Under the pieces are notes generated by a model that did no database searches, was not told the origin of the DNA, and saw nothing but the letters and a program-made list of their open reading frames with translations. Below, piece by piece: positions 1 through 64,000 of a stretch of 64,000 nt of DNA. Origin of the DNA: Acidobacteriota bacterium (GTDB lineage Bacteria; Acidobacteriota; Thermoanaerobaculia; Gp7-AA8); NCBI GenBank assembly GCA_019244185.1, contig JAFATB010000023.1:192001-256000 (forward strand), given 5' to 3'. The stretch's first letter is position 1; every line of letters starts with the position of its first letter. A program made the position numbers and the translations under genes.

Positions 1-1110
1 CTCACCGCCGCGCAACTCGGCACCGCCAGCGCGAACGCCACGCTCGCGCGCAGCGGCATCGACCCGCACGCGATCGACGAAGTGATCTTCGGCAACGCGC
101 GCCAGGCCGGCGTCGGCCCGAACGTCGCGCGGCAGATCGCGATCAAGAGCGGGCTGCGCCACGAGGTGCCGGCGTACACCGTGAACCAGGCCTGCGGCTC
201 GGGCCTGCGCGCGATCATGAACGCCGCCGATCAGATTCGCTTGGGGCAGGCGAGCGTCGTCCTCGCCGGCGGCACCGAATCGATGTCGAACACGCCGTAC
301 CTGTTACCGCGCGCGCGCTGGGGCTACCGCATGGGTAACGACGAGATCGTCGACGGCATGGTGCGCGACGGCTTCCTCTGTCCGCTCGCCGACGAGATGA
401 TGGGCTCGACCGCGGAGACGCTCGCGGAGCAGTACGGCATCTCGCGCGACGAACAGGACCGCTACGCCGTCGCCTCGCAACAGAAGGCCGCGCGCGCGTA
501 CGACGAACACCGCTTCGCCGATGAGATCGCGCCGGTGACGGTGGCCGGTAAAAAAGGCGACGTCGTCATCGACACGGACGAACATCCGCGCTTCGACGCC
601 ACGCTGGACAGCATGGCCAAACTGCCGCCCGTGTTCCGCAAGGGCGGCAGCGTGCACGCCGGCAATTCCTCCGGAATCACCGACGGCGCGTCGAGCATGC
701 TCGTCGCGAGCGAAGAAGCGGTGGCGCAACACAAGCTGACGCCGATGGCGCGCATCATCGGTTACGCGCAGGCGGGCGTCGATCCGAAGATCATGGGCAT
801 CGGTCCCGTGCCGGCGACCCGCAAGCTGCTCGACGACACGCGGCTCTCGCTCGACGACGTCGATCTCATCGAGCTCAACGAAGCATTCGCCGCGCAGGTC
901 ATCGCCTGCGACCGCGAGCTGCACTTCGACCCCGCGAAGCTCAACGTGCACGGCGGCGCGATCGCCCTCGGGCATCCGATCGGCTGCACCGGCGCGCGCA
1001 TCACGACGACGCTCCTGCACGCGCTGCAAACGCGCGAGCGGAAGCGCGGGCTGGCCACGCTCTGCATCAGCGGAGGCATGGGGCTGTCGCTGCTGGTGGA
1101 GCGCGTTTGA
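1..1110 (+). CDS. Acetyl-CoA C-acyltransferase (thiolase), 5' end truncated by the window edge
   Basis: Frame is open from base 1 (LTAAQLG...DEVIFGN). Thiolase motifs [20 protein letters not shown] and LCISGG are present. Confidence 0.95.
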
Positions 1111-1871
1111 TGCGCTTCACCGATTCGCATTGCCATCTCACGATGTCCAACCTCGACGCGAACCTCGCCGCGGCGCGGGCGGCGGGCGTGCGCGGCTTCG
1201 TCGTGCCGGCGACGAAGCTCGACGACGCGCCGCAGGCGGTGGCGATCGGACAGCAGCACGACGACGTCTGGTCGGCGGTCGGCTTCCATCCTCATGAAGC
1301 CAAAGACTGCGACGACGACGCCTTCCGCGAGATCGCGCGCCTGGCGAAGATGCACCGCGTCGTCGCCATCGGCGAGTGCGGCCTCGACTACCACTACATG
1401 CACTCGCCGCGCGACGTGCAACGCGAGGTTTTCGAGCGGCATCTCGCGCTCGCCAAAGAGCTCGACAAACCGATCATCGTCCACAACCGCGAGTCGACCG
1501 ACGACATGCTGGAGATCCTCACGCGTGCCGGCGCGCGCGGCATTCTTCATTCGTATACGGAATCGCTCGACGTCGCGCGGCGTCTCGTCGACCTCGGCTA
1601 CTTCATCTCGTTTTCCGGCATCGTCACGTTCAAGTCCGCCGAGTCGCTGCGCGAGGCCGCGCGCGGACTGCCGCACGACCGCGTGCTCATCGAGACCGAC
1701 ACGCCGTACCTCGCGCCGGTGCCGTACCGCGGCCGCGACAATGAGCCGGCCTACGTCATCAAAGTGGCCGAACTGCTCGCCAGTCTGTGGAACGTTTCGC
1801 TCGAGGAAGTGGCCGCGCAGACCACCGCAAATTTCGAGCGGGCCTTCTCGGTTACACTCCCGGAACCGTGA
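1110..1871 (+). CDS. tatD: TatD family metal-dependent DNase/hydrolase
   Basis: Motifs [24 protein letters not shown] and [12 protein letters not shown] at 1110 overlaps the thiolase stop (TGATG). Confidence 0.93.
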
Positions 1872-2593
1872 GCGAGGCGCCTGATCTGTCGGTCGTCTTC
1901 CCCGTCTACAACGAGGAAGAAAACGTCCCTCTGCTGCTGCGCGAGATCGCAGCGGCGCTGCAGGGGCGCGGCTGGACGTACGAGATCGTGGCCGTCGACG
2001 ACGGCTCGACCGATCGCAGCCTCGCCATTCTCCGCGAAGCGCGAAAAGACTATCCGACGCTGCGCGTCATGGCGCTGGCGAAGAACAGCGGCCAGACCGC
2101 GGCGCTCGATGCCGCGTGGCGCGCCGCGCGCGGGAAGCTCGTGGTCTCGCTCGACGCGGACCTGCAGAACGATCCCGCCGACATCCCGCGCATGATGCAG
2201 CGCCTCACCGAGAGCGGCGCGGACATGGTCATCGGCGTGCGCGTCAATCGCCGCGACACGTGGAGCCGCAAGATGCAGTCGCGCATCGGCAACGGCGTGC
2301 GCAACTGGATCACCGGCGATCGGATCACCGACACCGGCTGCTCGCTCAAGCTCGTGCGGCGCGAGGCGATCGATCGCGTGCGCCTCTTCACCGGCATGCA
2401 TCGCTTCCTGCCGACGCTCGTGCGCTACGCCGGCTACCGCGTCGTGGAGATGCCGGTCAACCATCGCGCGCGGCAGTTCGGGACGTCGAAGTACGGCGCG
2501 ATGAATCGCGCGTTTCGAGGGTTGGCGGATTGCTTCGCGGTGCGCTGGATGGGCAAGCGCATGCTCAACTACCAGGCGCGGGAAGACGCATGA
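1868..2593 (+). CDS. Glycosyltransferase family 2 (DPM1/ArnC-like polyprenol-phosphate glycosyltransferase)
   Basis: Motifs [35 protein letters not shown] and MHRFLP. GTG start at 1868 overlaps the tatD stop. Confidence 0.92.
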
Positions 2594-2910
2594 ACTGGCA
2601 TTGGGACCTCTGGCTGATCTTCGGATTCGCCGGCCAGTTCCTCTTCGCGGGACGCTTCCTCGTGCAGTGGATCTCTTCCGAGCGCAAACGCGAGAGCCAC
2701 GTCCCGATCGCGTTCTGGTACTTCTCGCTCGCGGGCGGTCTGGTGATGACGGCGTACGCAATTCACCGCAGAGACCCCGTGTTCATCATCGGGCAAGGTT
2801 CGGGTCTCATCGTCTACATCCGCAACCTGATGCTCATCCATCGGCAACCCCAGCGCGAAACCCATGTTGACCCCGCAGCAACGCCGGCAGCTCCTCCGGA
2901 TCGCGCGTGA
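2590..2910 (+). CDS. Lipid-A-disaccharide synthase N-terminal domain (LAB_N) small membrane protein
   Basis: [47 protein letters not shown]...DPVFIIGQ matches the LAB_N pattern. ATG overlaps the GT2 stop. Confidence 0.88.
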   Translation: MNWHWDLWLIFGFAGQFLFAGRFLVQWISSERKRESHVPIAFWYFSLAGGLVMTAYAIHRRDPVFIIGQGSGLIVYIRNLMLIHRQPQRETHVDPAATPAAPPDRA

Positions 2911-3421
2911 CACCATCACGGCCGCTCTCGAAGGGCAGCGCTACGCCGTCGATCTCGCCTCCGTCGACGAAGATCTGCAGCGTCCCGCCGGCGCGTTCGT
3001 GACGCTCGAGAAGCACGGCGATCTGCGCGGCTGCATCGGCTCGATCGAGCCGGTCGCGCCGCTCGCGCAGGCGGTGTCGTCGAGCGCGATGAGCGCGGCG
3101 TTCCGCGACCCGCGCTTCCGTCCCGTGCGCGCGGACGAGCTGCCGCAGCTCGACATCGAGATCTCCGTCATGGGGCCGATCGAGCGCGTTAACGACGTCA
3201 ACACGATCGAGGTCGGACGCGATGGCCTCATCCTCTCGCGCGGCTCGCGCGCGGGGCTGCTCCTGCCGCAGGTGGCGACCGAATACGGGTGGGACCGCGA
3301 CACCTTCCTCCGCCAGACCTGCCTCAAGGCGGGGCTTCCGCCCGACGCGTGGCGTGCCGCCGACTGCCGGATCGAGAAGTTTTCGGCGGAAGTTTTCGGC
3401 GAGCAAGACACTGCGCTGTAA
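2864..3421 (+). CDS. amrA: AMMECR1-domain protein (AmmeMemoRadiSam system protein A)
   Basis: Motifs GAFVTL, LRGCIG, DPRF, GLLLPQVATE and CLKAGL. Confidence 0.92.
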   Translation: MLTPQQRRQLLRIARDTITAALEGQRYAVDLASVDEDLQRPAGAFVTLEKHGDLRGCIGSIEPVAPLAQAVSSSAMSAAFRDPRFRPVRADELPQLDIEISVMGPIERVNDVNTIEVGRDGLILSRGSRAGLLLPQVATEYGWDRDTFLRQTCLKAGLPPDAWRAADCRIEKFSAEVFGEQDTAL

Positions 3422-3475
3422 GCACTTAGCGGCTCTTGCGTCCTGATCCGTAATATTCCCGGAGGCCGCGGGGTT

Positions 3476-3504
3476 TTGACGTGTCCATTCGGAGAGTGTA
3501 AGGT
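3476..3504 (+). promoter_or_regulatory. Putative sigma70 promoter for the lytic transglycosylase gene
   Basis: TTGACG (3476-3481), 17-bp spacer, TAAGGT (3499-3504). GGAGG lies before ATG 3539. Confidence 0.5.
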
Positions 3505-3538
3505 TATTCGACTTACAATAACTCGGAGGAAGCGCCTG

Positions 3539-4465
3539 ATGCAGAAGCCTCGTCCCGTCGTCGACAGCCTCTCGACCCGCGTCGCCCGCGCCCGCAAAGC
3601 GGCGGAAGGGCATCGCTTCATGCGCATGGTCGGTGGCCGCGGCGCGGCCGCGCTCCTCCTCGGCACGGCACTCTCCGTCGGCGGCGTCGCCGAGACGCTC
3701 GACCACGTGCACTTCCTGGTGCAGAAAGACCTCGACGCCGTGCGCGTCGTCCGCCAGAACGGCAAGGCGGAGACCGTCGTGGCCAGCCTCGACGGCGGCT
3801 TCACCGGCAACACCGTCTTCAAGCTCGCGCAGGTGCTTCCCGAGCGCTACGTCTCGCGCGAGCGCGCGCTCTTCGACGACGCGTGGCTGCCCGCGCCGGC
3901 GTCGGAAGGCGAGCCGCACGCGTCGCCGCGGAAGCACGACCTCTTCTTCGACGAGATGCGGCGCATCAACGAGGCCATCCGCGCCGACTTTTTCGCGAGC
4001 TCGATTCCGTACGGCGAGCTCATTCACGAGAAGGCGGCAAAGTACAAGGTCGATCCCGCGCTCGTCGCGGCAGTGATCGAGCAGGAGTCGAAGTTCCGCG
4101 CCACGGCGAAGTCGCAGGTCGGCGCGCGCGGGCTCATGCAGCTCATGCCGCGCACCGGCCGCTGGATGGGCGCGCGCAACCTCTACGATCCCGAGCAGAA
4201 CATCGACGCGGGTGTGCGCTACATCAAGTACCTCAACGAGCGCTTCCACGGCGATCTGCGCCAGACCATCGCCGCGTACAACGCCGGCGAGGGCACGGTG
4301 AAGCGCTACCGCGGCGTGCCGCCGTTCGGCGAGACGCGCCAGTACGTGAAGAAGGTCCTGCACAACTACGACAAGCGCAACAAGGAGCTGGAGAAGTACA
4401 AGAACGAACAGCTCCGCGGCGGCGGCTCGGTTCCGGAGCCCGACGGCACGCTCACTCTGCGCTGA
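3539..4465 (+). CDS. Lytic transglycosylase (SLT domain) protein
   Basis: Motifs AVIEQES, GARGLMQLMP, AAYNAG and ETRQYV. N-terminal hydrophobic segment; SD upstream of ATG 3539. Confidence 0.92.
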   Translation: MQKPRPVVDSLSTRVARARKAAEGHRFMRMVGGRGAAALLLGTALSVGGVAETLDHVHFLVQKDLDAVRVVRQNGKAETVVASLDGGFTGNTVFKLAQVLPERYVSRERALFDDAWLPAPASEGEPHASPRKHDLFFDEMRRINEAIRADFFASSIPYGELIHEKAAKYKVDPALVAAVIEQESKFRATAKSQVGARGLMQLMPRTGRWMGARNLYDPEQNIDAGVRYIKYLNERFHGDLRQTIAAYNAGEGTVKRYRGVPPFGETRQYVKKVLHNYDKRNKELEKYKNEQLRGGGSVPEPDGTLTLR

Positions 4466-4495
4466 TTGACCGCTTCCCCCATCCTGCGCTAACTT
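4466..4495 (+). promoter_or_regulatory. Putative sigma70 promoter for the LysM gene
   Basis: TTGACC (4466-4471), 18-bp spacer, TAACTT (4490-4495), followed by the palindrome AGCTGAC-tcc-GTCAGCT. Confidence 0.4.
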
Positions 4496-4554
4496 GTTGA
4501 GCTGACTCCGTCAGCTACGAAGACGAGTCAGGCAAAAGGACCTGGGAGGGGACA

Positions 4555-5784
4555 ATGGTCAGTGTGCGCAGGGTGGCTCCCTTTCTCCTTCTCGCGTTCG
4601 CGGCAACCGCGTTCGCGCAGAAGCAGTCGTCAACGCCGCCGCGCGATCTTCATCGCGCCGGCGATCACTGGACGGCGTACAACCCTCCCGATCCCGCCAC
4701 GTATCCCGCCGGTGCGAAGACGCACACGATCAAGAGCGGCGACACGCTCTGGGCACTCGCGCAGACCTACTACGGCAACGCGTATCTCTGGCCGCAGCTG
4801 TGGGAGTCGAACACGTGGGTGACCGACGCGCACTGGATCTATCCCGGTGACGTTCTGCTCGTCGAGGGCGAAGGCAACGCCGCGCCGGCGACGGCGAGCG
4901 TCACGAACAGCACCACCACGATGACCGCCGAGACGTCTTCGATGCAGGCGACGGCGACCACGGCCCCCGCGACCGCGAACGCCGGCGAGGCGGACGAGGG
5001 CTTCGCGTCGGAGGAGGTCGAAGGCGGCATCCCCGTCGCCCGCATCGCGCGCGACAGCCGTCCCATTCCGCTCGCGACCGAATCCGACATCTACTGCTAC
5101 GGCTACATCGGCGATCCGAACGAGTCGCTGCCGAACTACTTCGAGTCGATCGAAGACACCGAGACCGGCTACCTTCCGCACGCGCCGGGAACCACGGATG
5201 CGGCCGCGTTCGTCGCCCAGGGAGATCTGATCTACATTCACGGCGGCTCGGCGACGGGCCTCGTCGCCGGCGAGACGTACCTCGCCGTGACGCCCGGAGA
5301 TCTCGTCTACCACCCCGTCACCGGCAAGCTCCTCGGCCGCCAGTATCAGTACGCGGGACAGGTCCGCGTGCTGTGCACGGAGCCGAATCGCTCGCGCGCG
5401 GTGATCTCGCAGTCTTGCCGGGAGATCGACATCGGCGCGCGACTCAAGCCGCTGCCGCAGTTGCCGATCCCGATCGCGCGCATCCCGGAGTCGGCCGCGT
5501 GGTGCGACGCGCCGACGGGCCGCACGGTCGGCACGATCGTGCATTCGCTCGGCTGGGACGTCGGGATGGTGCAGGGCAATCTGATTCAGATCGACCTCGG
5601 CGCCGAGGACCAGTTGCAGCCCGGCGACTTCATGACCGTCTACCGTCCGAGCCCGCGCGCCGATCAGCCGCGCGTGGTCCTGGGCGAGATCGGCATCCTC
5701 ACCACGCAGGCGCACAGCGCCACCGCGATCATCGTCCAGTCGCGGCGCGATATGCAGATCGGCGATCAGGTGGAGATGCGCTAG
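4555..5784 (+). CDS. Secreted LysM peptidoglycan-binding protein with C-terminal beta domain
   Basis: Signal peptide (AFA-Q), LysM motif HTIKSGDTLWALA...WPQLW...IYPGD, and a Thr/Ala-rich linker. Confidence 0.88.
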   Translation: MVSVRRVAPFLLLAFAATAFAQKQSSTPPRDLHRAGDHWTAYNPPDPATYPAGAKTHTIKSGDTLWALAQTYYGNAYLWPQLWESNTWVTDAHWIYPGDVLLVEGEGNAAPATASVTNSTTTMTAETSSMQATATTAPATANAGEADEGFASEEVEGGIPVARIARDSRPIPLATESDIYCYGYIGDPNESLPNYFESIEDTETGYLPHAPGTTDAAAFVAQGDLIYIHGGSATGLVAGETYLAVTPGDLVYHPVTGKLLGRQYQYAGQVRVLCTEPNRSRAVISQSCREIDIGARLKPLPQLPIPIARIPESAAWCDAPTGRTVGTIVHSLGWDVGMVQGNLIQIDLGAEDQLQPGDFMTVYRPSPRADQPRVVLGEIGILTTQAHSATAIIVQSRRDMQIGDQVEMR

Positions 5785-5796
5785 AATCGCGCGTCC

Positions 5797-5871
5797 GGGT
5801 CCATAGCTCAGCGGTTAGAGCTACCGGCTCATAACCGGCAGGTCCCAGGTTCGAATCCTGGTGGACCCACC
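5797..5871 (+). tRNA. tRNA with CAU anticodon, most likely tRNA-Ile2 (lysidine type)
   Basis: Acceptor stem GGGTCCA/TGGACCC, D arm TAGCTCAGCGGTTAGAGC, anticodon loop CTCATAA, T loop GGTTCGAATCC. It lacks initiator features (no C1:A72 mismatch, no GGG/CCC). The 3' end reads ACCT, so CCA is incomplete. Confidence 0.93.
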
Positions 5872-5943
5872 TGAACGTTTGATGCAAAGACTCCACAAGA
5901 ACATCCAGTACTGTCCCCGGCGCGGAGAGCATCCGTTGCCCAC

Positions 5944-5972
5944 AGGCGTTCCGACCATGGAACGCCTTTTTT
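5944..5972 (+). terminator. Intrinsic terminator-like hairpin downstream of the tRNA
   Basis: AGGCGTTCC-gaccat-GGAACGCCT followed by a T tract. Confidence 0.7.
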
Positions 5973-5988
5973 GTTTTCGGAGGAATCG

Positions 5989-6696
5989 TTGAGCGAAGTC
6001 GACAAACTGTGGGAACTGCAGACCGTTCTTTCCGCGCTGAACGAGCGCGAGAAACAGATGGCCGTGAAGCCGGAAGGATTCGCCGCCATCGACCGCGAGT
6101 ATCAGTCGGCCAACGACGAGATGTCGCGGCTGCAGGAACAGCTCGACGGTCTCGGGCGCGAACGCCGCCGCGTCGACGGTGAGCTCAGCGACCAGCAGGA
6201 GACGCTCCGCAAGTATCAGGGGCAGCTCATGCAGGTGAAGAACCAGCAGCAGTACGCTGCGGCGTGGAAAGAGATCGACGCCACGCGCAAGCACGTGAAG
6301 GACCTCGAGGAGTCGGTGCTGCGCAACATGACCGAGGCGGACGGGCTGCAGCAACAGCTCGACGGGCGGCGCGGCGGCCACGGCGAGCTCGAGTCGCGCT
6401 ACAACGTCGCGCACGACGAGTGGCAGCATTCGCTCGGCGATCTGAAGAAGGAAGCGGAGGAACTGCGCAAGCGCGCCGAGGCGCTCGAGGCGACGCTTCC
6501 GCCGCGGCTGCGCAACGAGTTCCAGCGCATCCTCAAACAGCGCAACGGCGTCGCCGTCGCGCGCGTCGACAACAACACCTGCTCCGCCTGCCGCACGCGC
6601 ATCCGCCCCGCGCTCGCGCAACAGCTCAAGCGCGGCGACCTCGCGTTCTGCGAAGGCTGCCACCGCATTCTCTACATGGAGAGACCGTCATCCTGA
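5989..6696 (+). CDS. Coiled-coil protein with C-terminal C4 zinc ribbon (zf-RING_7, CT398/HP0958-like)
   Basis: Long coiled coil, then CSAC...CEGCHRILY. GGAGG precedes TTG 5989. Confidence 0.88.
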   Translation: MSEVDKLWELQTVLSALNEREKQMAVKPEGFAAIDREYQSANDEMSRLQEQLDGLGRERRRVDGELSDQQETLRKYQGQLMQVKNQQQYAAAWKEIDATRKHVKDLEESVLRNMTEADGLQQQLDGRRGGHGELESRYNVAHDEWQHSLGDLKKEAEELRKRAEALEATLPPRLRNEFQRILKQRNGVAVARVDNNTCSACRTRIRPALAQQLKRGDLAFCEGCHRILYMERPSS

Positions 6697-7127
6697 AGAT
6701 CACCGCGTTCATCGACGGCGCGGCCCGCGGCAATCCCGGGCCCGCCGGCTACGGCGTCTACATGACCACCGACTCCGGCGAGATCCTCGAGATCTGCGGC
6801 TACCTCGGGCGCACGACGAACAACGTCGCCGAGTACGCCGGCCTGCTCGAGGCGCTCACCGTCGCGCGCGAGGAAGGCGCGACCGAAGTCGAGATCGTCT
6901 CCGACTCCGAGCTTCTCGTGAAGCAGATGCTCGGCGTCTACCGCGTCAAGCATCCGAACCTTCTGCCGCTGTACGAGCGCGCGAAGACGATGGCGCGCGG
7001 CTTCGGCCGCTTCCGCATCCGCCACACGCTGCGCGCGGGCAACAAGGACGCCGACCGGCTCGCGAACCGCGCGGTCGACCACGCGCGCGAAGGACGGCTC
7101 CTCGAGAGACGACGTGCCGAGAGCTGA
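6693..7127 (+). CDS. rnhA: Ribonuclease HI family protein
   Basis: Motifs IDGAARGNPGPAG, TNNVAEY, DSELLV and NKDADRLAN. No ATG/GTG precedes the domain, so the start is inferred at CTG 6693 overlapping the upstream TGA. Confidence 0.88.
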   Translation: MKITAFIDGAARGNPGPAGYGVYMTTDSGEILEICGYLGRTTNNVAEYAGLLEALTVAREEGATEVEIVSDSELLVKQMLGVYRVKHPNLLPLYERAKTMARGFGRFRIRHTLRAGNKDADRLANRAVDHAREGRLLERRRAES

Positions 7128-7785
7128 CGAGATCCGCGCGAACGTCGCGGACGTCGAGGCGCGCATCGCCGCCGCGTGCGCGCGCGCGGGCCGCAAGCGT
7201 TCGGACGTGCGGCTGGTCGCGGTGACGAAGACGTTTCCCGCGTCCGACGTCGAGCACGCGATCGCCGCGGGCATGAGCGACGTCGGCGAGAACAAAGTGC
7301 AGGAAGCGCGCGACAAGCAGCCGGAGGTGCACGGCGCCGCGCGCTGGCATCTCATCGGACACCTGCAGTCGAACAAGGCGAAGGATGCCGTGCGGCTCTT
7401 CGATGTCATCCAGACGGTCGACTCGTTCGAGCTCGCGGAGAAACTCGCGCGTCATGCCGAGGCGGCGCGGAAGACGCAGGATGTGCTGCTGCAGGTGAAC
7501 ATCGGACGCGAGACGCAGAAGAGCGGCGCGGAGATCGACGACGTGCCGGCGCTGGCGAGACGGATGGCCGGGCTGCAGTCCATCCGTCTGCGCGGGTTGA
7601 TGGCCATCCCGCCGGCCGGAGAGCCGGAAGCGATGCGAGCGTTCTTTCGGGAATTGCGCGCGATGCGCGATGATCTCGGCCTGGACGAGCTGTCGATGGG
7701 CATGACCGACGACTTCGAGGTCGCGATCGAGGAAGGGGCGACGATCGTGCGCGTGGGAAGAGCGATCTTCGGGAGCCGCGGCTAA
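7114..7785 (+). CDS. yggS: YggS family pyridoxal-phosphate homeostasis protein
   Basis: Motifs [30 protein letters not shown] and VRVGRAIFG. Confidence 0.95.
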
Positions 7786-8117
7786 TGGACTTTCTCCGCA
7801 TCCTCTTCAGCGGCATCGCGCTCATCCTGGACATCCTCCAGTGGACGATCCTCGTCTGGGTCATCCTCTCGTGGGTGCTGTTTTTCCTGCGCAACGCGCA
7901 GTTCCGCTGGCGGCACCGGCAGCTGTACATGGTGCTCGAACAGCTCAACGACATCTTCGAGCGGATGACGCGGCCGTTCCTGCGGCCGTTCCGCCGCTGG
8001 CTGCGGCGCTTCGACACGGCGGGCATCGACTGGTCGCCGATGCTGCTCATCCTCGCCATCTGGCTCGTGCGGCAATTGCTCGCGGTGCTCGAGGCGAGGC
8101 TTATACTCTCCAGATAA
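7785..8117 (+). CDS. yggT: YggT family membrane protein
   Basis: Hydrophobic protein with ILSWV...TRPFLRPFRR...GIDWSP. Lies directly after yggS. Confidence 0.85.
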   Translation: MDFLRILFSGIALILDILQWTILVWVILSWVLFFLRNAQFRWRHRQLYMVLEQLNDIFERMTRPFLRPFRRWLRRFDTAGIDWSPMLLILAIWLVRQLLAVLEARLILSR

Positions 8118-8140
8118 CCCGGTGGGTTGGGAGGGCGTCG

Positions 8141-8644
8141 ATGCAGAACCTCACTCCGCTCGAGATCCAGAAGCAGACCTTCTCGCGAGCGCTCAAAGGC
8201 TACAACCCGGATGAGGTGCGCGCGTACCTGCATCTCGTCGCTGAGGAGATCGAGCGGCTCGTGCGCGAGAACGATCGCCTCACGCGCGACTCCGCGGTGC
8301 TCCGCGAAGATCTCGAAGATCACTCGAACCGCGAGCGCATCCTCAAGGACACGCTGCTCTCCGCGCAGAAGGTGGCCGAGGATCTCACCGTCAACGCGCG
8401 CAAGGAAGCGGAGCTCATCGTCAAGGACGCGGAGCTCCTGTCCGAGCGCCTCATCGCGCAGGCGATGCAGCGCGTGGGCGATCTCGAGAAAGCGATCCAG
8501 GATCTGAAGATCGAGCGCCGCGCCGCGCGCAACAAGCTGCAGGCGACGCTCGACACGATCCAGCAGATGGTGGTGCTCGACGCCGAGGAAGAGGCGAACG
8601 AGCAACCGCTGACGGGACTCTTCCGCCAGCGGCTGCAGTCGTAA
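8141..8644 (+). CDS. divIVA: DivIVA-domain protein
   Basis: MQNLTPLEIQKQTFSRALKGYNPDEVRAYL followed by a coiled coil. yggS-yggT-divIVA synteny. Confidence 0.9.
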   Translation: MQNLTPLEIQKQTFSRALKGYNPDEVRAYLHLVAEEIERLVRENDRLTRDSAVLREDLEDHSNRERILKDTLLSAQKVAEDLTVNARKEAELIVKDAELLSERLIAQAMQRVGDLEKAIQDLKIERRAARNKLQATLDTIQQMVVLDAEEEANEQPLTGLFRQRLQS

Positions 8645-9888
8645 TGGCGCTGCTGGTTCGCAATCTCGCGCAGATCGCGACGCCGTCGGGCCGCACCGCC
8701 GTGCGCGGGCGCGCAATGCGCGAGCTGACGCTGTACGAGAACGCGGTGCTCGTCGTCGACGGCGGGCGTTTCGCGTTCGTCGGACGCGAGAGCGATCTGC
8801 CGAACGATGTCACGATCGACGACGACTTCGACGCGCGCGGCATGACCGCGGTGCCCGGCTTCATCGACACGCACACGCATCTGCCGTTCGCGGGACTGCG
8901 CGAGTCGGAGTTTAACCGGCGGCTGCGCGGCGAGTCGTACGAGTCGATCGCGGCGTCGGGCGGCGGCATCGCGTCGACGGTGCGCGCGACGCGCGCGGCG
9001 ACGCAGGAGGAGCTCGCGCAGAACGTGCTCGCGCGCGCGGCGACGATGGCGCGCTACGGCACGACCACCGCGGAAGCGAAGAGCGGCTACGGCCTCACGC
9101 GCGACGACGAGCTCAAACAGCTGCGCGCGATCCGCGACGCGAACGCGACGTCGCCGGTGCGCCTCGTGCCGACGTGCCTCGCCGCTCACGAGTTTCCGCC
9201 GGAGAGTCGGGGCGATGAATCCGCGCGCGATGCATATGTCGATGCGATCGTCGACGAGATTCTCCCCGCCGTCGCGCGCGAAGAGCTGGCCGTGTTCTGC
9301 GATGCGTTCGTCGAGCGCGGCGTCTTCACGCGCGCGCAAGGCGAGCGCGTGCTGCGCGCGGGCCGCGAGCTCGGCATGAGCCCGCGCCTGCACGCGGACG
9401 AGCTCTCCGACACCGACGGCGCGCGTCTCGCCGCGGACCTCGGCGCCGCGTCGGCCGATCATCTGATGCAGATCTCCGATGCCGGTGTCGCCGCGCTCGC
9501 CGCGTCCGACACCGTCGCGAACCTGCTGCCGGCGACGAGCTTCTTTCTGATGTCGACGAAGTACGCGCCCGGCCGTGCGCTCATCGACGCGGGCGGCATC
9601 GTGTCGCTGTCCACCGACTGCAATCCCGGCACGTCGATGACCGAGTCGATGCAGATCGTGATGCAGCTCGCCACGCTGCAGATGAAGCTGACCGTCGAGG
9701 AGTCGCTCACCGCCGCGACGCTCAACGGCGCGTACTCGCTGCGCCTCGCGCACGAGACGGGCTCGATCGAAGCGGGCAAGCGCGCCGACTTCGTGCTGCT
9801 CGACGCGCCGTCGTACCTCCACCTCGTCTACCACTTCGGCGTGAACCTCGTGCGGCACGTCTTCCGCGACGGCGTTCAGCTGCCGTAG
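8644..9888 (+). CDS. hutI: Imidazolonepropionase
   Basis: Motifs PGFIDTHTH, GGGIASTVRATR, EAKSGYGL, LHADEL, SADHL and STDCNPG. Confidence 0.93.
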   Translation: MALLVRNLAQIATPSGRTAVRGRAMRELTLYENAVLVVDGGRFAFVGRESDLPNDVTIDDDFDARGMTAVPGFIDTHTHLPFAGLRESEFNRRLRGESYESIAASGGGIASTVRATRAATQEELAQNVLARAATMARYGTTTAEAKSGYGLTRDDELKQLRAIRDANATSPVRLVPTCLAAHEFPPESRGDESARDAYVDAIVDEILPAVAREELAVFCDAFVERGVFTRAQGERVLRAGRELGMSPRLHADELSDTDGARLAADLGAASADHLMQISDAGVAALAASDTVANLLPATSFFLMSTKYAPGRALIDAGGIVSLSTDCNPGTSMTESMQIVMQLATLQMKLTVEESLTAATLNGAYSLRLAHETGSIEAGKRADFVLLDAPSYLHLVYHFGVNLVRHVFRDGVQLP

Positions 9889-10796
9889 AACGCGGCGATC
9901 TTCTTGAACAGCCGCCCGCCGACGTCGCTCTTCACCTCGAACGTGCAGCCGCCGACGTGCGGCGTGAGGATGAGGCGCGGATCGTCGGGGAACCCGCCTT
10001 CCGGCGGCTCGGGATCGAAGACGTCGAGCGCGAGTCCCGCGAGCGCGTTCGCCGCGAGCGCGTCGAGTGCCGCGCGCTGATCGAGCACCTCGCCGCGCGA
10101 GGCATTGATGACGTACGCGCCGCGCGGCAGCCGCGCGAGCTCGCGGGCGCCGACGATGCGCCGCGTCTCCGGCGAGAGCGGCACGTGCAGCGTGAGGATG
10201 TCGCTCGACGCCAGCAGCTCGTCGAGCGTCGCCGCGCGCGCGGCGTTGCGCTCGACGAAGTCGGCGTCCGACAGATACGGATCGAACGCACGCACGTCCA
10301 TGCCGAAGACGCGCGCGAGCCGCGCCACGCGCAGGCCGACGTTGCCAAGTCCGACGATGCCGAGGCGGTGGTGGTGGAGCTCGTGGCGCGTCGCGCAATC
10401 CTCGCGCGGCCACGCGCCGCGGACGACTTCGCGCGTGTAACACGGCACCGTGCGCGTCAGCGAGATCATGAAGCCGAGCACCAGCTCCGCGACCGCGTCC
10501 GCGTTCACACCGGGCATGTGGAGGACGCGGATGCCGCGCTCGCGCACCGCGTCCGCGTCGATGTTGTCGATGCCGCTCGTGCCCTGCGCGATCAGCTCGA
10601 GATTGGGCGCGGCGTCGAGCACACGGCGCGAGACCTTGTTGTACGCGCGCGTGACGAGCACCTGCGCGTCGCCGACGATGCGCGCGAGCTCGTCCTCGGT
10701 CCGCACCGGGTTGCGCGTCACGACGAAACGGCCGTCGGCTTCGGCGCGCGCGTCGAGCGAGCGGTCGATGTCCGCGGCGATCAGAAGGCGTTTCAT
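9876..10796 (-). CDS. D-isomer-specific 2-hydroxyacid dehydrogenase (SerA-like)
   Basis: C-terminal part of the long minus-strand ORF, starting MKRLLIAAD. Motifs GIDNID, NADAVAE, GIVGLGNVG, LHVPL, INASRG and LTPHVGG. Confidence 0.9.
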   Translation of the reverse strand: MKRLLIAADIDRSLDARAEADGRFVVTRNPVRTEDELARIVGDAQVLVTRAYNKVSRRVLDAAPNLELIAQGTSGIDNIDADAVRERGIRVLHMPGVNADAVAELVLGFMISLTRTVPCYTREVVRGAWPREDCATRHELHHHRLGIVGLGNVGLRVARLARVFGMDVRAFDPYLSDADFVERNAARAATLDELLASSDILTLHVPLSPETRRIVGARELARLPRGAYVINASRGEVLDQRAALDALAANALAGLALDVFDPEPPEGGFPDDPRLILTPHVGGCTFEVKSDVGGRLFKKIAAFYGS

Positions 10797-10820
10797 GGCT
10801 TCACTGTAAACTCTCGCCGC

Positions 10821-13322
10821 TTGCTGCGCTTCCTCCGCAAACACCGGATCGCGCTCATCGCCATCGCGGCGTACAACTTCGTGCTCTTCTTCCCCGTGCT
10901 GTTCATGGGGCGCGCGATCTCTCCGAACGACGTCTACGGCAACTTCGCGCCGTGGGCGGCCGTGCGCGGCGATCTCACGCACGCGCAGAACTCGCTGCTC
11001 AACGATCCGCCCACCGCGTACTTCACGCTGATGTCGCTGGTGAAGAACGACTGGCGCGCGTTTCACTGGAACCCGTACGTCGCCTCCGGCATCCCCGGCT
11101 TCGGCTCGTCCGCCGCGGCGATGCTGTCGCCGTTCATCCTCCTGCCGGTGCTGCTCGTGCCGCTGACGTGGGTCTACACGGCGATCGTCTTTCTGAAGCT
11201 GAACGTCTCGTTTCTCTTCGCGTATCTCTGGCTGCGCGAAGAACGCCTCGGACGCCGCGGCGCCGCGATCGGCGCGCTCGTCGTCGCCGGCGCGGGCGTC
11301 TACGCGGTGCGCTGGCTGTGGCAGATCACGAACGCGACGACACTCTATCCGGCGCTGCTCTGGCTCGTGAGCCGCGCGCGCCACGGCAAGCGGACGTCGA
11401 TCGCGCTGACCGCGTTCGTCGCCTTCGCGTTCGCGCTGGCCGGTTTCCCCGCGGCGATCGCGTACGGCGCATATGTGGTCGTCGCGTACGCGCTGCGGCC
11501 GATGCGCGTCTCGCTCGTCGCGCGCAATCTCGCGGCGGTCGTCATCGCGCTGCTGCTCGTGCTGCCGTCGCTCGTACCGTTCGCGCAGCTGCTGCAGCGC
11601 TCCGGCTATCTCGAAGCGCGGCAGTCGACGAGTCTCGCCGGCGTCTATCCGGTTTCGCACTGGCGCGGCTTCGTGCAGCCGGACCGCCTCGGCAATCCGT
11701 CGTACAAGAACTTCACCGGCGATCCGCAGCTGGGCGTGATGAACAACTACGTCGAGTCGACGATCTACCTCGGCCTCCTCACGCTGCCGCTCGCGCTGCT
11801 CGGCCTCTGCAACCGCCGCGCGCGGACGCGCTGGTTCTGGCTCGCCGTCGCCGTGCTCGTCCTCGGCTGCATGTTCGGCGCGCCCGGCATCGCGCCGTTC
11901 TTCGCGAGGCTGCCCGGCTTCAAGTACTCCGCGCTCGCGCGCGTCGGCTTGCTGCTGCCGCTGCCCGCGGGCTATCTCGCGGGTGCCGGCGCGGCGTGGC
12001 TGCGCGTGCGTTTTCGCGACGTCGCGGCCGGCGCGCTGGCCATCGCCATCGCCGCGGACCTCGCGCTCGTCGCGGGCCGCTTCCATCCGTACCTCACTCC
12101 GGAAGAAGCGGCAATCCCGCAGACGCCGACGCTCGCGTTTCTGCAGCACGACCGCCCGCCCTTCCGCATCGCGCCGTTCTTCAATTACCTCTGGCCGAAC
12201 ACCTCGGAGCTCGTGTGCCTCGAAGACGTACGCAGCCACTTCGGTTCGGAGGCGGCGTATCGGAAATTGTTGTTGCGCATCGATCCGACGTCGTGGGGCG
12301 GCAGCTCGACCGTCATCACGTTCAACAGCCTGAAGTTCAATCTCACCGATCCGCTCGTGCGCTTGCTCGGCATCCGCTGGTTCATCGAGCATCGCGACAT
12401 CGACATCGTGAAGTGGACGATCTTCCAGAGCACGGTGCCGGGCGTGAAGGAGACGGGCACGTTCGCGCTGCGTCCCGGCGCGGTGCTGCAGCGGACGATC
12501 CGCGTGGACGCCGAGCCGTTCTGGGCCATCGAGGTGCCGATGCATCTCGACGCCGCGCGCGGTCGCGTCGACGTCATGCTGCTGAAGAACGACGCGGTGG
12601 TGTGGTCGCGCGCGTTCACGCAGGACGACGTCAACTTTCTCAGCAAGATCTACGTGCCGCTGCGCCCATACGCGCGCCTCGGCGAGAGCGTCGTGCTGCG
12701 CGTGCGCGCGCACAGCGCGCGCGGCTGGATGCTGCAAGGGGAGAACGCGAACGCGGCGGAGGCGCCGCTCTTCTACGGCCGCGTCACGATTCCGATCGTC
12801 TTCGACCGCGCGTTCATCGACGGAAAGCTCTTCCGCAACCTCGGCGAGCTGCCGCGCTTCCGCGGCGTCGCGCATCTGCGCAAGCTGAATGACGACGAGT
12901 TCCTCGCGACGAAGGACGTCGACTTCGAGCGCGAGTCGGTCATCGGCGACCAGCGCTATCAGCCGCCGGAACTCGCGGATACGCCCGCGCGCGTCGCGCT
13001 CGCGTCATACGCGCCGAACGAGCAGCGCATCGTCACCGACGCATCGAACGCGTTCTTCCTCGCGTCGTCGGAGAAGCTGACGCCGGAGCTGCGCATCACC
13101 ATCGACGGCAAGGCCGTGCGTCCCGTGCGCTGCGACCTGCTCTTCGCCGGCACGATCGTGCCCGCGGGACATCACACCGTCGTGTACTCGCGGCGCATCG
13201 CGCGCGGCTGGTGGCCGCTCGCGATCGTGGGATTCGTGGTGTGGGTATTCGTCGCGATCGCGGAAGGAGTGCGGCGGCCGCGCCGCCGCACTCGCAGGAT
13301 CGCGGTTACATCCGCCGCGTGA
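10821..13322 (+). CDS. YfhO-like multi-pass membrane protein (probable GT-C glycosyltransferase)
   Basis: Many TM segments, the WNPYVASGIP motif and a C-terminal VPAGHHTVVYS plus TM. TTG start is inferred. Confidence 0.75.
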   Translation: MLRFLRKHRIALIAIAAYNFVLFFPVLFMGRAISPNDVYGNFAPWAAVRGDLTHAQNSLLNDPPTAYFTLMSLVKNDWRAFHWNPYVASGIPGFGSSAAAMLSPFILLPVLLVPLTWVYTAIVFLKLNVSFLFAYLWLREERLGRRGAAIGALVVAGAGVYAVRWLWQITNATTLYPALLWLVSRARHGKRTSIALTAFVAFAFALAGFPAAIAYGAYVVVAYALRPMRVSLVARNLAAVVIALLLVLPSLVPFAQLLQRSGYLEARQSTSLAGVYPVSHWRGFVQPDRLGNPSYKNFTGDPQLGVMNNYVESTIYLGLLTLPLALLGLCNRRARTRWFWLAVAVLVLGCMFGAPGIAPFFARLPGFKYSALARVGLLLPLPAGYLAGAGAAWLRVRFRDVAAGALAIAIAADLALVAGRFHPYLTPEEAAIPQTPTLAFLQHDRPPFRIAPFFNYLWPNTSELVCLEDVRSHFGSEAAYRKLLLRIDPTSWGGSSTVITFNSLKFNLTDPLVRLLGIRWFIEHRDIDIVKWTIFQSTVPGVKETGTFALRPGAVLQRTIRVDAEPFWAIEVPMHLDAARGRVDVMLLKNDAVVWSRAFTQDDVNFLSKIYVPLRPYARLGESVVLRVRAHSARGWMLQGENANAAEAPLFYGRVTIPIVFDRAFIDGKLFRNLGELPRFRGVAHLRKLNDDEFLATKDVDFERESVIGDQRYQPPELADTPARVALASYAPNEQRIVTDASNAFFLASSEKLTPELRITIDGKAVRPVRCDLLFAGTIVPAGHHTVVYSRRIARGWWPLAIVGFVVWVFVAIAEGVRRPRRRTRRIAVTSAA

Positions 13323-15648
13323 ACCACACGCCCGCGACGGCGAGCATGAGTCCCATCACGAGAAGCGCGAAGCCGCTCGCGGTGGGCACGGGCGTCACGA
13401 GCGCGGGCGCGATGACGACCGGCGCGGCCGCGCTGTTCGCGGGCGTCGGATCGTCGGCGTCGCTGGTGACGGTGGCGGTGTTCGTCTGCGTACCGGAAGC
13501 GATCGCGCGCACGCTGATCGAGCGCGTGGTGTTCGCACCGTTCGCGAGCGTCGGAATCGTGCACGTCACGGTGCCGGACGACTCGCTGCAGCCGCTGTCG
13601 GCGGAGACGAACTCGAGGCCCGCCGGCAGCGTGTCGGTGATGACGACGTTCGTGGCGTCGTCCGGACCCGCGTTCGTGACCTTGAGGTCGTACGAGATGA
13701 TCGAGCCGACCGTGTACGGCGGCGGCGTGGTCACGGTCTTCGTGATCGAGAGATCGGCCGTCGTCGCGGCGATGACGCACGCCGGCGGCGCGGAGAGGAA
13801 CGGATCGAAGTCGACGTCGCCCTCGATCTTCGCCGCAATGGCCGCGGCGTTCGTCGTGCCCCAGTAGTTGTTCTCCGCCTTCACGGTCGCAACGCCTTCG
13901 TTGATCATGTTGAAGCCGCCGTTGTCGTGAATCGAGTTGTTGCCGGGCGAACGGCCGCCGCCGCCGAAGTCGGGCGGAACGTCGTCGCTCGCGGCCGTGA
14001 CGGCGTCTCGGGAGTTGTTCGCGAAGAGATTGCAGGAGATGCTCGGTGCGAGCGACGTGTAGGTCGTGGTGCCGATGAAGAAGGCGTCCTCGTTGTCCTC
14101 GACGTCGTTGCCGGTGGCCTGGATGTCGTGCGGCGGGAGCGTGGCCTGCGCGTGCACGCCGCCGCCGGTCACGACCTCGCTGTCGTCTTCGACCTGGATG
14201 CCGAGTCCGCCGTTGGCGCCGCTCACCTCGTTGTCGCGGAACTCGAGCTGGTCGGTGGTCGTGCTTGCGCCTTCGATGACGCCGAAGAAGGACACGATGC
14301 CGTAGCTGCTGCTCTCCGTCGGAGGAGCGTCCAGCGTCACATGATTGCCGGTCACGCTCAGTTGGATGTTCGAGTCGCCGCTGCTGTAGAGGTACTGATA
14401 CATCACCATGCCGCCGAGGCCCGCGTCGGTGACGGTGTTGCCGGAGATCGTGACGTCGTACGCGACGTCGCCGGCCGCGGTCGTGTGCACGGGATGCGCG
14501 GCCGCGCGTTTGGCGGCCGCGCGCTTCGGGGCCGTTCGCTTCGCGCTTTGGCGCGCCTTCATCCGCTGCAGCTGCGCGGCGAGCGACGCGCGATCCTTCG
14601 GGATCGAGAAGCGTGCCGTCGCGGACTTCGCGGTGACGCTGACCGGCGGCGGCGTTTCGCCGAAGGACGGTGCGCTGAGAAGGAACACGGCCGAGGTCGT
14701 GGAGTGGTTGTCCGTGAATGACGGCGAGAACTGGCGCGCGCCGGCGCCGTCGTACACCGTGCCCACGTCGATGAAGTTCGACGTGAAGGTGTTGTTCTGA
14801 ACCACCGGCGCCATGATGCCGGCGTTGCTGTCGTAGTTGTACGGGCCGGTGCCGATCAGGGCGATGCCGAGACCGTTTCCTTCGAACGTGTTGCCGCTGA
14901 TCGTCGGCGCGATCGTTCCTTCCGCCGGTCCGACGGCGTGCGTCGCCGGCGCGTGCACGTCGCTGCCGCCGGCGATGAACGTGAGGGCGACGCCGCCCGC
15001 GAGCGTGGCTGCCTGTTGTGCCGAGGGACCCGACTTCGCGGCGCGCGTCGCAGTTGGCGGTGGACCGGCGTCCGCGACTCCGCCGAGACCGGTGAAGTCG
15101 TTGTTCGAGATCGTGGGCGTGAAGGTTCCGGGGATGTTCGCGTCGAACACGAACGCGGCGATGCCGGTGTCCTGCTCGTCGGGATAGCCGACGAAACGGT
15201 TTCCGTCGATGACCGGCGACTGCACGGAGTCGGAGATGAACACCATCAGCGGATCGTCCGCGCCTTCGCCGTCATGCCGCAGCTCGAAGCCGTGCAGGTA
15301 CGTCGTTGCCGAGAGCGTGTCTTCGTTCTCGAACACCGGCACACCTTCGGGCGCGACGATGCTCGTCGCATCGCGGTCGGCGCCGACGATCCGCACGCCG
15401 TCTTTCAGCGCGAGCGGAAACGACTCGCCGCTCGCGGTGTCGTACGTGCCCGGCGCGACCTGAATCTCGTCGCCGGACGATGACGCCGCGAGCGCCGCGG
15501 TGATGGTCGTGTAATCGGGAGTGCCGCTGTGCGCGACGGTGCGGATGGCAGCAGATACGGTGGGACCGAACGTGAACGAGAACATCAGACCGAGACCCGC
15601 GATCGCGCGCGCGTGACGCGCACGTTCGCCCTGGGAAAACAGGCCCAT
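13306..15648 (-). CDS. Secreted beta-helix (DUF1565-like) and DUF11 protein with IPTL-CTERM sorting tail
   Basis: Signal peptide; YTTITAAL..IQVAPGTY..GESFPL; repeated PTISxNxF turns; DUF11 pattern ADLSITK..VTNAGPDDATNVVITDTLP; C-terminus VPTASGFALLVMGLMLAVAGVWFTRRM. SD upstream of ATG 15648. Confidence 0.82.
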   Translation of the reverse strand: MGLFSQGERARHARAIAGLGLMFSFTFGPTVSAAIRTVAHSGTPDYTTITAALAASSSGDEIQVAPGTYDTASGESFPLALKDGVRIVGADRDATSIVAPEGVPVFENEDTLSATTYLHGFELRHDGEGADDPLMVFISDSVQSPVIDGNRFVGYPDEQDTGIAAFVFDANIPGTFTPTISNNDFTGLGGVADAGPPPTATRAAKSGPSAQQAATLAGGVALTFIAGGSDVHAPATHAVGPAEGTIAPTISGNTFEGNGLGIALIGTGPYNYDSNAGIMAPVVQNNTFTSNFIDVGTVYDGAGARQFSPSFTDNHSTTSAVFLLSAPSFGETPPPVSVTAKSATARFSIPKDRASLAAQLQRMKARQSAKRTAPKRAAAKRAAAHPVHTTAAGDVAYDVTISGNTVTDAGLGGMVMYQYLYSSGDSNIQLSVTGNHVTLDAPPTESSSYGIVSFFGVIEGASTTTDQLEFRDNEVSGANGGLGIQVEDDSEVVTGGGVHAQATLPPHDIQATGNDVEDNEDAFFIGTTTYTSLAPSISCNLFANNSRDAVTAASDDVPPDFGGGGRSPGNNSIHDNGGFNMINEGVATVKAENNYWGTTNAAAIAAKIEGDVDFDPFLSAPPACVIAATTADLSITKTVTTPPPYTVGSIISYDLKVTNAGPDDATNVVITDTLPAGLEFVSADSGCSESSGTVTCTIPTLANGANTTRSISVRAIASGTQTNTATVTSDADDPTPANSAAAPVVIAPALVTPVPTASGFALLVMGLMLAVAGVWFTRRM

Positions 15649-15724
15649 GAACCCTCCTCTTTTTCTGCGATGTCTCCGGTGGGGAACCCTGCGCAGCGAT
15701 GCTAGACGCGCGGAGTGAGTACGG

Positions 15725-17968
15725 TCAACGGGAATCCGGCGGATACAGCAGCGTTCGCAATCCCGCATCGCGCTCGGCGACTTCGACGAGCGGCGTGCCG
15801 ACGAGCGCGATGCCGCGCCGCAGCGCATCCTGCGCGCGCTCCCGATGGCCGAGCTGCAGTTCGAGCGAGGCCACTTTCGCCCACGCGCGCGGCTGCCGCG
15901 CCGCGACGTCGCGCCACATCGCGACCGCGCGCGTCGTGTCGCCGCTGCGCTCGAGCGCGTACGCGAGACGCATGCGCGCGACGAGGAGATCGGGCCGCCG
16001 CCGCGCCGCGTCCGCGAGCAGCGGGATCGCGGCTTTCGGCTGATTCGACTCGAACAGCAGCGCGCCGAGGTTGTAGGTTGCGTCGACGTTGTCCGAATCG
16101 AGCCGATGCGCTTTCGCGATCGCGGCGAGGGCTTCGCGGCGATGTCCGGTGCGGTCGAGCACCGAGCCGAGGTTGTTCCAGCTCATCGAATGCGAGGGAT
16201 CGGCGCGCACGGCGAGCGTGTACATCGCCAGCGCGTCCGGCAAGCGCTGCGCGCGCTCGTAGAGAACGCCGAGGTTGTACGCGACGGCGTGATTCTTCGG
16301 ATCGCGGCGGTGAGCTTCTTCGAGCAGCTGCAGCGCCTCGGCGGACTTGCCGCTTCGATTGAGCACGTCGCCGAGCGCCGCGGCGATGGCACTCGAACTC
16401 GGATCGAGCCGCTGCGTCTCGCGCAGCAGCGCCTCGGCTTCAACGAGACGTCCTGCATCGCGCAGCAGCTCCGCGCGCGGAATGACGAACGCGGTGTTCG
16501 ACGGCTCGCGCGCGACAGCGTGCTGCAGCACGGCGAGCGCGTCGTCGCGATGGCCGCCGAGCGCGAGCGCCTGCGCGAGCAGCGAGGCGACGGCGTTGCT
16601 CTGGGATTCGCTCGCTTGCAGCGCGCGCAGCTCCGCCGCGGCGGCGTCGAACTGGCGCGTGCGGAGCAGCTCCTGCGCGTGCCCGTACGACTGCCATGCG
16701 GCGATGCGGTCTTTCGGATCAGCGGCGTTTGTCGCGTCGCGCGGCGCGGTGCTGACGATGTAGCCGAGGGCGGCGAGCTTGCGCCGCGTCTCCTCGTCGA
16801 CCGGCGCGCTCGCGTTGCCGCGGAACGCGTCGGATGCGGCGATCGCATCGAGCTGCGCGAACAGCGAGCGCGACTCGCGCGAGAGACTCGCGCCGTAGAG
16901 GTTGTGGCGTTCCGCGCGGTCGCCGCGCACGTCGTACGCTTCCGCGCGCGGCGCGCGAATCACGCGCGCGGCATCGCTGCGCAGCGAGCGCAGCTCCGAC
17001 CAGCCGAAGTTCATGCGGCCGGCGAAGGTCTCGCTGTACGCGCGGCGCGCGGACTTGTCGGCGAAGAGCGACGTGCCGTCGAGGTTCTGCGCGTTGATTC
17101 CGAGGAGGTCGAGGATCGTGGGCACGAGGTCGACGTGGCGCGCGACCGTGTCGATCGTGCGTCCGCGCGGCACGTGCGGGCCTGCGAAAAGCAGCGGCAC
17201 GCGCGTGGTCTCGTCGTAGACGAAGAGACCGTGTCCGCGCTCGCCATGCTCGCCGAACGCCTCGCCGTGGTCGGAGGTAAAGACGACCAGCGTGTCGTCC
17301 AGCGCATGCGCGGCGCGCAGCGCATCGAGCACGCGTCCGAGCTCGCGGTCCGCGTAGTGGATCTCCGCGGCGTACGCGTCATTCGGAAACGCCCACGCGA
17401 CGTCGGCGGGCGGCGTGTACGGCGCGTGCGGATCGTAGAAATGCAGCCAGAGAAAAAACGGCCGCTCCGGCTTCTGCAGCGCGAGCCAGCGCAGCGCCTT
17501 GTCCGCGATCGCGCGCGCGCCGAGCTCGCGTCCGCCGCCGAGGTCGTCGTCGTACGCGTCGAAGCCCTGGTCGAAGCCGAAGCGATGATCGAGCACGTAC
17601 GACGCGACGATCGCGTGCGTGGCGTAGCCCGCGTCGTGCAGGCGCCGCGCGAGCGTCGCATGCGATGCGTCGAGCACGAACGCGCCGTTGTTGCGCAGGC
17701 CGTGATGGAACGGCTGCAAGCCCGTGAGGATCGACGCGTGCGATGGCGCGGTGAGCGGCTGCGACGCGATCGCGGTCGTGAACGCGGTGCCGGTTTTCGC
17801 GAGCGCATCGAGCGACGGCGTCACGCCGGGATGTCCGCTCGCGAAGGCGCCTGCGAAGCCGACGCGATCCGCGCGCGTGGTGTCGAACGTCACGAGCAGG
17901 ACGTTCGGCCGATGCTTCGCGCACGCTGCCGCCGTCAGAAGTGCGAGAGCGAGCAGCGCGCGGCGCAC
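15725..17968 (-). CDS. Sulfatase/alkaline-phosphatase superfamily lipoprotein with C-terminal TPR repeats
   Basis: Lipobox AAAC; motifs PNVLLVTFDTTRAD, PLTAPSHASILTG, HFYDPH and SDHGE; TPR helices (YNLG, WNNLG). Confidence 0.88.
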   Translation of the reverse strand: MRRALLALALLTAAACAKHRPNVLLVTFDTTRADRVGFAGAFASGHPGVTPSLDALAKTGTAFTTAIASQPLTAPSHASILTGLQPFHHGLRNNGAFVLDASHATLARRLHDAGYATHAIVASYVLDHRFGFDQGFDAYDDDLGGGRELGARAIADKALRWLALQKPERPFFLWLHFYDPHAPYTPPADVAWAFPNDAYAAEIHYADRELGRVLDALRAAHALDDTLVVFTSDHGEAFGEHGERGHGLFVYDETTRVPLLFAGPHVPRGRTIDTVARHVDLVPTILDLLGINAQNLDGTSLFADKSARRAYSETFAGRMNFGWSELRSLRSDAARVIRAPRAEAYDVRGDRAERHNLYGASLSRESRSLFAQLDAIAASDAFRGNASAPVDEETRRKLAALGYIVSTAPRDATNAADPKDRIAAWQSYGHAQELLRTRQFDAAAAELRALQASESQSNAVASLLAQALALGGHRDDALAVLQHAVAREPSNTAFVIPRAELLRDAGRLVEAEALLRETQRLDPSSSAIAAALGDVLNRSGKSAEALQLLEEAHRRDPKNHAVAYNLGVLYERAQRLPDALAMYTLAVRADPSHSMSWNNLGSVLDRTGHRREALAAIAKAHRLDSDNVDATYNLGALLFESNQPKAAIPLLADAARRRPDLLVARMRLAYALERSGDTTRAVAMWRDVAARQPRAWAKVASLELQLGHRERAQDALRRGIALVGTPLVEVAERDAGLRTLLYPPDSR

Positions 17969-17973
17969 GGCGT

Positions 17974-18651
17974 TCAGGCTTTCTTCGCCACCAGGATGAT
18001 CTGGTACGCGAACATCGATCGCCACAGCCGCGTGACCCACGAGAGCACGCGTTCCATCGCGCGCAGCAGCGGCTCGGGCGTGAAGCGTCCGAGGATGAGG
18101 CGGATCGGAATCGACGAGCCGCGCACCTCCAGGATGCGGAAGCCGGCGCGCTCGACTTCGCGGCGGATCGTGCGCAGCGTGTAGAAGCGCAGATGCGTCG
18201 CGTCGAGGATGCCACGCTCGCGATACTCGAAGATGCCGAAGAGCAGGCCGAGGCGCGTGGTGATGTTGGCGATGTTCGGCACGGAGATGAACGCGTGGCC
18301 GTCGGAGGCGAGCGCCTCGCGCACGAGGCGCAACGCGGCGGCGGGATTGCGGAGATGTTCGAGCACGTCCGCGAGCACGATCGCGTCGACGTTCGGCGGC
18401 AGACGCTTCACGCGTTCGAGATCGGCGACGACGACGGAGTCGAAGCGCCCGCGCAGATCGACGAGACAGTCGGCGTTGTATTCGAAGCCGACTGTGCGCG
18501 TGAACTGCTCGCGCAGCGCGGAGCCGAGCTCGCCGCCGGCCGCGCCGAGGTCGAGGAGCGAGCCGCCGCGCGGCGCGTGCTTGCGCACCAGCTCGAGCAG
18601 AATCCGATGGCTGCTGCCTTCGAAATCCTTGAAGGTGTAGACGTTCGGCAT
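17974..18651 (-). CDS. Class I SAM-dependent methyltransferase
   Basis: Motifs LLDLGAAGG, DVLEHL, SVPNIAN and GILDATHLRFYT. Confidence 0.88.
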   Translation of the reverse strand: MPNVYTFKDFEGSSHRILLELVRKHAPRGGSLLDLGAAGGELGSALREQFTRTVGFEYNADCLVDLRGRFDSVVVADLERVKRLPPNVDAIVLADVLEHLRNPAAALRLVREALASDGHAFISVPNIANITTRLGLLFGIFEYRERGILDATHLRFYTLRTIRREVERAGFRILEVRGSSIPIRLILGRFTPEPLLRAMERVLSWVTRLWRSMFAYQIILVAKKA

Positions 18652-18652
18652 G

Positions 18653-19021
18653 TCAGAAGTCGGAGTACGGCTTCCCCGCGCCGCTGTGCACGTCGGTGAT
18701 CGCGGTGTCGCTCTTCGCCGCGGCCGTCGTGAAGTCGGCGCTCGGCGCCACCGTCTCCTCGGTATCGAAGCGCCATGTCTTCGCCGAATTCGTGATCGGA
18801 TCGACCGGCACGCGCGGCAGATACTTCGGCACGAGCTCGTCGAGCGCGTGCGGATAGCGTCCCGTGTCGTGATGAAACCGCGCGATGGCCGCGCGCATTT
18901 GCGCGAGCATGGCGCGCAGCGTTTCCGGCCGGCGATCGACGTGCTCGCGGCACGCGATCGCGAGCAGCAGAGCGATGCCTGCCGCGAAGCGATGCCTGCC
19001 TCGTGACTCCTGCAGCTTCAT
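18653..19021 (-). CDS. T2SS protein G-like (pseudopilin C-terminal domain) lipoprotein
   Basis: C-terminal part of the minus-strand ORF: LRAMLAQMRAAIARFHHDTGRYPHALDELV...PVDPIT...ITDVHSGA..YSDF. The N-terminus carries an LAIAC lipobox instead of a prepilin cleavage site. Confidence 0.65.
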   Translation of the reverse strand: MKLQESRGRHRFAAGIALLLAIACREHVDRRPETLRAMLAQMRAAIARFHHDTGRYPHALDELVPKYLPRVPVDPITNSAKTWRFDTEETVAPSADFTTAAAKSDTAITDVHSGAGKPYSDF

Positions 19022-19029
19022 GATGGAGA

Positions 19030-21237
19030 TCAGTGCGATCCGATGGTGCCGACGTTCTTGAGGGTGATCGCGATGCCGTAGCTCGACAGCGAATCCTCGG
19101 TCGTTCCGAACACGAGATACCGGCGGTATTCGAGCGCGACACCATAGCACGAGCCCGTCCACCCGGCGAGGTAGCGCTGCTCGAGGAACTTCCCTTCCTT
19201 CGCGTCGAAGTTCAGCTGGATATCCGCGCGGAAGCGGTCCTTGATGAGCGACGAGCCGGTGTTGAGCCGGATCTGGCTCGCGCCGTCCGTCGTGATGCCC
19301 GGCTGATGGAACGACGCAAAGTACGTGGCGCCGAGATACTTGTCGCTGTTCGCGCCCGTGCCGATGAGATTCGCCGAGAAGCTCACCGAGTCCGTCTGAT
19401 GCGAGACGTTGCCGAACGTCGCGTTCGCGTCGACGGTGATCGACTGATACGGGTTCACGCGCAGCGTCGCCGTCAACGGCGTGAACTTCTGCTCGCCGGT
19501 GGTGATCGTCGAAGACGAGGTCGCGGACGTGAACGGCTCGGAGAGCGCGACGCTCTGCCGCAGCGAGAACGACATCACCTCGCGCGCGTTGCCGTTCGGC
19601 CCCGTTTCCTTCCCGATCAGGCGCTGCGTCAGCGAGTACTCGACCGAGTTGCGCACGATCGGGAGGAACGGCGAGTCGACGGTGTCGAAGCGGATGATGC
19701 GTTCCTGGTTCGCGACGTTCGACGTGTAGACGTAGCGGAAGCGCGGCTCGATGACGTGCTTGAACTTCGAGAAGCCGCCGAGCGAGCGGTTGAAGACGCG
19801 CGAGAACGACGGGCCGACCACTTCGACCTGCCCCTGCGCGTAGAAGCGGTCGAGCGATTTGTCGTCCGCGACGCTCTGCGTGGTCTCGTCGAGGCTCGCC
19901 GAGTAGAACGTGTCGCGCACGGAGATCTGCGGCTTCACGGAGAGCCACGCCGGCGTGCGTACCTGCATCGACACGGTGGGGAAGACGTCGGTGCGCAGAT
20001 AGTCGGCGACGATGGTCTCGACGCCGGTGCTGCTCACGCCGCCCGACCGCAGGCGCGACGACGACGATTCCATCGAGAAGTAGAACGGTGTCGGCCCGAT
20101 GCGCTGCGGATACATGCGCAACTGCAGCGACGGCAACTGCTCGAAACGCTGGCGCGTGCCGAGGAAGACGAGGTCGCGGCGGTCGGCGAGGATGTTCAGC
20201 GAATACTTCGGACGGTTGCGCGTGAGGTACGCGGACGAATAGATGTTCGACAGCGTCTGCAGGCGCGAGTCGTCGTCGTACTGGCGGAAGAAGTCGAGGT
20301 CGGAGTAGTCCTGAATGTCGATGACGCCGCGGAAGCCGCCGGGCAGGTTGTCCTGCGCGTGCTGATACTGGTACTTCCACTCGACGCGTCCGGAGACGGG
20401 GTTGTTGACCGCGTGCGCGCGCAGGTCGCCGATCTTCACGTTGTCGGACGGCACGTAGCGGATGTCGACGCCCGCGCCGAAGTACCGCTGCGTCGAGACG
20501 TCGCCGTAGATCGTGGCATCGATGGAGTCGCCGAACGGCAGAAAGTACGCGTTCTCCAGCCGCGCCCCGAACTTGTTCGTGAAGCGCACGCGCGGGATGA
20601 GCAGCCCCTGCGAGCGATCGCGTTTCGTCGGCCAGATCAGACGCGGCGCCCAGAACACCGGCAGGCCGCGCGCGCGGAACGAGATGTTGCGCATGTACGC
20701 GTAGTCGTCGAGCGTGACGTCGGCCTCGCCGACGTGGAACGACCACGCCGGACGATCGAGATCGCACGACGTGAAGACGCCGTTGGTCATGTGGTACGTG
20801 TCTTCATCGACCTTCTCGATCTTGTCGCCGGAGAAATACATGGCCGGCTCCATCGTCGCCGTGGCGACGAAGAACGTGCCGGTCTTCGTGTCGAGGTTGT
20901 AGACGGCGTGGTTCGCGGTGAGGCGCGTGGGACCCTGATCGATGATGACGTGGCCTTCGGCGACGACGTCGTTCGTGCGCAGGTTCACCGACACCTTGTC
21001 CGCCTGCACCTTGATGTCCTGATAGTCGACGTGCACGTCGCGCTCGAGGAGGACGTATTCGCCTTTCTCGTATTCGACCGTGCCGTTCTCGGCGACCGTC
21101 CACTTCACTTCGCCGCCGCCCGGCTTCGGTCCCGGAATGAACTGGAACTTCGGCGTCTGGATCTTGGTCTTGGTGGCGGAAGTGGTCTGTGCGAGCGCGG
21201 AACCGGCGAGCAGGAGACAGAGGAACAGGCGGCGCAT
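19030..21237 (-). CDS. lptD: LPS-assembly outer-membrane protein LptD
   Basis: Signal peptide, OstA-like N-terminal domain (AEGHV), FTSCD..PAW, RSQGLLIP, KHVIEP and a beta-barrel C-terminus. Confidence 0.88.
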   Translation of the reverse strand: MRRLFLCLLLAGSALAQTTSATKTKIQTPKFQFIPGPKPGGGEVKWTVAENGTVEYEKGEYVLLERDVHVDYQDIKVQADKVSVNLRTNDVVAEGHVIIDQGPTRLTANHAVYNLDTKTGTFFVATATMEPAMYFSGDKIEKVDEDTYHMTNGVFTSCDLDRPAWSFHVGEADVTLDDYAYMRNISFRARGLPVFWAPRLIWPTKRDRSQGLLIPRVRFTNKFGARLENAYFLPFGDSIDATIYGDVSTQRYFGAGVDIRYVPSDNVKIGDLRAHAVNNPVSGRVEWKYQYQHAQDNLPGGFRGVIDIQDYSDLDFFRQYDDDSRLQTLSNIYSSAYLTRNRPKYSLNILADRRDLVFLGTRQRFEQLPSLQLRMYPQRIGPTPFYFSMESSSSRLRSGGVSSTGVETIVADYLRTDVFPTVSMQVRTPAWLSVKPQISVRDTFYSASLDETTQSVADDKSLDRFYAQGQVEVVGPSFSRVFNRSLGGFSKFKHVIEPRFRYVYTSNVANQERIIRFDTVDSPFLPIVRNSVEYSLTQRLIGKETGPNGNAREVMSFSLRQSVALSEPFTSATSSSTITTGEQKFTPLTATLRVNPYQSITVDANATFGNVSHQTDSVSFSANLIGTGANSDKYLGATYFASFHQPGITTDGASQIRLNTGSSLIKDRFRADIQLNFDAKEGKFLEQRYLAGWTGSCYGVALEYRRYLVFGTTEDSLSSYGIAITLKNVGTIGSH

Positions 21238-21254
21238 CGTCCCCGGCATTCTAA

Positions 21255-21416
21255 GGAACCTCCGCGGAAGTCGGAAGCGTGGCGTCAGAGGCGGCGCCGC
21301 GCCGTCTGCCGCGCCGTCGCTCCTCAGCGATGTCCCGCATCGCCTGCGTCGCGACGGCGCGCAGCCGGCACGGCGGCGCCTCTGACGCCATCGCTTCCGG
21401 CTTCCGCGGAGGTTCC
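21255..21416. mobile_element. MITE-like non-autonomous element (~162 bp) with IS5-like ends
   Basis: Perfect 16-bp terminal inverted repeats GGAACCTCCGCGGAAG/CTTCCGCGGAGGTTCC extend imperfectly over ~66 bp. TAA is duplicated on both flanks (21252-21254 and 21417-21419). Central hairpin GCGATG-tcccg-CATCGC. Confidence 0.75.
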
Positions 21417-22285
21417 TAACGCGCCGCGTCCGCTGCCGCCGCGCGCATCGCGCGGTCGATCCGGGCCATCTCCTGCAGTTCCATCCGCAGCTTGATGACC
21501 TCGAGCTGATACAGCCGCGCGACGTCTTCGGCGCGTCCGCGCTGCTGCCGCTTCCGCAGCGCGACGCGGTTGGCGATGCGCACGAACTCGCGATGCGCGC
21601 CGGCGTCGTGCCATCCCGCGCGCCCGAGTCGCCGCAGCGGATGCGCGGTCGCGCGAACGTCTTCCTCGTCGATGACATTCAACGCCGCTTCCTCGGTCAG
21701 CTCCGCGCGCACCGCCGGCCACTGCTTGAACACGACCGCGACGACGAGCAGCGGCAGCAGCGCGGCGACGGAGTAGGCGAGCGTGCGTTCGCCGGTGCGC
21801 GCGCGGAGGAGCGATGGCAGCCACGCCGCGCCGATCGCGGCGATCGCGGTCACGGCGTCGATCGCGGCCTGGCGCAGCTTGTCGCGCACGTGCGTGAGTC
21901 CGAACGTGATGCCGTAGCCGGCGACCGCGCCGGCGGCGACGCATTCGGCGAAACGCAGCAGCTCGTCCTCGCCGCGAAAGACGAATGTCGCCGCCGCGGC
22001 CGCGCCCATCATCGCGCCCAGGGTCATGCCGTCGGCCGGCTCGCTCTCGCGTCCGGTGAGACGCACGTACAGCGCGGCAACCGTGAGGATGATGCCCGCG
22101 AGGATCGGATGCCACGCCGCTTCGCCGGCAGCGAGGCGGATGAGGATGCCGGCCACGATGCCCGCCACGACCGGCACGCGCGCCTCGCCGGCCAGCGTGC
22201 TGTCGAGCGTCTTGAAGTACGACGCGGCGGCCATCGCGGCGAAGAAGGAGACGATCAGGATGATGGCGAGAACCGGGTCGGTCAT
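21416..22285 (-). CDS. Hypothetical multi-pass membrane protein with soluble helical C-terminus
   Basis: About 7 hydrophobic segments, host-like codon usage, lies between ribF and lptD. Confidence 0.75.
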   Translation of the reverse strand: MTDPVLAIILIVSFFAAMAAASYFKTLDSTLAGEARVPVVAGIVAGILIRLAAGEAAWHPILAGIILTVAALYVRLTGRESEPADGMTLGAMMGAAAAATFVFRGEDELLRFAECVAAGAVAGYGITFGLTHVRDKLRQAAIDAVTAIAAIGAAWLPSLLRARTGERTLAYSVAALLPLLVVAVVFKQWPAVRAELTEEAALNVIDEEDVRATAHPLRRLGRAGWHDAGAHREFVRIANRVALRKRQQRGRAEDVARLYQLEVIKLRMELQEMARIDRAMRAAAADAAR

Positions 22286-22323
22286 GCGGGCCGGGAAATG
22301 CTACGACAGGTCGGCGTTGCGGC

Positions 22324-23301
22324 TCATGACAGATCGTCGTCGAACGTGCGGTCGCTCATCGGAATCGGATGCTGCAGAAACCAGCGCCGCGAGCGCTCGA
22401 TGTCGTTGCGGATCTGGTTCGTCAGCTCGAGCGCGGAGCGGAACTGCTGCTCGCGCCGCAGCAGCTTGTGAAACGAGAGCCGCACGGTGTCGCCGTAGAC
22501 GTTGGAATCGAAGTCGAGGATGTGGCTCTCGATCGTGGTCGCGTAGTTCTCGTACAGCGTCGGCCGCACGCCGATGTTGGTCACGCCTTCGAACGAGCGC
22601 GAGAAGCTCTCGAAGCGGCACGTGGTGATGTAGACGCCGCCGCCGGGAAAGAGATCGTTCGCGGGATCGACGTTGACGGTCGGGAAGCCCATCTTGCGCC
22701 CGAGGCGGCGGCCGGTCGCGACGCGCCCGTCGATGAAGTACGTGCGGCCGAGGGCGAGCGTCACGACGTGCATCGCGCCTTTGGCGATGGCGTCGCGCAC
22801 GATCGAGCTCGAGACGCGCATGCCGCGCAGCTTCACGTCGTCGATGCCGTGCACGTCGAAGCCGAAGCGCGCGCCGGCGGCGGTGAGCTTGGCGAGATTC
22901 CCCTCGCGTCCCGCGCCGAAACAGAAGTCGCGGCCGATGCGCACTTCGGCGACGCGCAGCGCGTTGACGAGGAACTCTTCGATGAAACGGTCGGCAGTCC
23001 AGCGCGAGAACTCGTGCGAGAAGGGGACGATCAGCAGCGCGTCGACGCCCATCGCGCGCAGCAGCTCTTCCTTCTGCGCGAGCGTGAGAATCTGTTTCGG
23101 CACGCGGTCCGGCGCGACGATCGACAGCGGATGCGGATGAAAGGTGATGACCGCCGACGGACGCCCGAGCTCGCGCGCGCGCGCCACGACGCCCGCGACG
23201 ATCTTCTGATGTCCCACGTGCATCCCGTCGAAGTTGCCGATCGTAGCGACGCAGCCGCGCGGCAGATCGGTCTGACGGAGTGGGTCCTGGATGACGAGCA
23301 T
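22324..23301 (-). CDS. ribF: Bifunctional riboflavin kinase/FAD synthetase
   Basis: Motifs TIGNFDGMHVGH, TFHPHP, GRDFCFG, VSSSIVR, GRKMGFPTVN, NIGVRPT and ESHILDF. Confidence 0.96.
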   Translation of the reverse strand: MLVIQDPLRQTDLPRGCVATIGNFDGMHVGHQKIVAGVVARARELGRPSAVITFHPHPLSIVAPDRVPKQILTLAQKEELLRAMGVDALLIVPFSHEFSRWTADRFIEEFLVNALRVAEVRIGRDFCFGAGREGNLAKLTAAGARFGFDVHGIDDVKLRGMRVSSSIVRDAIAKGAMHVVTLALGRTYFIDGRVATGRRLGRKMGFPTVNVDPANDLFPGGGVYITTCRFESFSRSFEGVTNIGVRPTLYENYATTIESHILDFDSNVYGDTVRLSFHKLLRREQQFRSALELTNQIRNDIERSRRWFLQHPIPMSDRTFDDDLS

Positions 23302-23425
23302 GTGCGGCCGCGCGGAGTGTAGCAAAGGCCCGTCTTATGGCTGGGCATGCCAAGCCCAGATTCGCTATGTTAGGCTGCGGAAGTCCACAATTCATTACAG
23401 CGGTGATTCCTCCTTGGAGGCGAAG

Positions 23426-25396
23426 ATGGAGAAGCCTTCGATGTTCATCGGCTCGTCCCGCGAAGCGTTGCCGATTGCTGAGGCGTTTCGCAACGGACTG
23501 AAGGACCACGTTCAGGTCACGCTCTGGAGCGATCTAGGAGTGTTTCCTCCTGGATTTTTCCCGCTCGAGTCACTCGAGGCGGCGGTCAATGACTTTCCGC
23601 ACGCGCTCATCGTCTTCAAGCCCGAGGACTTGACCACGAAGCGCGAGATCACAAAGTTCACCGCGCGCGACAATGCCGTTTTCGAACTGGGGCTCTTCGT
23701 CGGCCGCCATGGCCGCCGCTCCGCGTTCGTTGCCGTTCCACAGACCGCGGAGATGCATTTCCCGTCCGATCTGCTCGGCCTTGAACCGGTGCGGTACCGC
23801 GCGGTCGACAAGGACGATAAGGTCGAGTCGTACGACGTGAAAGAGGCCTGCGACGCGATTCTCAAAGCGTTGCGTGCGATTCCGCCGAAGCCGCGCACGC
23901 ACCCGCAACCGTCGCCGTTCTGGGACGTCCTGTCCAATCAGATCGTGATCCTCTATGGCGTGGAACACGAGATCAATGTGCATCCACATCCGCGCCACCG
24001 CATCTCTCTTCGCGACCTCGGCACGTCACTCGAGATCCGCGACTTTCTCCAGCGTCAGTACCCGCACAAGATGGTTCGGCTTCTGCCGGCGTCCCAACCA
24101 GGGCTGCCGCAGCAGATGCACGGCGCCGACTTGATTATCGTCGGCGGCTTCGTGACGAATGCCGAATTTGCGAAGCACCGCCACCGATACGAACACTACT
24201 TCCGTCTGAAGATGGGACGGCTGTGCGTTGTCGAAGGGCAACGTATCCATGTACCGGAGTTTCGGCCGCCGGACGGCAGCACGCCGCCGGACGTCCGCGA
24301 TCCGCAGGGAGTGGAGGACTTTCCGACGGAGTGGACGGCACAGGATTTCGGACTCGTCTTCAACGGTCCCCTCCATATGTACGGTCAGAACCGCCGCGTC
24401 GTCGCGATCGCGGGCGTGAAGGGACACGGCACGCACGGCTCGGCGACGTATCTCATCGGCGATTCACCGGCGGTCGACACACAACTGCGCGAGCGGCCAC
24501 TCGAATCGAGAGATACGCTGGAGATCGTCGTCGGCGTGGACGTCGTCAACGACGCGGTCAACCGCTCCGAGGCGCTGACGGTCCGATTCAACGGCGAGTG
24601 CGTCTTCGATGCGCCGAGGTCGCCGTCGCGGCCGTGCGAGTTGAACCGGCCGTGCGACGGCTGCGACTTCGGCGTGAAGCCGGTGGTGCATCCGCGCCTG
24701 CCGTCGAAGATGCTGACGTCGCAAATCCGCGCGATCGTATTTGATCTGGACGACACGCTGATCGATACGTTCGGAACGTTGATCATGCCGCTCGAAATGC
24801 AGGCAGCGCGGCTAATGATCGCCGCGCCAGGCGCACCGATGACGGATGAGAACGCGCTCGCGGCGGCGTTACTGCGTAGCCGTCGCGTGGCGCCGCAGAC
24901 CCTCGAGGCAGATTTGAGGAAGCGCGGATTTCCGCGCGACGTCCTGCAACTTCGCCACGATCTTCTGGAGAAAGTGTCGCTCGAGAACCTCGTGGTGTCG
25001 CCGGAGGTGCGGCAGTTACTCAAGGAACTGGAAGCGCGCTTCGAACTGTACTTGTTGACGGCAGGCAAGCGAGAGTTCCAGCGTGCGAAGATCAAAAAAC
25101 TCGCCATTCGCAGCCACTTCGCGGGCGTGAACATCGTCTCGAACTCTTCCTCCGATGCGAAGAAAGGAATGATCGAACGTCTCGCCGCGCGCCGCGACTA
25201 TAAGAGCGAAAACGTACTGATCGTCGGGAATCGGCTGGACAGCGAGATCGCCGCGGGCAATCGGCTGAATATGCCGACGGTTTGGATTCGTCACGGTGAA
25301 GGCGCCGATCTCAAACCGGGTCCGCATACGGGCATGCCTGATCACGAGATTCGGAGCGTGCTCGATCTTCGTAAGGTTCTGTGGCCGTGGTCGTGA
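23426..25396 (+). CDS. Fusion protein: CAP12/Pycsar-type TIR domain, unassigned middle domain, Cys cluster and HAD-superfamily hydrolase
   Basis: N-terminal MFIGSSREAL...ARDNAVFELGLFVGRHG; middle DLIIVGGFVTN...DFGLV...AGVKGHGT; CELNRPCDGC; C-terminal FDLDDTLIDT, LLTAG and GNRLDSEI. GGAGG precedes ATG 23426. Codon usage is atypical for the window. Confidence 0.85.
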   Translation: MEKPSMFIGSSREALPIAEAFRNGLKDHVQVTLWSDLGVFPPGFFPLESLEAAVNDFPHALIVFKPEDLTTKREITKFTARDNAVFELGLFVGRHGRRSAFVAVPQTAEMHFPSDLLGLEPVRYRAVDKDDKVESYDVKEACDAILKALRAIPPKPRTHPQPSPFWDVLSNQIVILYGVEHEINVHPHPRHRISLRDLGTSLEIRDFLQRQYPHKMVRLLPASQPGLPQQMHGADLIIVGGFVTNAEFAKHRHRYEHYFRLKMGRLCVVEGQRIHVPEFRPPDGSTPPDVRDPQGVEDFPTEWTAQDFGLVFNGPLHMYGQNRRVVAIAGVKGHGTHGSATYLIGDSPAVDTQLRERPLESRDTLEIVVGVDVVNDAVNRSEALTVRFNGECVFDAPRSPSRPCELNRPCDGCDFGVKPVVHPRLPSKMLTSQIRAIVFDLDDTLIDTFGTLIMPLEMQAARLMIAAPGAPMTDENALAAALLRSRRVAPQTLEADLRKRGFPRDVLQLRHDLLEKVSLENLVVSPEVRQLLKELEARFELYLLTAGKREFQRAKIKKLAIRSHFAGVNIVSNSSSDAKKGMIERLAARRDYKSENVLIVGNRLDSEIAAGNRLNMPTVWIRHGEGADLKPGPHTGMPDHEIRSVLDLRKVLWPWS

Positions 25397-25459
25397 CCTG
25401 GGCATCCATGGGCCGCGCGGAAGTCATGTCCTAACGAAGAACTCGTGCCCGGTCGGCGT

Positions 25460-26005
25460 TCACGCTCTTTCACGCTCAACCCGCAGCAAACAGCGCGTGG
25501 CGCCGCGGTGCATGCAGTGCGGCTCGCGGATGGCGATCGCTTCGCCGAAATGCCGCGAGAGGCCGCGGATGATGCCTTTCGCGACGAAGCAGAGGCGGCG
25601 TTCGGACGTGTAGCGGATCGTGATTTCGGTCTCGCTCTCACGCGTCGCCTCGAGGTACGGCGGCGTCGCGCCCGGCTGCTCGACGCGCACGGCGCGGTGC
25701 GCAGTCTCTTCCACGTGTTCGAGCACGTCGAGCGTGCGCCACGCCGGCTTCAGCAGATGGCGGTACATGGCGATGAGGTGCGGCGCGACGAACTCGCCGA
25801 ACGACTCGAGCAGCGCCGGCACTTCCTGCTGCGTCGCGTGCGCGGCCGCGACGACGATCGCCGTCAGTTCCTCATCCGGATACGACGTAATCGGCAGATA
25901 GACGTGCGAGCCGAGCCCCGCCGCCGCGAGGACTTCCGTCCACGCCGCCGCGCCGTACCGCTCCTCGGTGAACTTGCGGAGATGAACGAACATCGTGCCG
26001 TGCAT
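25460..26005 (-). CDS. H-NOX (heme NO/O2-binding, HNOB) domain protein
   Basis: MHG start, YPDEE, FGEF, proximal His (ETAH), PP, YTSER (YxSxR heme motif) and C-terminal Cys residues. Confidence 0.88.
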   Translation of the reverse strand: MHGTMFVHLRKFTEERYGAAAWTEVLAAAGLGSHVYLPITSYPDEELTAIVVAAAHATQQEVPALLESFGEFVAPHLIAMYRHLLKPAWRTLDVLEHVEETAHRAVRVEQPGATPPYLEATRESETEITIRYTSERRLCFVAKGIIRGLSRHFGEAIAIREPHCMHRGATRCLLRVERERA

Positions 26006-26046
26006 GCTCCATGAGAGTGGAGACGCGGGCGAACGGTGACAGCGCG

Positions 26047-26583
26047 CTACTTCGCGGTGAGCTCGTAGTCGAGCGTGCGGTCGAACGTGTCGAAGATCGC
26101 CGCGTCGCTCGCCTCCGGCTCGATCACGGAAATGTGCACGTCGACCCAGCGGTCGTGAAACGCGAAGTAGTAGTTCGCATTGTGCTGGTGCACGGTCTGC
26201 CCCTGGAACTTCGTGACGAGGTCGTACGTGACCTTCACGTACTTTGACGTGTCCGAGACCTTGACCGTCGGCTGCGCGATCATCGGATTGCGCGACGCCT
26301 GCGGCCAGTAGAAGTCGTAGACCTCGCGATTCGTGCGGCCGTTGCCCGACGGCGGCTCGACATAAAACGAGACATTGAAGCGCCCCGAGTTGGCGAGGAA
26401 CGCGTAGGCGCCGTCGTCGCGATGCGAGTCCTTTTTCTTCAGCAGCGGTGGCGCGTCGAACGAGATCGCCCACCCCTCCTTCGGGATCGGAATGCTGACG
26501 GGATCGGCGAGCGCTCCCGACGCGACGAAGAGAACGGCGGCGGCGAGCAACGCGAGTTTCGCGGGTTTCATCGGATTGTTCAT
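26047..26583 (-). CDS. Hypothetical secreted protein
   Basis: Signal peptide MKPAKLALLAAAVLFVASGALA and a beta-rich mature part. Start overlaps the upstream stop. Confidence 0.75.
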   Translation of the reverse strand: MNNPMKPAKLALLAAAVLFVASGALADPVSIPIPKEGWAISFDAPPLLKKKDSHRDDGAYAFLANSGRFNVSFYVEPPSGNGRTNREVYDFYWPQASRNPMIAQPTVKVSDTSKYVKVTYDLVTKFQGQTVHQHNANYYFAFHDRWVDVHISVIEPEASDAAIFDTFDRTLDYELTAK

Positions 26584-28589
26584 GCGAGATGCAGCATCGG
26601 CGCGGGACGCGAGATCTCGTCCCACGCGGGCGCGGCGGCGCCGAGCATCGACGCGAACGCCTCGACCATCTGCGGATCCCACTTGCCGCCCGCGGCCTCG
26701 CGGCGCAGCGTCGCGATCGCGGCCTCGTGCGTGAGCGGTGCGGGGCGATACGCGCGATGCGAGGTGAGCGCGTCGTACGCGTCGACGATCGACAGCAGGC
26801 GCACCTCGTACGGGATCGCGTCGCCGTGCAGGCCGTCGGGATAGCCGCGGCCGTCGTAGCGCTCGTGATGGTGGCGGATCAGCTGCAGCACGGACGTGAG
26901 CGTCGTCAGCGGACGCACCATCTCCTCGCCGATGACCGGATGATCGATGACGCGCATGAACTCCTCGCGCGTCAGCGGCCCCTGCTTGTTGAGCAGCCGC
27001 TCGGGCACGGCGATCTTGCCGATGTCGTGCAGCAGACCGGCGATGCGGATGCGCTCCGCGTCGTTTGCGCTGATGCCGACGTGCAGGGCGAACTTGCGCG
27101 CGAGATCGCCGACGCGCTGCGAGTGGCCGCGCGTGTAACGATCCTTCGCTTCCAATGCCAGCGCCAGCGCGCAGATCACGTTCTGCGTCTGCTCGAGATC
27201 ACCGTGGTACTCCTTGATGCGCAGCAGCGACTGGATGCGCGTGACGAGCTCGAGTCGATGCAGCGGATAGTTGATGAAGTCGTCCGCGCCGGCGACGATC
27301 GCCTCCTGGCGCATCGCGCTGTTGCGGTGCGAGGTCAGCACGATCACCGGCAGGAACTCGAAGCGCGGATCGGCGCGCAGCTGCGCGAGCGTCGACGCGC
27401 CGTCCTGCACCGGCATCACCAGGTCGAGCAGCACGACGTCGATCGGCTCGCGCTCGAGGATCTCCATCGCCTCGCGGCCGTTTTCGGCGAGCGTGAGCTG
27501 CATCCCCGCGTCGCCGATCGTCGCGGCCACGAGCTCGCGGTTCATGGCGTTGTCGTCGACGCAGAGCACGCGCGGCTTCGGCCGCGGGCGCGGACGCATG
27601 TGCTTCGCCGTGACCACGCGCGGCAGCTCCTCCGTGATCGCGGCCGCGAAGAGCTTCACGAGCTCGGGGTCGAACGCGCCGCGCTGCGCCTCGTCGGCGA
27701 GCACGGCCATCGCTTCCGGCTCGCTCACCGCGCGCTCGTGATGGATCTCGTCGAAGCGGTTGGCGATGCCGACGATCTGCGCCTCGAGCGGAATCTCCGC
27801 GCCGCGCAGACGATCGGGATAGCCGTCGCCGTCCCACCGCTCGTGATGCCAGCGCACGATCGGCACGAACTGGCGGAAGGTCATCATCGGCTCGAGGATC
27901 GACGCGCCCATGCGCGTGTGGTCGGCGACGCGGCCGCGCTCCTCGTCGTCGAGCGCCGTCGCGCTGAGCAGATGATCGGGGACGCCGATCATGCCGAGGT
28001 CGTGGAGCATCGCGCCTTTGATGACGGTCTCTTTTTCGTCGGCGGACATGCCGAGCTTGTCGCAGAGATGCGAGGCGTACGACGCGACGCGCTGCACGTG
28101 GCCGATGGTGTGCGCGTCCTTGCTCTCCAGCGCGCTGGTGAGCGTCATGATGATGTTCTCGCTGGAGTCGAGCTCCTTGCGCAGATTGCGGATCTTGATC
28201 AGCGAGCGGATGCGCGTGCGCAGCTCCTCGCGATTGATCGGCTTGTTCAGGAAATCATCGGCGCCGCAGTCGAGCGCGCGGATCTTGTCGTCCGTGCCGG
28301 TGAGCGCCGTGAGCATGAGGATCGGGATCGTGCGTCCCGCGGGCGAGCGTTTGATGAGCCCGCACGCCTCGTAGCCGTCCATGTTCGGCATCATCACGTC
28401 GAGCACGATGATCGACGGGTTGTGGCGCGGGTAGAGCTCGACGGCCTCGCGCCCGTCGCGCGCGAGCACGACGTCGTAGCCCCAGCTCCAGAGATACTCC
28501 TCGAGCAACTGCAGATTCTGCTCGTTGTCATCGACGGCGAGAACGACATCCCGCTCGACGGCCGACGGCTGGACTGCGGCGCTCGACAT
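26580..28589 (-). CDS. Response regulator with tandem REC-HD-GYP-REC-HD-GYP architecture (c-di-GMP phosphodiesterase)
   Basis: Two receiver domains (LDVMMP, LDLVMP) and two HD-GYP domains (HHERWDGDGYP; HDIGK...HHERYDGRGYP). Confidence 0.92.
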   Translation of the reverse strand: MSSAAVQPSAVERDVVLAVDDNEQNLQLLEEYLWSWGYDVVLARDGREAVELYPRHNPSIIVLDVMMPNMDGYEACGLIKRSPAGRTIPILMLTALTGTDDKIRALDCGADDFLNKPINREELRTRIRSLIKIRNLRKELDSSENIIMTLTSALESKDAHTIGHVQRVASYASHLCDKLGMSADEKETVIKGAMLHDLGMIGVPDHLLSATALDDEERGRVADHTRMGASILEPMMTFRQFVPIVRWHHERWDGDGYPDRLRGAEIPLEAQIVGIANRFDEIHHERAVSEPEAMAVLADEAQRGAFDPELVKLFAAAITEELPRVVTAKHMRPRPRPKPRVLCVDDNAMNRELVAATIGDAGMQLTLAENGREAMEILEREPIDVVLLDLVMPVQDGASTLAQLRADPRFEFLPVIVLTSHRNSAMRQEAIVAGADDFINYPLHRLELVTRIQSLLRIKEYHGDLEQTQNVICALALALEAKDRYTRGHSQRVGDLARKFALHVGISANDAERIRIAGLLHDIGKIAVPERLLNKQGPLTREEFMRVIDHPVIGEEMVRPLTTLTSVLQLIRHHHERYDGRGYPDGLHGDAIPYEVRLLSIVDAYDALTSHRAYRPAPLTHEAAIATLRREAAGGKWDPQMVEAFASMLGAAAPAWDEISRPAPMLHLA

Positions 28590-28616
28590 GATTGGAGGGT
28601 TCCTGCTGTGCGCCGA

Positions 28617-29150
28617 TTATACGAACATCTTCGCCTGCGGCGGCGGATACGTGAGCCGCACGCCGTCGATACACGCCATCGGATTGAGCGCATGACGCTT
28701 GAAGGAGTCGGGTCCGACGATGTGCACGACCTCGACGCCACGCCGCACGAGCTCGTCGGAGAGCAGGTTCCGATGACAGCGCCACGGCACCGCTTCCGCG
28801 CACATGACCGCGGTCGCGCGCTCGGACTGCAGCAGCGCATCGAGCGCGCGCTGGAACTCGGGGCTGGCCATGTGATCGGCGTAGCCGCGGAACTGCTCGT
28901 TCTCCCACGCGCCGTTCGGCGAGTCGCGCCGCGGCCTGCGGCGTCCGCCGAGGGCTTCGACGTGGACGTATTCGATGCCGTGCTCGGGCAGCGAGACCGC
29001 GAGCGATTCGCCGGAGAACTGCGGATGGCGGCGCGAGCCGGGATAGCGGCGGCTGTCGGCGAGACGCGCGACGTCATGCTCACGGAGCAGTGCGACGAGC
29101 TCGTCCAGGGTGCGCGTCGAATGGCCGATGGTGTAGATACGGTCGAGCAT
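28617..29150 (-). CDS. DUF488 family protein
   Basis: Motifs IYTIGHSTR, LGGRR, FRGYADHM and MCAEAVPWRCHR. Confidence 0.9.
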   Translation of the reverse strand: MLDRIYTIGHSTRTLDELVALLREHDVARLADSRRYPGSRRHPQFSGESLAVSLPEHGIEYVHVEALGGRRRPRRDSPNGAWENEQFRGYADHMASPEFQRALDALLQSERATAVMCAEAVPWRCHRNLLSDELVRRGVEVVHIVGPDSFKRHALNPMACIDGVRLTYPPPQAKMFV

Positions 29151-29210
29151 GAGGAATGCGGGTGGCGGAATGACAGACGCCGCTCATCTGCTTGAAGATG
29201 GTTGCGACGC

Positions 29211-30206
29211 ATGGCCTACTACGCCGACCACGCTCAGGACCTGAAACGCGACCTCGCCCGGGAGATTCCGGTCGACGCGCTGCGCGAGCTGCACCGCAAG
29301 CGGCCGCTGCTGCACGCCTTCATCGCGCTCGCGAACCTCGGCGCGCTCGTCGGTGCGGCGTTCGCGGCCGTGCACTTCACGGTCTGGTATCTCTGGCTGC
29401 CGTTCGCGTTCGTGATCGGCTTCGCCGTCTTCAACTGCACCGTGCTGCTGCACGAGGTCGTGCACCGCGCGGTGCTCGAAGTCTCCAGCGAGCGCGGCTA
29501 TCGCATCCTCGGCCTGCTCTACGCGATTCCCAGCGGCATCTCGTCCTCGCAGTTCACGCGCTGGCATCTCGATCATCACGCCGGCCTCGGCTCCGACGAC
29601 GACGATCCGAAGCGCCACTACCTCTCGCCGAAGATCAACGCGCGCTGGCTGAAGTTCCTCTACTTCACGCCCGCGCTCTTCCCGATCTACTTCCGCGCCG
29701 CCGCGAAAGAGACCGCGGCGTACGAGCCGGAACTGCGCCGCCGCATCGCCCGCGAGCGCCTCGGCACGATCGCGTTCCAGCTCTCCGTCCTCGCCGTCGT
29801 CGCGTGGCTCGGCGGCGGGTACGTCGCCTGGAAGCTCTACCTCGTCCCGGTCTTCTTCATCTTTCCGATCGCGTTCGCCCTGAACCGCCTCGGCCAGCAC
29901 TACGACATCGATCCGTCCGATCCCGCGAAGTGGTCGACGCTCATGAAGGCGTCGTGGTTCTGGGATCCGGTGTTCCTCTTCTCGAACTACCACCTCGAGC
30001 ACCACTACTTCCCCGGCGTGCCGTTCTACAACCTGCCGCGGCTGCAGAAGCTCCTCGGGCCGTTCTATGAGAAGCGCGGCATGGTCGCGCGCGGATACGG
30101 AGAGCTCGTGTGGCGGTATCTGATCCTCAACCGCAAGCCGCACACGAACTGGGTCGAGAGCGCGCCGTCGAGCGTCAGCCCAGCAGCCGATCGTATTCCG
30201 CTTTGA
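29211..30206 (+). CDS. Fatty acid desaturase family protein
   Basis: Three His boxes (HEVVH, WHLDHH, YHLEHH) and TM segments. Confidence 0.9.
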   Translation: MAYYADHAQDLKRDLAREIPVDALRELHRKRPLLHAFIALANLGALVGAAFAAVHFTVWYLWLPFAFVIGFAVFNCTVLLHEVVHRAVLEVSSERGYRILGLLYAIPSGISSSQFTRWHLDHHAGLGSDDDDPKRHYLSPKINARWLKFLYFTPALFPIYFRAAAKETAAYEPELRRRIARERLGTIAFQLSVLAVVAWLGGGYVAWKLYLVPVFFIFPIAFALNRLGQHYDIDPSDPAKWSTLMKASWFWDPVFLFSNYHLEHHYFPGVPFYNLPRLQKLLGPFYEKRGMVARGYGELVWRYLILNRKPHTNWVESAPSSVSPAADRIPL

Positions 30207-30858
30207 CCACGTGGTAGCACTCGCAGGCCGCGGCCTCGAGTCCCTCGCGATCGACGATCTGCACGAAACCGCGCGAGTAGCGGATGAAGCCATCCTCCTG
30301 CAGTTTCACCGCTGCGATCGTCACGCCCGGACGGCGCACGCCGAGCATCGCCGCGAGGTACTCCTGCGTGATGCCGACGTCATTCGAGTCGATGCCGTCG
30401 CTGCTCATGAGCAGCCACCGCGCGAGCCGCGCCTGCACGTCGTGGCGGCGGTTGCACGCGGCCGACTGCGACGCGATGACGAACAGCGTGTGCACGTAGC
30501 GCTGGAGGAGCGTCGTCACCGCGGGGTTCGTGTCGAAGAGGCGCTTCATCACGCTCGCCGGCGCGCGCAGCGACTCGCCCGCGATCTGCGTGACGGTCTG
30601 CATCGGCGTCGTCGGCTCGCCGAGGAGGATGGGAATGCCGACCATGCCCTCGCGGCCGACGGAGCCCGCTTCGACGGTCGTGCCGTCTTCGAGCACGGTC
30701 ACGAGCGACGCGAGCGCGCTCAATGGGAAGTAGACGTGCTGAATCGGCTCGTTCGGAACGATGAGCGGCTGCCCGTAATCGAGCGTGACCCGCTCCAGCG
30801 AGCTTTGCAAATCCTGTAAAGCGTCGGCCGGGAAATTTTGCAACAGGCGGTTGGTCAC
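30175..30858 (-). CDS. Crp/Fnr family transcriptional regulator
   Basis: NRLL, VYFP, VGREG, ACNRRH..RLARWLL and the HTH region TQEYLAAMLGVRRPGVT. Confidence 0.92.
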   Translation of the reverse strand: MTNRLLQNFPADALQDLQSSLERVTLDYGQPLIVPNEPIQHVYFPLSALASLVTVLEDGTTVEAGSVGREGMVGIPILLGEPTTPMQTVTQIAGESLRAPASVMKRLFDTNPAVTTLLQRYVHTLFVIASQSAACNRRHDVQARLARWLLMSSDGIDSNDVGITQEYLAAMLGVRRPGVTIAAVKLQEDGFIRYSRGFVQIVDREGLEAAACECYHVVKAEYDRLLG

Positions 30859-30902
30859 AGTGCGCGCAGTCTATCCCACCGCGCCGCGCGAGGAGCCCGC
30901 CG

Positions 30903-32267
30903 CTACGAAGCGGCGAGCTCTTTCAGCGCGATTTCCATGCGGCGGATGCCTTCCGCGGCTTCTTCCATCGAGAGGTTCAGCGGCGGACGGAAGCGCGCCG
31001 ACTGATGTCCCGACGCGAGCACCATCACGTCGTGTCCCATGAACGCGCGCAGCGCCTGATCGCGCACGTCGCCGCTCGGCAGATCGAACGCCGCCATGAG
31101 GCCGCGTCCGCGTACGTTCGAGACGAGCTGCGGGAACTCCTGCGCGAAGCGTTCGAGCTCGCCGAGGAAGAACGCGCCGACGCGCGCGGCATTGTCGACG
31201 AGACGCTCCTCGTCGATGATCTCGAAGTAGCGCTGCGCGCGCACCATGTCCGTGAGGTTGCCGCCCCACGTCGAGTTGATGCGCGAGGAGATCGTGAAGA
31301 CGTTCTCCGGGATGTCGAAGATGCGCTCGTTCGAGACGAAGCCGCACACCTGCGTCTTCTTGCCGAAGCAGAACATGTCCGGCTCGATGCCGTAGTGCTG
31401 GTACGCCCACATCTTCCCGGTGATGCCGACGCCGGCCTGCACCTCGTCGAAGATGAGGATCATGTCGTTCTCGTCGCAGAGCTCGCGCAGCGCGCGGAAG
31501 AACTCGGGACGGAAGTGGTTGTCACCGCCCTCGCCCTGGATCGGCTCCATGATGAACGCGGCGACGTCGTCCTTGCGCTCGACGAGGAACTGCTTGGCCT
31601 GTTCGAGCGCGGCCTGCTCGCGGCGTTTCGCATCGGCGAGCGATTCCTCCGTCAGCGGGAAGCGCAGCTTCGGGTTGTCGACGCGCGGCCAGTCGAACTT
31701 CGGGAAGTACTGCGTCTTGCGCGGATCGGCCGTGTTCGTGAGCGAGAGCGTGTAGCCGCTGCGGCCGTGGAAGCATTCGCGCAGGTGCATGACCTGCGTG
31801 CCGCGCTCGGACTGATAGCCCTTGCGGAAGTTCTTGCGCACCTTCCAGTCGAACGCCGACTTGATGGCGTTCTCGATGCCGAGGGAGCCGCCTTCGACGA
31901 AGAACATGTGCTTGTTGAGCGTCGGCGGCACGGCCAGGCGCGCGAACGTGTCGACGAACTCCGCCATGTAGGTCGTGTAGATGTCGGAGTTCGCGGGCTT
32001 GTTGACCGCGGCGTCCGCGATGCGCTCGCGGAACTCCGGCGTGTTCATCTTCGGATGGTTGTAGCCGATGGGAACCGAGGCGAAGTTGGTGAAGAAGTCG
32101 AGGACGTTGCGTCCGCGGCGCGAGTCGAAGACCCACGACCCTTTCGACTTCTTGAGGTCCATGACGATGTCGTAGCCGTCCGCCAGCATGTGGCGCGAGA
32201 GGACGTTGTGAACCTCGGCCGGCTGGACGTGGATCCGGCGATCGGTAATGGTGGAGATGGAGGACAT
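30903..32267 (-). CDS. lat: L-lysine 6-transaminase (class III aminotransferase)
   Basis: Motifs HMLADG, NKPANSD, AFDWK, FHGRSGYTLSLTNT, EPIQGEGGD, DEVQ, FGKK and INSTWGG. Confidence 0.93.
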   Translation of the reverse strand: MSSISTITDRRIHVQPAEVHNVLSRHMLADGYDIVMDLKKSKGSWVFDSRRGRNVLDFFTNFASVPIGYNHPKMNTPEFRERIADAAVNKPANSDIYTTYMAEFVDTFARLAVPPTLNKHMFFVEGGSLGIENAIKSAFDWKVRKNFRKGYQSERGTQVMHLRECFHGRSGYTLSLTNTADPRKTQYFPKFDWPRVDNPKLRFPLTEESLADAKRREQAALEQAKQFLVERKDDVAAFIMEPIQGEGGDNHFRPEFFRALRELCDENDMILIFDEVQAGVGITGKMWAYQHYGIEPDMFCFGKKTQVCGFVSNERIFDIPENVFTISSRINSTWGGNLTDMVRAQRYFEIIDEERLVDNAARVGAFFLGELERFAQEFPQLVSNVRGRGLMAAFDLPSGDVRDQALRAFMGHDVMVLASGHQSARFRPPLNLSMEEAAEGIRRMEIALKELAAS

Positions 32268-32347
32268 GCGGAAGACTCCTAGCGTCGTGTTCGGTGCAGC
32301 GGTTGCGGGCGGGCGATTCTATCAGCCCTGTGATAGAACTGCGATCC

Positions 32348-33526
32348 ATGAAAGAAATCGTCATTCTCGGCGGTGCGCGCACGCCGATCGGCTCCTTCCT
32401 CGGCACCCTTTCCTCGCTCCCCGCGCCGCGGCTCGGCGCCATCGCCATCAAGTGCGCGCTCGAGAACTCCGGCGTCCAGCCGGACCAGGTCCAGCAGGTC
32501 ATCATGGGCAACGTCCTGCAGGCCGGCATCGGCCAGGCGCCCGCGCGCCAGGCCGGCATCTACGCCGGCATTCCGGTGAACGCCGGCGCCGTGACCGTGA
32601 ACAAGGTCTGCGGCTCGGGAATGAAGGCGGTGATGTACGCGGCGAACGACATCCGCTGCGGCGAGTACGACCTCGCCGTCGCCGGCGGCATGGAGTCGAT
32701 GTCGAACGCGCCGTACGCGCTGCCGAACGCGCGCAGCGGCTACCGCATGGGCAACGGGCAGATGCTCGATCTCATGATCCACGACGGTCTGTGGGATCCG
32801 TACGGCAACAAGCACATGGGCAGCTGCGCCGAGTCGTGCGTGCAGAAATACACGTTCACGCGCGAGGCGCAGGACGACTTCTCGCGCGAGTCGTACCGCC
32901 GCGCGCAGGACGCCACGCAGACCGGGAAGTTCAAGAAGGAGATCGCCGTCGTCGAGATCGAGACGAAGAAGGGCAAGTCGGTCGTCGTCGACGACGAGGA
33001 GCCGTTCACCGCGCCGCTCGACAAGATGGGCAAGCTCAAGCCCGCGTTCCTCAAGGAAGGCGGCACGGTCACGGCCGCGAACGCGTCGAAGATCAACGAC
33101 GGCGCCGCGGCGCTCGTCGTGACGTCGGCTGACTACGCGGAGCAGCACAACCTCAAGCCGCTCGCGCGCATCATCGCGCAGTCGACGACCGCGCAGGAGC
33201 CGGAGTGGTTCACCACCGCGCCCGGCGCCGCGATCGAGCTCGCCCTCCAGCGCGCGAAGATGAACGTCGGCGACATCGACCTCTTCGAGATCAACGAGGC
33301 CTTCGCCGCGGTGGCGATGGCGGCGATGAAGGACGCGAACATCCCGCACGACAAGCTGAACGTCCACGGCGGCGCCGTCGCGTTGGGACACCCGATCGGC
33401 GCCAGCGGCGCGCGCATCCTCGTCACGCTCATTCACGCGCTGCAGGAACGCGGCGGCAAACGCGGCCTCGCCGCGATCTGCATCGGCGGCGGCGAAGCGG
33501 CGGCGATGATCGTGGAAGTGGTTTAG
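32348..33526 (+). CDS. Acetyl-CoA C-acetyltransferase (thiolase), second paralogue
   Basis: Motifs ARTPIG, NKVCGSG, NEAFA, GHPIGASG and ICIGGG. Confidence 0.95.
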   Translation: MKEIVILGGARTPIGSFLGTLSSLPAPRLGAIAIKCALENSGVQPDQVQQVIMGNVLQAGIGQAPARQAGIYAGIPVNAGAVTVNKVCGSGMKAVMYAANDIRCGEYDLAVAGGMESMSNAPYALPNARSGYRMGNGQMLDLMIHDGLWDPYGNKHMGSCAESCVQKYTFTREAQDDFSRESYRRAQDATQTGKFKKEIAVVEIETKKGKSVVVDDEEPFTAPLDKMGKLKPAFLKEGGTVTAANASKINDGAAALVVTSADYAEQHNLKPLARIIAQSTTAQEPEWFTTAPGAAIELALQRAKMNVGDIDLFEINEAFAAVAMAAMKDANIPHDKLNVHGGAVALGHPIGASGARILVTLIHALQERGGKRGLAAICIGGGEAAAMIVEVV

Positions 33527-33533
33527 GCGGAGA

Positions 33534-34634
33534 TCAGCCGGGCGGCGTCGGAAGAAAAATCTCCGCCGCCGTCCCTCCCCCCTCCCGCGTCAGCGTCAGA
33601 GCGGCGGACGCAGACACCGACTGCAGCCGCGTGCGCAGGTTCGCCAACGAGCGTTTCGCGGCGAAGGGATCGTCGAGCGCCAAATCGCCGTTGTCCTTCA
33701 CGCGCAGAAAGAGTCCGTCCGCCGCGCGCATCGTTTCCACGCGAATGTTGATGTGCGCGCGCCCGCGCCCGTGCTTGATCGCGTTTTCGACCAGTGGCTG
33801 CAGCACGAACGTCGGGACCTGCACGTCCATCGCCGCGGCGTCGAGCGACCACTCCACGCGCAGCCGGTCGCCGAGGCGCAGCGCCTGAATCTCGAGGAAC
33901 AAGGCGGCGAACCGGATCTCGTCGCGGACGCGCGCCAGCGGCTCGCTCCCTTCGTAGGTCATCATGCGGAGCAGCTCCGACATTCCTACGAGCACTCTCT
34001 CGGCCTTGCCCGGATCGCTCGTGACCAGCTCAGTGATCGAGTTCAGCGTGTTGTACAGGAGGTGCGGCTCGAGCCTGGCGCGCAAGGTCCGCATCTGTTC
34101 GTCCGCGAGCTCTTTCTTGAGGACGGCGGAGGCGCCGGCGTCGCGCGCGAGACCATTCCAGCGATGCAGCAGGATGCCGAGCGCCGCGACCTGCCACGCC
34201 TGCCACAGCGCGTCGTGAAACCGGAAGGACAATCCCGCCGCGTACGGATCCGGATTGTGGATCTGCCGCCACGGTGGCGCGGTATGGATCTGCAGCCACG
34301 TTTCCGCGAACGTGATGCCCAAGGTCAGCCCCAGCGCCGTCACCGCGAGCAATAGAAGCGCCGGCAGCCGGCCCCATCGCCTTGTTTCCATGACGTCCAC
34401 GACGGCGAACAGCGCGAACGTCAGAGCGATCCACGCCAGCGTGCCGCCCGTGTACATCGTGAGCATGCCCAGCACTCCACTGTGCGCGGTGATGAACATA
34501 CTGCGGACGTGCTCCTGCGACAGACCGTAGATCGCGAGCAGGAACCACGAACAGAACACCGACACCACCACACGCCGGTCGCTGATGAGACGCGGCGGGA
34601 GCGCGGCCGGTTCGGGCGCGGACTGCAAATTCAT
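33534..34634 (-). CDS. LytS/YehU-type membrane sensor histidine kinase
   Basis: About 4 TM segments, H-box EPHLLYNTLNSI, N-box QPLVENAIKHG and DNG; the G2 box is degenerate. Start placed at MNLQ, with a TATGCT box upstream. Confidence 0.85.
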   Translation of the reverse strand: MNLQSAPEPAALPPRLISDRRVVVSVFCSWFLLAIYGLSQEHVRSMFITAHSGVLGMLTMYTGGTLAWIALTFALFAVVDVMETRRWGRLPALLLLAVTALGLTLGITFAETWLQIHTAPPWRQIHNPDPYAAGLSFRFHDALWQAWQVAALGILLHRWNGLARDAGASAVLKKELADEQMRTLRARLEPHLLYNTLNSITELVTSDPGKAERVLVGMSELLRMMTYEGSEPLARVRDEIRFAALFLEIQALRLGDRLRVEWSLDAAAMDVQVPTFVLQPLVENAIKHGRGRAHINIRVETMRAADGLFLRVKDNGDLALDDPFAAKRSLANLRTRLQSVSASAALTLTREGGGTAAEIFLPTPPG

Positions 34635-34875
34635 CGTAAGCCGGCAGCATAGTGGCCCCGCGCCCTCGACTTGCCAAACGATCGGTGACAGATTCCGTTG
34701 CTCCGCCGCTGTCCATCGCTCCGCAGTTCGTACAGCGTGCGAACGACCGGCAATTCGCCACGGCATTTCCCCAATCCATCCCGCGATTTCGGGCAAATTA
34801 CCCGCCGGCGTTTGCAGACGCACGAGGAGCATCTAGCGTTCGTGAATCCTTCGGCTGAATACGGAGAGACTCACA

Positions 34876-37356
34876 ATGCGCGAGAACGTTCGTCGACCCG
34901 GTCGTTCGCCTTCCGTAAGGACGGTGCGAGCTTTTCTGGTATGCGTCGCGATCACGTCGTTTGCGGCGATTGCCATCGGTCAGGTCTGCGGCCCGATTCG
35001 GCCGCCCATCACCGCTCCGCCGCCGTCACCGGTTGGCGTATCCGTCGACTACACCGTCGCCTGCATCCCGCCGCCACAAGGACAGTCGTCGACGCTCAGC
35101 AACTGCACGTTCACACCCGTGCTGCCGGAGGAGTCGCGCGCCTATCTGCAGCAATACGAGTGGACGATGGGCATCCTTCCGGCCGACAACTTCAAGCCGG
35201 TATTCTTCACCGTGCAGCCGTATACGTTCCAGTATCCGAACGCCACCGCCACCTATCACACCGCGATCAAAGCCACGTTTTCCACCGGCGAAACGCGCAT
35301 TGTGACCAAGGACGTGACGGTGACGGAGGTGCTAGACCCGCCGTTTTTCGCGTCCAACTCCAATACGTTCTTTCCGAGCGGGAGCGTCACGGGGCTCTGT
35401 ACTGAGTTTGCCACCACGTACGGCGGTCCGCTTGGAGTCCAGGAGTACCGGTACGCGTGGGATTTCGGCGACGGCACGACCTGGCCGTACGGGCCGGTCA
35501 AGACCATCTATCACACGTTTCAGAATCCCGGCATCTACAACGTCACCCTGAAAGTGGTCTCCATCGACAGCGGCCAGGAAGTGACGTACTCGCAATCCAT
35601 CGTTGCGAGGAATGCCGCCCCGTTACCGGTGGTCAATGTCCGCCGCGATGCTCAGGACTCCGCATTGTGGACGTTCGACGCATCCGGCTCGCGCGATGAC
35701 CCGAACCCCGGAAGCGTGACCACCGGACCCACCTGTGGGTACAACACGAACAACGGCATCGTTTCGTACGAATGGGATTTCGGCGACGATCATGTCGGCC
35801 GCGGCTCGAGCGTCGCGCATCGATTCGCGCACGGCGGCACCTATCCGGTGAGCCTGCGGCTCACCGACCGTAATGGACTGACGGCGGCGACCACCGTCAC
35901 CGTGACGGTTCCCAATCAGCCGCCCGTCGCCGCGTTTTCCTTCGACTGTACCCCCGGCACGACCTGCACGTTCGACGCGAGCGCGTCCAGTGACGACGGC
36001 GGCGTGGCATCGTATCTCTGGACGTTCCCTGACGGCACGCAGAGCACGGCGTCGCCCACGCTGCGCAAGACATTTACCGCGCCCGGCGCGTACAACGTGC
36101 AACTGGCGGTCTCGGACGGCTCGCTGACGTCTCCCGTCATTGCGAGAACCGTTCGCGTCGTGGCCGGCGGTCCGCCGCCGCCGTCCGTCTACTACGCCCT
36201 TCCTCCGTGCCGTCTGTACGACTCCGGCAGCGACAGCCCATTGAAGCCGTCGGAGACGCGCACGATCACCGTTGCTCCGAATCTTCGCTGCGGCATTCCG
36301 GGCAATGCCGTCGCCGTGGCCGCGACGGCCACGGTGATCAATCCGAGCGCGGATGGCTCGCTCAGTTACACGTCCCGCGCGAACGGCGTGCAGTCGTCGC
36401 TGAATTTCAACGCCGCCCGAGGGTCGCGCGCGAACGGAGGGATTTACCCGCTCGACGCCGGGAACCTGTCCGTCCTCAATGACTCCGGCGGAACGGCCGG
36501 ACTCACGCTGGACGTCAACGGCTATTTCGCGGCGGTCACCAAATCGACGAGCGCGCAGGCAAATGCCATGACGTTCGTGCCATCTCTCGACGGTTGTTCA
36601 CTGTTCGACGCGCGGACTACACCGGAATTGCGGCTCACCGGTACCGCGACCGCGCGCCTGCAATTGCGCGGGACCTGCGGACTGCCGCGCGACGCGGCCG
36701 CGCTTTTCGTGAATTTCGGCGTCGTCCGTGCCTCGGCCGACCCTCCCGGAATGGCCGGCCTCGCCGCGCACGGTGGAGCGGCGCTGTTCGCGCCGGAGGC
36801 GGGCAGCGCATTCACCTCGGCACGGCCGCCGACGTGGACGACCGCGGTGAACTCTCCGTTCGTCCCCGTCAGAACCAGCAGCGTCGTCGAGCTCGGCGAG
36901 CCGGGCGGTCCCGACGCATGGATGGAGTTCTACGGCGGCGAAGGCTGGATCGATCCGGCCGCCGACCTCGAGGGATATTTCACGGCGTCGACGACGGCCG
37001 GCGGACTTCGCTATTACCCGCTGACGCCGTGCCGCGCCGGCGCGGTCGCATTACAGCCGTCCGCCGCGCGGACGCTGCAGGTTCAGGGAAATTGCGGCGT
37101 ACCGCGCGGCGCGCGGGCGGTCGCGGTCAACGTCATCGCCGCGAACCTGCAGTCCGCATCCGGCGGCAATGTCTGGATCGCCGCCGCCGGACGTGATTTC
37201 CCGTCAGGACCGGCCGTGGCCTATCAGCCCGGCGAGTTCGCAGTTGCGAACGGCGCAATCGTGCCGCTCGCCTCCGGCCAGTCGGATGACCTTGCAGTCG
37301 TTTCCGACGGCAATCCCGCTGTGATCGTCGACGTGTACGGGTACTTCGCACCGTAA
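34876..37356 (+). CDS. Secreted PKD-domain protein with three C-terminal PCR/CGxP/DVxGYF repeats
   Basis: Signal peptide; PKD motifs WDFGDG, WDFGDD and WTFPDG; repeats YYALPPCRLYD..CGIP..LDVNGYF, CSLFD..CGLP..DLEGYF and YYPLTPCR..CGVP..VDVYGYF. Confidence 0.85.
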   Translation: MRENVRRPGRSPSVRTVRAFLVCVAITSFAAIAIGQVCGPIRPPITAPPPSPVGVSVDYTVACIPPPQGQSSTLSNCTFTPVLPEESRAYLQQYEWTMGILPADNFKPVFFTVQPYTFQYPNATATYHTAIKATFSTGETRIVTKDVTVTEVLDPPFFASNSNTFFPSGSVTGLCTEFATTYGGPLGVQEYRYAWDFGDGTTWPYGPVKTIYHTFQNPGIYNVTLKVVSIDSGQEVTYSQSIVARNAAPLPVVNVRRDAQDSALWTFDASGSRDDPNPGSVTTGPTCGYNTNNGIVSYEWDFGDDHVGRGSSVAHRFAHGGTYPVSLRLTDRNGLTAATTVTVTVPNQPPVAAFSFDCTPGTTCTFDASASSDDGGVASYLWTFPDGTQSTASPTLRKTFTAPGAYNVQLAVSDGSLTSPVIARTVRVVAGGPPPPSVYYALPPCRLYDSGSDSPLKPSETRTITVAPNLRCGIPGNAVAVAATATVINPSADGSLSYTSRANGVQSSLNFNAARGSRANGGIYPLDAGNLSVLNDSGGTAGLTLDVNGYFAAVTKSTSAQANAMTFVPSLDGCSLFDARTTPELRLTGTATARLQLRGTCGLPRDAAALFVNFGVVRASADPPGMAGLAAHGGAALFAPEAGSAFTSARPPTWTTAVNSPFVPVRTSSVVELGEPGGPDAWMEFYGGEGWIDPAADLEGYFTASTTAGGLRYYPLTPCRAGAVALQPSAARTLQVQGNCGVPRGARAVAVNVIAANLQSASGGNVWIAAAGRDFPSGPAVAYQPGEFAVANGAIVPLASGQSDDLAVVSDGNPAVIVDVYGYFAP

Positions 37357-37375
37357 GGGTGCACGAGGAAGCGTT

Positions 37376-40300
37376 ATGAAGAGACTACTGTGGGTGATTT
37401 GTGTCCTCGTGTTGGTTCCGGTGGTGGCGCGTGCGAACGACGACCCGGCCACTGCGCGCGGGTTCAAGGCGAACGCCGTGTACGACTCGCACGACATTGA
37501 CTCCGTCAATGCGATGAACGGCACGCTGTCGGTCCATGTGCCGATCGGCGGCCGGTATCCCAGCAACGGAACGCTTTCGTATCAATTCATGCTGTCGTAC
37601 AGCTCGAATTTGTGGGACTGGCGCAGCCACTCGGGAGTGGAACTGGTGAGCCTCGCACAATTCGGCGACGTGTTCGGCGGTGGAGTGGACAATCCGCCGG
37701 CGCCGTCGACCGACGGCCTGGAGAGCTTTCCGGCCCGCGCGTTCAATGCCGGTATCGGCTGGATGGTGTCGCTTGGTGAAGTGCGGGAAACGGTCGGCTC
37801 GCTGAATTATCAGTACGAGTACATCAGCGAAGACGGCGCCGGGCATCCCTTCTATGCGACGCTGCACGGCGACAGCCCATTGCCGGCGCCGGCCGGCACG
37901 GACGTGTTCTATACGCACGATTCGACCTACATCCGCATGCTGGTTCTGGCTCGCGACGCGCAGCGGCGGCCGATCTCGTTCGAGGTGCAGCTGCCGGACG
38001 GCATCCATAAGCGATTCGTCCGCTACGCCTGGCCGGGCGACTCGGAACTGGATCACCGGTTCCTGCTGACGTCGATCGCCGACCCGTTCGGAAACGTTTT
38101 GTACGTGGAGCGAAGCACGCCTCCCGGCACGCCGGCATTGACGCGGCCGCCGGTCGGCTCGACCTGGGTGTGGACGTACAAACAAGCCACGCTCGCGAAC
38201 GCCGACCGTTATGCAAATCCCGATACGGATTCACTGTCGCCATTCCGCACGCACGTGCTGACGTATGCCATCCCGCACTGGTACGAATTGCAATTGAGCA
38301 GCGTGCAGCTGGCCACGGCGGGCGGGCCGGCGACGTACCAGTTCACGTACGATCCGGCCAGCGTGCTGCGCGCCATGAACTCGAACTGGGGAGATCCCGG
38401 CACACAATACGTGCCGTTCGACAGTCAGGGCGGAGTAGCGACTTCGCTTCTGCGACAGATCGACCTGCCGGGAAATGGCGGCTCGTGGGCCTTTCGGTAT
38501 TACGAACGCGTCTGCCGCAGCGGCTCCGGGCCGTGTTATCAGGCGGACGCGTATCCCTATCGCTGGAGCTCGACGTTCACGTACTCGATGAGCAACCGCT
38601 CGGGGAGACTGGCCGAAGTCGACCTGCCGACCGGCGGCGCCGTCAGCTATGAATACGATCGTACCGCCATTCCGACGCGCGGCTGCAATAGCCAGCAGCA
38701 GGCGCGGGAAGGTTTGGGCGTGTCCACTGTCGGCGTTTCGCAGCGCACGGTATGGAAGCACAAACCGAATGGTTCTCCGTCGGATGCGACGAACATCGAC
38801 GGGGAATGGCGCTACGTTCGCACGCCCGGCGCGTGGGTTGCGCTCGATGGCTCGGCATGTAAGTGGCCGAAGGAATTCCTCGCCGCGACGATCGATCCGC
38901 AGGGTACCGTCGCGCTGTCCTTTTTCTCGACCTACATCTCCGATCCGGTGAATCCTGCCGGAGGTTGGACGAACCCGCGCGGATGGGACGTCCGCGAATG
39001 GGGCCTGCCGTTCTCCAGATACGAGTCGGACAACGCCGGCGCCTTTGTCTCGCAGCAGACGTTTGCGTGCGGAACGGCTTTTCCGGAAACGCTCAGTGCG
39101 TCAGACCTGCGTGACGGCGTCCGTAATCTGCTCCCACGATACGCGTCGACGACGACGTGCGGCGCGCCGGTCCGTTCGTATTTCGTCCGCTACGACCTCT
39201 CCAGCGGCTTCGATTGCAGCGCGAACGACAGCGACATCGTCCGCTGCACGCAGCCCAACAGCCGCGCGTACACCACTGTGACTCGCTATGACGACGACGG
39301 CAGTCCGTCAGCGCGGCCGATGTCCATCACCGTCTCGGACGTCTCGTCGTTCGACGGCTTTGGCCACTATCGCTCGACGTTCCAGACCAGTACGAACTTT
39401 CATTTCGCATCGCCGCGGACCGAGATTACGAACTGGAACCCGCGCGGCGACTCTCCGAATTGGATCCTCAATGTCTACGACAAGACGGTGCAGACGGAGG
39501 CGATCGAGGGATCGCCGCAGAATCCGAAAATCGAAATCCGCAAAACAGCGTACACGTTCGACGAAACGACCGGGTGGCTCAAACAGAAGCACGTATTCGC
39601 CACGAACCGCTTTCCGGCATCCAGCCACGTGTCGCCGAGCGACGATCCGGTAGCCGAGTCGATCAACGATGTCGTCGAGACTTACGACCGTTGCCGCGGA
39701 GCCGCCGCGCCGTGCTCGCCTGCGGCGAACGCCGCCAGCGTGGTCATCCGCGAACAGTCGAGCGGCGGCGACGGCAGCCGCAGCACCACGGCGGGCGCCG
39801 AGTTTCAGCGGTTCCGGCAGCTTCAATACGGCGGCCAGGCGGCATTGCGGTACGAGAACAACGGCTCGTCGCTCGTCGTCGAGACGAATACCGTCGATCC
39901 CGCGTCCGGAGCCGTTCTGGCGTCGACCGACACCGCCGGACTGACGACGCGCTATTCCTACGACGCGCTCGGCCGCATCACCGGCATCAGTTACGACAAC
40001 GGCGCGAACACGAGCGTCGCCGCCGGAGCGGCGACGACCATCAACTATTACCCACCCGACGACACGATCAGCGCGCGGGTGACCGTCGACCGCGGCAGCT
40101 TCGAGTCCTCTGAATATCGTTACGATCACCTCGGCCGTCTCAATGACGAACGTCATCAGATTCCACAGGCGGCGGCCGGCGATCCGCAGTTCTCGCAGAA
40201 AACCCGCCAGTACGATCCGCTCGGCCGCACGACGTTCGAATCGACGGTCGCCGCGCTAGGCGATACGCCCTCTGGAACGCAATACGACTACACGGACGCC

Positions 40301-42787
40301 ACCACCCATCGCGTCGATCCGTTCGGCCGTCCGCACCGCATGACCCTTCCCGACCACAAGACGATCGACTTGACGTACAACGGCGTACAGGTGGTGAAGC
40401 GCCTGGTGAGGATCGCGAGCGGAGATCGCACTCTGACGGACGCCGCGAGTTGGACCCACTATGACGCGCTCGGACGGCTCAGGAGAACCGAGGAGTACGA
40501 CGCGCCAGGATCCTTGAATACCACGCCGACGGATTACACGTACGATGCAGGCGGGGAATTGGCGGTGGTGGACATGGCCGGCCAGAAGCGGCGATTCGAT
40601 CGGGATGGCCGCGGCCTCGTCACCAGCGAGACGATGCCGGAGCTCGATCACTCGGTCGGCTACCGGTACGACTCGATGGGCCACCCACTCGAGAAGAATT
40701 ACGGCGGCACCGACTTCGACCTGGCGTTCACTTACGACGTCGCTGGGCGTCCGCTCACCGTTTACCAGCTCTCCAGCGGCAATCCGCTGAAGGCGTTCGA
40801 CTACTACGCGACGAACAACGCCTGTGGAGAAAACGCCGGTTTCGCCAATGGCAAGCTGTACTCGGCGACGCGCTACAACTACATTCGCGATCCTCATGCA
40901 TGGTCGAGCTACTTGCCGTCGCTCAATGTGACCGAGGTGTACAAGTACAACGGCACGAACGGCGCACGTTCCGACGTCGAGACGAGACTGGGCAGGGGCG
41001 AGGTACTGCGCACTTCGTTTGGCTATGACGCGGCGGGAGAACTGACCAGCATTCAGTATCCGAAGTGCGTTGCCGGCTGTACGGCCGTGAACGCGCGGTC
41101 CGTGACGATGGCGTACGATCATGGACGCCTCACCAGCGTCAACGGCTTTGCGTCGCTCCGCTACTTCCCGAACGGCATGATGAGCCGCGTGATCCACGCG
41201 AACGGCGTCCACGACGTCGAAGAGATCGCCAACGGTATGCCGCGGCCGGCGGCGCTGTATACCGAAAACGTGGCCGGCGGCGCGAACTGGAACGCGCCGG
41301 ACGCGCTCAATCAACGCATGAATTACTCGTACGACGGCGCGGGCAACATCGCCGGCATCCAACGCCCGTCGGGCGTGGGGGATTGGTACGCCTACGATCG
41401 CGTTGGACGCCTGATCAAAGCGAACATCGCCGGCGATACGCCGTCCGCGGGTGGTGGCATTACGCAGGATTTTGCATACGACACGTGGGGCAATCTGTTG
41501 TCCACGACGACGAGCGGCGACCCTGCGCCCTCCGCGGCCGCGGTGAATTCCGCGACGAATCGACTCGCCAACGGAACGTATGACGCCATGGGGAATCTGA
41601 CCAGCTTTCAGGTGCTCCGCTACGAATACGATGCGCTCGGCGACCTGACGTTCCTGCGCAGCGTGACCGACACGACTCCGGTCGGCAAGATCTTCGTGTA
41701 CGGCCCCTCCGACGACCGCATCGGCGTGTGGAACTTCCGCACGTCCGACAACACCGTGCGCGAGCTCTGGAGCTTGCGCGGAAACGGTGGCGAAGTCCTC
41801 CGCGATTTCGAAAAGGCCGGCGACGGCGCCTGGACCTGGAGCAAAGACACCGTCTATCGCGGACCAGCGCAGCTCGCAACGATCTCCGCCGCCGCCGACG
41901 GCACCGTCACCCACCACCTCACCATCGATCACCTCGGATCCCCACGCATCGTCACCGACGCCAGCGGCCACCGCGTCGGCACCCACATCCTGTCGCCCTT
42001 CGGCCGCGAGCTCACCACGCCCTCGGACGGCGAACGCCTCCTCTTCACCGGCCACGAGCGCGACGAAAACGATCCGCGCCCGGGAACGCAGCTGGCGGAC
42101 ATGGATTACATGCACGCGCGCTATTACGCGCCCGTGCTGGGGCGGTTTTTGTCGGTGGATCCGGTACTCGATCAGCAGTTCGCCGCGAAGAATCCGCAGG
42201 CGTGGAGCCGCTACTCATACGTCCGCAACAACCCGTTCAATAAGACCGATCTGACTGGAAAATGTGAGGATCCTGGGGGAGCGGGCACGCGACTGTGCAT
42301 CGCAACATTCATCCCGCAGAAAACGTTTGGAGGCTTCAAGGGGGACAATCGAGGACCGAACCCGACTGGCGGAACGTTCAGGACACAGCAGACGATCAAC
42401 GTCACGAAGCCCAGTCTCAGGGGCGTGATTAAAGAGAAGTTCACACCGGGAGTTTCTGTCTTCGGTAGCAAAGCGCGCCAGGCCGAGGTTGCCGGGCAGG
42501 AGGTCTCGCCGAGTTCGAAAGGTATCGTTGCGAAAGCCCAAGCGAGCGACGGGTTGTTGTATGGAGTGGCTCCGAATCTAGAATACGATCTCACTTTTGA
42601 GCCGACGGGAGACGGGGGCCTGAAGGTGACGGGAACGCACACGGCATTTCCTTCGCTGGAAGTGTGGAGATATGAAGATGGCAAAGTGCCGCAACTGCTA
42701 TATCACTACGATGCGTCCGGCAAGGGATTTATGGGTGGCTTAATAGGTATCAACCAGACAATTGAGGTGCCTGAAGATGAGCCGTAG
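37376..42787 (+). CDS. RHS/YD-repeat polymorphic toxin with Sec signal peptide and C-terminal toxin tip
   Basis: Signal peptide; YDALGR-type repeats; RHS core DHLGSPR, FTGHERD, YMHARYY, GRFLSVDP and YSYVRNNPFNKTDLTG; followed by a ~175-aa variable tip. Confidence 0.93.
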   Translation: MKRLLWVICVLVLVPVVARANDDPATARGFKANAVYDSHDIDSVNAMNGTLSVHVPIGGRYPSNGTLSYQFMLSYSSNLWDWRSHSGVELVSLAQFGDVFGGGVDNPPAPSTDGLESFPARAFNAGIGWMVSLGEVRETVGSLNYQYEYISEDGAGHPFYATLHGDSPLPAPAGTDVFYTHDSTYIRMLVLARDAQRRPISFEVQLPDGIHKRFVRYAWPGDSELDHRFLLTSIADPFGNVLYVERSTPPGTPALTRPPVGSTWVWTYKQATLANADRYANPDTDSLSPFRTHVLTYAIPHWYELQLSSVQLATAGGPATYQFTYDPASVLRAMNSNWGDPGTQYVPFDSQGGVATSLLRQIDLPGNGGSWAFRYYERVCRSGSGPCYQADAYPYRWSSTFTYSMSNRSGRLAEVDLPTGGAVSYEYDRTAIPTRGCNSQQQAREGLGVSTVGVSQRTVWKHKPNGSPSDATNIDGEWRYVRTPGAWVALDGSACKWPKEFLAATIDPQGTVALSFFSTYISDPVNPAGGWTNPRGWDVREWGLPFSRYESDNAGAFVSQQTFACGTAFPETLSASDLRDGVRNLLPRYASTTTCGAPVRSYFVRYDLSSGFDCSANDSDIVRCTQPNSRAYTTVTRYDDDGSPSARPMSITVSDVSSFDGFGHYRSTFQTSTNFHFASPRTEITNWNPRGDSPNWILNVYDKTVQTEAIEGSPQNPKIEIRKTAYTFDETTGWLKQKHVFATNRFPASSHVSPSDDPVAESINDVVETYDRCRGAAAPCSPAANAASVVIREQSSGGDGSRSTTAGAEFQRFRQLQYGGQAALRYENNGSSLVVETNTVDPASGAVLASTDTAGLTTRYSYDALGRITGISYDNGANTSVAAGAATTINYYPPDDTISARVTVDRGSFESSEYRYDHLGRLNDERHQIPQAAAGDPQFSQKTRQYDPLGRTTFESTVAALGDTPSGTQYDYTDATTHRVDPFGRPHRMTLPDHKTIDLTYNGVQVVKRLVRIASGDRTLTDAASWTHYDALGRLRRTEEYDAPGSLNTTPTDYTYDAGGELAVVDMAGQKRRFDRDGRGLVTSETMPELDHSVGYRYDSMGHPLEKNYGGTDFDLAFTYDVAGRPLTVYQLSSGNPLKAFDYYATNNACGENAGFANGKLYSATRYNYIRDPHAWSSYLPSLNVTEVYKYNGTNGARSDVETRLGRGEVLRTSFGYDAAGELTSIQYPKCVAGCTAVNARSVTMAYDHGRLTSVNGFASLRYFPNGMMSRVIHANGVHDVEEIANGMPRPAALYTENVAGGANWNAPDALNQRMNYSYDGAGNIAGIQRPSGVGDWYAYDRVGRLIKANIAGDTPSAGGGITQDFAYDTWGNLLSTTTSGDPAPSAAAVNSATNRLANGTYDAMGNLTSFQVLRYEYDALGDLTFLRSVTDTTPVGKIFVYGPSDDRIGVWNFRTSDNTVRELWSLRGNGGEVLRDFEKAGDGAWTWSKDTVYRGPAQLATISAAADGTVTHHLTIDHLGSPRIVTDASGHRVGTHILSPFGRELTTPSDGERLLFTGHERDENDPRPGTQLADMDYMHARYYAPVLGRFLSVDPVLDQQFAAKNPQAWSRYSYVRNNPFNKTDLTGKCEDPGGAGTRLCIATFIPQKTFGGFKGDNRGPNPTGGTFRTQQTINVTKPSLRGVIKEKFTPGVSVFGSKARQAEVAGQEVSPSSKGIVAKAQASDGLLYGVAPNLEYDLTFEPTGDGGLKVTGTHTAFPSLEVWRYEDGKVPQLLYHYDASGKGFMGGLIGINQTIEVPEDEP

Positions 42788-43184
42788 GCGCGCTATGGTG
42801 CTCATCGCGCTACTGACGCTTCTCGGCTGTCGTGATAGCGTCAGAATCTATGAAATCCCCAACGGCTACGAAGGGTGGGTGCTGGTCACCTACGATTCGC
42901 GATGTGTTACGAGTACGACGAGCAAGAACGGCACTGAGATATCGGTGAAGAACAATGGCACGGCGTGCGCGACCGAGAAACCTGCGCCGAAATCGTTCTA
43001 CCGCCGATTTTACTACGTTAATGCGAACGGTCAACGAGTTCGCGAACTTCGCGCGACCGGATGGGGGCGGGGAGGCGAAATTTGGAATGAGTCTTCTACT
43101 GTCGACGGCGGCGAGTATCGATTCTTCGTTGGGCGTGAGGACGTGTTCAAGCGATCATATGAGTCGGCGACGATGCAAAAGTAA
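42777..43184 (+). CDS. Probable immunity lipoprotein (DUF6843-like)
   Basis: Lipobox LLGC and YEIPNGYEGWVLVTY. Overlaps the RHS 3' end and shares the lower GC of the toxin tip. Confidence 0.75.
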   Translation: MSRRRAMVLIALLTLLGCRDSVRIYEIPNGYEGWVLVTYDSRCVTSTTSKNGTEISVKNNGTACATEKPAPKSFYRRFYYVNANGQRVRELRATGWGRGGEIWNESSTVDGGEYRFFVGREDVFKRSYESATMQK

Positions 43185-43450
43185 CTGCGGCCGGATACAG
43201 GCTGCCGTCTACACGAGTGACAGCGTCGGAATCCGCGCGGCATGGCAAGTACGGAGATGCGTTAACCCTGGCTTGCTGTTCCTTTTCACGGTCGTGGTGC
43301 TGACTGGGGCTGCGGTCTAAGCCCTTCATTGCTGAGGCCACCAGCGGCGACGCTGATCGCGTGAAAGTTCAATCCGGCGACACCATGGTTCAGCGGTGAA
43401 AATTGCGGGCTACGAAGAATGTGCGCGAACGTCGAAATGAGCCATCGCCC

Positions 43451-44182
43451 ATGATCCGAACCGCCATCATCGACGACGAACCGATCGCGCGCGACCGGCT
43501 GCGCCGGCTGCTGCACGCGCATCGGGATGTCGACGTGGTTGCCGAATTCGAGGGTGCGGCGGAGACCGTTGAGCGGTGGCACGAACACGATGCCGCGATG
43601 GTGTTTGTCGACATCCGGCTCGGAGAGGACTGGGGCTTCGACGTGATCCGGCGCGTGAACGCGGCGGGCGCGTTCACGCCGGCGATCATTGTGGCCACCG
43701 CGCATCGGGAGCATGGGCAGGAAGCGTTCGAAGTCGGGGCGATCGACTATCTGGTGAAGCCGTTCGATTCCGCGCGTCTCAGTATTGCCATGAGTCGCGC
43801 CCGGCGCTGGCTCGCGGAACAATTCACCGGCGCCGGGCGTGACGAACCGCTCCCCGCGCGGATCGCGGTGCGGCAGCGGAATCGGATGCGCGTCATTCAC
43901 ATCAGCGAGATCGACTGGCTGGAATCGGCCGATAATTACCTGGAACTGCATGTCGGCGGCGAGACGCTGCTGTACAGGGCCACCATCGCGCAGTTTGCCG
44001 AGGGGTATGCGGACCACTTTGTCCGTGTCAGCCGCTCCACGCTTGTCAATCTCGACCGCATCAGCGTGGTCCTGCCGACGGCCGACGGAGATTGCGAGGT
44101 TCTGCTGCACGACGGTACGACGCTGGCGCTGCGCGCGCCGTATCGCGCGAACCTGCGGGCACGGATTCCCGGTTTTTACTGA
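43451..44182 (+). CDS. LytTR family response regulator
   Basis: REC domain (IDDEPIAR, FVDIRL, ATAH, DYLVKPF) plus LytTR domain (IDWLESADNY, FVRVSRSTLVN). Confidence 0.93.
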   Translation: MIRTAIIDDEPIARDRLRRLLHAHRDVDVVAEFEGAAETVERWHEHDAAMVFVDIRLGEDWGFDVIRRVNAAGAFTPAIIVATAHREHGQEAFEVGAIDYLVKPFDSARLSIAMSRARRWLAEQFTGAGRDEPLPARIAVRQRNRMRVIHISEIDWLESADNYLELHVGGETLLYRATIAQFAEGYADHFVRVSRSTLVNLDRISVVLPTADGDCEVLLHDGTTLALRAPYRANLRARIPGFY

Positions 44183-44847
44183 GCCAGCAGGTCCGCCAGC
44201 CCCGCCAGATCGCGCAACTCGTACGTGGGCGTTCCGCCCGGGAGGGCGGGACGCGCGTGGCGGTTGATCCACGCCGTCGGGATGCCGAGGGCGTTGGCGG
44301 GGACGATGTCGTGCACGTTGCTCTGCGCGGCGTGCAGCCAGCGCTGGTCGCCGATGTGCTGCTGGCGCGCCGTCAGAAAGTGCGCGTAGCCGGGCTTGTA
44401 CGAGCGGACCTGCTGCGCGGTGACGATGATGTCGAAGTCGACGGTAAAGTGCCGACGCGTGGCGGCGAGCAGCACGTCGTCGATGTTCGACAGGATTCCG
44501 AGCTTGTAGCCGGCGTCGCGCAGGCGTTCGAGCGCGGCATTGGTGTCGGGGAACGCGCACCATTCCGGCAGCGAGCTGGCGAGGAAAGTGGCGCGTTCGT
44601 ACGCGAGCGGCCAGCCGAGTGCACGCGCGACGCGCGTCGCGGTTTCCGTCAGCACGTCGACATACGGCCGGTACTGCTCGTGTTCGACGACCTCCTCGGT
44701 CTCCGCATACGCGCGCAGCACTTCGTCTCGGTCGAGCGTCACGCCGTCCTCGGATGCCGCGCGCACGAACGCGTCGCCGATGCCGGTCTCCCAGTCGATC
44801 AGCGTGCCGTAGCAGTCGAAGGTGACGACGTCGTATTGCCGAGGCAT
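44176..44847 (-). CDS. HAD hydrolase (haloacid dehalogenase type II-like)
   Basis: Motifs TFDCYGTLIDWE, LSNID, SYKP and HAAQS..HD. Confidence 0.9.
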   Translation of the reverse strand: MPRQYDVVTFDCYGTLIDWETGIGDAFVRAASEDGVTLDRDEVLRAYAETEEVVEHEQYRPYVDVLTETATRVARALGWPLAYERATFLASSLPEWCAFPDTNAALERLRDAGYKLGILSNIDDVLLAATRRHFTVDFDIIVTAQQVRSYKPGYAHFLTARQQHIGDQRWLHAAQSNVHDIVPANALGIPTAWINRHARPALPGGTPTYELRDLAGLADLLAQ

Positions 44848-44907
44848 GGCGTGAGGGATATCACAAAACCGGCGGCGGACCGCGGTGTTAAGCTGGCGCG
44901 GGGTCAC

Positions 44908-45891
44908 ATGCAGGAAACAGTGGCAGCTCGCAATCTGCGGACGGCGGAGCGATTCCTCGTCTCGCCGCCGCTCGCCGCGAAGTACGGCGGCGCGCCGGTC
45001 GCCGTGTGCGATCTCTCGGAGAAAGGCGCGCGTTTCCGCCACGAACAGCCGCTCGAGACCGGCGCGAAGGCGCTGCTGCAGCTCGAGGTCGAAGGACGCG
45101 CGCAGCCGCTGACGATCGAAGGCGTGGTCGTGTGGACGCAGCCCGAGGGCACGCGGTTCGTGTCGGGCGTCCGGATGTACGGCTCTCAGGAGCTCATGAC
45201 TGCCCTCCTCGCGCAACTCCAGACCTCCCGCCGCGCGAAGCGGGTGGAAGAATTGCGTTCCACCGATCGCTTCGCCGTCGCGCCGCCGCTCATCGGCATG
45301 TGGGGCGAGCAGGCGGTGCTCATCGAAGACCTCTCCGCGCGCGGCGCGCGCATCGAGGTCGCGAACGAGCCGCTGCGCGGCGACAGCGGCGAGCTGCGCT
45401 TCCGCGTCCCCGAGTCGTCGCTCAAGCTCGAAGTCGCGGGACAAGTCGCGTGGACGGCGGTGAAAGCCGTCGGCGCCGCGACGAGTTTTCGCGCGGGGCT
45501 GTTCATCAATGAGAAGCCGGAACAACTGCGCCTCGCGATCGGTCGTCTCTGCGACACCGGCCGCGCCGCGCTCGACACGCAGTCGCTGCGCCTCAAGCTC
45601 AAGATCATCCGCGCCCGGGCCCGCAACCTTGCCGCCGCGCAACCCCATGCCGAGTCGTTCGGCATCCCCGCCGAGCAATACCTGCTGATCCAGGGCGTGC
45701 GTGAAGAGCTGCGCCTCAACGCGGAAGAGGCGATGTACTGGTACCGTCGCGCGCGCATGATCATCAATGACCCCGCCACCCGCGCCGCCGCCCCGCCCAT
45801 CGCCAGCCACCCCGACGCGCTCGCGGTGTGGGAGTACCTCGACCGGTCGGTCGATCCGTCGATCGTGGGACGGGCGTTCGAGCTGCCCTGA
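44908..45891 (+). CDS. Tandem PilZ-domain protein
   Basis: RTAERF with DLSEKG and RSTDRF with DLSARG, i.e. RxxxR and DxSxxG twice, then a helical C-terminus. Confidence 0.8.
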   Translation: MQETVAARNLRTAERFLVSPPLAAKYGGAPVAVCDLSEKGARFRHEQPLETGAKALLQLEVEGRAQPLTIEGVVVWTQPEGTRFVSGVRMYGSQELMTALLAQLQTSRRAKRVEELRSTDRFAVAPPLIGMWGEQAVLIEDLSARGARIEVANEPLRGDSGELRFRVPESSLKLEVAGQVAWTAVKAVGAATSFRAGLFINEKPEQLRLAIGRLCDTGRAALDTQSLRLKLKIIRARARNLAAAQPHAESFGIPAEQYLLIQGVREELRLNAEEAMYWYRRARMIINDPATRAAAPPIASHPDALAVWEYLDRSVDPSIVGRAFELP

Positions 45892-45922
45892 GCTGAGCGC
45901 ACGCCGCGCGTATCATGACTGC

Positions 45923-46126
45923 ATGAAGCTGAAGATCGTGCTCGAGGCCAGTGACGAAGGCGGTTTCACGGCGTACGTTCCTGCACTGCCGGGCTGCATC
46001 AGCGAGGGCGACGATCGAGACGAGGCGCTGCGCAACATTCGCGAGGCGATCGAGCTCTATCTCGAGCCGGTGGAGGACGACGTCGTCGCGCACGAAGGCT
46101 TGGAGATCGCGGAACTGGTCGTGTGA
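45923..46126 (+). CDS. hicB: HicB family antitoxin (UPF0150-type)
   Basis: MKLKIVLEASDEGGFTAYVPALPGCISEGDDRDEALRNIREAIELYL. Confidence 0.9.
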   Translation: MKLKIVLEASDEGGFTAYVPALPGCISEGDDRDEALRNIREAIELYLEPVEDDVVAHEGLEIAELVV

Positions 46127-46225
46127 GCAAGGTTCCGTCGGCCGCCGCCAGTGCAAGCCGAATCAATCGCTTCAACTCTCGCCAAAATCCCGGTCGACGC
46201 CGACGCAGTTCTCTGCTTGTTGTAA
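46123..46225 (+). pseudogene. hicA: Decayed hicA toxin remnant
   Basis: GTGA overlap with hicB begins MSKVPS. A shifted frame ends STLAKIPVDADAVLCLL*, resembling HicA C-termini. The central GSH core is absent. Confidence 0.55.
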
Positions 46226-46266
46226 CGAGCTGCCCTGACGCGTCCCATTCGCGAGACAATGTCCCC

Positions 46267-47307
46267 ATGGCCGACGTCACCTTCGACAACGTCGCGAAAA
46301 AGTATGGCGAGGTCTCGGTCATCGAGAGCCTCAATTTGCACATCGACGACGGCGAGCTGATGGTGCTCGTCGGGCCGTCGGGGTGCGGGAAGTCGACGGC
46401 GTTGCGGATGATCGCGGGGCTCGAGGACGTGACCGGCGGCACCATTTCGATCGGCGGGCGAGCGGTGAACGCGCTGCCGCCGCGCGACCGCGACATCGCG
46501 ATGGTGTTTCAGAGCTACGCGCTCTATCCGCACATGTCGGTGCGCGAGAATCTCGCCTTCGGACTGAAGATGCGGCGCGTGGCCGCAGCGGAGATCGAGA
46601 AGCGCGTCACGTCTGCGGCCGAGATCCTCGGCATCAGTCACGTGCTCGAGCGCAAGCCGAAGGAGCTCTCGGGCGGACAGCGGCAGCGCGTCGCGGTCGG
46701 GCGCGCGATCGTGCGGCAGCCGGCAGTGTTTCTCTTCGACGAGCCGCTCTCGAATCTCGACGCGAAGCTGCGCGTGCAGACGCGCGGCGAGATCACGCGG
46801 CTGCAGCAATCGCTCGGCACGACGTCGGTCTACGTCACGCACGATCAGGTCGAGGCGATGACGATGGGGCATCGCATCACGGTGATGCGCGACGGCAAGA
46901 TCCAGCAGGTCGGCACGCCGCGCGAGGTGTACGAGCGTCCCGCGAATGCGTTCGTCGCGCAGTTCATCGGCACGCCGCCGATGAATCTCATCCACGCGAC
47001 GGTCGACGGCGGCTCGCTGCGCGCGCCGTCCTTCGCGATTCCCCTCGGCGTGCAACTCGCGAACGGCACGCGCGTCCTCGCGGGCATTCGTCCCGAGGAC
47101 ATCACGCGCGGCGATGCGATCCATGCGACGGTGGATGTGGTCGAACCGGTGGGCCACGAATCGATCGTCTACGCGACGGCGGGGTCGGAGAAGCTCGTGG
47201 CCATCTTCGAGCCGCGCGAGGCGCCGCGCGCGGGCGAGACGATCTCGCTCAGCGTCGCACCGGAGCGCGTGCATCTCTTCGACGAAGCGGGCGTGCGCGT
47301 CAACTGA
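46267..47307 (+). CDS. Sugar ABC transporter ATP-binding protein (MalK/UgpC family)
   Basis: Motifs GPSGCGKST, FQSYALYPH, LSGGQRQR, DEPLSNLD and YVTHDQ. Confidence 0.96.
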   Translation: MADVTFDNVAKKYGEVSVIESLNLHIDDGELMVLVGPSGCGKSTALRMIAGLEDVTGGTISIGGRAVNALPPRDRDIAMVFQSYALYPHMSVRENLAFGLKMRRVAAAEIEKRVTSAAEILGISHVLERKPKELSGGQRQRVAVGRAIVRQPAVFLFDEPLSNLDAKLRVQTRGEITRLQQSLGTTSVYVTHDQVEAMTMGHRITVMRDGKIQQVGTPREVYERPANAFVAQFIGTPPMNLIHATVDGGSLRAPSFAIPLGVQLANGTRVLAGIRPEDITRGDAIHATVDVVEPVGHESIVYATAGSEKLVAIFEPREAPRAGETISLSVAPERVHLFDEAGVRVN

Positions 47308-47313
47308 TGCGCG

Positions 47314-48135
47314 TCAGCCTTTGACGCTGCCCTGCATGATCCCGGCGATGTAGAAGCGCTGCAGCGCGATGAAGAGCAGCAGCACCGGCAGCACGGTGAC
47401 GACGGAGCCGGCCATCATCAGCTCGACGTCCAGCACGTGCTCGCCGGAGAGGTTCGCGAGCGCGACCGGCAGCGTGTAGTGCGTCTGATCGGAGAGGATG
47501 ATCAGCGGCCACATGAAGTCGTTCCACGTCGACATGAACATGAACGTGGCCAGCGTCGCGAGAATCGGCCGCGCCAGCGGCAGCACGATGGTCCAGTAGA
47601 TCCGCCATTCGCTCGCGCCGTCGAGCCGCGCCGCCTCGAGCAGATCGTCCGGCACGCTGAGCATGAACTGGCGGATGAGGAAGATGCCGAACACCGTCAC
47701 CATCGACGGGATGATCGCGCCCCAGTAGCTGTTCACGAGGCCGAACGTCTTCATCAGCAGAAAGAGCGGCAGCATGCCGACCTGCGGCGGAATCACGAGC
47801 GCGATGAGCAGAAGGCCGAAGATTCGCTGCTTGCCGCCGAAGCGGAGCTTCGCGAACGCGTAGCCGGCCATCGAACCGAAGAGCACCGAAAAGATCGTCA
47901 CGGCGATGGCCACGATCGCGCTGCTGAGAAACGCGCGGCCGATGTTGAGGCGCAGGAACAGCTCGCGGTATTGCGCGAGCGTGCCGTGATGCGGCAGGAA
48001 ATGCGGCGGAAACGTCGTCGCCTCGCCGGACGTCATGAACGACGCGGACAACATCCAGAAGAGCGGGAAGAGCGTGATCAGGCCGCCCGCGATGAGGACG
48101 CCGTGCAGCACGATCGTGTCGACGCGCCGCGTCAT
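47314..48135 (-). CDS. Carbohydrate ABC transporter permease (MalG-like)
   Basis: Motifs AGYAFAK, LLEAARLDGA, WNDFMWP and GSVKG. Confidence 0.93.
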   Translation of the reverse strand: MTRRVDTIVLHGVLIAGGLITLFPLFWMLSASFMTSGEATTFPPHFLPHHGTLAQYRELFLRLNIGRAFLSSAIVAIAVTIFSVLFGSMAGYAFAKLRFGGKQRIFGLLLIALVIPPQVGMLPLFLLMKTFGLVNSYWGAIIPSMVTVFGIFLIRQFMLSVPDDLLEAARLDGASEWRIYWTIVLPLARPILATLATFMFMSTWNDFMWPLIILSDQTHYTLPVALANLSGEHVLDVELMMAGSVVTVLPVLLLFIALQRFYIAGIMQGSVKG

Positions 48136-49004
48136 CGCTTCTCCTGCATCTTCAGCTGCACCAGCGTGGCCGCGCCGATGACGAGGAACAGCACGAACGC
48201 CACCGCCGCCGCGTAGCCCATCTTCCAGAACTTGAAGCCCTGCTCGTACATCAGCATGACCATGGTCACGGTCTTGTTGAGCGGGCCGCCGCGCGTCATG
48301 ACGTACGGCTCCGCGAAGATCTGCAGCTGCCCGATGGCGACGACGATGCCGACGAAGAGAAACGTCGGCGCGAGCAGCGGCAGCGTGACGTGCCGGAACT
48401 GTTTCCACGCCCCCGCGCCGTCCAGCCTCGCCGCCTCATACAGCTCCTCGGGGATCTGCTGCAGCCCCGCGACGAAGATGATCATCGTGTAGCCGAAGCC
48501 CTTCCACACCGCGAGGATGATGATGGCCAGCATCGCCAGCTTCGGGTTGCCGAGCCAGTCCGGCTGCGGCAGGCCGAGCGTGTCGAGCGCGCGGTTCAGC
48601 ATGCCGAAGCGCGGGTGGTAGATGTACTTGAAGACGATCGACACCGCGACGAGCGTCGTCACCACCGGCGCGAAGTAGACGGTGCGGAAGAGCGCCTTGA
48701 AGCGCGCCGCCTTCGCGTTGATGAGCAGCGCCGCCGCGAGCGAGACCGCGACGGTGAGCGGGCCGCCGACGAGCGCGAAGTACATCGTGTTGACGAACGA
48801 CGTCCAGAAGATGCTGCTGCCGATGAGCTCGCGGTAGTTGTCGAAGCCGACGAGCCGGATGTTGTGCGGATCGCCGATCGTGTAGAGATCGAAGTCGGTG
48901 AGGCTGAGCGCAAAGCCGGCGACGACCGGCGCGAAGAAGAAGACCGTGAGCAGCACCAGCGCGGGCGCGAGAAAGAGCAGCGCGGCGCGGCGTTCCGATT
49001 TCAC
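48132..49004 (-). CDS. Sugar ABC transporter permease (MalF-like)
   Basis: Motifs FLAPAL, GFDNY, ELYEAARLDGA and GYAAA. GTG start overlaps the SBP stop. Confidence 0.93.
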   Translation of the reverse strand: MKSERRAALLFLAPALVLLTVFFFAPVVAGFALSLTDFDLYTIGDPHNIRLVGFDNYRELIGSSIFWTSFVNTMYFALVGGPLTVAVSLAAALLINAKAARFKALFRTVYFAPVVTTLVAVSIVFKYIYHPRFGMLNRALDTLGLPQPDWLGNPKLAMLAIIILAVWKGFGYTMIIFVAGLQQIPEELYEAARLDGAGAWKQFRHVTLPLLAPTFLFVGIVVAIGQLQIFAEPYVMTRGGPLNKTVTMVMLMYEQGFKFWKMGYAAAVAFVLFLVIGAATLVQLKMQEKR

Positions 49005-50278
49005 GAGCGACCTCGTTTCCGCGACACGATCCAGCGGCGTTTCTCGAGCAGCAGATCGGCGCGATGGTCGAGCTCCGCGACGGCGGCGGCGACGCTCGTC
49101 GTGCCGCGCGCGGCCGCTTCGCCGCGGTCGTAGATCGCCGTGGCGATCTGTTCCCACTCCGGCACCTGCGGCAGCGGGCGCACCGACTCGAGTTGCGTGC
49201 GGAACGCGGGGAAGCGCGGCTCGGCGACGAGCGCGGGCGCCGTCCACGCGCTGCGGCGCGCGGGGAGATCGCCGGTGACCTCGAAGAAGCGCACCTGCTG
49301 CGCGGGCTCGGAGAGGAACTCGATCAGCTTGCGCGCGGCTTCTTTGTGCAGCGACGCGCGGAAAACGACGAGGCTCGAGCCGCCTGCCATGGAGACGCTC
49401 GGCGTCTGTGCGTCGCGCGCGGGCACCGGTGCGGTGGCCCACTTGTCCTGCATGTCCGCGGGCAGGCGGCGGCGGAACTCGCCGACGTTCCACGGGCCGG
49501 TGATGTACATGGCGAACTCGCCCTGCGCGAATTGCTGGTAGAGGTTCGCGATCTGCGCGTTGCTCACCGACGGCGCGTAGCCGCGATGAAAGAGGTCGAT
49601 GTAGTACGCGAAGGCGTTCGCGAACTGCGGCTGCCGGAACGCGCCGCGCGTGCCGTCGGGCGTCAGCAGCGTCGAGCCGTTCGACATCGCCAAGACGACC
49701 GGCGGCTCCCACTCGTTCGTCGGCATGAGGATCGCGAAGCGGCAGCGCTTCTCCGCCAGAATGCGACGGCTCGCCTCCGCGAACTCCGCCCACGTGCGCG
49801 GGCCGTTCGGATAGCCGACCGCCGCGAGGATGTCGCTGCGGTAGAAAAGTACCCTGGTATCCACGTACCACGGTACGCCGTAGAGCGCGCCGCCGACGAC
49901 GTTCGTGGCCCAGATGCCGGGGAAGTAGTCGCGCGCGTCGAGCGTCTTCGATTGGGCGACGAACGGGTTGAGATCGTCGAGCGCGTTCATCGCGGCGAAT
50001 TCGGGGATCCAGGTGTTGCCCATCTGCGCGACGTCGGGCGACGCGTTGCCAACGTGCGCGGTGAGGAGCTTCTCGTGCGCGGCCGTCCACGGGATCTGCT
50101 GGACGACGACGTCGATCTCGGGATGGCGCTTCTCGAAGTCGGGGATCATCTCCGCGACGACTTCGCCTTCGCGCCCGAGTCCCCAGAATTCGATGCGCTC
50201 GACGCCGGCGCGCCCGCGGTCGCGCGTGCCGCACGACAGCACGAGGAGCGCGATCGCCAGCCAGCGCAGACGCGTCAA
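49001..50278 (-). CDS. Sugar ABC transporter substrate-binding lipoprotein
   Basis: Lipobox VLSC and motifs FEKRHP, PDVAQ, YGVPWYVD and AMYITGPW. TTG start overlaps the GH144 stop. Confidence 0.92.
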   Translation of the reverse strand: MTRLRWLAIALLVLSCGTRDRGRAGVERIEFWGLGREGEVVAEMIPDFEKRHPEIDVVVQQIPWTAAHEKLLTAHVGNASPDVAQMGNTWIPEFAAMNALDDLNPFVAQSKTLDARDYFPGIWATNVVGGALYGVPWYVDTRVLFYRSDILAAVGYPNGPRTWAEFAEASRRILAEKRCRFAILMPTNEWEPPVVLAMSNGSTLLTPDGTRGAFRQPQFANAFAYYIDLFHRGYAPSVSNAQIANLYQQFAQGEFAMYITGPWNVGEFRRRLPADMQDKWATAPVPARDAQTPSVSMAGGSSLVVFRASLHKEAARKLIEFLSEPAQQVRFFEVTGDLPARRSAWTAPALVAEPRFPAFRTQLESVRPLPQVPEWEQIATAIYDRGEAAARGTTSVAAAVAELDHRADLLLEKRRWIVSRKRGRS

Positions 50279-51708
50279 TGACCCTCCAGCCAGCCGCCGG
50301 TGAAGCCCGCGCGCTGCAGGCCGCGCACGATGTGCGGACTCTTGCGCATCATCCGCCACACGAGACCGCTGCGGTGGTTTTCGATCATGGTGATGATCGG
50401 TCCCTGGTCGATGCCGAGGTAGTCGTCGTCGAACCAGCCGATGCCGGGGACGACGGCGCCCTGAGGCGTTTTCATGTCGACGTTCAGCGTCTCGTTGAAC
50501 GCGTCGATGTAGCCGTAGCGGCGATAGACGTGCGCGCCGAGGCGGCGGTTCATCTCCTCGATCGCGGGGATGGCGATCTCCGGCGCGAACGCGACGGACG
50601 ACACGGCGGCCGTCGGCGCGATGGTGCCGTCGTCGTTGATCTCGCCCGCGGCGGCGCCGCGCGCGGTGTAAGTCTTGAACTGCCGCTCGCGGCCGTCGAT
50701 GGTCACGCTGCCGTCGAGCGGACCGTCGCACGCAGTGAGTCCCCAGAGGTTCCCGCCGTAGCCGCGGAAGCCCGCCGGATTCGCGGTCGCGTACGCGCGC
50801 TGCGCGTACGTCGCGCGGCGCGAGTTCTCGAAGTAGTCGATCCCTTTCTCGCGCATGTACGCGTCCTGGATCCCGCGGAAGTCGATCCAGACGTGCGAGT
50901 ACTGATGGCCGAAGAGCGGCGGGAAGTTGACGTGCGATTGCCCGTAGAACTCGGCCCAGCGATAGGTCTTCTGATAGGCGGTCCACCCCGCGGGATCGAC
51001 GGGATGCGTCGGCGATCCGAGGGCGAGGATGTAGAGGAGCATGGCCTCGTTGTAGCCGGTGTAGTCCCAGTCGTGGAGGCCGTGCTCGGGCGTCCAGCCC
51101 ATGCTGATGAGCGGCGGGCGTTCGTGGAAGAACGTCCACTCCGCGTTGCGATACAGCGTCTCCGCGAGCGCGCGGATCTCACGCTCCTTCGGCGTATCGC
51201 GATCGAAGTACTGCTCGCAGAACAGCGCGCCGGCGAGCATGAGCGTCGTATCGATGGTCGACAGTTCGACGTCCTTGAAGCGCGCGCCGGTGTCCATGTC
51301 GAGGAAGTGGTAGTAGAAGCCTTTGTACGACGTCATGCCTTGCGGCGCGTCACCGGACTTCGCGTCGCGGAAGAAGCGGAGCGTCGTGAGCACGCGGTCG
51401 GCCGCGGCGTCGCGCGTCACCCAGCCGCGTTCCGCGCCGATGCCGTACGCGGTGAGGCCGAAGCCGACGGCGGCGATGCTGGAGAACGACTTCGTCGGCC
51501 AGCGGTCGGGCACGAGTCCGTTCTGCGGATTCGCGTTGTCCCAGAACCACCGGAAGGTGTCGTGCTCGATGCGGTCGAGCAGCGCGTCGGCATTCGCGGT
51601 TGGTAGCGGCGGCGGCGCGGCAGCGGACGGCGGCGGGGTCGTGCCGCACGACGACGCGAAAAAAAGGAGAGCGGCGAGTGCCGCTCTCCCGATGGAACGA
51701 ACAGTCAT
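50275..51708 (-). CDS. Glycoamylase-family (GH144-like, probable endo-beta-1,2-glucanase) lipoprotein
   Basis: Motifs GLVPDR, SIAAVGFGL, GFYYHFLD, ELSTIDT, GYNEA, PLFGHQYSH, WGLTACDGP, DGTIAPTA and LGIDQG. Confidence 0.85.
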   Translation of the reverse strand: MTVRSIGRAALAALLFFASSCGTTPPPSAAAPPPLPTANADALLDRIEHDTFRWFWDNANPQNGLVPDRWPTKSFSSIAAVGFGLTAYGIGAERGWVTRDAAADRVLTTLRFFRDAKSGDAPQGMTSYKGFYYHFLDMDTGARFKDVELSTIDTTLMLAGALFCEQYFDRDTPKEREIRALAETLYRNAEWTFFHERPPLISMGWTPEHGLHDWDYTGYNEAMLLYILALGSPTHPVDPAGWTAYQKTYRWAEFYGQSHVNFPPLFGHQYSHVWIDFRGIQDAYMREKGIDYFENSRRATYAQRAYATANPAGFRGYGGNLWGLTACDGPLDGSVTIDGRERQFKTYTARGAAAGEINDDGTIAPTAAVSSVAFAPEIAIPAIEEMNRRLGAHVYRRYGYIDAFNETLNVDMKTPQGAVVPGIGWFDDDYLGIDQGPIITMIENHRSGLVWRMMRKSPHIVRGLQRAGFTGGWLEGH

Positions 51709-51714
51709 GCGACG

Positions 51715-54534
51715 TTAGAACGCAACTCGCACGCCGAACTGGAAGCGGCGCTGCGAGCCGCCGACGATCGCCGTCGGCTGGCCGAGGTTCGGATTGCCTT
51801 CCGGACCGTTGAAGTCCTGGAAGAACGCATCGCGCTCGGCATTGGTGATGTTGAACGCTTCGGCGATCACGCCGATGCTCGCGCTGCCTCCGACGCGGAA
51901 GTCTTTCTCCGCGCGGAGATCGATGGTCGTCCATGGATCGGATTCGCCGGTTCTCGGCTGATAGCAGCCGGTGCAGAAGCCGCGCGAGAAGTCGTTGATC
52001 CTGAACTTGTCGCCGGAGCTGTACTGCAGGATGCCGCCGAGGCGCACGCCCCACGGAATGCCGACGGTGGCGTTCGCGACGACGCGGTGATCGGCGGTGC
52101 CCGGCGTGCCGTAGCGCGGCCAGTCGGCGACGGTCGGCAGGTCGAGGCTGAAGAGATCGCCGCCGATCTGCTCGGCGTCGGACCACGTGTACGCGACGTT
52201 GAAGCCGTAGTGCGAGGCGTCGGTGTACGGACGGTCGAGCGTCACATAGACGGCGTCGTACCACGTGCGCACGTCGTCGGACGAGATCAGCACGTTGCTG
52301 TAGTGCGGGTCGAACACCGGGCAGCAGAAGCCTTTGCCCCACAGGAACGTGAAGCCGTTGTAGCTGCGCACGTTCGCGTAGCTCGCCGAGGCGACCATGC
52401 TGCCGAACGACTGGCGCACGCCGAGGTTCCACTGATCGGAGTACGGCACCTTCGTGTCGTTCTCGATGAGGAAGACTTCGGGCAGGCCGGTGATGCCGGT
52501 GGCCTGCAGCTCGCGCAGACCTTCGACGGTGAGGTACTTCGGATCCCACTTCGCGGCCGGATGGCCGAGAACGGGCGAGCCGTCGGCGGAGAAGAAGAAC
52601 TCGCCGACGGAGTGCTGGAGGCGGAAGCGCTCGTCGAGCGTGTTGTTGAAGAGGTTGCGGTCGTAGTAACGGCCCGCGCCGCCGAAGATCACCGTGCGGC
52701 TGTTGCCGGCGATGTCGTACGAGAAGCCGAGACGCGGCTGGAACATGTCCTTCTTCGGCGAGCGGTCGTTGCCGTCGGTGAAGTAGTTCGACGGGAACTG
52801 GCTGCCGAGACGCTGCACGATCTCCGGCGGCGTCACGTAGTCGGTGTCGAGCATGTTCGTCTCGTAATCCCAGCGCAGGCCGAGATTGAGCACGAGCTTG
52901 TCGTTCACCGCCCAGTCATCCTGTCCGTAGAGGCCGTATTCCTCGTTGCTCGCGGAGAGATCGGGATTGCCGAAGCCGAAGCGCGCGCGATACGGATTGG
53001 CGATGCCGAGGTCTTCGCGGAAGAAGAAGTGCGGGTTCTCTTCGAAGAACTTGGTGACGGTGTAGTCGAGGAACTCCGCGTTCGCGCCGACTTTCAGCGT
53101 GTGCGTGCCGGCGGCGCGCAGCGTGGCCATGGTGACGTCGTCGCGCAGCGCGAAGCGCTTCTGGCCGATGCGCTGTTCGGTGTCGCGGCCGCCGACGCGC
53201 AGCAGGTTCTCGTATTCGAAGCTGACTTGATCGGGATTGAGCGGCTTCGGATTCCAGAGGTACTTCTGATACGCGGCGGATGCTTCGTTGAGCCACGAGC
53301 TGTGCGTCAGCTGATGGCGCAGCGTGGTGCTCCACGCGGTGTTCACTTTGTTCTCGGCGGTCTCGAAGCTCGTGCCCTGGCCGAAGCCGGAGACGTCCGT
53401 TTCGTGGCGATAGCTCGTGCTCCACTCCGCGACCTGCGAGCCGGTCGGCTGCCACGAGAGCTTGCCGAACGCGAGGTCGGAACGGAACGGCTGCACGAAC
53501 GTGCCGCCGTACTGCGACTGCAGCTGCGCGCGCAGCTGCGGATACGCCTGGAAGCCGCCGTTGAGGATGACCGTCGATTCGCGGTCCTGATCGTTCGCCT
53601 CATAGGAGCCGAAGAAGTGCAGCCGGTCGCGCACGATCGGGCCGCCGACGCTCACGCCGTACTGATTCCTCTTGTACTGCGGGTTATCCGCATGCGTCAG
53701 CGGATCCTCGGCCACCAGATTCTTGTTCTGATAGAAGAGGAACGCGTCGCCGGTGAGCTCGTTCGTGCCCGACTTCGTGATGGCGGTGATGATCGCGCTC
53801 GAGGCCTTCTCGTATTCGGCGCTGTAGTTCTGCGTGATGACGCGGAACTCCTGCACGGCGTTCTGCGGGAACGGATTGCCGCGGCTCGAGTCCTGGCCGA
53901 TGACGCCGCCCTGCGTGACGTCGTTCTTGAAGCTGACGCCGTCGATGAAGACGTTGACCGCGGACGAGGTCTGCGCGCCGGCGCGGACTTCCTTGCGCTG
54001 CTCGTCCGTGCCGAGGACGACTCCGGGCGCGAGCGCGGCGAAGTTGAGGAAGTTGCGGTCGTTCTGCGGCAGGTTCTCGATCTGGCGGCGCGTGACGTTC
54101 GTCGCGACTTCCGACGAATGCGTCTCAACCGGCGCGTCGCCGACGACGGTCACCGATTCCGTCACGACGGTGTCGGGACGCAGACGGAAGTCGAGGTCGA
54201 TGGTCTGGCCGACGAGCAGCGTGAGCTCGCGCGAGGTGGCGCGATACGCGGGCGCGACCACTTCGATCTTGTACGGCCCCGGCGTGAGGCCGTTGAGGAT
54301 GAACGCGCCGTCGCTCGCGGCGGTGGCGGTGTGGCGGAAGCCGGTCGCGCTCTCGACGGCGGTGACTTCCGCGGTCGGGAACGGGTTGCCGCTTTCGTCC
54401 ATCACCTTGCCGCGCAAGGTGGCGGTGGTGATTTGCGCGAAGGCGCCGCCGGCCGTGACGAGACACGCCAGCAACACCATGCAGATGAGAAACGTTCGAT
54501 GCCTGAACCTGAAGTCTCCGGGCTGCCCTCTCAT
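51715..54534 (-). CDS. TonB-dependent receptor (Oar-like, carboxypeptidase regulatory-like N-domain)
   Basis: Signal peptide and motifs LPQNDRNFLN, AVQEFRV, ITKSGTN, QDDW and FQPRLGFSYD; ends in a C-terminal F. Confidence 0.93.
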   Translation of the reverse strand: MRGQPGDFRFRHRTFLICMVLLACLVTAGGAFAQITTATLRGKVMDESGNPFPTAEVTAVESATGFRHTATAASDGAFILNGLTPGPYKIEVVAPAYRATSRELTLLVGQTIDLDFRLRPDTVVTESVTVVGDAPVETHSSEVATNVTRRQIENLPQNDRNFLNFAALAPGVVLGTDEQRKEVRAGAQTSSAVNVFIDGVSFKNDVTQGGVIGQDSSRGNPFPQNAVQEFRVITQNYSAEYEKASSAIITAITKSGTNELTGDAFLFYQNKNLVAEDPLTHADNPQYKRNQYGVSVGGPIVRDRLHFFGSYEANDQDRESTVILNGGFQAYPQLRAQLQSQYGGTFVQPFRSDLAFGKLSWQPTGSQVAEWSTSYRHETDVSGFGQGTSFETAENKVNTAWSTTLRHQLTHSSWLNEASAAYQKYLWNPKPLNPDQVSFEYENLLRVGGRDTEQRIGQKRFALRDDVTMATLRAAGTHTLKVGANAEFLDYTVTKFFEENPHFFFREDLGIANPYRARFGFGNPDLSASNEEYGLYGQDDWAVNDKLVLNLGLRWDYETNMLDTDYVTPPEIVQRLGSQFPSNYFTDGNDRSPKKDMFQPRLGFSYDIAGNSRTVIFGGAGRYYDRNLFNNTLDERFRLQHSVGEFFFSADGSPVLGHPAAKWDPKYLTVEGLRELQATGITGLPEVFLIENDTKVPYSDQWNLGVRQSFGSMVASASYANVRSYNGFTFLWGKGFCCPVFDPHYSNVLISSDDVRTWYDAVYVTLDRPYTDASHYGFNVAYTWSDAEQIGGDLFSLDLPTVADWPRYGTPGTADHRVVANATVGIPWGVRLGGILQYSSGDKFRINDFSRGFCTGCYQPRTGESDPWTTIDLRAEKDFRVGGSASIGVIAEAFNITNAERDAFFQDFNGPEGNPNLGQPTAIVGGSQRRFQFGVRVAF

Positions 54535-54561
54535 GGATCTCTCCTCCTTGGCTGCTATCCG

Positions 54562-55650
54562 TTAGCTGCTGATTCGTTTGCGTGAAGGTTTGCGCCGCGC
54601 CGCCGCCGCGCGCTGGACCGGCGCGCTGCACGACTCGCGGACGACGAGACTGGCGGGGACGATGTTGTGTTTCGGCGCTTCGCCGCGGCCGTCGAGAAGC
54701 GCGAGCAGCGACTCGACGGAACGGCGGCCCATCTCCGCGATGTCGACGCGGACGGTGGTGAGCTGCGGCGTGAGATAGCGCGCCATCGGGATGTCGTCGA
54801 AGCCGGCCAGCGAGACGTCGGCCGGAATGGCGATGCCGCGCTCGCGCAACGCGCGCAACGCGCCGACGGCCATCGAGTCGTTCGCGGCGAAGATCGCGGT
54901 CGGCCGCGGCTTCATCGACAGGATCTCCGCGACGGCGCGGTAGCCCGAATCGTCGGTGAAGTCGCCGGCGCATTCGAGGCGCGGGCGCTTCTCGGCGTCG
55001 ACCGCGGCGCGATAGCCGCGGCGCCGTTCGGCGGCGTCGGTGTTGTGCTCGGGACCGTTGATGAAGGCGACGGCGCGGTGGCCGAGCGCGAGGAGGTAAT
55101 CGGTCATCGCGCGCGCGCCGGCGGCGTTGTCGATGCGGATCGTGGCGCGCGAGCCGGCCGCGGAGTTGAGCAGCACGACCGGCAGATCGGCCGCAATCTC
55201 GCGCGAGAGCGGGCCGAGCTCCACGTTCGGGAACATGACGATCAGGCCGTCGACGCGGCCGCGCAGCGTGCGCAGCACCGCCGACATCTCCTGCACGTCG
55301 CTGTGCGAGCTGGAGACGAGGATGTGGTAGCCGCGGGCGCGGGCCGCGACGTCGATGCCGCGGATGAACTCGGAGAAGAACTGGCCGTGCACGTCGGGGA
55401 GCAGCACGCCGAGCGTGTCGCTGCGGCGGATGCTGAGGCTGCGCGCGGCGGCGTGCGGCACGTAGCGGAGCGCGCGCGCGGCGGCGAAGACGCGTTTGGA
55501 GGTGTCGTCCTGCACGGGGCCGATGCCGTTCAACGTGCGGGACACGGTGGCCACGGAGACCCCGGCCCGCGCGGCGACGTCGCGGATCGTGGCGACGCGC
55601 GACGCGCGTGCGGAAACGCGCTCGGAGCTTGCACCGCGTGTTGTGGACAT
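54562..55650 (-). CDS. LacI family transcriptional regulator
   Basis: HTH TIRDVAARAGVSVATVSR plus motifs FAANDSMA, GFDD, LTTV and LVVRES. Confidence 0.95.
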   Translation of the reverse strand: MSTTRGASSERVSARASRVATIRDVAARAGVSVATVSRTLNGIGPVQDDTSKRVFAAARALRYVPHAAARSLSIRRSDTLGVLLPDVHGQFFSEFIRGIDVAARARGYHILVSSSHSDVQEMSAVLRTLRGRVDGLIVMFPNVELGPLSREIAADLPVVLLNSAAGSRATIRIDNAAGARAMTDYLLALGHRAVAFINGPEHNTDAAERRRGYRAAVDAEKRPRLECAGDFTDDSGYRAVAEILSMKPRPTAIFAANDSMAVGALRALRERGIAIPADVSLAGFDDIPMARYLTPQLTTVRVDIAEMGRRSVESLLALLDGRGEAPKHNIVPASLVVRESCSAPVQRAAAARRKPSRKRISS

Positions 55651-55655
55651 TCTGA

Positions 55656-55670
55656 TGTAACCGTTTACAT
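55656..55670. promoter_or_regulatory. Candidate LacI-family operator (copy 1)
   Basis: TGTAACCGTTTACAT, an imperfect palindrome with central CG, lying between the divergent lacI and GH1 genes. An identical copy is at 59979-59993. Confidence 0.75.
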
Positions 55671-55741
55671 GAACGGCGTTACACTAGCGCCGCCGCCGCC
55701 CGAAGTCAATTCGCGGTGTGCAGACGGAAACGTTTCAGCGA

Positions 55742-57094
55742 ATGAACCGAGCAAACGACGAGGACCTTTTTCCCGAAAGCTTTCTCTGGGGAGCGTCGAC
55801 TTCCGCGTATCAGGTCGAAGGCTCTCCGCTCGCCGACGGCGCGGGCCCGAGCATCTGGCACCGCTTCGTGCGCACGCCCGGCCGCGTCTTCGGCGGACAG
55901 ACCGGCGACGTCGCGTGCGATCACTACAACCGCTACCGCGAAGACGTCGCGCTGATGAAAGAGCTCGGCCTCACGACGTACCGCTTCAGCATCTCGTGGA
56001 GCCGCGTGCTGCCGGAGGGCACCGGTCGCGTGAACGAGCGCGGCCTCGACTTCTACCGGCGACTCGTCGATGAGCTCCTCGCCGCCGGCATCGCGCCGAA
56101 CGCGACGCTCTATCACTGGGATCTCCCCGCGGCGCTCGACGACCGCGGCGGCTGGCTCAATCGCGACGTCGCGGACTGGTTCGCCGAATACGGCGAGGTC
56201 GTGTTCCGCGCGCTCGACGACCGCGTGACGATGTGGGCCACGCTCAACGAGCCGTGGGTCGTGACCGACGGCGGCTACCTGCACGGTCCGCTCGCGCCGG
56301 GTCACAAGAATCTGTGGGAAGCGCCGCGCGCGACGCACAACCTGCTGCGCGCGCACGCGCGCGCCGTCGCCGCGTACCGCGCGGCCGGCCGCAATCGCAT
56401 CGGCCTCGTCGTGAATCTCGAGCCAAAGTACGCGGCCTCCGATTCGCCCGAAGACGCCGCAGCCGTCGCGCGCGCCGACGCGTACATGAATCGCCAGTAT
56501 CTCGATCCGGTGTTCTTCGGAACGTACCCGCAGGAGCTCATCGACGGCTTCGGCGAAGCGTGGCCCGAGTTCCCCGCCTCCGACCTCGATGAGATCAAAG
56601 CCCCCATCGACTTCCTCGGCATCAACTACTACAAGCGCGGCATCACGCGCGCCGACGACTCGGTGATCGTCGAACGCGCGACACGCCTCGACAACGACCG
56701 CGCGACCGTCACGGAAACGGGATGGGAAGTCTTCCCCGAGGGGCTCACGAACATCCTCACGTGGACGCGCGATCGCTACGGCGACGTCCCGATCTACATC
56801 ACCGAAAACGGCGCGGCGTTCTACGACCCGCCGGTCGCGTTCAACGGCCGCGTCGAGGATCCGCTGCGCGTCGACTATCTGCGCGAGCATCTGCGCGCCG
56901 TGCGCGCGGCGATGCAGCAGGGCGTCGACGTGCGCGGCTATTACGTCTGGTCGCTCCTCGACAACTTCGAGTGGGCCCTCGGGTACGCGAAGCGCTTCGG
57001 GATCATTCACGTCGACTACGGCACACTGCAGCGCACGCCGAAGTCGAGCGCGCGCTACTACGCCGAGGTCATCAAGGCGCGGAAGGTGTTGTAG
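55742..57094 (+). CDS. GH1 beta-glucosidase
   Basis: Motifs FLWGASTSAYQVEG, YRFSISWSR, TLNEP (acid/base), ITENG (nucleophile) and DNFEW. Confidence 0.96.
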   Translation: MNRANDEDLFPESFLWGASTSAYQVEGSPLADGAGPSIWHRFVRTPGRVFGGQTGDVACDHYNRYREDVALMKELGLTTYRFSISWSRVLPEGTGRVNERGLDFYRRLVDELLAAGIAPNATLYHWDLPAALDDRGGWLNRDVADWFAEYGEVVFRALDDRVTMWATLNEPWVVTDGGYLHGPLAPGHKNLWEAPRATHNLLRAHARAVAAYRAAGRNRIGLVVNLEPKYAASDSPEDAAAVARADAYMNRQYLDPVFFGTYPQELIDGFGEAWPEFPASDLDEIKAPIDFLGINYYKRGITRADDSVIVERATRLDNDRATVTETGWEVFPEGLTNILTWTRDRYGDVPIYITENGAAFYDPPVAFNGRVEDPLRVDYLREHLRAVRAAMQQGVDVRGYYVWSLLDNFEWALGYAKRFGIIHVDYGTLQRTPKSSARYYAEVIKARKVL

Positions 57095-59969
57095 CGCTGC
57101 TGCGCAGCACGAAGCCGCGCGGTGGCTTCGCATCGCCAGTGACTGCTGCGACGCCGTCGCGGATCGTGACGTTGACCGTGCCGTACGGCGTCTGAATGCC
57201 GCGCACGATCGCGCCGCGGCCGCGCGTCCACGCGAGCGGCACGCCGGCGTTGATGACGAGCGCGCCGTCGTCTTCGTAGACGAAAAGATCGAGGATCGAT
57301 CGGATGAAGTCCGAGCCGACCCACGTATGCGGCATGTCGCCGATGAAGCTCGGATGCCGCGCGTCGCGATACACGACTTCCGACCACTGGTTCCACGCCG
57401 CCGGACGCGTGTGCTGCATGAAGAACGCGATCATCTCGTGCGCGCGCTCGCGCCAGCCGAGGCGCACGAACGAGCCGACCGTGCGCCATTCGTACGGCGT
57501 GTAGCCTTCCCACTGATTCGTCGCGATGCGCTGCATCGACTCGCGGTAGTAACGCTCGAACGTCGCATTGAGCGCGTCCGCGTTCAGGTGCGTGCGCTCG
57601 TTGGCGGGATAGAGGGCGATGGTGGTGGAAGTCGCGTCGAAGTCGCCGAGCTCGACGCAGCCGGGGATGTAGTCGATGTGATGCATCGCGCGCGCGGCTT
57701 CGATCGACGCATGCAGATCGCGATGGAACTCCTCGGCGCGCCGCGCGTAGTCGGTCGACTTGCCGAGCGCGCTCGCGAGGAACGCGGCGTCGTCGAGTCC
57801 GCGCGCGATGAAGAAGTCGTCCCAGTACGAATGCATCGGCTTCGCGGAGTAGCCCTCGTGGCTGATCGACTCGGGGACAAGCCCGTAGTACGCGCGCTTC
57901 TCCGGCGTCTGGTACTCCGCGGTCTTGCGCTGCGCGGTGAGCGACTCGATGTACGCGACGTCGTTTTCGACGTGCGGCCAGAGCTGTTCGACGAGCGCGC
58001 GGTCGTGCGTGTAGCGAAGGTATTCGGCGAGGAGGAAGAGCAGCTCGCCGTGGCTGTCGTTTTCGGGAACGGGATCGGCGCCGCGCGCGTCGACGCAGCA
58101 CGGGACTTTGCCGTTCGGAAATTGGAACGGCGTGTACCACGCGACGAACGGCCGCACGAAGTCGGAGTAGCCGAGGCGCAGGAGCGCGTCGGAGGTGAGC
58201 GAGCCGTCGCGGATCCAGCTGCGATCGTACGAGCGCGAGCCGGGCTGAATTGCGGGGCCGTCCTGATTGATGAGGATCCACGCGACGTTGCTCTTCACCG
58301 CGCGCGCGACGGCCGCGCCTTCGTCGCCGTCGAGCTCCAGTGTGAAGCGGCCGAGGCGTTCGGTCCATTCGTGCGTCGCATCGGCGAGCAGCGCTTCGGC
58401 AAGTGCGGGCGTCGGACGATCGTCGGTTTCGCCGGAGGCGATGTAGACGTCGCGCGTGCCGTTCGCGGGAAGTGCGAGGTCGTAACGCAGCGCACCGGAG
58501 GCGGCGCCGAAGTCGTCGTGCACGCGCTGCGCGGCGGGCAGCTCGTTGCGCGCGAGCCATTCGGTGATGTCGCCGGAAGCGAACGCCGCCGCACCGAATC
58601 CATTCGCGGGCGTCGCCGTCGCGACGCGCACGTCTTGCGCGCGCACGACGCCGTTGGCGCACGCGAGCTCGTTCACGGTCGCGACGCCGCCCGGCACGTT
58701 GAGGAACTGGAAGGCGGAGTTGACCTGGAACGGACGCACGGCGAGAAAGAGCGTCGCCTTGCGCGTGGTGCTGGCCGCGTTCGTGATGCGGTAGCGCGCG
58801 AAGATCTGCTTCGCCTGCGCGTACGCGGTGATCGTCAGCGTCAGGTCGCGCGCGCGCCAGGTGACGCTCGGGATCGGCAGGATGTCGTTGGCGAGCGACT
58901 GCGTTTTCTCCGCGTCGTCCCACGTCACGAGCTGGCCGTCGACGAAAAGGAACGGCTCGACGGATGCGGACGCGCGGTCGAGCTCGATCGCGCCGTCTTC
59001 GTTGAGGAGCGCCTCGCGCTCGTCGTTCACCGCGCCGACGACGGACCAATATGACTCCTCGTTGTGGAAGTAGCGGGGATAGAGACCGCGGCGCGTGTCG
59101 CCGGCGAGGTGCGTGAAGAACGCGTTGCGCGACGACGAGAACGACAGCGGCTGGAAGGTGAGGCCGCGCAGCGCGAACGGTTTCGGCCCGCGCAGCATGT
59201 GGATGCGCAGGTAGCGCGCGTCGGAGTCGGGGAGGAAGAGCGGATCGCGGCCGCCGTTGCTGCCGCGCACCTTTGCGATCGTGTCCCACTGCTTGCCGTC
59301 GTCCGAGGTCTCGACGTCGTAGTCGGTCGCGTGCGATTGCCAGTCGAGCGTGAGGCCGCCGAATTCGAACGGCCGGCCGAAGTCGGCGGTGTACGTCGCG
59401 TCGCGATTCGTCTTCGCGCGCCAGGCGCCGCGCGGCGGTGGCGGGGCCTCGGGACGCGCGGCGCGCGGACTGAAGGTGAGGTCGTCGATCCAGACGCTCC
59501 CTTTGCCGCCGCTGCTGGCCGTGATCACGAGCTCGAGCGCGGACGTCTGCGTGAGCGGCGCGCCGTTCGACGGACCCCAGGCGAACTCGAGATGGCGTTT
59601 GAGCACGCGCTGCGTTTGCCACTCGCGCGGAAACGTGAGGTTGCGGCGGTTCACCCACCAGACGCTCTCGCCGCTCGGATCGAGCAGCTTGAACTCGAGC
59701 GTGTTCGGCGGCGTCTCGCCGCGCAGCCGGTACGTGAACTGGTAGTCGGACGGCAGCGTGAGCTTCAGCGGCTTGCGCGCGATCGCGTAGCCGGCGCCGC
59801 CGTGGAAGTCGAAGTCGAGGCGCATGGCGCCGTGGTCTTCAACGATGTGCAGCTCGACGCCGTCGGACGCCGCGGCGATCCAGCCGCGGACGTCGTGAAA
59901 GTCGTCGAGCACGGCCGCGTGCAACGGCGCGGCGAGCAGCAGCACGAGGACGAGGGCGGCGCGGCGCAT
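57072..59969 (-). CDS. Secreted protein with carbohydrate-binding-like and F5/8 (discoidin) domains and a C-terminal six-hairpin glycosidase-like domain
   Basis: Signal peptide; discoidin-like YDVETSDDGKQW..ARYLRI; catalytic-like SYDRSWIRDG, ESISHEGY and YWDDFF; DMPHTW. Confidence 0.8.
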   Translation of the reverse strand: MRRAALVLVLLLAAPLHAAVLDDFHDVRGWIAAASDGVELHIVEDHGAMRLDFDFHGGAGYAIARKPLKLTLPSDYQFTYRLRGETPPNTLEFKLLDPSGESVWWVNRRNLTFPREWQTQRVLKRHLEFAWGPSNGAPLTQTSALELVITASSGGKGSVWIDDLTFSPRAARPEAPPPPRGAWRAKTNRDATYTADFGRPFEFGGLTLDWQSHATDYDVETSDDGKQWDTIAKVRGSNGGRDPLFLPDSDARYLRIHMLRGPKPFALRGLTFQPLSFSSSRNAFFTHLAGDTRRGLYPRYFHNEESYWSVVGAVNDEREALLNEDGAIELDRASASVEPFLFVDGQLVTWDDAEKTQSLANDILPIPSVTWRARDLTLTITAYAQAKQIFARYRITNAASTTRKATLFLAVRPFQVNSAFQFLNVPGGVATVNELACANGVVRAQDVRVATATPANGFGAAAFASGDITEWLARNELPAAQRVHDDFGAASGALRYDLALPANGTRDVYIASGETDDRPTPALAEALLADATHEWTERLGRFTLELDGDEGAAVARAVKSNVAWILINQDGPAIQPGSRSYDRSWIRDGSLTSDALLRLGYSDFVRPFVAWYTPFQFPNGKVPCCVDARGADPVPENDSHGELLFLLAEYLRYTHDRALVEQLWPHVENDVAYIESLTAQRKTAEYQTPEKRAYYGLVPESISHEGYSAKPMHSYWDDFFIARGLDDAAFLASALGKSTDYARRAEEFHRDLHASIEAARAMHHIDYIPGCVELGDFDATSTTIALYPANERTHLNADALNATFERYYRESMQRIATNQWEGYTPYEWRTVGSFVRLGWRERAHEMIAFFMQHTRPAAWNQWSEVVYRDARHPSFIGDMPHTWVGSDFIRSILDLFVYEDDGALVINAGVPLAWTRGRGAIVRGIQTPYGTVNVTIRDGVAAVTGDAKPPRGFVLRSSATTPSAP

Positions 59970-59978
59970 GTCCGCGAT

Positions 59979-59993
59979 TGTAACCGTTTACAT
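59979..59993. promoter_or_regulatory. Candidate LacI-family operator (copy 2) overlapping a TACAAT -10 box
   Basis: TGTAACCGTTTACAT is identical to 55656-55670. Minus-strand TACAAT at 59977-59982 is 7 nt before ATG 59969. Confidence 0.75.
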
Positions 59994-60004
59994 GGAGCCG
60001 ACGA

Positions 60005-60143
60005 GGAGCGCCTCCGGCGGGCCGGCGCGGCCGGCTGCGCTAAGGGCCTAGCCAGTCCGCACGTGCGGCTGCAATCAGCCGGACGTGCGGCCAGGCTAGG
60101 CCCTTAAGCGCAGCCGGCCGCGCCGGCCCGCCGGAGGCGCTCC
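60005..60143. repeat. Long near-perfect palindrome (REP/REPIN-like element)
   Basis: Arms 60005-60071 and 60076-60143 pair with 3 mismatches and 1 bulge around a CAAT loop. Ends are GGAGCG/CGCTCC. Confidence 0.85.
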
Positions 60144-60146
60144 CGG

Positions 60147-60575
60147 TCATCCCCATGTAAACGGATCCGCGGCATGCGCGAGCTCCGCGGCGGGCGCCGC
60201 GTTCTCGCTGAAGATCAGCGGGCAGACGAGGCACGCCCGCGTTCCCTCCTGCGTGAACCAGCGGCAGTCGGCGCGGATGCGGCACGGCGGCACGGCGCTG
60301 ACGCGGTCGAGGTCGGAGGCGACGAGCTTCTGCGCGAGGCGGCAGTTCGCGCCGTCGAAATGCGCGCACGCGTCGGTCGCGCACGCGGCGGCGAAGCGGA
60401 ACACTTCTCCCGGCGGCGCCTCGCCCGCGAGCGCGAGCAGTTCCGCGGTCACGGGCAGAGGTTCCGCGAGATGCTGCACGAACGCGCGGCCGTCGATCTC
60501 ACGGCTCACGCCGAAGACGACGCTCCCCGGCATCTCCGGCCGCGCGCTCGGGCACTGCAGAGCATCAGCCGGCAT
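60147..60575 (-). CDS. Small Cys-rich hypothetical protein (8 Cys, probable metal or Fe-S binding)
   Basis: CPSA..., C-x4-C-x-H-x5-C, C-x5-CRWF.QEG and C-x2-CP. Confidence 0.8.
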   Translation of the reverse strand: MPADALQCPSARPEMPGSVVFGVSREIDGRAFVQHLAEPLPVTAELLALAGEAPPGEVFRFAAACATDACAHFDGANCRLAQKLVASDLDRVSAVPPCRIRADCRWFTQEGTRACLVCPLIFSENAAPAAELAHAADPFTWG

Positions 60576-60750
60576 TCGGCTTTCCGATCGTTTCGATCGT
60601 GTGCGGATCGCGGATGATGATGCCGACCCAGATCGGGAACGGCTTGAGATCCGGATCGCGCCTCGTCGCGCGCATGGCCGCCGACGTCGCCGCCTCGATG
60701 AAGTCCTCGAACGACAGCGGACTTCGCGGAGTTTCCTTCACATTGCTCAT
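60565..60750 (-). CDS. 61-aa small protein/peptide
   Basis: GGAGG SD upstream of ATG 60750. Sequence MSNVKETPRSPLSFEDFIEAATSAAMRATRRDPDLKPFPIWVGIIIRDPHTIETIGKPNAG. Its stop overlaps the start of the Cys-rich gene. Confidence 0.72.
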   Translation of the reverse strand: MSNVKETPRSPLSFEDFIEAATSAAMRATRRDPDLKPFPIWVGIIIRDPHTIETIGKPNAG

Positions 60751-60793
60751 GAGAGCCTCCTCATGAGCGGTAGTGCGGCGAGCGCGAAAAACG

Positions 60794-61708
60794 TTACAGC
60801 GATTCGATATTGCGCTGCATGCCGGCGAGCTTCGCGCGCTTGATCGCGCTCTTCGCGAAGAGCGCCGAAAAGTCCGCCTGCGCGAAGCGGAAGAGATCGG
60901 TGACCGGCGTCGCGCGATACGCCTCGCGCGGCGCGAACGCGGGATGAGCGTCCGCCGGCGCGTGATTCCACGGGCACGCTTCCTGGCAGACGTCGCAGCC
61001 GAAGGCGTTGCCTTCGAGGCGTTCGGCGACGAACGCGTCGAGCGCGCCGCGATGTTCGATGGTCGCGTAGCTGATGCAGTGCGCGGAGTCGAGCGTGCGG
61101 TCGGGAAGGATCGCGTTCGTGGGACAGGCATCGAGACAGCGCGTGCAGGCGCCGCAGCGATCGGCCACCGTCGCGGCTTCGACGTCGTGCTCGAGCGCGG
61201 TGAGCAGCGTGCCGATGAAGACGTACGAGCCGTGCTGCTCGTCGATGAGCATGCCGTTCTTCCCGATCCAGCCGAGCCCCGCCTGTGCCGCGTACGCGCG
61301 GTCGGAGAGCGGCCCGGTGTCGACGTAGCGCCATGTCTTCACGCCATCGAGCGCCGCCTCGAACTTGCGGAGAATCCGATCGAGCACTTCGTGGTAGTCG
61401 TCGCCGAGCGCGTAGCGCGCGATGTGATGACTGAGAGCGCCGGGCGGCGCCGCCGGACGTTCGCCCGCGTACGGCACGAGAATCGAGACGACGGAACGCG
61501 CCCACGGATAGCGCTCGCGCGGCCGTTCGCGCACGTCCGCGTTTTTGGCGAGGTAGTGCATCGACGCATGGCCGCCGCGCGCGAGCCATTCCGCGAACAG
61601 CGCCGCGTGCTCGTCATCGATGCCGCTCGCGCCGAGGCGCAGCACGCCTTCCGCGCGCGCCACGCGCTCGAGGTCAGGCCAGACTTCGGAGAGTCTCGTG
61701 GGAGTCAT
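60794..61708 (-). CDS. queG: Epoxyqueuosine reductase
   Basis: Motifs IARYALGDDYH, YVDTGP, AGLGWIGKN, CGACTRCLDACPT, CISYATIE and FGCDVCQEACPWN. Confidence 0.95.
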   Translation of the reverse strand: MTPTRLSEVWPDLERVARAEGVLRLGASGIDDEHAALFAEWLARGGHASMHYLAKNADVRERPRERYPWARSVVSILVPYAGERPAAPPGALSHHIARYALGDDYHEVLDRILRKFEAALDGVKTWRYVDTGPLSDRAYAAQAGLGWIGKNGMLIDEQHGSYVFIGTLLTALEHDVEAATVADRCGACTRCLDACPTNAILPDRTLDSAHCISYATIEHRGALDAFVAERLEGNAFGCDVCQEACPWNHAPADAHPAFAPREAYRATPVTDLFRFAQADFSALFAKSAIKRAKLAGMQRNIESL

Positions 61709-62915
61709 CGAGGGACCGCCGCAACACGAACGTCGCGACCTCCGGTTTGCACAGGATGCGCAGCGGAGGAATCGCGCCGATGCCGCGGCTGACGTAGAGC
61801 AACACGTCGTCGACGCGATGAAATCCGGCGGCGTAGCGGGCCTCGTGCTTCGACGGCACGACGATCGAGCCGAAGAACGGGAAGCGGATCTGGCCGCCGT
61901 GCGTATGGCCGGCGACGAGGAGATCGATCCTGCGCCCGCCCAGGAGATCGACGACGTCGGGATGATGGCTGAGACCGATGCACGGCACGCGCGGATCGAC
62001 GCGTGCGAACGCGGCGTCGACGTCGGGCTTGCCGCGGTAGATCTCGTCGACGCCGGCGAGCGCAATCGCATCGTCGCCGCGGCGGATCGCGATCGAGCGG
62101 TTGATGATGAAGCGCACGCCGCGCGCGGTCATCGCGGCGATCACGCCGTCCGCATCCGCCCAGTAGTCGTGATTGCCGAGCACCGCGTACACGCCGTCGC
62201 GCGCTTCGAGATCGGGGAGCAGCACTTCCGCCATCAGCGGGATGTGGCGCGCGAACGAGACGAAGTCGCCGCCGAGGAGCACGAGGTCGGGATCGAAGCG
62301 CCGCGTCTGCGCGACCGCTTCGCGATAGAGCCCGCGGCGCATGAACGAGGCGACGTGCGTGTCGGTGAGGAACGCGATGCGGTAGCCGTCGAACGATGCG
62401 GGGAGGTTCGGCACCGCGACCTCGTGTTTCGTCACCTCGAGGTCGTAGACGTCGTTGTGCGCGCCGAGATTGCGCACGAACGCGAACGGCACGTGCGCCT
62501 TGCGCAGCTTGACCGTGTCCGACGCCAGCGTCCGCGTGCCGGGCACCGGCACGTCCTTGAACGTCTGCATGCGGAAGCGGTCGAGGATCCAGTACGCGCC
62601 GACGCTCGCGGCGATGAGCAGCCACGTCGCGCCGATCTTGGCGAGCGTCAGCGACGTCAGCACCGACTCGATCGGGTCGGGCGTGATGCGCTCGACGAGG
62701 CGGTTGTCCGCGAGCACGGCGATCCACTGATGCAGCGGCCAGAAAAGCAGCGTGAGCACGACGAGCAGCGGCGGCACGGCGAACTGCAGCCAATGCAGCG
62801 GCGGCTTTTCCTCGCGATGGCTGCCGAAGACGATGCGGTTGAGGACGAAGAGAAAGATGCGCGCGTCGCCGACGAACGCGAGAACGAGAAGCGCGAAGAA
62901 GAGTGGGCGAAGCAC
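61674..62915 (-). CDS. Membrane-anchored metallophosphoesterase (YkuE-like)
   Basis: N-terminal TMs and motifs TDTH, GGDF, GNHD, SHHPD and GHTHGGQ. Confidence 0.9.
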   Translation of the reverse strand: MLRPLFFALLVLAFVGDARIFLFVLNRIVFGSHREEKPPLHWLQFAVPPLLVVLTLLFWPLHQWIAVLADNRLVERITPDPIESVLTSLTLAKIGATWLLIAASVGAYWILDRFRMQTFKDVPVPGTRTLASDTVKLRKAHVPFAFVRNLGAHNDVYDLEVTKHEVAVPNLPASFDGYRIAFLTDTHVASFMRRGLYREAVAQTRRFDPDLVLLGGDFVSFARHIPLMAEVLLPDLEARDGVYAVLGNHDYWADADGVIAAMTARGVRFIINRSIAIRRGDDAIALAGVDEIYRGKPDVDAAFARVDPRVPCIGLSHHPDVVDLLGGRRIDLLVAGHTHGGQIRFPFFGSIVVPSKHEARYAAGFHRVDDVLLYVSRGIGAIPPLRILCKPEVATFVLRRSLDDSHETLRSLA

Positions 62916-62921
62916 GCGCGG

Positions 62922-63737
62922 CTACACGCGTTCCAGAATGGGGCCAATCATCGACTCGGGGACGCGGATCGTGCCGAGGGTCTCGGTCTTCTTCACCGCG
63001 CCATGGTCGTCGGAGCCGCCCGTCGTGAACTTTCCGCGGAAACGCGCGAGGTTCGTGTAGCGCTCGCGGTTCAGCGCGTCGACGTCAGGGTGCATGACTT
63101 CGATCGCGTCGACGCCTTCGTCGAGCAAACGCGGCACGAGTTGTTCGTGATCGGGGTAGAGCGTCGGATGCGCGATCGAGGTGACGCCGCCCGCGTCGCG
63201 GATGAGCGCGACCGCCTCGGTGATGCGGAAGCGCTCCTTCTCGACGTACGCCGGCTTGCCGGTGCCGAGGTACTTGTCGAAGGCCTCGGAGACGGAGGCG
63301 ACGTAACGCTTCTCGACGAGCGCGCGGGCGACGTGCGGGCGTCCCATCGCGCCGCCGGCCGCGAGCTCGTCGACGCGCTCGGGGCGGATGTCGAAGCCGA
63401 GCGCGCGCAGCTTTTCGACCATCGCGTAGCCGCGGCGGTGGCGCGACTCGCGAAAACTCTGCAGGCGTTGCGCGATGCGCTCGTCGTGCGGCTCGAAGGC
63501 GTACGCGAGCACGTGCACGTCGATCCCTTCGAAGCCGCAGGAGAGTTCGATGGCGGGGACCAGCGTCACGCCGACCTCGTCCGCGTACGGTTTGGCTTCG
63601 TAGTACGCGGCGAGGTTGTCGTGATCGCTGATGGCGAGGATGGTGACGGCGTGCGTGCGCGCCACGTCGATGACCTCACGCGGGGAGCGGGTGCCGTCCG
63701 AATGAAACGTGTGCGTGTGCAGGTCTGCGTAGCGCAC
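62922..63737 (-). CDS. PHP-domain phosphoesterase (TrpH/YciV-like)
   Basis: Motifs DLHTHTFHSDG, SDHD, HVLAY, GRPHVA, AHP and GGSDDHG. Confidence 0.92.
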   Translation of the reverse strand: MRYADLHTHTFHSDGTRSPREVIDVARTHAVTILAISDHDNLAAYYEAKPYADEVGVTLVPAIELSCGFEGIDVHVLAYAFEPHDERIAQRLQSFRESRHRRGYAMVEKLRALGFDIRPERVDELAAGGAMGRPHVARALVEKRYVASVSEAFDKYLGTGKPAYVEKERFRITEAVALIRDAGGVTSIAHPTLYPDHEQLVPRLLDEGVDAIEVMHPDVDALNRERYTNLARFRGKFTTGGSDDHGAVKKTETLGTIRVPESMIGPILERV

Positions 63738-63745
63738 GCGCGAGA

Positions 63746-64000
63746 TCAGATTTTCTTCGCCGCGCGGTGTAGGCTCTTCGCGCCCGCTTCGAGCGCGTCT
63801 TTGGCCGCGTTGCGCGCGGATTTTTTCACCGACTCGATGACCGGTTTCGCGGCCTTCTTGAGCGCCTTGACTTTCGGCTTGGCCGCTTTCTCGACCTTCT
63901 TCATCACGGGCTTGGCGGCCTTCGCCACCTTGTCCGCGGCGTCGGACGCCTTCGCCTTCACCTGTTTCACGGCCTTGGCCGCGGCCTTCTTCACCTGCTT
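63746..64000 (-). CDS. Lys/Ala-rich histone H1-like protein, 5' end beyond the window
   Basis: Repeats KAAAKAVKQVK / KAAKPV; the frame is open to the window edge. Confidence 0.65.
   Translation of the reverse strand, partial: KQVKKAAAKAVKQVKAKASDAADKVAKAAKPVMKKVEKAAKPKVKALKKAAKPVIESVKKSARNAAKDALEAGAKSLHRAAKKI

What the first reader, a model, noticed from the sequence alone, without database searches (positions are those of the whole stretch)
23426..25396. Stand-alone TIR / unassigned domain / HAD phosphatase fusion: candidate undescribed nucleotide-signalling or anti-phage system
Seen: an N-terminal TIR of the CAP12/Pycsar effector type with intact RDNxxFELG (catalytic Glu). It is followed by a ~230-aa domain (FW...DLIIVGGFVTN...DFGLV...VVAIAGVKGHGT...EIVVGV) that I cannot assign to STING, SAVED or cNMP-binding families, a C-x5-C-x2-C cluster, and a HAD domain. 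The gene has more A/T-ending codons than its neighbours, its own SD, and sits opposite to both flanks with no cyclase nearby. Established: this TIR class acts as an oligomerisation-activated NADase fused to a second-messenger sensor in CBASS and Pycsar. Inference: the middle domain is a new ligand sensor, and the HAD generates, removes or senses a phosphorylated nucleotide, giving a one-gene sensor-effector-reset system acquired horizontally.
Basis: partly seen in the sequence, partly recalled or inferred. Interest (0 to 1): 0.85.

Follow-up and report, generated by a model that had tools for sequence, protein, structure and literature searches.

The report
Stand-alone TIR, unknown domain, HAD protein
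A horizontally acquired gene joins an NAD-destroying TIR domain of the anti-phage type to a domain of no known family and a HAD phosphatase, probably a one-protein immune sensor-effector, which has not been tested.

Summary
Window 23426-25396 (+) encodes a 656-aa protein. It has a CAP12/PycTIR-class TIR domain with the catalytic Glu (E87). A ~265-aa alpha/beta domain ("X") follows, closed by four invariant Cys, then a HAD-IA phosphatase.

X models confidently (pLDDT 91). It matches no Pfam, NCBIfam, PADLOC or PDB sequence, and no solved or viral fold at E<1e-3.

The family is very rare: 58 hits among 1.84 billion representatives. None of 24 same-genus genomes carries it. The gene has low GC3 and lies in a 3.25-kb insert between ribF and an HD-GYP regulator gene.

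X-HAD is the constant core. Its N-terminal module has been swapped at least six times among PF10137 TIR, TIR_2, membrane segments and an HTH. A distant X relative is fused to DUF4062, another NADase.

HAD domains are published nucleotide-depleting immune effectors (Chp, PUA-Cal-HAD). I therefore read X as the sensor or switch, and TIR plus HAD as effectors.

Against this reading, no defence genes flank the gene in any context I examined, the trigger is unknown, and HAD motif IV is non-canonical (GN...E instead of GD...D). Verdict: new variant of a known kind.

The parts
23416..23420 (+). Shine-Dalgarno GGAGG, 5 nt before the ATG
   Evidence: read directly from the sequence
23426..25396 (+). 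CDS of the 656-aa TIR-X-HAD protein (P0002), stop codon included
   Evidence: 24 non-self clusters align over 93-100% of its length at 35-55% identity
23426..23875 (+). TIR domain, CAP12/PycTIR class (residues 1-150)
   Evidence: PF10137 E 1.2e-21; PADLOC TIR effector PDLC00731 E 4.6e-40 and PycTIR E 1.1e-31; PDB Cap12 9lmq E 2.2e-16, PycTIR 8jsj E 3e-13, 7un8 E 3.5e-9
23684..23686 (+). codon of E87, the putative catalytic Glu in RDNAVFELG
   Evidence: aligned with the Glu of vFEfG in the Cap12 and PycTIR chains; Glu present in all 25 TIR-bearing rows of A1. Its identity as the catalytic residue is recalled from the TIR-STING literature
23897..24685 (+). domain X (residues ~158-420), an alpha/beta domain of no described family
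   Evidence: no Pfam, NCBIfam or PADLOC hit; no PDB sequence hit; AF2 model pLDDT 91.2, pTM 0.90; no Foldseek hit at E<1e-3 in PDB or BFVD
24224..24226 (+). codon of C267 (GRLC), the fourth invariant Cys
   Evidence: invariant in A1; co-occurs with the C-terminal Cys triad in 47 of 50 X-HAD-clade proteins and is absent, like the triad, from 9 of 9 distant TM-X relatives
24635..24664 (+). C404-x5-C410-x2-C413 cluster at the end of X; probably a Cys4 metal (Zn) site together with C267
   Evidence: invariant in A1; co-occurrence; metal binding is inferred, not shown
24725..25393 (+). HAD-IA phosphatase domain with helical cap (residues 434-656)
   Evidence: HAD_2 and Hydrolase; TIGR02253 E 1.8e-20 but below its cut-off; PDB NANP/HDHD4 2gfh E 1.1e-12 and PH1655 2hoq; Foldseek of the full-length model gives NANP 2w4m at E 5.9e-14
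24743..24757 (+). HAD motif I, D440-L-D442-D443-T444 (nucleophile and general acid)
   Evidence: invariant in A1; aligned with FDLDNT of NANP
25226..25246 (+). non-canonical HAD motif IV, G601-N602-R-L-D605-S-E607 (relatives have GDxxxxD)
   Evidence: aligned with VGDTLETD of NANP and VGDRLYSD of PH1655; G601, N602, R603, D605 and E607 are invariant in A1; motif seen in 39 of the 42 proteins in which a HAD motif (motif I or motif IV) was found; in the other 3 the motif-IV pattern did not match (two are shorter proteins cut within the HAD domain, one was not inspected)
23326..26579 (.). lineage-specific 3.25-kb insert between ribF and the RR-HD-GYP gene; it holds this gene, an H-NOX gene and a signal-peptide protein gene
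   Evidence: in congener G023 the two flanking genes lie ~120 bp apart; other congeners carry other cargo in this slot

Best explanation
The gene encodes a cytoplasmic, single-polypeptide sensor-effector of the abortive-infection (anti-phage) type, acquired by horizontal transfer. The central domain X belongs to an undescribed superfamily and is clasped by a probable Cys4 metal site. I read it as the regulatory module, a sensor and/or assembly switch. It would keep two catalytic domains silent until an unknown trigger arrives, either a phage protein or a nucleotide-like ligand. On activation the N-terminal CAP12/PycTIR-class TIR would hydrolyse NAD+. The C-terminal HAD-IA phosphatase would dephosphorylate nucleotides, as the HAD effectors of Chp and PUA-Cal-HAD do. 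Together they would starve the infected cell. Shown here: the domain identities, the conserved catalytic residues, the rarity, the module swapping and the horizontal acquisition. Inferred: the defence role, X as sensor, NADase activity, and the HAD substrate and role.
For: 1. The TIR is of the class known only from immune NADase effectors, by Pfam, PADLOC and PDB matches. Glu87 is kept in 25 of 25 TIR-bearing family rows.

2. X-HAD is the constant core, and the N-terminal module varies. It is PF10137 TIR in most members, and TIR_2 (PF13676) in P0054, P0065 and P0072. In 9 representatives it is one or two hydrophobic segments, and in P0068 an HTH_3. A tree of the core (39 rows) needs 6 changes of module where the minimum is 3, and a TIR_2 form is nested in a membrane-segment clade at 99% SH-aLRT. 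Such mix-and-match of TIR or TM modules is the pattern described for conflict systems (principle stated in section 5 of 10.64898/2026.01.15.699771).

3. X has distant true homologues: hhalign of A3 against A4 gives probability 99.5%, E 1.6e-22. One of them is fused to DUF4062 (L049). DUF4062 is a TIR-like NADase of single-gene defence systems (abstracts of 10.64898/2026.05.01.722283 and 10.64898/2026.06.25.731849).

4. HAD domains are experimentally shown immune effectors acting on ATP, dATP or dNTPs (PMC12715507, abstract and section 25; 10.64898/2026.01.15.699771, abstract and passages).

5. In one lineage the HAD part is a separate, translationally coupled gene directly behind TIR-X (L013). 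This shows a functional link between the parts.

6. The distribution is sporadic. None of 24 same-genus genomes has a match reaching X. A pattern scan of 185,579 species genomes gave 3 loci. There are 58 hits among 1.84 billion representatives. Host contig GC ranges from 37% to 70%.

7. GC3 is in the lowest 6% of the genome, and the gene sits in a lineage-specific insert.

8. In two syntenic relatives the gene is 66% identical while its flanks are 75-80% identical, so it evolves faster than its neighbours.
Against: 1. No defence context was seen. The window's neighbours are lptD, ribF, H-NOX, an RR-HD-GYP regulator, DUF488, a desaturase and Crp. Neighbours of homologues are LysR, aminotransferase V, BadF-type ATPase and patatin, or have no Pfam match. 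None of 9 neighbours in L010 and L011 hit PADLOC.

2. The variable slot in congeners holds peptidase S58 and FG-GAP proteins, not defence genes.

3. In the gp4 acidobacterial lineage the gene is syntenic between two species (L009, L015). That looks like vertical inheritance beside housekeeping genes.

4. Most X-bearing proteins found in the phylum scan are [conserved N-terminal region]-hydrophobic segment-X proteins with no effector domain. X may therefore be a general signalling domain.

5. HAD motif IV carries Asn and Glu where NANP, PH1655 and the PUA-Cal-HAD enzyme carry the metal-binding Asp residues. The phosphatase may be slow or altered.

6. No trigger, ligand, oligomer or activity has been shown.
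Confidence: 0.45

Rival explanations
1. One reading: X senses a nucleotide second messenger, the TIR is the NADase effector, and the HAD makes, removes or senses a phosphorylated nucleotide, giving a one-gene sensor-effector-reset system.
For: The TIR class is fused to second-messenger sensors in CBASS and Pycsar (Cap12 and PycTIR are its nearest solved relatives). X has two glycine-rich strand-to-helix loops (VGGFVTN and AGVKGHGT) and invariant Arg, Lys and Asp residues, which would suit a phosphate-bearing ligand (this is inference). The nearest named HAD families include pyrimidine nucleotidases such as YjjG.
Against: No cyclase or CD-NTase is next to the gene in the window or in the homologue loci examined. 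The genome has no SMODS match, and its only class III cyclase is on another contig. X shows no fold or sequence similarity to STING, SAVED, CARF, SLOG or cNMP-binding domains among the listed Foldseek, PDB or Pfam results. A reset enzyme fused to the receptor would degrade its own signal, and no precedent turned up in my literature searches. The non-canonical motif IV speaks neither for nor against this model.
Confidence: 0.15
2. It is not an immune gene but an accessory signalling or metabolic protein. X would be a general regulatory domain, and the TIR-like and HAD domains would process NAD- or nucleotide-derived metabolites, for example N-glycoside cleavage followed by dephosphorylation, in normal physiology.
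For: The flanks are housekeeping or signalling genes in every context examined. None of 9 neighbours hit PADLOC. The gene is inherited in synteny in one lineage. The X superfamily occurs mostly without effector domains, in 22 of 400 other genomes of the phylum. An HTH-X form exists (P0068). The nearest HAD relatives are metabolic phosphatases (NANP, YfnB/YjjG).
Against: If TIR and HAD formed a metabolic pair, the TIR should not be replaceable by membrane segments or an HTH on the same core. PF10137 members with known function are immune NADases (Cap12, PycTIR). The extreme rarity, absence from 24 of 24 congeners and atypical codon usage do not fit a core function.
Confidence: 0.25
3. The HAD domain is not a turnover enzyme. 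It would be a phospho-aspartyl or ligand-binding sensor, working like a receiver domain, and would control X and the N-terminal module.
For: The Asp-to-Asn change at the metal-binding position of motif IV is invariant while the nucleophile DxD is kept. HAD always travels with the Cys-clasped form of X, whereas the N-terminal module changes.
Against: Asn can still ligate Mg2+, and D605 lies next to it. Chp keeps its toxicity with weakened HAD catalysis, so low activity may be enough for an effector (PMC12715507, section 25). No data on phospho-enzyme lifetime exist.
Confidence: 0.1

Closest known systems
CBASS Cap12 (TIR-STING) and Pycsar PycTIR
   Same: The TIR domain family is the same (PF10137). 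These are the nearest solved structures (9lmq, 8jsj, 7un8). The catalytic-Glu motif and the single-polypeptide sensor-plus-TIR layout are shared.
   Different: This protein has no STING or cNMP-binding domain and no partner cyclase. The sensor position is taken by the unrelated domain X, and a HAD phosphatase is added. The NCBIfam Cap12 equivalog scores 79 bits against a cut-off of 450.
Chp, the CARF-HAD effector of type III CRISPR (PMC12715507)
   Same: A HAD phosphatase is coupled to a sensor domain and, in the membrane-segment variants of this family, to transmembrane segments. HAD acts there as a nucleotide-depleting immune effector.
   Different: The domain order differs (HAD-4TM-CARF against TIR/TM-X-HAD). 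This protein has no CARF domain and no CRISPR context. The two HAD domains were not compared directly, because I held no Chp sequence.
PUA-Cal-HAD defence system (bioRxiv 10.64898/2026.01.15.699771)
   Same: A HAD phosphatase is tied to a sensor-bearing partner and can be a separate adjacent gene, as in the split form L013. Ligand-triggered assembly and nucleotide depletion are the logic I propose here.
   Different: Pfam found no PUA-like or calcineurin-CE domain in this protein. Motif IV there is GDxxxxD (G204, D205, D210), whereas here it is GNxxDxE. This protein also adds a TIR.
Single-gene DUF4062 NADase systems (Swarozyc, Evangelion; 2026 preprints)
   Same: One-protein architecture: an N-terminal TIR-like NADase and a C-terminal auxiliary or sensor region, spread by horizontal transfer. 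A distant X homologue is fused to DUF4062 (L049).
   Different: The TIR here is PF10137, not DUF4062. I could not establish whether any published auxiliary region is X, because the figures and supplements were not visible to me.
N-acylneuraminate-9-phosphatase (NANP/HDHD4), PH1655 and the YfnB/YjjG HAD-IA phosphatases
   Same: These are the best sequence and fold matches of the C-terminal domain. Motifs I-III and the helical cap are shared.
   Different: The TIGR02253 score (73.7) is below the family cut-off (169.75). Motif IV has Asp replaced by Asn and Asp replaced by Glu. The domain is fused to TIR and X.

Membership tests
PF10137 CAP12/Pycsar-effector TIR domain | Pfam model score above the gathering cut-off | tested here: met
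   77.4 bits against 24.7, residues 6-124
PF10137 CAP12/Pycsar-effector TIR domain | conserved catalytic Glu in the (F/L)E(L/F)G motif | tested here: met
   E87 aligns with the Glu of Cap12 and PycTIR; it is present in 25 of 25 TIR-bearing rows
PF10137 CAP12/Pycsar-effector TIR domain | NAD+ hydrolase activity | not testable with these tools
   needs a biochemical assay
CBASS Cap12 (TIR-STING), NCBIfam NF050172/NF050171 | full-length equivalog score, including the STING domain | tested here: not met
   79.4 and 55.1 bits against a cut-off of 450; only the TIR part aligns
CBASS | CD-NTase (SMODS) encoded with the effector | tested here: not met
   no PF18144 match in the 98.9%-complete genome; none among the annotated neighbours
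Pycsar (PycC cyclase plus PycTIR) | cNMP-binding domain on the effector and an adjacent pyrimidine cyclase | tested here: not met
   no cNMP_binding hit in the protein; the genome's only class III cyclase is on contig C14, while the window is on C26
HAD superfamily, subfamily IA phosphatase | motif I DxDx(T/V), motif II Thr/Ser, motif III Lys | tested here: met
   D440, D442 and T444 are invariant, T545 is nearly invariant and K579 is invariant; they align to NANP and PH1655
HAD superfamily, subfamily IA phosphatase | motif IV acidic signature (DD, GDxxxD or GDxxxxD) | tested here: inconclusive
   The motif is GNRLDSE. Asn602 and Glu607 stand where NANP and PH1655 have Asp, and D605 is an extra acidic residue. 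The signature is as quoted in PMC12715507, section 25.
TIGR02253 (CTE7/NANP-type HAD hydrolases) | score above the curated cut-off | tested here: not met
   73.7 bits against 169.75
Chp (CARF-HAD) and PUA-Cal-HAD systems | CARF domain, or PUA-like plus calcineurin-CE domains, joined to the HAD | tested here: not met
   Pfam finds no such family in the protein at E up to 1 or among its neighbours
DUF4062 single-gene NADase systems (Swarozyc, Evangelion) | DUF4062 (PF13271) core | tested here: not met
   The protein has no PF13271 hit. Only the distant X-bearing protein of L049 has one (E 4.1e-9).
Known nucleotide-sensor folds (STING, SAVED/CARF, SLOG, cNMP-binding) for domain X | fold or sequence similarity | tested here: not met
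   There is no PDB sequence hit with the single sequence or the profile. Foldseek against PDB gives no hit at E<1e-3. The best hit is BcsB at TM 0.36, and none of these folds appears among the listed hits.

The most novel reading that the evidence does not exclude
The X-HAD core would be a new kind of self-contained danger sensor. The HAD domain keeps its Asp nucleophile but has an invariant Asp-to-Asn change at the metal site. It would not work as a turnover phosphatase. Instead it would capture a phosphoryl group, or bind tightly, a phosphorylated nucleotide that appears only during infection, much as a receiver domain is phosphorylated. That event would be passed through the Cys4-clasped domain X. 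X would then assemble and fire whichever output module is attached: PF10137 TIR, TIR_2, membrane segments or an HTH. X itself would define a new sensor or switch superfamily that immune and signalling proteins share.
Probability: 0.1. Interest if true: 0.85.

Novelty: new variant of a known kind. Interest (0 to 1): 0.62.

Why it matters
If it is a defence gene, three things would follow.

- It would add a new sensor or switch domain superfamily (X) to the small set of modules known to control TIR NADases.
- It would be, as far as my literature searches show, the first case that joins an NAD+-depleting effector and a HAD phosphatase effector in one polypeptide.
- It would give a compact one-gene system in which the trigger can be sought by phage escape genetics.

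The repeated exchange of the N-terminal module on a constant X-HAD core is a natural experiment. It shows which part senses and which part executes. The invariant change in HAD motif IV is a testable oddity of HAD enzymology.

If the gene is not a defence gene, it still defines a rare domain family. That family's wider relatives, the TM-X proteins found in about 5% of the sampled genomes of the phylum, have no known function.

Tried and rejected
Assigning domain X
- I first thought X might be a SLOG/LOG-like domain, because of the GG...N and AG....GT loops. That was my own recollection of those motifs. I rejected it: no LOG, DprA or ThsA fold appears among the listed Foldseek PDB hits, and none reaches E<1e-3.
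- BcsB was the best Foldseek hit (E 1.2e-3, TM 0.36, rmsd 12 A). I judged it too weak to name a fold.
- PF05124 S_layer_C recurs weakly. It gives E 0.002-0.009, below its cut-off, in three distant relatives. It also gives an Atlas feature score of 0.82, below the 0.9 bar. I treat it as a lead only.
- Atlas structural look-alikes (TM 0.61-0.65) are unnamed clusters, some carrying HTH domains. They are not independent evidence.
- The BFVD viral fold search found nothing.
- A PDB search with the sequence and with the profile of X found nothing.

Other checks without result
- A homodimer prediction for X (complex prediction, two copies) gave no verdict, with a score of 0.11 against a mark of 0.42. 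It says nothing for or against oligomerisation.
- The promoter and terminator scan and the repeat scan around the insert showed nothing above chance and no flanking repeats.
- The N-terminal region of the 621-aa protein in L045 looked cyclase-like to my eye, but Pfam found nothing. I dropped the idea.
- Two scripts with faulty motif patterns printed little or nothing and were replaced by an HMM search.

Tools and files not available
I therefore could not inspect the long contigs that carry P0012, P0018 and P0023.
- Supplements of the cited preprints were not visible. Their domain-architecture tables may already list X-like regions or TIR-HAD fusions.
Full report
**The gene.** The ORF list shows a long + strand frame ending at 25396. 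The ATG at 23426 is preceded by GGAGG at 23416-23420 with a 5-nt spacer and gives a 656-aa protein, P0002. The database copy of the same protein starts five residues later (P0003, 651 aa). The homologues carry N-terminal residues ahead of the FIGSS strand, so I keep 23426 as the start.

**TIR domain (residues 1-150).**
- Pfam PF10137 CAP12-PCTIR_TIR matches at E 1.2e-21.
- PADLOC TIR effector models match at E 4.6e-40 and 1e-36, and PycTIR at E 1.1e-31.
- The nearest solved chains are Cap12 TIR-STING (9lmq, E 2.2e-16; 7un8, E 3.5e-9) and PycTIR (8jsj, E 3e-13).
- In all three, the RDNxVFE(L/F)G stretch aligns residue for residue with E87 of the window protein.
- That this Glu is the catalytic residue is recalled from the TIR-STING literature, not tested here.
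- All 25 TIR-bearing rows of the family alignment keep the Glu. One more distant member, P0052, does not.

**HAD domain (residues ~434-656).**
- HAD_2, Hydrolase and HAD match. TIGR02253 is the best NCBIfam model, but at 73.7 bits it lies below its cut-off of 169.75.
- The nearest solved relatives are N-acylneuraminate-9-phosphatase (2gfh, E 1.1e-12), PH1655 (2hoq) and YfnB. Foldseek of the full-length model agrees (2w4m, E 5.9e-14).
- Motif I (D440-L-D-D-T444) and K579 are invariant in the family, and T545 is nearly invariant.
- Motif IV is not canonical. NANP has VGDTLETD and PH1655 has VGDRLYSD; this family has VGNRLDSE. N602, D605 and E607 are invariant in the 30 rows of A1.
- A pattern for this motif matched 39 of the 42 proteins in which a HAD motif (motif I or motif IV) was found. 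In the other 3 the motif-IV pattern did not match: P0056 and P0059 are shorter proteins whose HAD match stops after about 90-110 residues, and P0013 was not inspected.
- The usual signatures are DD, GDxxxD or GDxxxxD, with a metal-binding Asp (PMC12715507, section 25).

**Domain X (residues ~158-420).**
- No Pfam, NCBIfam or PADLOC model touches it.
- Neither the sequence nor a ten-row profile finds any PDB chain at E up to 10.
- A domain-only AlphaFold2 model is confident, with mean pLDDT 91.2 and pTM 0.90. It shows an alpha/beta half followed by a half built of long beta hairpins with helices.
- Foldseek finds no solved structure at E<1e-3. The best hit is BcsB (E 1.2e-3, TM 0.36, rmsd 12 A), which is too weak to name the fold. 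No STING, SAVED, CARF, SLOG or cNMP-binding fold is among the listed hits.
- The viral library gives nothing.
- Invariant residues include W166, S194, R196, D197, D235, G240, G241, N245, R265, D307, R323, G330, G333 and T336.
- Four Cys are invariant: C267, C404, C410 and C413. By pattern, these four Cys occur together in 47 of 50 members of the X-HAD clade. They are absent from 9 of 9 distant relatives that lack the C-terminal tail. I infer a Cys4 metal clasp. I could not measure distances in the model.
- In the full-length model (pLDDT 84, pTM 0.51) the three domains are joined by low-confidence linkers at residues 156-158 and 420-427.

**Family and rarity.**
- A word-indexed search found 42 proteins at E up to 0.001. 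Of these, 24 non-self clusters share the whole TIR-X-HAD architecture at 35-55% identity, almost all from metagenomes.
- A full HMMER scan of 1.84 billion representatives with the X profile found 58 proteins at E up to 0.001, 42 of them at E up to 1e-10.
- A pattern scan of one genome for each of 185,579 species confirmed 3 loci, all in Acidobacteriota MAGs by their record titles.
- The metagenome scan gave 10 loci. The host contigs range from 37% to 70% GC.

**Module swapping.** X-HAD is the constant core, and the N-terminal module varies:
- PF10137 TIR in most members.
- TIR_2 (PF13676) in P0054, P0065 and P0072.
- One or two hydrophobic segments in 9 representatives: P0029, P0030, P0031, P0050, P0053, P0059, P0060, P0061 and P0063. 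This rests on a Kyte-Doolittle window only, not on a dedicated predictor.
- HTH_3 in P0068, whose HAD motif I has decayed.

I built a maximum-likelihood tree of the core from 39 rows. These were all the proteins with a complete core that I held; fragments and HAD-less forms were left out.
- The tree needs 6 changes of N-terminal type, where the minimum possible is 3 and the shuffled mean is 9.5.
- The TIR_2 protein P0054 sits inside a membrane-segment clade at 99% SH-aLRT.
- It was a quick search, and P0068 and P0061 are long branches.

In L013 the HAD is a separate gene that starts two bases after the stop of TIR-X (TAG-A-ATG) and keeps the GN...E motif. Several ~440-aa TIR-X representatives may be the same split form or may be cut contigs.

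**Wider X superfamily.**
- The weakest hits are 240-270-aa proteins made of an N-terminal hydrophobic segment and X, without the Cys tail or HAD.
- A profile-profile comparison confirms the homology: probability 99.5%, E 1.6e-22 over 194 columns.
- With that profile, 22 of 400 other genomes of the window's phylum have a match.
- Of 24 ORFs recovered, 19 have a hydrophobic segment N-terminal of X, following a conserved ~100-aa N-terminal region.
- I scanned 10 of the 24 against Pfam. Nine had no family. One, L049, has DUF4062 at residues 15-108 with X at 220-422, and it hits PADLOC candidate PDC-S60.
- DUF4062 is reported as a TIR-like NADase of the single-gene defence systems Swarozyc and Evangelion. 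For those two preprints I read the abstracts, and some passages of the first.

**Genomic context.**
- The window genes around the finding are a sulfatase-TPR gene, a methyltransferase, lptD, ribF, the target, an H-NOX gene, a signal-peptide protein gene, an RR-HD-GYP regulator, DUF488, a fatty-acid desaturase, Crp, an aminotransferase and a thiolase.
- In congener G023 the RR-HD-GYP gene and ribF lie about 120 bp apart. In the window, 3.25 kb separate them and hold the target, H-NOX and the signal-peptide gene.
- None of these three was found by tblastn in the corresponding stretches of five congeners. Those congeners carry peptidase S58 and FG-GAP/Ig proteins in the slot instead. The slot is therefore variable, but it is not visibly a defence hotspot.
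- Across 24 same-genus genomes the query matched only through its TIR part (10 genomes) or its HAD part (1 genome). None matched through X. One of the 24, G002, is an unpublished genome.
- GC3 of the gene is 0.77, against a genome mean of 0.868.
- Around homologues, the neighbours are LysR, aminotransferase V and a BadF-type ATPase (L009, L015), patatin (L011), or proteins without a Pfam family (L010). None of 9 neighbours hit PADLOC.
- L009 and L015 are syntenic. The target is 66% identical between them, while the flanks are 75-80% identical.

**Literature.**
- Full-text searches for TIR with HAD, phosphatase or defence terms, and for PF10137 or TIR-like, found no paper describing this architecture. 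Subscription journals and supplements were not covered.
- Two precedents make HAD an immune effector. Chp (HAD-4TM-CARF) dephosphorylates ATP, dATP and IMP (PMC12715507; abstract and section 25 read). In PUA-Cal-HAD, a separate HAD protein converts dATP to dADP on a ligand-triggered filament (10.64898/2026.01.15.699771; abstract, section 5 and passages read).

**Reading.** The TIR class, the exchange of the N-terminal module among two TIR families and membrane segments, the DUF4062-X relative, the HAD precedents and the sporadic, horizontally acquired distribution all point the same way. They suggest a one-protein abortive-infection system in which X is the switch and TIR and HAD are effectors. 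I give this 0.45.

The main rival, at 0.25, is a non-immune signalling or metabolic role. It rests on the complete lack of defence neighbours, on the syntenic inheritance in one lineage, and on the many effector-less X proteins.

The odd motif IV leaves room for a HAD that senses rather than turns over (0.10).

**Limits.** Nothing here is experimental. The trigger, the oligomeric state, the NADase activity and the HAD substrate are all unknown.

Noticed in passing
window 25460-26682 (- strand): The 337-aa ORF listed at 25460-26473 is over-extended. Its first 140 codons have GC3 0.39, while the rest have 0.84. The real H-NOX (HNOB/V4R) gene probably starts near 26005 at MHGTMFVHL. A separate gene at 26047-26682, in another frame (GC3 0.84), encodes a protein with a signal-peptide-like N-terminus. 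Both lie in the same lineage-specific insert as the target, directly downstream of an RR-HD-GYP regulator gene.
   Followed up: partly
window 23326-26579 and loci L027-L031: The space between ribF and the RR-HD-GYP gene is a variable slot within the genus. It is ~120 bp in G023 and 1.6-5.7 kb in others, where it holds peptidase S58 (with or without DUF3224) and FG-GAP/Ig-like proteins. In G007 no ortholog of the RR-HD-GYP gene lies next to ribF, and the region upstream of ribF holds peptidase S58 and a DUF5916 protein.
   Followed up: partly
window 34876-42787 (+): A PKD-domain protein (826 aa) is followed by a 1803-aa RHS-repeat protein. Both have lower GC3 (0.80 and 0.78) than the genome mean of 0.87. 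This may be a polymorphic-toxin-type locus about 10 kb from the finding.
   Followed up: no
L013:835-2872: This is a split form of the family on a 37% GC metagenome contig. A TIR-X gene (442 aa) is followed two bases after its stop codon by a separate 235-aa HAD gene with the same GN..D.E motif.
   Followed up: yes
L049:1417-2766 (-), genome G137: A 449-aa protein has DUF4062, a TIR-like NADase domain, at residues 15-108 and a distant X domain at residues 220-422. It hits PADLOC candidate PDC-S60.
   Followed up: partly
L034-L056 (loci from 22 genomes of the window's phylum): A family of 410-500-aa proteins has a conserved ~100-aa N-terminal region (LKE..IG.EVFGR...YD...D..VR-like), one hydrophobic segment and a C-terminal X domain. 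None of the 9 scanned had a Pfam family. Their function and membrane topology are unknown.
   Followed up: partly
L045:226-2091 (+), genome G177: A 621-aa protein carries X at its C-terminus behind about 390 residues of unknown nature. The first ~150 residues looked cyclase-like to my eye, but Pfam found nothing.
   Followed up: no
window 28617-29150 (-): A DUF488 gene lies between the RR-HD-GYP regulator gene and a fatty-acid desaturase gene. It is conserved in the congeners.
   Followed up: no
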